From: Promethearchaeia archaeon
Lineage (GTDB): Archaea > Asgardarchaeota > Lokiarchaeia > Sigyniarchaeales > SOKP01
DNA: 33,387 bases
Direction of reading: 5' to 3'
Assembly (NCBI GenBank): GCA_029856155.1
Contig: JAHQWL010000057.1
Location: 1 to 33,387, forward strand
Shown: piece after piece, positions 1 through 33,387 of the stretch
Position numbering within the stretch: position 1 is the first letter of the stretch
How the letters are laid out: each line of letters begins with the position of its first letter
The notes under the pieces: model-generated
Told to the model about the DNA's origin: nothing
Database searches by the model: none
The model's input: the letters and a program-made list of their open reading frames with translations, nothing else
Position numbers and translations under genes: made by a program

Positions 1-121
1 TTTGTTTTATTCATATACGACAATAAGTAAATTTTATAACTTTGGGTTAATCGTAATTATCAATATTAACATCAAACAATTTAAAATAATATAAATAAAA
101 ACAAAATAAGTGATATTTGAA

Positions 122-496
122 ATGGTTAATTTTAAAGTAATTGATACTGGCGCTCCTAAAGCTGGACCCTACAATCTTGGGATTAAAGCTGGTAACCTTA
201 TTTTCATATCGGGACAAGTAACTACTCCAGAGACTCGAGATATAAAAGGGCAAACATTAGCTGCTTTAGAAAAAATTAAAAAAGTACTTGAAGCTGCGGG
301 AGCACAGGTTTCCAACTTAGTGAAGGTAACAGTGTTTTTAAAAACTATTACTGATTTCAATGAGATGAATAATGCTTATAAAGAATTTTTTGAGCAAAAT
401 AGTGTATCTGAAAAATTTCCTACAAGAACTACAATTCAGGCAACATGTCCTCTTCCATACGGATTAGTTGAAATTGATGCAATAGCAATATTATAA
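122..496 (+). CDS. ridA: RidA/YjgF/YER057c/UK114 family enamine/imine deaminase
   Basis: APKAGPYN, LIFISGQV, VKVTVFL, MNNAY, FPTRTTI (catalytic Arg), LVEIDAIA. ATG at 122 preferred over GTG at 110. Confidence 0.9.
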   Translation: MVNFKVIDTGAPKAGPYNLGIKAGNLIFISGQVTTPETRDIKGQTLAALEKIKKVLEAAGAQVSNLVKVTVFLKTITDFNEMNNAYKEFFEQNSVSEKFPTRTTIQATCPLPYGLVEIDAIAIL

Positions 497-623
497 TCTA
501 AATTCTTATAATTTTCTTTATAATTTATTTTCTTTATAACTTTATAATTTCATCAGAAAATACTTTATATAGATAATAACATTTTTATTTTTATTAAAAA
601 TTATAAAATAACTCGTGAAAATA

Positions 624-1850
624 ATGGATGATATGGAAAAGGCAATTATAGAAAAAATAGATACTATGAAAGATGAAATAATCCAATTTCTCCAGAATAT
701 GGTTAAGATTCCTTCTGAAGTACCACCGGGGAAGTATAAAGAAATATCTAAATTTGTTGAATCTAAAATGAAGGAATTCAAGATAAATACAAAAGTTAAA
801 AAGAAAAATATTGTTGGAGAAATAGGAAATGAAAATAAGCTATCTCTAATATTTAATGCTCATATTGACACAGTTGCCACATATGATGGTTGGACTAAAG
901 ATCCACATGGAGGAGAGATTGTTGGGAATAAAGTTTATGGCCGTGGAGCAGCTGATGATAAGGCATGTGTTACAGCAGAAATTTTCGCCGCTAAAGCTTT
1001 ATTAGATCTTGGAGTAAATTTAAATGGAAAATTAATAATAACTGCTGTAATAAATGAGGAAATTGGTGGTTTATTAGGTGCTGAATATCTTGTAAAGGAT
1101 GAAGTTATAACTGGAGATGCTTGTATATTAGGTGATGTTTGTTGTGATTATCCAATTGCTTATCTAGGTGGAACAATGCAAATTAGCTTTATTATTAAAG
1201 GAATACGTCGCCATGCTCAAACTTATCCAGATTTACCTCCACCTTATCGCAGTAAATACTCAGCAATTAATGCTATTGGGAAGATGTTAAAAATTATGAA
1301 TTTTTTAATGGAATTACAGGAAGAATTCAAACAAATTGAAACCAAATATCCTTTGCACCCCGATTTTCCATGCAGTATAAGTTCAGTAAATTTTACAATG
1401 ATAAATGGAGGAAAATCTGTTACCACAATTCCAGATAATTGTATTTTACAATGTTTGATTAGCGTTATTCCAGAAATGGATCTGGATAATTTCAAGGAGA
1501 GAATCTTTAATTATGTCGAAACTCTTAAAAAAGAAGACCCCAACTTAAATATTAAAGTTCAAATTGGAGCTTATATGAGACCTCATATAACAGATACAAA
1601 TTCTATTTTTGCACAAGTAGTGAAAGAAGCATTCAATACTGTTTTCGAAGAAGAAAGAGAATTTAAGGCATTTATACCAACTACAGATGCTCAAATATTT
1701 CAAGAAAAAGGTATAGAAACTATTTTAATTGGACCTCTTAGAGGAGAGAATAATCATCATGCTCAAGATGAATTTGTCTATATTGATGATCTCATGAATG
1801 TAACGAAAATCTATGCTTTAACCGCTTTGAATTATCTTAAAAAAGTCTGA
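624..1850 (+). CDS. M20 family metallopeptidase (ArgE/DapE-like deacylase)
   Basis: FNAHIDTV, YGRGAADDK, INEEIGG, HHAQDEFV motifs. Start could be 615 (GTG), 624 or 633. Confidence 0.88.
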   Translation: MDDMEKAIIEKIDTMKDEIIQFLQNMVKIPSEVPPGKYKEISKFVESKMKEFKINTKVKKKNIVGEIGNENKLSLIFNAHIDTVATYDGWTKDPHGGEIVGNKVYGRGAADDKACVTAEIFAAKALLDLGVNLNGKLIITAVINEEIGGLLGAEYLVKDEVITGDACILGDVCCDYPIAYLGGTMQISFIIKGIRRHAQTYPDLPPPYRSKYSAINAIGKMLKIMNFLMELQEEFKQIETKYPLHPDFPCSISSVNFTMINGGKSVTTIPDNCILQCLISVIPEMDLDNFKERIFNYVETLKKEDPNLNIKVQIGAYMRPHITDTNSIFAQVVKEAFNTVFEEEREFKAFIPTTDAQIFQEKGIETILIGPLRGENNHHAQDEFVYIDDLMNVTKIYALTALNYLKKV

Positions 1851-1894
1851 TTCTCTACATATTTGTTCCATATATTTCATTGAAATGATGCTTT

Positions 1895-3061
1895 ATGTGT
1901 GATACTTTAATCGCATTAGGGAATTCAACAGAAGATGGAAGTATAATTTTTGGTAAGAATTCGGATCGCCCATTTAATGAGGTACAATTGATCGTCTATT
2001 CCCCCAAAATGAGCTTTGAAAAAGGAGATACATTAAAGTGCACATACATAGAAATTCCTCAAGTTTCTGAAACCTATGCTGTTTTGCTCAGCCAACCATA
2101 CTGGATGTGGGGTGCAGAAATGGGTACTAATGAGTATGGAGTTGTAATTGGAAATGAAGCAGTGCATACACATGAGCCCCTAAGAAGTACCGGACTCTTA
2201 GGAATGGATTTATTAAGGTTAGGTCTTGAGAGAGGTGAAACTGCAAAAAAAGCAATGGAGATAATCATTGATTTATTAGAAAAACTTGGACAAGGAGGTG
2301 GTTGTGCATTTGACGATCCGAGTTGGATATATCACAATTCGTTTATAATTGCAGATCCCAAAGAAGCTTATGTTTTAGAGACTGCTGATAAATGGTGGAT
2401 CATAGAAAAGATTAAAGATGTGCGATCAATTTCAAATGGTATTACTATTAGAGGTAAGGGAGACTTCAGAAAAAACGGAATAATTCAATATGCTATTGAA
2501 AAACAATATTGCAAAAATGAAGGAGAATTCGATTTTGCTGAAACTTTTTCTGGATCTCCAATTTCTACTATTCCTTCACCCTATTCAAGAGAAGGAAAAT
2601 CTTCAATTTTGTTGAATGAGAATATAGGAAAAATAACTCCTAAATTAATGATGGAATTTCTGAGGGACCATCAAGCAGGAATTTGCATGCATGGCGGTTT
2701 TGAGTCAACTGGTTCTCTAGTCTCCCATTTAAGGAATAAAAATAAATCAATTCACTGGTTTACGGGAACTACTCTTCCATGCATAAGCATCTATAAACCT
2801 TATGCTTTTTCTATAGAAGGTCAAAAGTATTATGACCCTGGACCATATTCAAACATTGATTCTGATTGGTTTTGGGTAAAACATGCTAGATCTAAACCTG
2901 TAAATAGAAAACTTGAACTTAGAAACATTGAAAATTCAATTATCTCAAGAGTAGATGATCTTATAATTCAAGAAGACAAAATTTCTGAAGAAATTTTCCT
3001 TCAAAATGTAAAAATATTAAATTTAGAAGCATGGAATAAATCCTATAAGATGATTAATTAA
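1895..3061 (+). CDS. Peptidase C69 / secernin-like Ntn hydrolase
   Basis: N-terminal MCDT nucleophile, FGKNSDRP, WGAEMGTNEYGVVIGNEAV, LLGMDLLRLGLER, NSFIIADPKEAYVLET. Confidence 0.9.
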   Translation: MCDTLIALGNSTEDGSIIFGKNSDRPFNEVQLIVYSPKMSFEKGDTLKCTYIEIPQVSETYAVLLSQPYWMWGAEMGTNEYGVVIGNEAVHTHEPLRSTGLLGMDLLRLGLERGETAKKAMEIIIDLLEKLGQGGGCAFDDPSWIYHNSFIIADPKEAYVLETADKWWIIEKIKDVRSISNGITIRGKGDFRKNGIIQYAIEKQYCKNEGEFDFAETFSGSPISTIPSPYSREGKSSILLNENIGKITPKLMMEFLRDHQAGICMHGGFESTGSLVSHLRNKNKSIHWFTGTTLPCISIYKPYAFSIEGQKYYDPGPYSNIDSDWFWVKHARSKPVNRKLELRNIENSIISRVDDLIIQEDKISEEIFLQNVKILNLEAWNKSYKMIN

Positions 3062-3067
3062 ATTTAT

Positions 3068-4477
3068 CTACTTACTTTTATTTTTTATTTCTTTAAAGAG
3101 TTCTAACATCTTCCTTTCTATAAAATACCCACATATAGGACTAAAACTAGCAAGTGGTTCATATCCACCTTCTTCAATATAATCCTTAGCAGGAAATAAA
3201 TACGATACCCAATCGTTTGAGTTTTGAAATATGAAAGAATTCTCTTTTCCTGTAGGTGATTTTTCAAGAAATAGATCACCATAATCTTCAAAAAGTTCGC
3301 CTGGAACGGTCATTATACCAATTGATTTTGAAGTTAATTCATATTCGAAATTAATTTTGATAAATTGTATTACAGTTTTTGCATGAATTTTAAATTTTTT
3401 TCGCTTTATAGTAAAAGAAGGAAAATTGGCGTTTTCTAAAATTATTTTTGCAACTTTCAATAAAAGATATTTCTTAAGTGAATAAACTAGTTTGTTCCTA
3501 AACCAAGTTTTAGAGAAATATTTAAAATCTTTCAAAGGGATCCAGAAGGAATTTAAATAGAATTGAAATTCTAAACTAGTATTATAATCCTTTTTAGGAA
3601 TTGACTTTGCTAAATATAATGCCTCTTCAGCAATCATATATCCTATATTTTTTGTGTGATTGTATGTACCCAATTGATCATAAATCAAAGATTTATCGAG
3701 TTCTAATTTTTGATAATTTGTACCACAGGTTGTAATAGGGTTTATGTCCCCTGAAGTACCGTTAAAAAAAATTACACCAACCTTGTTATTGGTGAGTTGG
3801 GTAATTCTTTCTATAACTTTTCCGGGATAATCTGCAGATAATTTATTGTTTTGGAAAGATAATGTTGTTGGATGGCAAGAGTAATTAATAATAAATCCAA
3901 TTAAGCCATTATTGTCTACATTAATGAAAGAAATTACCCCTAAGTCTGGAATTGATTGACGAGTTGGATGTCTTCTATTTATAACAATATCAGGATTAAA
4001 TTTTTTTTTAAACCATGCCAATTTGCATGGTATTAAATTATTAGTTAAAACTTCAACCATTTTGACAATCTGACTTACAAACCATACAATATAATCGTCA
4101 CTTCGATTACGACCGAACATTATCCCTTTCATTACGTTTAACAGACCACCCGGCCAATGAAACTCACCAGTAAGATCAGGTGCAGAATGAGTATGGGTAC
4201 AATGAATTAAAATTTGGTCAGCTTCAAGAGAGGGATGGTTCTCTTTAATTTTTTTCTTAATGTAATTACAGAGTGCTATTGGGATCTTCAATAAATCTAA
4301 CGAGATTAGTAATAGTACATTTTTTTCTTTTTTTTTATTTCTACCTTCAATCAGAACTCCATACGCATATATATCATCTAATATGCCCATACAAGGATGT
4401 TTTCGCGCATAACCCGCCATGGGTCTAACATTATAATCTTTAGGTGAAATTATTTTATTACTAAAAGAAACTCTCAT
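3068..4477 (-). CDS. Neutral/alkaline ceramidase N-terminal-domain family hydrolase
   Basis: MAGY, HCTHTHSAP, INRR, NYSCHPT, SADYPG, GTSGDINP, PGELF motifs. Confidence 0.8.
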   Translation of the reverse strand: MRVSFSNKIISPKDYNVRPMAGYARKHPCMGILDDIYAYGVLIEGRNKKKEKNVLLLISLDLLKIPIALCNYIKKKIKENHPSLEADQILIHCTHTHSAPDLTGEFHWPGGLLNVMKGIMFGRNRSDDYIVWFVSQIVKMVEVLTNNLIPCKLAWFKKKFNPDIVINRRHPTRQSIPDLGVISFINVDNNGLIGFIINYSCHPTTLSFQNNKLSADYPGKVIERITQLTNNKVGVIFFNGTSGDINPITTCGTNYQKLELDKSLIYDQLGTYNHTKNIGYMIAEEALYLAKSIPKKDYNTSLEFQFYLNSFWIPLKDFKYFSKTWFRNKLVYSLKKYLLLKVAKIILENANFPSFTIKRKKFKIHAKTVIQFIKINFEYELTSKSIGIMTVPGELFEDYGDLFLEKSPTGKENSFIFQNSNDWVSYLFPAKDYIEEGGYEPLASFSPICGYFIERKMLELFKEIKNKSK

Positions 4478-4659
4478 TAGTTTATATTTAAAATGAAATA
4501 AAACAAAAAGCTTTTTTTATAAGATGAAATTAAAATCTCAGCATGAAATACCATTTAAAAAAACTTAATAGTTTTGGAGTATTTTTCCTATTAATTTTAT
4601 AAGATTAAAAAGCTTTTTAGTATTCATCTATGTCGTTAAATAAATTAAACCTCTTGGGT

Positions 4660-4923
4660 ATGGAAGGAGTTATTTCAAATTATAGACGTGGGCGTCATAC
4701 TGTGCATCAAAAACACTGTATCTTAGTTTTCCCTAATATTGAAACAAGAAAAGATGCTAATAAGCTAATTGGGAGAACAGTTGTTTGGATTACTCCTACC
4801 GGTAAAGAATTAAAGGGAATTATATCCCGAGCTCATGGTAATAATGGAGCTGTAAGAGCTCATTTTAAGAAAGCAGGAGTTCCAGGCCAAGCGCTTGGTA
4901 AAAAAGTAAAAATTATTAAATAG
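4660..4923 (+). CDS. rpl35ae: 50S ribosomal protein L35Ae (eL33)
   Basis: GVISNYRRGRH, LIGRTVVW, GIISRAHGNNGAVRAHF, PGQALG. ATG 4660 fits typical homolog length; ORF track starts at 4630. Confidence 0.93.
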   Translation: MEGVISNYRRGRHTVHQKHCILVFPNIETRKDANKLIGRTVVWITPTGKELKGIISRAHGNNGAVRAHFKKAGVPGQALGKKVKIIK

Positions 4924-5084
4924 CTTTTTTCGTTCTATACCAATTTTTCTTCCTAGTTTTATCTGGATAATACATGATACACCCATATTATAATCTTTTT
5001 TTATATCTCGGAATTTCTTATTCTTCTGATAAAGCGATTTTAAACGAAATTTTTACTTTATTAGGTTGGGTTTAATTTTTAAAA

Positions 5085-7070
5085 ATGTCGGAACAAGTTT
5101 GTCGTTTTTGCCATAGTTATGTTAAGTTATCGTATTATTGTGAAGAATGCGGCTCTAGTTGTTGTTCTGATTGTCTCCATGAAAAAAAAGTTAATTTTTA
5201 TATTTGTCAAGATTGTAAATCCAAAAATATTCGAATCTTAGAATCTGAAAATAAGAAAGTTTGTCTGGATTGTGGTAAAAATAATATCGTTAAATTCAAT
5301 CAACTTCTAAAATCTTGTCCCAAATGTGATTCACATCAAATTATTAATATTTATGAGAAAAAGGAAGAACTTGAAAAAAGTTTTTTAGAATTGATTAAAA
5401 ATACACGCTCATTTGTTAATCCTTTAAAAGAAATTATTGAAAAGCTGTATATATTTCAATCAAAAATCAGAGAGGTAAGAGATCCTCCAAATAAGTGTTA
5501 TCACTATCCTAAAATGGAATCAGATTTATTAGCACTATTTAAACTATTTCTTTATATACAAAATACTTTACAGGAAAAAATTAGTGTTCATTTTCATCAA
5601 TTAAATCAAAATAAAGAATATTTCTTTGATATCTACACTCAACCTAATTCAAACATAACGATTATTGAAGGAATTTTTGAAAATTTATCTCGAAGTTATA
5701 ATGCAATTGATGAGTTTATAACTTTAAATATACAGACTTTTAGTGATAGTTTTGAGACCTTTGAAAAGAACCTGCAGTTTATCGCCAAAATTAGTTATTA
5801 TTTTAACACATACAAGAAACTAATAAGACTCGCAGAAGGCGAAAAACCTGTATATGCTATTTTTGCAAAATTAACTAATGGATTAAATACTCAGGAAAAG
5901 TATAAGAAAGATAAAGGAATTTTATTTATCACTAATTATGATCTATCATTTATCCATGAGCATGGAGTAGTTAAAAAGAAACAAGAATTAATTTTAAAAG
6001 CTCCTGTTGAAGACTTAACAAGAATAAAGGAAAAAGGTCGAGTTTTCAAAAAACTCTATATTGAATTTGCTTATGGAAAATATGAGTTTACATTACCTCC
6101 AAAAGCTGTTTCTAGAGTAATTGAATACATTCTTTTAGCAAGATCTTTTGACGAAACTACAATCTATGATGAAAAAACCGCAAAGAAACTTCAGCAAATA
6201 AATATTGATTTAAATGACTTAACCAACTTCATTGAAGAAAGTATTAACTCCTTCTTTAGTATAAAATGCCAATATAATAAGAGTTATGAAAATATACACC
6301 TTAATAATAAAGCTTTACCTAACCCTTTTAATGTTTACCCCAACCAAATGAATAATAATGCCTCTCGAGCATCACCTCAATTTAGGTATCCACAAAATAT
6401 GGCTCAACCGTGGCTCAAGGAGCAATATAGACCATATCCGGATAGCTTTAATTTTCCGGGAAATCCACAAAATATTCATCCTTCCTCATTTCAAACCCCT
6501 CAATTTATGCCAAACTATCATCAACCTAACTATGACAAGCATAGATTCTTTTCACAAAATTTATATGAGCAAAATCGTGTTCAAAATTATAATCCGGAAA
6601 GAATAAATTCTGATAATGAATTACTTCACAACTTAAATCCATACATTCAGAACCAAGGAGGCAATATAAACAACCAATATAATGAAGATGATTATTTTCT
6701 AAACAAAGATACTATGTTCCAAGATTATAATAGAAATCATTTATCAGAATTATTTGATTTAGAACATAATCAACCAAATAAATCTTATCGGTATAAACGG
6801 AAATTGTTCAAACTAGATAAGGAAAAAAATGAAAAGATGACTGAACTAAACAAAGAGAGATATAGTTTGAAAGAAACTCTAAAAAAATTGGATGCTAAAT
6901 TCGATCAAGGATTGATCTCTGAAACGGATTATTTTAAAACCTTTAAGAATTTACAAAAAGAAATTTATTTAATTGAAAAAAAAATACAAAATCTTCAAGA
7001 AAATATTGAAGAAGTCGAAGAACTCAAAAGAAGTAGTAGAAGTTTTGATAATAAACGATTTTATACATAA
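5085..7070 (+). CDS. Multidomain protein: N-terminal multi-CxxC Zn fingers, helical region, PH/GRAM-like domain, N/Q/P-rich linker, C-terminal Vps23/TSG101 steadiness-box-like segment (putative ESCRT-I-like)
   Basis: Six CxxC pairs in the first ~85 aa; KGILFITNYDLSF beta motif; low-complexity N/Q/P/Y tract; C-terminal SLKETLKKLDAKFDQGLISETDYFKTFKNLQKEIYLI resembles the TSG101 core pattern. Confidence 0.65.
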   Translation: MSEQVCRFCHSYVKLSYYCEECGSSCCSDCLHEKKVNFYICQDCKSKNIRILESENKKVCLDCGKNNIVKFNQLLKSCPKCDSHQIINIYEKKEELEKSFLELIKNTRSFVNPLKEIIEKLYIFQSKIREVRDPPNKCYHYPKMESDLLALFKLFLYIQNTLQEKISVHFHQLNQNKEYFFDIYTQPNSNITIIEGIFENLSRSYNAIDEFITLNIQTFSDSFETFEKNLQFIAKISYYFNTYKKLIRLAEGEKPVYAIFAKLTNGLNTQEKYKKDKGILFITNYDLSFIHEHGVVKKKQELILKAPVEDLTRIKEKGRVFKKLYIEFAYGKYEFTLPPKAVSRVIEYILLARSFDETTIYDEKTAKKLQQINIDLNDLTNFIEESINSFFSIKCQYNKSYENIHLNNKALPNPFNVYPNQMNNNASRASPQFRYPQNMAQPWLKEQYRPYPDSFNFPGNPQNIHPSSFQTPQFMPNYHQPNYDKHRFFSQNLYEQNRVQNYNPERINSDNELLHNLNPYIQNQGGNINNQYNEDDYFLNKDTMFQDYNRNHLSELFDLEHNQPNKSYRYKRKLFKLDKEKNEKMTELNKERYSLKETLKKLDAKFDQGLISETDYFKTFKNLQKEIYLIEKKIQNLQENIEEVEELKRSSRSFDNKRFYT

Positions 7071-7150
7071 AATAATATTTTTTGTTTTTATGCTAAATCT
7101 GCATATTTTATTTATTATAAATTTATATTTTTATCACTATTCTATATCCC

Positions 7151-8170
7151 ATGGATAAAGAGGATGGACTATTTACTACAGTCGTCGGAAGCTGGCCTTT
7201 AAGTGATACCGATGAAAATATGTTAAGAGTTTTCACTGATTTAATTCAAATAGGTATCGATTTTCCATGCTACCCTCAACTCCTATCTATGACACACCAA
7301 TTCTTATCCCCTTTATCAGAAATCACTCCTCAATTAAAAGAAATTGATGAGAAATTTTATTTATATGAGGAATTTGAAGTACCAAAGCAACCGATAGCCC
7401 TAGAATATGGAGAATTTATTACTAATTTTTTTAATGAACATCCAAATCTTAAAGAATCAATTAAAGGTACTAAAGCCTGCATAACTGGACCTTTCACTTT
7501 AACATTTGAAACAATACTGAAAAATGATATCGCTAAGGGTTTAAAACCAATAATTTTCGAAGAACCACGAGCGGTGATGGTTGATTGGATTGTGGATAAG
7601 TTTGCTGAAGTTATAAAGCAAATTGCATCCGCCTATAGTGATATGGGAATAGATATTGTTTCTTGCGATGAACCAATATTAGGATTGTTAGTAGGAAGGA
7701 AAATTTTATTCCATTCAGAAGATTTTATTATTGATACTATTAATAAAGCAATATCAGGAATAAAAGGGTTAACATCGATCCACGTATGTGGAAGGATTAG
7801 TCCCAATTTACGTGATCTTCTTTTAAAAACAAATGTGAAGATTTTGGATCATGAATTCCGTACAAATGAGCAGAATTTTAAGATTTTTGAAAAAAAACAT
7901 TTCCAGGAAACTGATAAATTCTTAGCATTGGGAACGGTAGAATCTAAATTTGTTCCTATTCCCGATAAAAATATTAATGATTATGTGGAAACAGTCGAAT
8001 TTCTTAAAAATTATATTAGAAAAGGAATAGAACAATATGGGAGAGAGAATTTAATAATTAAGCCAGACTGTGGCTTCTATCCATTAAAGGTTTTTGGAGA
8101 AAATGATGGTTATGAAATTGCTTTCAAAAAAGTGAAAAATATGGTTCTTGCCTTAAATGAACTAAAATAG
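7151..8170 (+). CDS. Cobalamin-independent methionine synthase catalytic-domain-only protein (MetE C-terminal / core methionine synthase family)
   Basis: TTVVGSWP, ITGPFTL, DEP, IHVCG (HxC Zn ligands), KPDCGF (third Zn ligand). Lacks the N-terminal folate-binding barrel. Confidence 0.8.
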   Translation: MDKEDGLFTTVVGSWPLSDTDENMLRVFTDLIQIGIDFPCYPQLLSMTHQFLSPLSEITPQLKEIDEKFYLYEEFEVPKQPIALEYGEFITNFFNEHPNLKESIKGTKACITGPFTLTFETILKNDIAKGLKPIIFEEPRAVMVDWIVDKFAEVIKQIASAYSDMGIDIVSCDEPILGLLVGRKILFHSEDFIIDTINKAISGIKGLTSIHVCGRISPNLRDLLLKTNVKILDHEFRTNEQNFKIFEKKHFQETDKFLALGTVESKFVPIPDKNINDYVETVEFLKNYIRKGIEQYGRENLIIKPDCGFYPLKVFGENDGYEIAFKKVKNMVLALNELK

Positions 8171-8230
8171 ATACTACTAGAATAAAAATATATTAAGAAT
8201 AATGAAAAAGTAAATTATTTCTAAAAAAGC

Positions 8231-8881
8231 TTAACCTTGCAGTTCCTTACGAAGTTTATCAATCTCATCTTTTAATTGATCTTTTGATTTAACTCCCGCT
8301 TCTTCTTCTAATTCATCAAACTCAGGTATATATTGTAAATCATCGGAAGGAATTTCAGGCATTGTTCCTCCTTGATCTAGGAGCATTTCTGTCTCAAGTT
8401 TATTTAATTCGTCTGTGACATCAATGGCAAGATCTATCTCTGGATCACCAGCTAAAATTTCTGCTGCTTCCTCGATTTCAGAAACGTATGCTTCAGAATC
8501 CTCTGCTATTTCGGCTACTTTAGTAGGTGAAGCTTTAGTAGCAATATATTCAAGTTCATCCCGAATTCCCCCCATTACATCACCTGTTTGAGAGATGAGC
8601 ATTCCCTCTTCTATTGCTTGAATCTGTCTCTCAATCTTTAATCTTATATTATTAGATCGATCAACTTTCGCTTGATAGGCTTTATATTGTACTAGATAAT
8701 TCTTCGCACGATCCTTTTCCCCTCGCTTTAAAGCGATTTTTGCGTTTTTTCTACTTATTTCAGCGCGTTTAGTGTAATTCTTATTCATCATATTTAGTTT
8801 ATGGATGTGTCCTTTACTTTTTGCAATCAAATCATCTTTTTCTTTACCTTTACGAGGAAAGAGTTTCTTTTTTAGACCCAT
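8231..8881 (-). CDS. Snf7 family ESCRT-III protein (likely Vps20/32/60, CHMP4-7-like)
   Basis: Basic N-terminal helical hairpin (AKIALKRGEKDRAKNYLVQYK), acidic C-terminal half, DVTDELNKLE, MIM2-like MPEIP, terminal helix EIDKLRKEL. Confidence 0.85.
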   Translation of the reverse strand: MGLKKKLFPRKGKEKDDLIAKSKGHIHKLNMMNKNYTKRAEISRKNAKIALKRGEKDRAKNYLVQYKAYQAKVDRSNNIRLKIERQIQAIEEGMLISQTGDVMGGIRDELEYIATKASPTKVAEIAEDSEAYVSEIEEAAEILAGDPEIDLAIDVTDELNKLETEMLLDQGGTMPEIPSDDLQYIPEFDELEEEAGVKSKDQLKDEIDKLRKELQG

Positions 8882-9032
8882 CTTTAGATTACTCCTTTTA
8901 GAGGTTAAAATTAATTATATCTAATTTATGAATTATATGATTTTTCTAACTTAAAAATTTAATATTATTTGCTATAATATAATAAAATAATTCTCATCAA
9001 AAAAGTTTAGTATAGACCAATATTTAAGCACG

Positions 9033-10148
9033 ATGAAAAAAATTATATTAGATTTCGAATCTAAGAGTGTTAATTTCAAAGAATTGATTCAAGAAGCTTT
9101 TAATAAAAATATTTTAAATTTTTTAGTTTCTCAAGAGACAGTTAAAGAATTTGAAAAAATTGAAAGGGTAATACTTTATTCAAAAGATCCTAATATCTCT
9201 TCTAAATATATAGTTTATGATGATAAAAAAAAATTTGAAGAAAATTTAGCTGATGAGATGTTTACTAATAAAAATCCTGGATTCTTTATTGAGTTAAAAA
9301 GCAAGGAAGATGAAAGGGAAATAATTGAACTATCGAAAACGGGATATTTTGATTTTATTATTATTTCAGCTAAGGATTGGAAGATCATTCCTTTTGAAAA
9401 CCTTATAGCTGAAATGCATTCAAATGATACAGATCTAATCGCATTAGTGGATTCAATTAAAGAAGCTGAAATAATGTTAAAAATCCTAGAGGTAGGGGTA
9501 GATGGAGTCCTTATAAAGCCTAAAGAAATTAGTGATATTTTTGAGTTGAAGAAACTGATCCAAACGGAAATTCATATTGACTTGACTAAAGCTAAAATTA
9601 CTAATATTCAAAATATTCCTGAGGCTGAGAGAGTCTGCGTTGATTCGACCTCCCTCCTCAACTTCGGAGAGGGATTTTTAGTAGGCTCAACTGCTAAAGG
9701 ATTCTGTTTAATTCATTCTGAGACATTTGATACTGAGTTTGTTTCATCAAGACCATTTCGAGTCAATGCTGGTGATATTTCGTCTTATATATTAGTACCC
9801 GATAAAGATCCCAAAAATATCTACAGAACAAATTATTTAAGCGAATTGAAAGGGGGGAAAAAAGTATTAGCCGTTTCATATAAAGGAGAGACGAGAGTTG
9901 TTTCGGTGGGGAGAGTCAAAATTGAGACTCGGCCGATGATTCGATTTGAATTAGAAGTTTTACGGGGAAATAAAAAGACTCCGATGAGTTGTATTTGCCA
10001 AAACGCTGAAACAGTTCGTTTAATTGGAGTTGATGGTAAAGCTAAATCTGTTGTAGATGTTAAGGTTGGAGATGAAGTGTTAGTTCATATTGGACCTGGT
10101 GCAACTCACTTTGGAACTGCTATTAAAGAGATTATAATTGAAAAGTAA
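9033..10148 (+). CDS. aroB': 3-dehydroquinate synthase II (archaeal-type AroB')
   Basis: DWKIIPFENLIA, LEVGVDGV, RVCVDS, RPFRVNAG, YLSEL, VGRVKIETRP, QNAETVRL, HFGTAIKEIIIEK. Confidence 0.93.
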   Translation: MKKIILDFESKSVNFKELIQEAFNKNILNFLVSQETVKEFEKIERVILYSKDPNISSKYIVYDDKKKFEENLADEMFTNKNPGFFIELKSKEDEREIIELSKTGYFDFIIISAKDWKIIPFENLIAEMHSNDTDLIALVDSIKEAEIMLKILEVGVDGVLIKPKEISDIFELKKLIQTEIHIDLTKAKITNIQNIPEAERVCVDSTSLLNFGEGFLVGSTAKGFCLIHSETFDTEFVSSRPFRVNAGDISSYILVPDKDPKNIYRTNYLSELKGGKKVLAVSYKGETRVVSVGRVKIETRPMIRFELEVLRGNKKTPMSCICQNAETVRLIGVDGKAKSVVDVKVGDEVLVHIGPGATHFGTAIKEIIIEK

Positions 10149-10250
10149 TAAAATTTATAGGTTCTTGAATTACTATAAACTTGAATTCTAATAAAAAGTT
10201 AACATTTAAAAAATTTAACTTAAATTTATAGGTGCAATTGAAAGATTTTA

Positions 10251-11302
10251 ATGCTATCTATAGTAGGTTGGCTTGAAGGAATAATAACATCAAGCATTTT
10301 AATTTTTGGCTTACTTTCCGGTTTATTCTTTGTATATAAATCGAGAAAAACAAAAGCTAAGCTTCTTTTATATATGGGTTTATTAATAATCTTCTCAAGT
10401 ATAATTTATTTAGGAGTTTTTTTAGATTTTTTAACAATTCTGTTAACAAATGAAAATATAAATAATACTTACGGATTCCACGCGGTAATGATCTACATGT
10501 GGGCGCCTCCTGTTGGTTTTATAGCGACATTTGTCGGAGCAGAATTAATAATTATAAGGGGAAAAAAGCTGATACTCATAAGCTTTTTAATATTTGGTTT
10601 AATATATGAAATTTTGATATTTATTAATCCATTTTACTCTCTTTATTCTGTACCTCCTGTTAATTCAGGTGAAGATTTAATACATACTAATGTTATTTTT
10701 GGAACACCAGTTTCCTTCCTATTGATATTTCTTTTTGGATACGTTTTAACGATAGTGGATATTGGATTTTTTTATAAGGGAGTAAAAGCAAGAGATATCC
10801 TTAGGAAAAAGTATATTATATTATTTTTAGGGTTTACTTTGTATCATATTATAATATTTTTTGATGCCTTCACTAATCCTAGAGGTGCTTTAATAATTAT
10901 GAGAGCGGGTACTTTTGTTTGTTTTTTATTTTGGTATTTAGGTTTAAAAGAGGAAATTATTACTCCGAAATATATCCAACCAGAAAAAGAAGTGAAAATT
11001 AAAGATTCACTATTTAGATTATCAGAAATTAAACCAGGGGAGATATCTGAAGAAGACGTAACTTTCTTCCGAGAACAGAAAATATGTTTAGTCTGTAAGG
11101 GTGAAGTTAAAGGATATAATTATATTTGCTCCAAATGTGATGCTTTATATTGCGAGAATTGTGCTAAAACATTAACTATTTAGAAAATGCATGCTGGGTA
11201 TGTAATACTCCTTTTGATAAAACTAAACCTTCAAAACCATTTACTAAAGAGAGTGAATATAAAGAAATTGAAAAATTAAATAATGCTAAAAAGGGAATAT
11301 AA
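10251..11302 (+). pseudogene. 7TM membrane protein with C-terminal RING/PHD-like Zn finger, frameshifted near 11178-11183 (true lesion or sequencing error)
   Basis: Seven hydrophobic segments, then CLVC, CSKC, CENC; stop TAG at 11181-11183. The -1 frame continues LENACWVCNTPFDKTKPSKPF...GI* to TAA at 11300-11302 and supplies the fourth CxxC. Confidence 0.75.
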
Positions 11303-11307
11303 TAAAA

Positions 11308-12645
11308 CTAAAATTCTATCATACTTTTGAAATTTGCTTTATGCCGCTTTGCCCCTATCATGCCAGTTATAATTTTAGGGAAACTAAGCTGGAGCATAGT
11401 AGAAAGTTGTTTTAATGAGATTTTTGATACTTCACGGAAAGGTTTTATAAATCCCGTCATAGCAAAATGACCTTCAATATAAAAAACATTAATTTGTTCT
11501 TGGTCAATTCGGTTATCAAAGTAATCTTTTAGTTCATCAATAGCGCAGTTTCCGATTATTAAGATTGAACCTTTTAGGTTATCTAATTCAGTAAGATCAT
11601 GGCCTCTCCCACAAATTCCTACAAGCGGTAGTATTTTTCCTCCGGCTGCGATTAGTTTAAAATATTCCAAAACTCCTCTACATCCTGCTTTGCAACCTTT
11701 ATGTTCCTTACCGCTTAAAATTCGAAAATTTTCAGGCATCTCGAGTTCAATGTCCTCAAAATTATCATTTAATTTAATTTCCTTCTCATTAATTATGCCC
11801 CTATTAGGTAAAATTTCAATTTCTTCGATTTTGCTACATCCTAAATTCTTTTCACTTGCAATTTTGAGAAATCCAATCCTGTTTACAGGAATACCAAGTA
11901 ATTGTGCCCCTATTCTATCAACAGCAACAGCATCTCGCCCTGCTAATAAGAGATTCATTGGAACATTCCAATCTTTAGAAAATGATACAGCTCCATTATT
12001 AAGTACTGTAATTGCATCAACAATGTTCAAATCTGGTTGAAATTTTTCATATATTTCTACAATTTTCTCCTCAATCTGGTGATGTTTATATAATTTCTCA
12101 TCATCATAAAGAAGGCCATGTTGATTCTTTATACAAACAGTGATACCTGTTTGCAAATGTGTTTTGAGTTTCGGCACATTAATGTAGGTATTATCAGCCT
12201 TACGTTTAATTAAATTCTCATATAAAATTTTAGGAATTGGAATTGATTTATCTAATACTTTTCCATTAAATTCCATGAAAATGGGTTCTTGTTCATCTAA
12301 ATACAACGGAATAGCTCCCAATTTTCTAATTCTTTTAGCTAATTTTTGAATTTTAAAGACCAAGCGAGTAGGCATTCCAAAAGCAGCATTATCAAAAACA
12401 TAAATGTTCTTATACTTAATATTTGTTTGTTGAATAACTTCAATAATAGCTATTATTACTTCAGGAGTAGTTATTGCATCGACATTGACAGCTGTAGCAT
12501 TTATTTTAATGAATACATTTCCTTTAACAATATTTTCAACTCCTCCAAATTGATTAAAACATGCCTTTACAGCATCCATCAGATCATTCTTAGTATTGTT
12601 TTTAGTAGAAGTTATATAGACTATAGGCTTCATAATAAATATCAA
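11308..12645 (-). CDS. DUF362 domain Fe-S-associated protein
   Basis: VFIKIN, TTPEVI, INVPKLKTHLQTGITVCIKNQHG, IVDAI, DAVAVD; C-terminal CKAGC, ICG, IGNC cysteines. Confidence 0.82.
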   Translation of the reverse strand: MIFIMKPIVYITSTKNNTKNDLMDAVKACFNQFGGVENIVKGNVFIKINATAVNVDAITTPEVIIAIIEVIQQTNIKYKNIYVFDNAAFGMPTRLVFKIQKLAKRIRKLGAIPLYLDEQEPIFMEFNGKVLDKSIPIPKILYENLIKRKADNTYINVPKLKTHLQTGITVCIKNQHGLLYDDEKLYKHHQIEEKIVEIYEKFQPDLNIVDAITVLNNGAVSFSKDWNVPMNLLLAGRDAVAVDRIGAQLLGIPVNRIGFLKIASEKNLGCSKIEEIEILPNRGIINEKEIKLNDNFEDIELEMPENFRILSGKEHKGCKAGCRGVLEYFKLIAAGGKILPLVGICGRGHDLTELDNLKGSILIIGNCAIDELKDYFDNRIDQEQINVFYIEGHFAMTGFIKPFREVSKISLKQLSTMLQLSFPKIITGMIGAKRHKANFKSMIEF

Positions 12646-12749
12646 ACATTTATGATATCAAAGAAATTATGTAAACCTTTTAATTGTATTTTTTTATATA
12701 ATAATATTAAAATTTAATTTAGAATTAGAAATACCCAGGGGTAATTGAT

Positions 12750-14027
12750 TTGACAACTTATTGGGCACCATTACTTCACATTTACCAACCTCCCACTCAA
12801 GATCTTAATATTTTGAAAAATATCGATAAAGAATGCTATAAACCATTATTCTCCTTATTAGAGGATTATGAAAATGTAAAGTTTTGTTTGAATATCAGTG
12901 GAGTTCTTATTGAATTGTTATATGAGTATGACTTATCAGATACTATGGATCAATTGAAAAATCTTGTCTCTGAAAACAAAATTGAAATTGTCGGAACTGC
13001 TAAATATCATCCAATTCTTCCCTTAATTCCAAAAAAAGAAGTTAGACATCAAATCCAATTGAATGAAGAATTAAACAGAAGAGAATTCGGTCGGTGGAAA
13101 AGAATAGGATTTTTTCCACCAGAAATGGCTATTTCTGAAGCTGTTGCTAAATATATTCGCCAGCTAGGATATAAATGGGTAATCATGAGCGGAATTGCTT
13201 GTCCAGTTGACTGGCCTTATGACAAGATCTTTTGCTCTCCAAATGGACTTCAACTATTCTTTAGAGATGACATTCTCAGTAATAAGATCTCTTTTAAGGA
13301 TGTGTCTGCCAAAGAATTTGTAAAAGCAATTAAGGAAATTTTTCAGCCAAAAGATAGACTAAAAACAAAATCGACAAAAGAAATTGACAGATATATAGTC
13401 ACAGCAATGGATGGAGAGACTTTTGGTCATCATATAAAAAATTATGAAAAAACATTTCTAAAGAAGGTATTAGATCTCATTTGCAATGAAGAAACAATTA
13501 AAATCATATCTATTTCGGAATTAGATCAACATTTTCCGATAAGTAATAAAAAAATCATACCACGTGAATCGAGCTGGAGTACAACTTACGAGGACATTCA
13601 AAATGGAATCCCTTATCCATTATGGAAACATCCTAATAATAATATACATAGATATTACTGGAAACTTATGAATAGTCTTAATAATTTAATGAACCTTGCA
13701 GATAATTTAGATCTAACTACAGATTGGGAAATCGAGAATTATTATAATACTGCACGATATTTTTATGATCGTGGTATCTATTCATGTCCAGTGTGGTGGT
13801 CCAATCCCAAAAATGGAATGTGGAGTCCAAATTTAATTTATAAAGGTATTGAACTTTTAATGAGAGCAGCTCTTAACGCTCAAATGGCATTAGTTCATGC
13901 AAGCAAATCAGATCTAGGAGAAGGATATTTTGATTCCATTTCTTATTATCATGGATTAGTACTCATGGAATTAAGTACGATAACAAAAAAAAATTTAAAA
14001 AAACGTACTGAAAATAGAGAAAAATGA
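12750..14027 (+). CDS. Glycoside hydrolase family 57 protein
   Basis: LLHIYQPP, YHPILPL, FFPPEMA (nucleophile Glu), AMDGETFGHH (acid/base Asp), SSWS. TTG start. Confidence 0.88.
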   Translation: MTTYWAPLLHIYQPPTQDLNILKNIDKECYKPLFSLLEDYENVKFCLNISGVLIELLYEYDLSDTMDQLKNLVSENKIEIVGTAKYHPILPLIPKKEVRHQIQLNEELNRREFGRWKRIGFFPPEMAISEAVAKYIRQLGYKWVIMSGIACPVDWPYDKIFCSPNGLQLFFRDDILSNKISFKDVSAKEFVKAIKEIFQPKDRLKTKSTKEIDRYIVTAMDGETFGHHIKNYEKTFLKKVLDLICNEETIKIISISELDQHFPISNKKIIPRESSWSTTYEDIQNGIPYPLWKHPNNNIHRYYWKLMNSLNNLMNLADNLDLTTDWEIENYYNTARYFYDRGIYSCPVWWSNPKNGMWSPNLIYKGIELLMRAALNAQMALVHASKSDLGEGYFDSISYYHGLVLMELSTITKKNLKKRTENREK

Positions 14028-14030
14028 ATC

Positions 14031-14417
14031 TTATCTATTTTTTAATATTAGCTGTCTAAGGATTTCATTCCACTCATCTACTTTTGTTACATACCAAGCA
14101 ACTGAGTCAATTTCTCCATTTTCATTTCTAAATGTTATTTTTAAAAGAGGTCTAAAAACTGACCTGTGCATATGTGATTTAGGATTTGTTACCTCAATAA
14201 TAGATTTCATAGGTATTAATAGATCTTTTTTGGGTTTCCACATCCCAAAAAACAAATCTTCTTGTGTAAGTAATAATACTCCGTTTCCACGAACTTTCCA
14301 AACACCAGATGATTCTAACCCAAAAAAGTTTGCCATATCATCAGCTATTAAAATAACTTTTTCTTTATATTTTTCATGAACTTCATTAATTCTTTTTTTA
14401 AAAATTTTTTTTAGCAT
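14031..14417 (-). CDS. Small PH-like/GRAM-like domain protein
   Basis: RGNGVLLLTQEDLFF, LLIPMKSIIEV, LKITF, C-terminal helix VDEWNEILRQL typical of the PH fold. Confidence 0.6.
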   Translation of the reverse strand: MLKKIFKKRINEVHEKYKEKVILIADDMANFFGLESSGVWKVRGNGVLLLTQEDLFFGMWKPKKDLLIPMKSIIEVTNPKSHMHRSVFRPLLKITFRNENGEIDSVAWYVTKVDEWNEILRQLILKNR

Positions 14418-14583
14418 AACATATACATCAATTTAATAATAAATTTCTATATTATTCATGAAAATTCAAATGATATTGATATTCATTTAAGTGAATAAAA
14501 AGTAAGCAAAAATTATATAATTTCTAGTTTATATAATTTACAAAATAAGATTATGAAAAAGATATCAATTTGAAACTACTGCT

Positions 14584-15648
14584 ATGTCAAAAGAAAATAA
14601 GAAAAAGATAAACTATTGTGTATATTGTGGATCTAATGTAGATGAAAACGAGACATATTGTCCTAAGTGCGGTAAACTAGTCATTAAAATTAAACCGGGT
14701 AAAAAAATTCCGCAAACAAAGACTACACAAGAACTAGAAGTCTCAAGAACATGTGCAGGATGTGGTTCTGTAATAACATCTACTATCTTAGATCAGTGTC
14801 CAATATGTAATACTAAATTAGAAAAAATAGCTGAAATTAAAAAAGCGGCAATTCAGAAAAAACCAGGATTAATTTTTACAAATAAAAAACTTGAGCTTGA
14901 ACAAAAATTTATTTTAAAGAAAGAAACTTGGAACTTAAAAGAAGGTATTAATGTTTTTGGAACATGTATTTATATATTAGTGATTGTCTTCTTTTTGTTA
15001 ATTACACTAATTTCATTTCAGTTAGATACAACTACCCTTACTATTGAAGAAATCGTATTGAATCAAGTACCTGAATTATTATTTGGTATATATCCAATAT
15101 GGTATATTTATAATAAAAAACATAGTTTTACCAAAATAGGAATTTATTCTAATTCAAAAAAAATTCTATTCGGAATGCTTATTGGGTTATTAGGTGCTAT
15201 AGTGTTAATAATGCTTAATTATTTTTCAGACTCTCTTATATATTTCTTTTCAGATGTTGGTTGGGATCCTTTTAACGTTAGATCAATTATAGAAGAGCAG
15301 AATCAAGTAATTAGAAATTCTGATTTATTGTGGATAATATTGTTAACCATTTCATTATCTATAGGAGCATTTTCTTCAGAAATTGTATTTAGAGGGGTTT
15401 TACATAACGCATTAAAACAAAAATTTAAAAATGATTTTTATGTGATCCTTTTAGTAGCACTAGCTTACTCAATTATTATGTTTTTAATCTCTTTTCCAAT
15501 AGGATTGAGTTTCTTCCTAATAAATTTCCTATCGTTTATTGTATTAGGGATAATCTTTGAACTTACGAATGGAAATCTTAGTACTACGATTTTCACTAAT
15601 GTTTTTTTTAATATTGTTATGATTATACTCATCATTCTTTATTTTTAA
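14584..15648 (+). CDS. Double zinc-ribbon protein fused to a degenerate CPBP (Abi/Rce1, CAAX protease II) intramembrane domain
   Basis: CVYC, CPKC, CAGC, CPIC followed by multiple TM helices with SEIVFRG (canonical EExxFRG). Confidence 0.75.
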   Translation: MSKENKKKINYCVYCGSNVDENETYCPKCGKLVIKIKPGKKIPQTKTTQELEVSRTCAGCGSVITSTILDQCPICNTKLEKIAEIKKAAIQKKPGLIFTNKKLELEQKFILKKETWNLKEGINVFGTCIYILVIVFFLLITLISFQLDTTTLTIEEIVLNQVPELLFGIYPIWYIYNKKHSFTKIGIYSNSKKILFGMLIGLLGAIVLIMLNYFSDSLIYFFSDVGWDPFNVRSIIEEQNQVIRNSDLLWIILLTISLSIGAFSSEIVFRGVLHNALKQKFKNDFYVILLVALAYSIIMFLISFPIGLSFFLINFLSFIVLGIIFELTNGNLSTTIFTNVFFNIVMIILIILYF

Positions 15649-15772
15649 CTAATCATTACCCCCCAAATATAAAATTTTAATAATAAGAAAAATCAATAAT
15701 CTCTAGAATTATTATTTTAAAAGCTTACTTACGTTATTACGATTTGATTTTATTTATTTGGAGTAAAATAAA

Positions 15773-16483
15773 TTGAGCAAAACTATCTATAGGAATAAAG
15801 GCTCTAAAGATAACATTGTAGTTTCTATTGCTGGTGCGCACGGTGTAGGAAAAACAACAGTTTTCAATCTTTTCAAATCGAAAGTAAAAGATAATAATAA
15901 ATTTAAATTTTTTCCCGAGAGATATATAAAAAAACCACCATTTCCTTTCGGTTCTTCTAATAAACAAATCGGATTTAGAAGCGAACTTCATTTTCTTCAA
16001 CAACTTATTAGACGCAATCAAAATATTGTAAACTTTGATAATAAATACAACGGTAGAATTATAATTTTAGATAGAACGCCATTATGTGTTTTAATTTATT
16101 CTAAGAGTCTGAACTTAAAAGAAAAAGATTTTAATCTTATTTTGGACACATTTAATTCTATTCAATGGAAAGAGGATTATATCTTTTATTTGTATGCAGA
16201 ACCAAATACAATCATGAAGCGTATAATTCAAAGAGGTTCATTAGAAAAAATTAGGAAAGAATGGAATGAAGAAGATAAAGAGTATTTGTTAACAATTCTT
16301 TCGTATTACAAGCAATTTCTTTCAAATAAAGAAGGGGTTTTCATGATTAATACAGAAAAATTAACTCCTGAAGATGTAGTAAATGAAATGGTAAATAAAA
16401 TAACACAATTATCGGATTATACTTTCGAGAAGCTTGAAAAATCTTTTTCAACCCAAATGAATTTAATGAAATTTTTAGAATAA
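15773..16483 (+). CDS. P-loop deoxynucleoside/nucleotide kinase-like protein (dNK/thymidylate kinase superfamily)
   Basis: GAHGVGKTT Walker A, FFPE, IILDRTP, lid RIIQRG. TTG start. Confidence 0.78.
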   Translation: MSKTIYRNKGSKDNIVVSIAGAHGVGKTTVFNLFKSKVKDNNKFKFFPERYIKKPPFPFGSSNKQIGFRSELHFLQQLIRRNQNIVNFDNKYNGRIIILDRTPLCVLIYSKSLNLKEKDFNLILDTFNSIQWKEDYIFYLYAEPNTIMKRIIQRGSLEKIRKEWNEEDKEYLLTILSYYKQFLSNKEGVFMINTEKLTPEDVVNEMVNKITQLSDYTFEKLEKSFSTQMNLMKFLE

Positions 16484-16583
16484 AGTAATGATAAAATATA
16501 TTAAAATAGTCTTTCTATTTATACATAAATCGATGTTAAAAAAATCATATTCAATCCTATATTATATCAAGGAGAGAAAGTAA

Positions 16584-17570
16584 ATGTCCACTATTGCGGA
16601 AGATATCCGTAAAAAAATGATGTTTGTTTTAAAAGATGAAGAAGATAAAACTGATTTAGAAAATCTTGCAGTTTTATCTCGAGTAGGAGTGAAAGTAGCG
16701 TGCTCAACATCTTCAGAATTAGATGCTGATGCAACGTCTGCATCAAGTACAGCTTTAATAGATTTAGGATTAAGATTAAATCAAGCAACTGTTCACGGAG
16801 CGTTAACAGAAATAATCTTACACAATACTTCGGGTTATAGCATTTTAATGGCTATTGATGACGAGTATATAGTATTTGGGGGTTTAAGAGCGATTTATCG
16901 GATTGGATATTATCTAGGCTACTTAAGAGAATTAGCAAAGAAATTAAATAGATTAATTTCTGGGGATCAAGAAACTGAGATGATGCTCTCTCTTGAAGAG
17001 TCCGAATTAGAGAAAATTGAGCAACAGAAACTTGAAGAAGAAGCTAAAACTATAGTAAAGCCATCACTTGAAAAAGATAAAGCCGCTTTAGATGATCTGC
17101 TAGGATTTTTAGACGATTGGGAGAAGGAAGGAGAAGACTTCGGAGAACTTGAGGCTACAACTGAAAGTAATATTGTATCGATTCCTAAATCGATGGGTTT
17201 AGGCATTGAAAAAGAAGTAAAAGAAGCTGTTGAATTTGAAACACCCCATGTAGCTGAAGGTGTTACTACCGGTTCCGAATTTAAAGTTTATGATGATGAA
17301 GTTCCACCAATTCCTCTTGATGATTATACACCAATGGAAATGGAAGATGAACCTATTTCAGAAGAGCCAGTACTTGTTTCAGAAGAACCGAAAACGACAA
17401 AAGAATTACCCCCTCTTGATGAATTACCCTCCTTTAAAGAGTTAGCTCCTCCAGATTTCGACTCAGAACTCTCTGCCTCTGAATATGATACAGAATTTGT
17501 TTTAGAAGAAGAATCAGAAACTTTAGGCTCTGTTTTAAAAGACCTTGGATGGGATCAAGAGAAAGATTAA
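16584..17570 (+). CDS. Roadblock/LC7 domain protein with long acidic, Pro-rich C-terminal tail
   Basis: N-terminal ~125 aa Roadblock pattern (LAVLSRVG, ATSASSTALIDLG, EIILHNTSGYSILMAI); remainder is D/E/P-rich. AGGAG upstream of ATG. Confidence 0.75.
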   Translation: MSTIAEDIRKKMMFVLKDEEDKTDLENLAVLSRVGVKVACSTSSELDADATSASSTALIDLGLRLNQATVHGALTEIILHNTSGYSILMAIDDEYIVFGGLRAIYRIGYYLGYLRELAKKLNRLISGDQETEMMLSLEESELEKIEQQKLEEEAKTIVKPSLEKDKAALDDLLGFLDDWEKEGEDFGELEATTESNIVSIPKSMGLGIEKEVKEAVEFETPHVAEGVTTGSEFKVYDDEVPPIPLDDYTPMEMEDEPISEEPVLVSEEPKTTKELPPLDELPSFKELAPPDFDSELSASEYDTEFVLEEESETLGSVLKDLGWDQEKD

Positions 17571-17757
17571 GTGTTAGATTAATTTTAGTTTAGACTATTA
17601 AAATTTCTTCTTGTAATTAAAGTATCTAATTATTTTTTAGTACTCTTAAATTTTCTAATAAAAATTTAATATAATTTTAAATAAAGCCTTGTCCGATCTA
17701 TACTTAATTATATTTTTAACTACAAAAATTTAATATTAAAAATCTTCGTGAAATAAA

Positions 17758-19122
17758 ATGAGTGAATTAGATGAAATAAAGAGAGAAAAAACAAATACTC
17801 GTAGAAAGCTAACTTATGCAATGCCTAGACTTGGAAGTTCACTAGTACTAGGTATTGAAGGTTTCGCTTTTTTTAATCTATATTATTCGGGATATGGTGT
17901 CCCTGCCACACTTGTTACCTTTGCTCAAGCTATAGGATTTATTGTCATCGGTTTATCTCAAGTTTTTATTCCTTGGATCAGTGATACGAAATATACTCGA
18001 TGGGGTCGAAGAAAACCATACATATTCATATTTGCTCCAATTTTAGGAATTTCATTTATTTTTCTATTTTTACCTTCCATTATGGTACCTAATCTTGATG
18101 ATAAAATGGCTCTTTTTACATATTTTTTCATTTGGGATATTATCTTTAAAATAAGTTATTCAATGACGACAATTTATCAGGCATGGTTAGCCGAACAATT
18201 TGAAATTAGTGAACGTCCTGTTGTCTCTCAATTTCAAAACATTTTTAATTGGATAGGCAATGGCACTATGTCAATAGTTTCAATGATAGTGGCAACAGGT
18301 TTCGTAAACCGACTTCAAGTTGATATCAATTCTCCAATCCCTATTGACTTCTTAATTAGTATCATCTTGTTTGGAGTAATTGCAATAGTAGTATTCTTTT
18401 TAGTAGCATTACTAATGCCAACAGAACAACACTATAAAATTGAATCAAAACCTTGGGAGGCTTTTAAACAGGTTTTTAGAAATAAAAACTATCTTAGAAT
18501 TGTCCTTATGATTGGATTCGCAAGTTTAGGGTGGTCAATTGTAACTGATGTAATGTTAACTTATTCCACTGATGTGTTAGATTTAGGAGGTACAGATTTT
18601 TATATAATTGCCGCCTTTCTTATTATAGGAATAATAGGCTTTTTATATCTTTGGAGAAAACTAATTTCTAAACTAGGTAAAAAGCGAGCTCTTCTATATG
18701 TTTTTCTATTTGGAGGTGTTTTCCTTTGGTTTACTTTAATAGGGTTGATTCAAACAGATCTTACTCTAATTTTTGGAATAATCTTTATTATCGGGATAGC
18801 AGGAATGCTTGGTGGATGGTTTCTTTTTCCATATATAATTTATGCTGATCTTGCTGAGGATGATGAAAAATCTACTGGAGAATTAAAAGCTGGGACTTAT
18901 GCAGGGTATCCCGCAATAATTTTAAATATTTTTCAAGCAATTGGAGTATTTGGTCTTGGTGTAGCTATCGATAATTTGCCAAATATTAATGTTGGTACGT
19001 TAACTTTTTCTTTAGGCTTAGTTGTATGGGGACCAATATGTTCTATAATTTTGCTTATTACATATTTCTATACAAGAAAGTGTGTTCAATTAGATTTTGA
19101 ATGGGAAAAATCAAGAAACTAA
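17758..19122 (+). CDS. MFS transporter, GPH / MelB-like (glycoside-pentoside-hexuronide) family
   Basis: WISDTKYTRWGRRKPY, about 12 TM helices, YADLAEDDEKSTGELKAGTYAG. Confidence 0.88.
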   Translation: MSELDEIKREKTNTRRKLTYAMPRLGSSLVLGIEGFAFFNLYYSGYGVPATLVTFAQAIGFIVIGLSQVFIPWISDTKYTRWGRRKPYIFIFAPILGISFIFLFLPSIMVPNLDDKMALFTYFFIWDIIFKISYSMTTIYQAWLAEQFEISERPVVSQFQNIFNWIGNGTMSIVSMIVATGFVNRLQVDINSPIPIDFLISIILFGVIAIVVFFLVALLMPTEQHYKIESKPWEAFKQVFRNKNYLRIVLMIGFASLGWSIVTDVMLTYSTDVLDLGGTDFYIIAAFLIIGIIGFLYLWRKLISKLGKKRALLYVFLFGGVFLWFTLIGLIQTDLTLIFGIIFIIGIAGMLGGWFLFPYIIYADLAEDDEKSTGELKAGTYAGYPAIILNIFQAIGVFGLGVAIDNLPNINVGTLTFSLGLVVWGPICSIILLITYFYTRKCVQLDFEWEKSRN

Positions 19123-19125
19123 TCA

Positions 19126-19141
19126 TTTTTCTTTTTTTTTT
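19126..19141 (+). terminator. Oligo-U archaeal-type terminator candidate
   Basis: TTTTTCTTTTTTTTTT immediately after the MFS stop codon. Confidence 0.5.
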
Positions 19142-19275
19142 AATATTTAATACAAATATTTTGACTCATTTTGAAATTTCGGAAGGTTTTTCATTTTTGA
19201 AGAAAGCTAATAAAATATATTTTTATTATTATTTTTAAGTTAAATATTTACAGGAATTAGGAACTTCAATAAAAA

Positions 19276-20322
19276 ATGACTCTTCAAGATTTAGGAATCT
19301 CTTATAAAAAAATTGAAAAAAAATACGTTTGTTACATTAATTTTCGTGGAGAAATAAAAGATATATTTCCTAAAATTGATGAATTATATCAAAATTGTAA
19401 AAACCATGTTTTTAGACCCGCTATTGCAGTCATAGATTATGGTGTGTATAGTGAGGGGGGAAAAGATATAGATCTATGCTTCGAACTTAAAAATATAATG
19501 AAATTCAATAATTTAAAAACGAAATATCTTGAAAAAATTGAGGTTTTATCTTTAATACATCAAGGTACACTCGACACAATAGGCAAAACTTTCCAGAAAA
19601 TAACTTATTATTTACAAGAGCATCTAATTTCTGGTACTAGTTGGTTAAGACTTGTTTACCATAAATTCGATGAGAAGAATCCATATGAAAACCAGATAGA
19701 AATTCAATTTCAATTACATAAATGGGATACTAGATTAGAAAAAAGCCTTGATAGAATATTTGGTAAAATTATTAGAAATGAAATTATGAAAGATAGAGAT
19801 AAGTTATTTACATTAGAATCATCTAATGAAGATCGATTACATTGGCTTAAGGATGTCTTAAATCGAATTGATACCCACGCTAATGAAGGAGAGAAGTATG
19901 AAATATTATCATGTTGTGCCCATGAATTCTCTAAAAAGCGTATTGAATATTTAAAGGGCATTTACGAGAAAAATGGTGATATTGATGCGGTTATAAAAGA
20001 AATGTCTAAAGATTACGCGTGGTACGAAAATCCAGTACGAAAAGGCAATAGAATATATGTAAGTAAGATACCTGTGAATCCAGAAGGCTATGAAAAGGCT
20101 AAAACTTCTGAAGAAAAGAAAAAAAATTATTGTCACTGTCGCTTTATCAATGAAAATTTAGATAAAGGTTTATCTCCTACTTTTTGTAATTGCAGTACTG
20201 GTTGGTATCGCCAATATTGGGAAGGAATTTTAGGAAAACCAGTTCGAATCAAAATCTTAAAATCCCTTTTAAAAGGTGATGATATTTGTCAATTTGAAAT
20301 AAATCTTCCTCAAAATTATTAG
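19276..20322 (+). CDS. GyrI-like small-molecule-binding domain fused to a Cys-rich DUF6144/V4R-like domain
   Basis: N-terminal GyrI-like pattern (DIDLCFEL, LIHQGTLDTI, EIQF); C-terminal SCCAH, YCHC, FCNCSTGW, GDDICQF. Confidence 0.7.
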   Translation: MTLQDLGISYKKIEKKYVCYINFRGEIKDIFPKIDELYQNCKNHVFRPAIAVIDYGVYSEGGKDIDLCFELKNIMKFNNLKTKYLEKIEVLSLIHQGTLDTIGKTFQKITYYLQEHLISGTSWLRLVYHKFDEKNPYENQIEIQFQLHKWDTRLEKSLDRIFGKIIRNEIMKDRDKLFTLESSNEDRLHWLKDVLNRIDTHANEGEKYEILSCCAHEFSKKRIEYLKGIYEKNGDIDAVIKEMSKDYAWYENPVRKGNRIYVSKIPVNPEGYEKAKTSEEKKKNYCHCRFINENLDKGLSPTFCNCSTGWYRQYWEGILGKPVRIKILKSLLKGDDICQFEINLPQNY

Positions 20323-20397
20323 TTAACTTCTAATAATTCAATTAATAATAAAATAAAACGAGATAGAAAAAGACAACCATTGATCTTTATAAGAAAA

Positions 20398-20631
20398 TTA
20401 ATATCTTCTGTCTTTTGAAACAATCTTTACTTTTAATGCCTCAGGACCTTTTCCTTCTTTTGATTCTTTTAGTTCAAATTCTACTTCATCGCCCATATCG
20501 AGTTTTCTAAATCCATCCATATTAATATTTGAAAAATGAACAAATACATCATCTTGATCAGCGACACTAATGAAACCAAAACCCTTTTTCGCATCAAACC
20601 ATTTAACGACCCCACTCTTCTTTTCTGGCAT
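20398..20631 (-). CDS. cspA: Cold-shock domain protein (CspA family)
   Basis: GVVKWFDAKKGFGFI (RNP1), DVFVHFS (RNP2), GKGPEA. Confidence 0.93.
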   Translation of the reverse strand: MPEKKSGVVKWFDAKKGFGFISVADQDDVFVHFSNINMDGFRKLDMGDEVEFELKESKEGKGPEALKVKIVSKDRRY

Positions 20632-20819
20632 GAATAACTCTCTTGTTTTTAATTTTTGTTTTAAAACAAAATATTGTTCAAACGCTCTAGCTATTTTATT
20701 TTACTGAAATATTACTTTGAAATTATCTAGAAAAATAAATTTTTATTTTAAACTTTTTTTACTATCCTTTCTTTTCTTGATAAAAGCAATATATAATCAT
20801 TTACTTAATTTATATAAGC

Positions 20820-22178
20820 ATGATTTTTGACAAAGTACTAGAAATTTACCAGAAATATTACATATGCATTCATTGCCTTGGCAGAATGTTTTCTCTTTTA
20901 GGATCATATACAACAAACTATGAAAGAGGAAATTCTTTATTACTATCATTAACAATGGAAAATCATAGTAATTATCTATCTGGAGACAATGTTCTCCAAA
21001 AAAAATCAATCACTAATTTGAAATTATTAGCTGAAAATGCTTATTATTATCCCAGTCAAAAAGTGTTATCAAATGAAGGGTTAAATTTTGTAAAGAATGA
21101 TTCAAATCAAGTCTGCTATTTATGCCATAACATTTTTTCAGATTTTCACAAATATATAAAAAAGTCAACAGAATTACTTAAAGAAATTGAATTCAATAAC
21201 TTTTTAATTGGTTCAAGTCCCAAAGCTCAGATTATTAATCAAGAAGATAAATTTAAGGCAGAATTTAATCTTTTAGAAGCTGAATCCTTTAAAAGTCATT
21301 TCAATCGGGTAATAGGAAAAGAATTAATGAAAATTCTCAATAAACCTCCTGAATTTAACCATCCTGAAGCATTATTAATAATATCTTTTGATTTTGAAAA
21401 TTTTAATGTTGAATTAATATTAAAATCCATTTATATTTATGGAAGATACAATAAATCGATAAGAGGAATTCCACAGACTCATTGGTTTTGTAAAAAATGT
21501 ATGGGAGAAGGTTGTGAATTATGTAACTATACTGGAAAACAATACCTTACTACTGTTGAAGATCTAATAAGTCCAGGATTTGTTTTAGCTTCAAAAGCAC
21601 ATGATTCAAAATTCCATGGAGCGGGAAGAGAAGACATAGATGTAAGAATGCTAGGCTCGGGAAGACCTTTTATTCTCGAACTAAGAAATCCTAAAATTAG
21701 AAATTTAGATTTAGTTAAAATAGAAAGGCATGTTAACAAAAAAAATAGAAAAAAAATAAGAATTAATAATTTAAGATACAGTAGTAAGAAAGAAGTAATC
21801 GAACTAAAATCTAATGCAAAAGATACAAAAAAAGTCTATAAAGCTATTGTAAAGGCTGAAAGCAAGATTGATAAAGAAAAATTTGGTTCTATTGTATTAG
21901 AACTAAAGAAATCTTTTGAAAATCAAGAAATTCATCAAAGAACCCCTTATAGAGTTTCTCATCGTCGTGCTGATAAAATAAGAGATAAATTCATTTATCA
22001 GATTAATGGTAAATATATTAACCCTAAAATTTTCGAATTTATTATAGAAACTCAAGGGGGAACATATATAAAAGAATTGATTAGTGGTGATGAGGGTAGA
22101 ACAACTCCTTCCTTCTCAGAGATTTTTAAAACAAAATTAGTTTGTAAAGAACTAGATGTATTAGAAATTTCAATTTAA
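20820..22178 (+). CDS. pus10: tRNA pseudouridine(54/55) synthase Pus10
   Basis: CIHCLGR, GRYNK..RGIPQT, FHGAGREDIDVRMLG.GRPF, QRTP.RV.HRRAD, GGTYIKELISGD.GRT.PS. Confidence 0.95.
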   Translation: MIFDKVLEIYQKYYICIHCLGRMFSLLGSYTTNYERGNSLLLSLTMENHSNYLSGDNVLQKKSITNLKLLAENAYYYPSQKVLSNEGLNFVKNDSNQVCYLCHNIFSDFHKYIKKSTELLKEIEFNNFLIGSSPKAQIINQEDKFKAEFNLLEAESFKSHFNRVIGKELMKILNKPPEFNHPEALLIISFDFENFNVELILKSIYIYGRYNKSIRGIPQTHWFCKKCMGEGCELCNYTGKQYLTTVEDLISPGFVLASKAHDSKFHGAGREDIDVRMLGSGRPFILELRNPKIRNLDLVKIERHVNKKNRKKIRINNLRYSSKKEVIELKSNAKDTKKVYKAIVKAESKIDKEKFGSIVLELKKSFENQEIHQRTPYRVSHRRADKIRDKFIYQINGKYINPKIFEFIIETQGGTYIKELISGDEGRTTPSFSEIFKTKLVCKELDVLEISI

Positions 22179-22290
22179 TTCTGAAAGTATCAATATTTCT
22201 TTGGTTAAAATCAAAAAATAAATAAATTATCATTCATAAATCTACTAAATTAATTTATTACTTATATAATAATCTAAAAGGTGTATCGCA

Positions 22291-22602
22291 ATAGTAAAGC
22301 ACCGCGGATTTCGCACGAAAACAAGGCATAAGCATAGAAAAAATGTACGTAAGAGAGGTTTAGGTTCTGTGGAAAAATATCTGATAGATTATAATGTTAA
22401 TGATAAAGTAGATATTATTACAGATCCTTCCCAACATAAACGTGGGATGCCTCACTCCAGATTTCACGGTAGAACAGGTACAGTTATTGGTCAAAGAGGT
22501 CGCTGTTATTTAGTTGAGGTAAAATTGGGAGACTCTAAAAAGACTTTAATAATTGGAAAAGAACATCTAAGATTAAACGCCGTTTCAATTAAAGAAAACT
22601 AA
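22291..22602 (+). CDS. rpl21e: 50S ribosomal protein L21e, probable ATA start
   Basis: HKRGMPHSRFHGRTGTV and KEHLR. The conserved basic N-terminus VKHRGFRTKTRHKHRKNVRKRG lies upstream of the ORF-track GTG at 22369. Confidence 0.92.
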   Translation: MVKHRGFRTKTRHKHRKNVRKRGLGSVEKYLIDYNVNDKVDIITDPSQHKRGMPHSRFHGRTGTVIGQRGRCYLVEVKLGDSKKTLIIGKEHLRLNAVSIKEN

Positions 22603-22622
22603 AAAATTTAGAGGAAAAAACT

Positions 22623-22988
22623 ATGTCTGGACGAAAAAAGGATGAAAAAACGGTTTCAATACCTGAAGTTAAAGAAATAATGGAAACTGTAAAAGATCAA
22701 CTATCAGCAATTGATTCTGATGAGGGAATGTCTCATTTTCAAGAAATCACCTATAATTATGTGAATAAATTTGCGAAATATGACGCAAAAATAGCGAAAA
22801 AAGTAAAGAAACTATTGATGGAAAAGTATGAGATTGAGGAAATTTATACTATTAATATTCTTAACATCGATCCACAAACAGTTCCAGAATTACGGGTGAT
22901 CCTAGAAAAAAGTTTCACGGGGAAGACTTTAACAGATGAACAACTCCAAGAGTTATTATATCAAATAGATGATATCAAAACTTCCTAA
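22623..22988 (+). CDS. rpo4: DNA-directed RNA polymerase subunit Rpo4 (F)
   Basis: VSIPEVKEIM, QEITYNYVNKFAK, ILNIDPQTVPELRVIL; conserved position between rpl21e and DUF655. Confidence 0.88.
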   Translation: MSGRKKDEKTVSIPEVKEIMETVKDQLSAIDSDEGMSHFQEITYNYVNKFAKYDAKIAKKVKKLLMEKYEIEEIYTINILNIDPQTVPELRVILEKSFTGKTLTDEQLQELLYQIDDIKTS

Positions 22989-23155
22989 ACCTTTTTATCC
23001 TTATTATAAAATTTAGACTCTTGATTTTAAAATTCGAAGAATTTATAAGTCTCAATCTCTATATTTCTAATGAACAATCCCATCTAATTATGTAGTTCAT
23101 TACAATAAAAATTTTGAAATGGTAATCGGAAAAGTAAAAAAAAAAATAATTAGTA

Positions 23156-23800
23156 ATGATGGAAAGAAGAGAGCGAAAAAGAGGTCCTCCGCGCAGAAGA
23201 AATTATCGAAGCGGTTCGAAAAAGAAAAAACAATTTATAAAGAAATTTCGGGAAGTTGTTGTCTTAGATCTATTAATACATGGTCATCCCGAAGAGGATA
23301 AGCCAAGTTGGGCCAAAACACCAATCGCACAAGTTCTTACTTTTCCAGATTTTGTTCTTTATGAAGTTAAAGTTAATAAAAGCTCTAATATCCAAGTTCA
23401 AGAACAAAAAACCTATGAAGAGTTCGTAAAGGAAGAAAAATTAAATGATGTCTTAAAAAAAATAGATTATAATGATTTAACTAGTACTTCAAAAGCGTTA
23501 ATTCAACCAATTCTCGAAAAAGAAGTCCTAAAATATGAAGAAGAATTTATTAATTTTTTTAATAATTCTACTTCGATTACACCACGAATGCATGCTTTAA
23601 AATTATTACCTGGAATTGGACAAAAGCACATGTGGGAAATACTTAATGCTAGAGAGAGACAAAAATTTGGGACATTTCAAGATATTGCTGATAGAACTAG
23701 TATTTCTCATCCCGCTAGATTGATTGCACAGAGAATTATCAAAGAACTTCAACGAGATGTAAAATATTATCTTTTTAGCAAAACTCAAAAATATGAATGA
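23156..23800 (+). CDS. DUF655 family putative nucleic-acid-binding protein
   Basis: VVLDLL, IDYNDLT, FINFFN, ITPRMHALKLLPGIGQKHMWEIL, KYYLF; conserved context. Confidence 0.9.
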   Translation: MMERRERKRGPPRRRNYRSGSKKKKQFIKKFREVVVLDLLIHGHPEEDKPSWAKTPIAQVLTFPDFVLYEVKVNKSSNIQVQEQKTYEEFVKEEKLNDVLKKIDYNDLTSTSKALIQPILEKEVLKYEEEFINFFNNSTSITPRMHALKLLPGIGQKHMWEILNARERQKFGTFQDIADRTSISHPARLIAQRIIKELQRDVKYYLFSKTQKYE

Positions 23801-24642
23801 GTTTCATGAACAAAAAAGAAGTACAACTCATTTTAAAGCAACTGGGAATAATTCCCAATAAAATGCTTGGTCAAAATTTTTTAACTGATAAAAATGTTGT
23901 AAAAAAGATTATCAAGTTCTCTGAAGTTTCTCAAAATGATATTATTTTGGAAATTGGACCGGGTTTAGGAATTTTAACGGGAGAATTAGCAGATTTAAGT
24001 AAAAAAATCTATGGTATTGAGATTGATAATCGTCTCTGTTCATATTTAAAGGATAAATTATCTATTTATGACAATATTGAGATTATCCATGGAGATGTAC
24101 TTGACATTGAATTACCAAATCATAACAAAGTTATTTCAAATATTCCTTATACTATTACTGGACCGCTTATAGATAAGATTTTTTTTAATATTAATTCACC
24201 TAAAGGTATATTACTTTTAGAAAAAAGTATTGCTAATCGAATTTTTCTATCAGGAAATTATAAAGATTATTCGCGGATCAGTATCGGAGTTAATGCGTTT
24301 ATGAAACCCGTTTTAAGATCAGATATTTCAAGACAAAGTTTTTACCCCATTCCAAAAATCGAGTTATCTCTTATTAAAATTGTACCGCGAGATGATATTC
24401 ATCCATTTCTCTCAGAAAAAGATTCAATTAACTTTTTTTTAAAATTTGTTGCTGGAATAATGCCATACAAGAATAAAAATATTGTAAATGGAATAGGATA
24501 TTTTTTAAAAAATCTAAACGCAAATCATCATACAAGAGAAAAAATTCTTGAAATTTTATATAAAAACAACTTTGAGAATAAAAAGGTTTTTAGCTTTAAT
24601 ATTGAAGAGTTAATTGAGATTAGCAAACTTTTTTATTATTAA
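23797..24642 (+). CDS. rsmA: 16S rRNA (adenine-N6,N6)-dimethyltransferase RsmA/KsgA/Dim1
   Basis: LGQNFL, ILEIGPGLGILT, IEID, SNIPYTIT, FYPIPK; ATGA overlap with the DUF655 stop. Confidence 0.94.
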   Translation: MSFMNKKEVQLILKQLGIIPNKMLGQNFLTDKNVVKKIIKFSEVSQNDIILEIGPGLGILTGELADLSKKIYGIEIDNRLCSYLKDKLSIYDNIEIIHGDVLDIELPNHNKVISNIPYTITGPLIDKIFFNINSPKGILLLEKSIANRIFLSGNYKDYSRISIGVNAFMKPVLRSDISRQSFYPIPKIELSLIKIVPRDDIHPFLSEKDSINFFLKFVAGIMPYKNKNIVNGIGYFLKNLNANHHTREKILEILYKNNFENKKVFSFNIEELIEISKLFYY

Positions 24643-24659
24643 AGGAAAATTAAGAATAA

Positions 24660-25355
24660 GTGATACTCATTCCTCTCATACCCGACCCAGTAATTAGCTG
24701 TGATTTTGAAAATGTTTATACTCCTTCTGATGATAGTTATCTATTAATTGACTATTTCAAAGGTAATATTAATGAAAATCAGTTTGATGGTATAAATATT
24801 AGTGAGATTGAAAATATTTTAGATTTGGGTACGGGAACAGGGATAATTGCTATTCTTTTTCAATTAATTAAAGTACAATACCCAAATTTTAATCCTAAAA
24901 TCTATGCTTCAGACATTTTAAAAGAAGCAATAGAGTGTGCTAAAATAAATGAAGAAGCAAATAAAATCAATAAGGAAATCACTTTTTTTCACTCTGATTT
25001 ATTTATATCCTTTCCAGAAAGATTAAAAGATTCTTTTAATATTATCGTTTTTAATCCCCCTTACTTGCCATCCTCACAATTAATAAATCAAAATTATGAG
25101 AAAAAAATAATAGATTATAGTTGGGATGGGGGATTAAAAGGATATGAAACTTTAATTAGTTTTCTTGAAAATGCCAAACTTTTCCTAAACTTGAAGAAAG
25201 ATCATAGTATTTATTTTATTACTTCAAGCAGAACTGACTTGCTAGAATTAAATGAAAAAATTAAAAATTTAAGTTATAAAAATAAATTAGTGGAAAAAAG
25301 ACATATATTTTTCGAGGATATTTTTTTAAACAAGCTACAATATAAAACTCATTAG
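24660..25355 (+). CDS. HemK2/Mtq2/N6AMT1-like (release factor glutamine) methyltransferase
   Basis: VYTPSDDSYLL, LDLGTGTG, SDLF, FNPPYLP, WDGG..G, FFEDI. GTG start. Confidence 0.88.
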   Translation: MILIPLIPDPVISCDFENVYTPSDDSYLLIDYFKGNINENQFDGINISEIENILDLGTGTGIIAILFQLIKVQYPNFNPKIYASDILKEAIECAKINEEANKINKEITFFHSDLFISFPERLKDSFNIIVFNPPYLPSSQLINQNYEKKIIDYSWDGGLKGYETLISFLENAKLFLNLKKDHSIYFITSSRTDLLELNEKIKNLSYKNKLVEKRHIFFEDIFLNKLQYKTH

Positions 25356-26632
25356 AAAGGTCTTCTATCTCTTCTTTTTTCTAATAAAGAAACACCATGG
25401 GTATTTAGTGTCCTAGTTAAATTATTAAGTAGTAAATCTACTTCTTTTGGCTTAAATACAGCCCTTCTATGAGCTTCAATTTGAGGGATGGGTAAACCAT
25501 AATGTTCATTCAAGCTTGAAATTGGCAATAAAATTGATGATATTAAATCAGCTTTCTCAGAAGCTTTTTTAAGTGAATGATTTTCATCCATAAAGAATTC
25601 TATTCTACAAGGTGTATCAAATCGAGCAGTTTTTAGGTAAAATGCATAAAATGACAGTGGAAAATAATATGGTATTTCTTTTTTGATTCCAGTATCTCTA
25701 ATTTTATCAATTTCCCTCTTACAATTAAAAATACAAGATCTCTCAGACTTCTTCAATACACGGTTAAACAAATCTAAATCCGAGAAAAATTCCATTAGTT
25801 TTCGATAATTTATTTTTAGAAAATCGGGTAAATTTGAATAGCTTGGTTTCAGTAATTGGATAGACTCTTGTAAAAGATGAGTTAATGCAGAAGTTCTCGT
25901 ATCTTTAATTGAACCAATTAATAATATTCCATTTTCCTTACAATATGAATACAATTTATGATATTCTTTCAGAAGCTTGTCATATTTTCTCGATATTTCA
26001 TGATCTTTAGAAAATAATAAATTGATTGGCATAATAACAATCGATCCATCAATTATTATCATATCAATCTCTGGAGATTTTCTGATCATATTATTCAGAA
26101 GATTGATCTCCATGAAATTCATATCAATTGAAATTTTAGTTTCTACCGCAATCTCATCCTGATTAAGGAAATTTGCTTGTACATAATAATTATTAAAACC
26201 ATTTAGATCGGGATAGTATACAATTTTTGCTGTATGATTTTGTTGAAAATAATATTTTGCAGCGATTGCTTTTAAAAATGAAAAATCGACGTTCATAAAT
26301 TTTTTAGTTACCGAGCTTCCATCAACACTCACTACATTTAAACCCCTTATATTGGCGGAAGATACATTTTTTTTTAAAAAATCTTCTTTAATGTAAAATC
26401 TGGGAAAATCTATGAATTTCGAGAAGTCTATATTATCAAGATTTTTTAAAATTATATCAATGAAATTTTGTTTTAATTTTTCAAGTGCTAAGTACTCATT
26501 AGCAATAGCTTTAAGATCCTTTAGTAAAAGTTGTTCTTTAGTTAGTCCATGAGTTTCATTAATCTCATTATTATGATTATAGAGATCAGAAGTTTTTAAT
26601 TCTGGTTTTATGAACTTATCCCTAACTGTCAT
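25352..26632 (-). CDS. nurA: NurA family 5'-3' nuclease
   Basis: SVDGSS, MEI, IIDGSI, GSIKD, YGLPIPQIEAHRRA motifs. Confidence 0.85.
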   Translation of the reverse strand: MTVRDKFIKPELKTSDLYNHNNEINETHGLTKEQLLLKDLKAIANEYLALEKLKQNFIDIILKNLDNIDFSKFIDFPRFYIKEDFLKKNVSSANIRGLNVVSVDGSSVTKKFMNVDFSFLKAIAAKYYFQQNHTAKIVYYPDLNGFNNYYVQANFLNQDEIAVETKISIDMNFMEINLLNNMIRKSPEIDMIIIDGSIVIMPINLLFSKDHEISRKYDKLLKEYHKLYSYCKENGILLIGSIKDTRTSALTHLLQESIQLLKPSYSNLPDFLKINYRKLMEFFSDLDLFNRVLKKSERSCIFNCKREIDKIRDTGIKKEIPYYFPLSFYAFYLKTARFDTPCRIEFFMDENHSLKKASEKADLISSILLPISSLNEHYGLPIPQIEAHRRAVFKPKEVDLLLNNLTRTLNTHGVSLLEKRRDRRPF

Positions 26633-26725
26633 TAAAAGTATAAAAAATAGAATTAAAAATAATAATAATGAGATATTTAATTTTTTGATTTATGAGGATT
26701 ATTTAAAAACATCATTATTATAAAA

Positions 26726-27367
26726 ATGACCATAAATTTAGGACAAAATCCTTGGATTTTAATAGGATTATCCTTTTTTGAACTTCTATTTGTAATTATT
26801 CCTGCTTTAATTTCTAGCAAATTAGAAAAAAAGAGTATTATAATCACAATAAGAGAGATGGGTTTTCAAAAGAATGAAGACATTTTAATTAAAATAATAT
26901 CAGGGATAAGTTTTGGTATTTTATTTTTCTTTTTGGGTGGATATATTATAGTATTTTTTAGAGATTATTTTATAAGAAATTTGTTTGGATCTGAATTTGT
27001 AGAACTTGGACAAGAAGGAGCTATTAGTACATCCGCAATTCAACCTAATTTTATTCAAGGATTAATCCTTATTATTATACAGTTAAGTATTATAGGACCC
27101 TGTGAAGAAGCTTTTTTCAGGGGATTCCTTATAAAAAAAATCGAAATGAAATTGAAATTAACATATTCTATTATTATCTCATCTATATGTTTTACTATTT
27201 ATCATGTTCCTCCGTTCTTAGTACCTTTAACTACAATCATAACATTTTTTGGTTATTATTTTACGTATGGAGTGATGCTATCTCTTATTTATGTGTATTT
27301 TAATTATTCAATAATTCCATGCTCAATTACCCATTCGATTTTCAATATTCTTATTTTATTAATATGA
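26726..27367 (+). CDS. CPBP family intramembrane glutamic endopeptidase (Abi/Rce1)
   Basis: Intact motifs EEAFFRG, FTIYH, HSIFN; multiple TM helices. Confidence 0.9.
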   Translation: MTINLGQNPWILIGLSFFELLFVIIPALISSKLEKKSIIITIREMGFQKNEDILIKIISGISFGILFFFLGGYIIVFFRDYFIRNLFGSEFVELGQEGAISTSAIQPNFIQGLILIIIQLSIIGPCEEAFFRGFLIKKIEMKLKLTYSIIISSICFTIYHVPPFLVPLTTIITFFGYYFTYGVMLSLIYVYFNYSIIPCSITHSIFNILILLI

Positions 27368-27502
27368 TTTTTACCATTTGTTAAAATATTAATTTTAAAT
27401 TAGACAAAAATTAATTAATATTAGGTATATTACTAGTATAATTTCAACTTTATTTATTGAAATTCGAAAGAACCCCTCAAAATATCCGAATCATCAAAAA
27501 TT

Positions 27503-28027
27503 ATGACTGATTACGATTATACTTTTAAAATCATGATGTTAGGTGATGCCTCTGTAGGAAAGACATCTCTAACAATGAGATATATTTCGGGTTTTTTTAT
27601 GGAAGACCTTAAATTAACAATAGGTGTCGATTTCTATTCTAAGACAACCTCCTTTAAGAATAAAAAAGTTAAATTACAAATTTGGGATTTTGGAGGGGAA
27701 GAACGTTTTCGATTTCTACTCTCCCAATATAGCAAAGGTGCAAATGGAGCATTTTTTTTATATGATATCACTAATCAAACATCGTTAGATCACTTACCAG
27801 ATTGGACACAAGTAATTAGAGAGCATGCAGGGGATATACCGATAATGTTAATTGGTTCAAAAGTAGACTTAAATGAATTCCGAGCAGTAACTCGCGATGA
27901 TGGAATATCAGCAGCAAAAAAATATAATCTTGCTTCTTTCGTGGAATTATCATCTAAAACGGGGGAGAATGTAGAAAAAGCTTTCAATGTTATTACAGAA
28001 ATTCTTTTTGAAAAGTATTCAAGTTAA
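27503..28027 (+). CDS. Rab-like small GTPase (Ras superfamily)
   Basis: GDASVGKTS (G1), TIGVDF (G2), WDFGGEERFR (G3), SKVD (G4), SSK (G5). Confidence 0.93.
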   Translation: MTDYDYTFKIMMLGDASVGKTSLTMRYISGFFMEDLKLTIGVDFYSKTTSFKNKKVKLQIWDFGGEERFRFLLSQYSKGANGAFFLYDITNQTSLDHLPDWTQVIREHAGDIPIMLIGSKVDLNEFRAVTRDDGISAAKKYNLASFVELSSKTGENVEKAFNVITEILFEKYSS

Positions 28028-28119
28028 AAATAAAAAGTATCATCTAATTTTTGAAGTTGTAAATTTAAGTAAAATTTAAATTTTCCATCCTTAATTATAT
28101 TTATAAAATTCACTTTAGA

Positions 28120-28665
28120 ATGGTGTGTTTTATAACAGATATTAACAATGAAGAACCTCCAAGGTCAGTAGGGATTCAAATAAATACCAAAGCACCAATG
28201 ATAAATACTATAGATATCTATGAGAATCCAATAAATCTAAATGATCTGCTTCAAACTTACGATGGAGTTTTAATAGATTTTTTTCGCGGTAATTGGTGAA
28301 GTCATTGTAAAAAGCATTTAAAACTATTAACTGAGCATATCTCTGAATTTGAAAATCGAAATATTAAGGTTATCTCTATTGCAAGCGATAGCGTCAGACT
28401 TTTGAGAAAATTTAAAGAAGAGAATGGTTTTAAAATAGATCTAATTTCTGATAGAGGTGCTAAAATTGCGAAAGAATATGGCGTTTACTGGTTTGCACCT
28501 GGTGGAGGAAAAAATTATAAAATAAAACAAGCAGTGCCAAGTAAATTTCTCATTGATAAGAATGGTGAAATTATCTGGAAATACATAGGGAAAGATAAAA
28601 CTGATAGACCCTCAATTAAAATGATGGTGGAAATAATTGATAATAATATTATAAATCCCAAATAA
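28120..28665 (+). CDS. Peroxiredoxin-like AhpC/TSA family probable selenoprotein (UxxC, TGA at codon 60)
   Basis: Frame open from ATG 28120 to TAA 28665 except for one TGA at 28297-28299: MVCFITD...GIQINTKAP...GVLIDFFRGNW-U-SHCKKHL...VISIASDS...LISD..AKIAKEYGV...AVPSKFLIDKNGEIIWKY. 181 codons. Confidence 0.88.
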
Positions 28666-28667
28666 GA

Positions 28668-28702
28668 ATGAAATGAACGTAAAAAAATGAGACGTTCAAG
28701 AA
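28668..28702 (+). promoter_or_regulatory. Candidate 3'-UTR SECIS element
   Basis: ATGA(A)A, stem TGAACGT (28674-80), A-rich loop AAAAAAATGAG, stem ACGTTCA (28692-98), then AGAA. UGAA/AGAA could form tandem G.A pairs. U-tract follows at 28730-28740. Confidence 0.5.
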
Positions 28703-29023
28703 CTACCCTGCGAAGGTTTTGGGATAATCTTTCTTTTTTTGATCAAGATATAAACATTGAAATCTTGTCCACATTTTGTCAATAATTTATTAATTGTCAA
28801 TTCTCTTTCTAGTTGGATTTTTTGGTTTATAAAATCCACAAGGTTCTCCATGACATTTGCCTGATAAACGTTCTATATGAAAACATTCTCTCTCTTACTT
28901 CAAACTCTGCGTTTTAATAAATAAATAACCTAAAATTTATTAATATAAATAACGTAAATATTTATTAATCAACTAAAAATGAGATTTAAATAATTATTTA
29001 AAAGATGTATTTAATATATCTGG

Positions 29024-30337
29024 GTGGATATTTTGGAAGAAAAGGAATATCACTTTAAAAATATTTATATTCTAATTTTCTCGCTGCTTTATTTAATACA
29101 AGGAATAACCCAAAGTATGTTTATGGTTATTATACCAATTTATTTACTTGAAATACTAGGTTCGATAGAAGCTTCTACTATTGCCTTCTTAGGATCAATA
29201 ATTATGATCCCCTTCATAATTAAAATAATTTTTGGTGCTTTAAGTGATAAGTATGGTATTAAAAAACTAGGAAGAAGAAAACCGTGGATTCTTGGAGCAT
29301 TGTTTTTTAGTGGATTAGTTGTGATGTTTTTACCTATTCTAGTTAGTGCAAATCCTAGCGCAGTTATTGCAATTATTATTTTAGTGGGTTTCTTTTCTAT
29401 GTTCGGATTGGCTATGTCAGATACTGTGATAGATGGGTTTATTCTCGACATTACTCCTAAAAATCAATTAGGTCGTATTCAAGGGGCAACATGGGGATTT
29501 AGATCTGTAGGAATAGTGCTTGGTGGTCCGGCAATTTTACTTTTTATGTATATAATGCCATTAGATTTAATATTTATTATGTTAGGAATCTTAACTATAG
29601 TTTTTGCGATATTTATTCTTTATATTAAAGATATTGAAGAACCAAGAAAAGTAAATTTCTTCAGTAATCTTAAATTAATAATCAGCAAAGGTGAAAACTG
29701 GAAACTATTCAGTTTTTCTTTTTTTACTGCGATTATTGATGGAGTCATTTTTTCAGTTATTTCTCTTTACATTTTGATCCGTGCAGGTATAATTGCGGCT
29801 GAAGGTGCTACTCTTGAAATGGTGGAAACAGAAATTAATTTATATGGACCAATAGCTTTTATATCAGCAATAGTAGGAGGAGGCATAATATTAGGTGCCC
29901 TTCTCGGAGGTTACGTTGCAGATTTAAAATCAAGAAGATTTACTTATTATTTGTCACTAGTTCTTATAACAGGTTCTTTACTTTTATTACTAATTCCTGT
30001 TTCTGTAGTAATATTATTAATTTTTGTAATCATAGTAGGATCTGCGAGTGGTTGGAGTCACTCGAGTTTTGGTTCTATTGCTAGTGGATATGCAAGAGAA
30101 TATCATGAGGTTCGGAGTTCTTATTTTGCTCTAAGTGCTTCATTTGTTAATTTTGGGACGATGTTAGGATTAACTCTCACTGGAATAATATTTGAATTAA
30201 TGTCAGAAATTACTTCAGATACATATCTTATTTATTCTGTTGTTTTTATATTTATGGCAATTCTTTCAAATGTAGGTATAATAGCGTTTTTGACACTCGA
30301 TCCAAAAATATATGAGCATAAAACTAAGAAACAATAG
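29024..30337 (+). CDS. MFS transporter (AmpG/PAT-like)
   Basis: LYLIQGI, GALSDKY..KKLGRRKPW, SDTVIDG, GGYVADLKSRR; about 12 TM helices. GTG start. Confidence 0.85.
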   Translation: MDILEEKEYHFKNIYILIFSLLYLIQGITQSMFMVIIPIYLLEILGSIEASTIAFLGSIIMIPFIIKIIFGALSDKYGIKKLGRRKPWILGALFFSGLVVMFLPILVSANPSAVIAIIILVGFFSMFGLAMSDTVIDGFILDITPKNQLGRIQGATWGFRSVGIVLGGPAILLFMYIMPLDLIFIMLGILTIVFAIFILYIKDIEEPRKVNFFSNLKLIISKGENWKLFSFSFFTAIIDGVIFSVISLYILIRAGIIAAEGATLEMVETEINLYGPIAFISAIVGGGIILGALLGGYVADLKSRRFTYYLSLVLITGSLLLLLIPVSVVILLIFVIIVGSASGWSHSSFGSIASGYAREYHEVRSSYFALSASFVNFGTMLGLTLTGIIFELMSEITSDTYLIYSVVFIFMAILSNVGIIAFLTLDPKIYEHKTKKQ

Positions 30338-30424
30338 TAAAATTTAATTATAATATAAAACATATATATTTTTTTTAATTATTTATATTATTGGAAACGC
30401 ACCTATTAAAAAAAGGGAATAAAT

Positions 30425-31846
30425 TTGTCAAAAAAATATGCTAATTGGATTAATGAAAATCAGCAAGAATTAATTGAAATTAGTGACAAAATTTGGGAAT
30501 TTGCAGAAGTTGGATTTGAAGAGTATAAATCATCAAATCTATTAGCAGAAACATTAGAGAAGGCTGATTTTTTCGTTGAAAAAAATGTCGCAGGCATACC
30601 AACAGCATTTTGTGCCAGTTATGGTAATAATAAACCTGTAATTGCTATATTAGGTGAATATGACGCATTACCAGGTTTAAGTCAAATTAGAGAACCAATA
30701 AAAAGACCTCTAAAAGAAGGAGCACCAGGTCATGGCTGTGGACACAATTTATTAGGTACAGGGTCACTAGGAGCTGTTCTTGCGGTCAAAGAAGCTATTC
30801 TTTCAGGAGATGCTAATGGTACAATAAGATATTACGGTTGCCCTGCTGAGGAAAAATTCAATAGTAAGGGCTATATGATTAATGCAGGGGCATTTAAAGA
30901 TGTCGATATTACTTTATCATGGCATCCTGCTTTTATGAATGCAATAAATGATGTTTCATTATTAGCGATTAATTCTGTAAAATTCAGATTTCTTGGTCGT
31001 ACAGCTCATGCTGCTTTTGATCCACAGAATGGACGAAGTGCATTAGATGCTGTAGAATTAATGAATGTAGGAGTGAATTATTTGAGAGAGCACATTATTC
31101 CTGATGCTAGGATCCATTATGTAATTACAAATGGTGGAGAGGCACCTAATGTTGTTCCAGATAAAGCGGAAGTATACTACTTTATTAGAGCTCCTGAACG
31201 TTCTTCAGTGGAGGAACTTTATAAACGTGTTATTAAAATAGCTGAAGGGGCAGCATTGATGACAGAAACTAAAATGGTAATAAATTTTTTAGGGGGAATG
31301 TATAATCCTTTACATAATGATGTAATTGGGAATGTCCTTCTTTCTAAAATGAGATTGGTGGGGGCACCTAGGTTTAATAAAGAAGATCGGGAATTTGCAG
31401 AAAAACTCAAAAAAACTTTGCCACCCGGTTCAATGGAAGCCTTTTCTCGCTTTATTCCTCCTAATTTACGTGATATGGCTAAGCAAATTCTTGATCAACC
31501 TTTAAATCGTATGATACTTCCTGGAATTGGAAAAGGAAAAATTGTGCCAGGTTCTTCAGATGTCTCTGATGTATCAAGAGTTACACCTTTAGGTGAAATT
31601 GCTACAACTTGTCAAATTATGGGGTCTCCAGGACATTCTTGGCAAAATGTTTGCACCTCTGGTATGAGTATAGGTCATAAAGGAATGATAACTGCAGCGA
31701 AAATATTAGCGTTATCCGCTATAGAATTTATGAACAATCCCGAAATAATTAATAAGGCAAAACGCGAATTTGAAGAAAAAATTAAAGATAATCCTTATAT
31801 CTCACCATTTCCAGAAGGATTCAAACCTCCATTTATCAATCAATAA
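30425..31846 (+). CDS. abgB: M20 amidohydrolase, p-aminobenzoyl-glutamate hydrolase subunit B-like
   Basis: GEYDALPGLSQ, GHGCGHNLLG, GCPAEE, WHP, GRSALDAVELMNVGVNYLREH, GSSDVSDVS, PGHSWQ. TTG start. Confidence 0.88.
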   Translation: MSKKYANWINENQQELIEISDKIWEFAEVGFEEYKSSNLLAETLEKADFFVEKNVAGIPTAFCASYGNNKPVIAILGEYDALPGLSQIREPIKRPLKEGAPGHGCGHNLLGTGSLGAVLAVKEAILSGDANGTIRYYGCPAEEKFNSKGYMINAGAFKDVDITLSWHPAFMNAINDVSLLAINSVKFRFLGRTAHAAFDPQNGRSALDAVELMNVGVNYLREHIIPDARIHYVITNGGEAPNVVPDKAEVYYFIRAPERSSVEELYKRVIKIAEGAALMTETKMVINFLGGMYNPLHNDVIGNVLLSKMRLVGAPRFNKEDREFAEKLKKTLPPGSMEAFSRFIPPNLRDMAKQILDQPLNRMILPGIGKGKIVPGSSDVSDVSRVTPLGEIATTCQIMGSPGHSWQNVCTSGMSIGHKGMITAAKILALSAIEFMNNPEIINKAKREFEEKIKDNPYISPFPEGFKPPFINQ

Positions 31847-32296
31847 ACCAAAAAAGACGACAAGATTACTTGCATCAATAGAATTACTAGAAGTAATTTT
31901 ATATCCGAATATTTTTTAGAAGATAAAGGGCAGAAGTCTATAAAACTAATTAGGGTGGTCAGTGGAATATCTAAAAGCCCATATCAGAAAAGAAGAAAGG
32001 ATTAAAGAAGTATTTAAGAAACTAAATAAGAATGAAAAATCCTAAACCAATTATCGTTATTAATATAACAAGTTTATCCTTAGGAGATTCTTTAAATTTG
32101 TCTAAGAACAACTTTATTTTTCACCGTGTTTAAAAAATACCATATAAATTTATTCTGTTAAACTATTATTTAAAACTAACAGCATCTATTCATATAAATA
32201 GTAAAAGTAAAGATTTAGGTTTCAAACAATTTAGAAAAAAAAAATAAAAAAATTGCTGGAAATATTAAAATCGCTTAATTCTAAATCGTCATTAAT

Positions 32297-33100
32297 CTAC
32301 TTATTAAAGTTAGTAAATTCATTTCCTCTCTCCCATTTACTTCTCCTTTCCTTTTTTTTCTCTTCGGCTATGGAACTTAGAAAAACATTAGTTTCTTTTG
32401 CTTTAGTGATAAAATAATCTATTTTTTCAAGTTCTTGAAATGAAATTTTACTTGTTTTTGATTTCATCATATCTAAAAAAGCTAATATTTCAAGTAGCGT
32501 ATTTTTTTGGTTTAAGGAGATAATATTTTTAGATGATAATTCAGAGATACGTTCTTTGACTGTAAGTTCTCCTATTTCAAGATCAAAGTCAAGACGAAAC
32601 ATTAAAATCAATAAATTAATTCTTGACCATTCTTTTTCTAATGTTTTTAATTTTTCAATAAATCTCTCAATTTCAAGTCTTTTGATTAAATTACTTAAAT
32701 CCACATCATATAATTTTGAAATTAATGATATTGATTCTTTTCCATAGGATTTTACAATTTCTTTATTTATAGATATTCCAATACCCTCATGATATAGATT
32801 ATTTCGTAAATTATGGTTATGTTCAATACTACTTAATTCTATTTCACTGATTTTATCTGGTATTACTTTTAAAATTAAGTTTAATAGTTTTGAGAAATCT
32901 TGTTTTAGATTGTTAAAATCTTTGCGTTTTATATTTAAAACTCTTAAATTTCTAGATATATATGTTTTTATTGCTAATTCTAAAGCGTTATCAATGCATA
33001 TCATTGCTTCTCTTCTGTCATATTCTGTATCATTTAGAAAATGTTTTATACCATGTTCTAAAAGTTCCATACAACCGCTCAACCATGGATTTACTACCAT
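32297..33100 (-). CDS. HEPN-like domain protein (putative RNase)
   Basis: AMICIDNALELAIK helix and Rx4H motif RNNLYH (32789-32806); second helical domain C-terminal. Confidence 0.6.
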   Translation of the reverse strand: MVVNPWLSGCMELLEHGIKHFLNDTEYDRREAMICIDNALELAIKTYISRNLRVLNIKRKDFNNLKQDFSKLLNLILKVIPDKISEIELSSIEHNHNLRNNLYHEGIGISINKEIVKSYGKESISLISKLYDVDLSNLIKRLEIERFIEKLKTLEKEWSRINLLILMFRLDFDLEIGELTVKERISELSSKNIISLNQKNTLLEILAFLDMMKSKTSKISFQELEKIDYFITKAKETNVFLSSIAEEKKKERRSKWERGNEFTNFNK

Positions 33101-33387
33101 AAACTTATCTCATTTTAGTGTATATAATAGTTTATTAAGATAAAATTTAATGATGAGAGAAATATTGTTCTTATTAGACTGGATATCATGCTATGAGATC
33201 ATACCTTCTAACTTTAAAATATATTTCTTTATTAATATCAATATCTCTAATATCGGTTATATCCTTTAATATATTAAAATAACTTTTTTATTATATATTC
33301 AATTGTAATCCATAAAAGAAAGTAAGACTATTTAAAATTAAAAAGATGTGTATAACATGGGAAAATGGGAATTTTAAACCTTTATTT

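Follow-up and report, generated by a model that had tools for sequence, protein, structure and literature searches.

The prxL locus and its reading frame

The window, by which we mean the whole stretch of 33,387 nucleotides that was analysed, carries on its forward strand a gene, prxL, of 181 codons followed by a TAA stop codon (28120-28665, the stop at 28663-28665). Its frame runs from the ATG at 28120, the earliest ATG, GTG or TTG found downstream of the preceding in-frame stop, and has a single interruption, a TGA at 28297-28299 (codon 60) in the context DFFRGNW-TGA-SHC-KKHL. We read this codon as encoding selenocysteine (Sec, U), which would occupy the first position of a U-S-H-C redox box whose second position is Cys63 (TGT, 28306-28308). 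Translation table 11 cuts the gene into a 59-aa ORF (28120-28299) and an 87-aa ORF opened by an internal TTG (28402-28665), and it was the latter alone that appeared in the ORF list from which an earlier note on this DNA was written.

That note had described the frame from ATG 28120 as open but for the one TGA, and this is confirmed. The read-through product (P0001, 181 residues) matches the Pfam family AhpC-TSA over residues 21-153, spanning the TGA (E = 2.6e-23; 82.7 bits against a cut-off of 26), and also the Pfam family Redoxin (7e-18). Because the domain extends across the TGA, and because the TGA stands at one column in all 30 orthologues that were fetched, the frame is not a product of chance.

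Directly upstream of prxL lies a gene for a 174-residue small GTPase of the Ras/Rab family (27503-28027, forward strand; Pfam Ras, 1.5e-47), a typical 'eukaryotic signature' gene of Asgard archaea. The neighbourhood further comprises NurA (25352-26632, reverse strand), a CPBP/Rce1-like protease (26726-27367), an MFS transporter (29024-30337) and an M20 peptidase (30425-31846). A T-rich tract at 28730-28740 on the forward strand is, to judge by its sequence alone, a likely archaeal transcription terminator. The estimated contamination of the host metagenome-assembled genome (MAG) is 5.7%.

Conservation of the TGA and selection on the frame beyond it

A search with the read-through protein recovered homologues in 84 of 151 Lokiarchaeia genomes. 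All matches covering residue 60 contain at least one in-frame TGA; just three matches are devoid of it, and all of these begin at residue 80 or beyond. The motif FFRGNWU[S/N/T]HC, with TGA as the codon for U, is present in every one of the 30 fetched orthologues. The earlier note had suggested searching homologues for an alternation of TGA and Cys codons at this column. The TGA is retained, and no Cys form was found among close homologues, where Sec is fixed. Cys occurs at the Sec column in distant families only.

At six of the fetched loci (L025, L028, L030, L032, L039 and L046) a second prxL stands in tandem; it contains two TGAs in a UxxU arrangement (PrxL.1 type) and is accompanied, about 200 nt downstream, by a SECIS of its own. 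A search of the host genome with the PrxL query found no UxxU paralogue.

The substitution pattern downstream of the TGA is that of a coding sequence: 1224 of the 1805 nucleotide differences to the orthologues fall at third codon positions (68%), and 955 of the 1436 changed codons are synonymous (66%). The coding signature is in fact stronger after the TGA than before it. Since the differences lie mostly at third positions and the changed codons are mostly synonymous, we conclude from this pattern that the part of prxL downstream of the TGA is under purifying selection and is translated in frame.

A lokiSECIS element directly behind the stop codon

According to the text of Mariotti et al., 2016 (PMC4989117), a SECIS element of Lokiarchaeota (lokiSECIS) consists of an AUGA followed by a 9-bp stem, an 11-nt loop and then GA (AA in VhuU); the first five bases of the loop are mostly A and the last one is G, usually preceded by A. 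Type I eSECIS-like elements are reported for the prxL genes of Asgard archaea, and a core of the form AUGA_AA for frhA/hdrA/frhD of Lokiarchaeia, in the text of Huang et al., 2024 (PMC11227280).

A eukaryote-like lokiSECIS occupies positions 28668-28702 of the forward strand, only 2 nt downstream of the prxL stop codon. The 5' half of its kink-turn core, AUGA (28668-28671), is followed by helix II, in which the 5' arm AAUGAACGU (28672-28680) faces the 3' arm ACGUUCAAG (28692-28700) with seven Watson-Crick pairs and two unpaired basal positions. The apical loop of 11 nt, AAAAAAAUGAG (28681-28691), opens with A7 and closes with AG, as published for lokiSECIS, and the 3' half of the core is AA (28701-28702). 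Positions 28668-28700 thereby present all published features, and the deviation is confined to the AA found in place of GA at 28701-28702.

The same element was found at the same place in all fetched relatives when their untranslated regions were read directly. An alignment of 27 elements contains compensatory double changes in eight of the nine helix II pairs; shuffled and slid controls come nowhere near the score of the structure, which RNAalifold recovers unaided. A covariance model built from the relatives only, with the window sequence left out, retrieved 28652-28731 at 86.1 bits (E = 1e-20), the runner-up match in the window reaching 17.5 bits. A search for the strict published pattern gave five matches in the 4.1-Mb host genome and none in five shuffles of it. 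Of the four matches other than that of prxL, three were inspected, and all three follow an ORF that contains an in-frame TGA: one of the MvhD type, one of the HdrA type and one small ORF of no known kind. A rigid SECIS pattern fails to find the element in more than half of the prxL orthologues, many of which have a loop of 12 nt or begin the loop with G.

Taken alone, the 101 nt of 28660-28760 have no excess folding stability over shuffled sequences (z = 0.36), so that the support for the element comes from covariation and not from energy. A scan of the window at Rfam gathering thresholds gave no match, which says nothing on the presence of a lokiSECIS, since standard SECIS models are stated in the text of the Asgard papers to miss such elements.

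Among 35 aligned prxL elements, the AUGA_AA core is restricted to the copy studied here, the 34 relatives having GA. The same core occurs in the host genome's own HdrA-type gene, and given this and its reported presence in Lokiarchaeial frhA/hdrA/frhD, it is probably tolerated in prxL. The A at 28701 could be either a tolerated natural variant or a base-call error; in this MAG, it is only comparison with relatives that argues against base-call errors at 28297 or 28701.

We considered whether prxL may be a pseudogene, that is, a redoxin gene broken by a nonsense mutation, with a terminator or a chance structure as its downstream hairpin. The two short ORFs obtained under table 11 and the public annotation of relatives as partial redoxins are what such a gene would produce, but a decayed gene would hardly keep its TGA at one column in homologues across 84 genomes, experience purifying selection past it and be followed by a conserved, covarying SECIS. 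The pseudogene, which we consider very improbable, and a split gene were both rejected on these grounds.

Sec machinery and use of TGA in the host genome

The host genome contains a full set of genes for Sec synthesis and insertion, for which the earlier note had suggested a search: tRNA-Sec, SepSecS, a PSTK-like gene, SelD and an EFSec-like gene. The tRNA-Sec scores above the Rfam cut-off (62 bits) and is assigned the anticodon tca by ARAGORN. It is immediately adjoined by SepSecS (483 bits, above cut-off), and about 4 kb from the two lies an EFSec/SelB-like GTPase, whose match covers the first 321 of 581 model positions at 238.7 bits, just under the cut-off of the NCBIfam model for bacterial SelB. 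The PSTK-like gene is also below its NCBIfam cut-off (155.7 bits), with a match that spans the whole model, whereas SelD is above cut-off and has an in-frame TGA of its own.

At the same time, TGA is a normal stop codon in this genome, where it ends 218 of 1681 long stop-to-stop frames (13%), and it is the terminator of prxL itself in five relatives. These figures bear on a change of the genetic code (table 4 or 25), under which UGA would specify an ordinary amino acid, Trp or Gly, throughout the genome. The Trp that some public gene calls place at this position in relatives would fit such a change, but those calls come from short metagenome contigs (the longest about 0.7-2.3 kb) and are attributed to automatic choice of the code. 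Moreover, the anticodon tca belongs to a tRNA of the Sec type that adjoins SepSecS, and the remaining genes of the window match Pfam domains under table 11. A code change was therefore rejected, and we regard it as even less credible than a pseudogene.

In the five relatives mentioned above (L027, L036, L045, L047 and L050), the terminating UGA lies within the AUGA of the SECIS core. A single mRNA would here use UGA for both Sec and termination, and the terminating ribosome would sit on the kink-turn core.

With these alternatives set aside, the conserved TGA, the SECIS and the Sec machinery lead us to regard prxL as very probably decoded with Sec, and the 181-aa selenocysteine redox protein postulated in the earlier note is in this respect well supported.

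Fold and active site of PrxL

The structure of PrxL was predicted by AlphaFold2 from 39 aligned sequences (pLDDT 89.4, with low confidence at residues 2-9). In the model, U60 follows the strand 49-54 and directly precedes the helix 61-72, which places residue 60 at the canonical active-site position of the thioredoxin fold. The best match in the PDB is Bcp4 (3hjp, TM 0.77/0.88), and the nearest structures are peroxiredoxins of the BCP/PrxQ and AhpE groups, ResA ranking only 20th.

PrxL shares with the BCP/PrxQ and AhpE peroxiredoxins, such as Sulfolobus Bcp4 (3hjp) and Aeropyrum BCP (2cx3), its Pfam family and top structural matches, and its Cys63 aligns with their peroxidatic Cys. The active site is nevertheless different. 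When PrxL is aligned with Aeropyrum BCP, F-F-P-A-A-F-S-P-V-C stands opposite F-F-R-G-N-W-U-S-H-C, so that the catalytic Pro is replaced by Arg56, Sec60 takes the place of the Thr/Ser and not of the peroxidatic Cys, and the catalytic Arg is replaced by Gln137. The P-x-x-x-T/S-x-x-C motif of peroxiredoxins is accordingly absent from PrxL, as is their active-site Arg. Gln137 is invariant in the PrxL family, in which Arg56, Gln137 and Pro140 are all invariant or nearly so.

The redox box resembles instead that of ResA/TlpA-type oxidoreductases (4nmu), whose W-C-K-P-C aligns residue by residue with W-U-S-H-C of PrxL, and whose cis-Pro loop L-P-T-S-F-L-I-D-K is kept in PrxL as V-P-S-K-F-L-I-D-K. The TGA thus stands opposite the first Cys of the ResA box, in agreement with the earlier proposal that it replaces the first Cys of a CxxC. 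The likeness has limits, as ResA/TlpA proteins are membrane-anchored, extracytoplasmic and Cys-based, whereas PrxL has Sec, is structurally nearer to peroxiredoxins, and shows no N-terminal membrane anchor or signal of the ResA/TlpA type (NCBIfam ResA, 52 against a cut-off of 170). Its N-terminus is hydrophilic (T-D-I-N-N-E-E-P-P-R), and in the absence of a hydrophobic segment there, PrxL is probably cytoplasmic.

Outside the redox box, the conserved part of 36 aligned sequences contains no Cys. A Cys3 in the variable N-terminal tail is found only in this copy and in one close relative.

As all NCBIfam matches of PrxL lie below their cut-offs, no equivalog name can be given to it. The best of them is SelL (NF040769; 2.3e-14), the UxxU Prx-like proteins of aquatic animals, which have in common with PrxL a Prx-like fold and Sec in a thioredoxin-type box; PrxL reaches 53 bits against a cut-off of 120, has one Sec and not two, and belongs to a different domain of life. 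PrxU of Eubacterium acidaminophilum (NF040737) is likewise a Sec-containing member of the Prx superfamily, but PrxL attains just 27 bits against a cut-off of 270, and its Sec lies three residues earlier. In PrxU, Sec is found in place of the peroxidatic Cys.

The designation 'peroxiredoxin/AhpC-like' in the earlier note consequently stands in part: the Prx fold and the AhpC-TSA domain are there, while the PxxxT/SxxC...Arg catalytic set is lost. With Sec at the Thr/Ser position, Arg56 where peroxiredoxins have their catalytic Pro and Gln137 where they have the Arg, the sequence argues for the name 'Prx-like', and PrxL is not a proven peroxiredoxin.

PrxL as a member of a known selenoprotein family

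PrxL is one of five selenoprotein families of Lokiarchaeota in the text of Mariotti et al., 2016 (PMC4989117), where the single-Sec gene is called PrxL.2 and the double-Sec gene PrxL.1; the statement of the earlier note that Sec decoding had been reported in this lineage is hence correct. The 'Prx-like' class is defined there as relatives of Prx that have a thioredoxin-type redox box, with the first Cys changed to Sec and no other Cys, and the same text reports no experimental characterisation of these selenoproteins. Prx-like selenoproteins are present in 43% of Sec-using Asgard archaea according to the text of Huang et al., 2024 (PMC11227280).

The gene described here is the Lokiarchaeial orthologue of PrxL.2. 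It agrees with the published family (PMC4989117, PMC11227280) in lineage, fold class, a U-x-x-C box with Sec first and the lack of conserved Cys outside the box, in a lokiSECIS directly behind the stop codon (AUGA, 9-position stem, 11-nt A-rich loop ending in AG), and in the tandem UxxU paralogues (PrxL.1) of its relatives. It differs in the AUGA_AA core, where AUGA_GA is expected, in the non-conserved Cys3, and in that no UxxU paralogue was found in its host genome. Both the family and its RNA signal were thus already known (2016, 2024), and prxL is an ordinary, well-supported example of a gene that gene callers split. The 'hidden' selenoprotein of the earlier note was hidden from annotation pipelines, and not from the literature.

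Proposed chemistry

Gene structure, UGA conservation, predicted fold, SECIS and Sec machinery lead us to infer selenium incorporation at codon 60 and, from there, the following cycle. The prxL mRNA would be translated from AUG 28120, and the UGA at codon 60 would be decoded by Sec-tRNA(Sec), delivered by an EFSec of archaeal/eukaryal type under the direction of the eukaryote-like lokiSECIS, which lies 2 nt past the UAA, the distance from the UGA being about 370 nt. Translation would yield a cytoplasmic protein of 181 residues and an estimated 21 kDa or so, with a thioredoxin fold of the peroxiredoxin type, in which helix 1 begins at the active site W-U60-S-H-C63. The selenolate of U60 may attack an oxidised substrate, be it a disulfide or possibly a hydroperoxide, whereupon C63 would resolve the intermediate as a selenenylsulfide, and a reductant of the thioredoxin type may recycle the enzyme. 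We favour such a cycle of selenol/thiol-disulfide exchange through a U60-C63 selenenylsulfide, although for thiol/selenol-disulfide oxidoreductase chemistry in PrxL specifically we would claim about an even chance.

A serious alternative keeps Sec decoding as it is and makes PrxL a genuine hydroperoxide peroxidase, analogous to peroxiredoxins and GPx, with U60 as the peroxide-reactive residue, passing through a selenenic acid, and C63 as the resolving one. Sec is an excellent peroxide-reactive nucleophile, as established for GPx and PrxU. The nearest solved structures, which are all BCP/PrxQ and AhpE peroxiredoxins, the best Pfam family (AhpC-TSA) and the alignment of C63 with the peroxidatic Cys of BCP point in the same direction. 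The catalytic set of those enzymes is, however, lost in PrxL through replacements (R56, U60 and Q137) at which the family varies little or not at all, and the box of W-C-x-x-C type together with the V-P-S-K-F-L-I-D cis-Pro loop matches ResA/TlpA-type oxidoreductases. On this balance a peroxidase is a real possibility, to which we give appreciably less than even weight; disulfide exchange through U60 and C63 is the cycle that we prefer.

A possible three-armed fold of the SECIS element

Beyond the AUGA/GA hairpin, the region 28652-28731 of the window may form two further helices; this fold was also analysed at loci L023-L051 and L058-L087. The 5' strand of an outer helix (helix I), AUCCCAAA (28655-28662, forward strand), lies in the last codons (N-P-K) of prxL and pairs with UUUGGGAU (28718-28725, forward strand). 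Between helix II and this 3' strand stands a side hairpin with a GCGA loop (hairpin 3, 28705-28717, forward strand). All three helices are predicted by RNAalifold without guidance. For the side hairpin, a register shifted by one was also tried; it leaves 74% of cells paired with no double changes, and the RNAalifold register fits better.

The three-armed shape is present in the unconstrained minimum-energy fold of six of the eight SECIS elements of the host genome. Among relatives it is obtained for 21 of 27 mvhD and 24 of 35 prxL elements, against about 20% when the flanks are shuffled. The sequences of the outer helix are wholly different between gene families, yet always complementary.

The k-junction, in which a three-way junction incorporates a kink turn (PMC4005666), is the nearest structural parallel known to us. 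No extra SECIS arms are described in the text of PMC4989117 and PMC11227280, figures and supplements apart, and a literature search for SECIS together with 'three-way junction' found nothing relevant. We lean towards the view that the SECIS here and at the host's other selenoprotein genes is a three-armed, k-junction-like structure and not the simple hairpin of the 2016 and 2024 texts. The outer helix would then, with fair probability, join the last codons to a segment of the untranslated region about 55 nt downstream, enclosing the stop codon within the fold. It seems similarly plausible that the AUGA/GA hairpin forms the second arm, and a short GNRA-like side hairpin a further one on the 3' strand.

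If this three-armed reading holds, the archaeal SECIS-recognition factor would recognise the side arm and the outer helix as well, and the SECIS element would have to be melted by any ribosome that terminates on prxL. The AUGA_AA copy of prxL would in that case provide a natural test of a kink that is weakened or of an alternative kind.

Other known and candidate Sec genes of the host genome

The window itself is contig C57 of the host genome. Further selenoprotein genes of the HdrA and MvhD types, which are known Lokiarchaeial families, lie on host contigs C21 (L056), C22 and C98. They include an hdrA-mvhD operon that contains Sec codons and in which one SECIS, located behind mvhD, is shared.

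Three small ORFs of 77-111 residues, on the reverse strands of contigs C74 (around 5803), C24 (around 13354) and C103 (around 54533), contain an in-frame TGA (motifs C-F-U, C-G-U and S-U) and a hydrophobic segment, and are followed by a lokiSECIS-like element. These sequence features make them candidates for small membrane selenoproteins that belong to none of the published families.

A 158-residue ORF on contig C26 (63563-64036; L088:364-840) has two adjacent TGAs (G-C-U-U), and its stop codon is followed 11 nt later by a SECIS. The ORF belongs to no Pfam family and has homologues in 53 of 61 genomes of the taxonomic family, where all matches that span the site carry two or three TGAs.

Consequences for annotation

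The expectation of the earlier note that standard pipelines truncate this gene is met in public databases, where relatives of PrxL appear as fragments of 102-119 residues named 'peroxiredoxin' or 'redoxin domain-containing protein', or else have Trp at the TGA. The latter is the case for all 38 full-length database entries (among P0002-P0042), in which each Sec is rendered as Trp (W-W-S-H-C, W-W-x-x-W); no close Cys form of PrxL was found in the protein database. We read these entries as automatic translations of short contigs with TGA as Trp, and they could mislead annotation by homology.

As to the biology of Sec, prxL adds one more well-documented Prx-like selenoprotein and does not change what is known of Sec decoding in Lokiarchaeia. 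Its main importance lies in annotation: since PrxL is publicly available only as fragments or Trp translations, standard pipelines under-call the selenoproteomes of Asgard MAGs.
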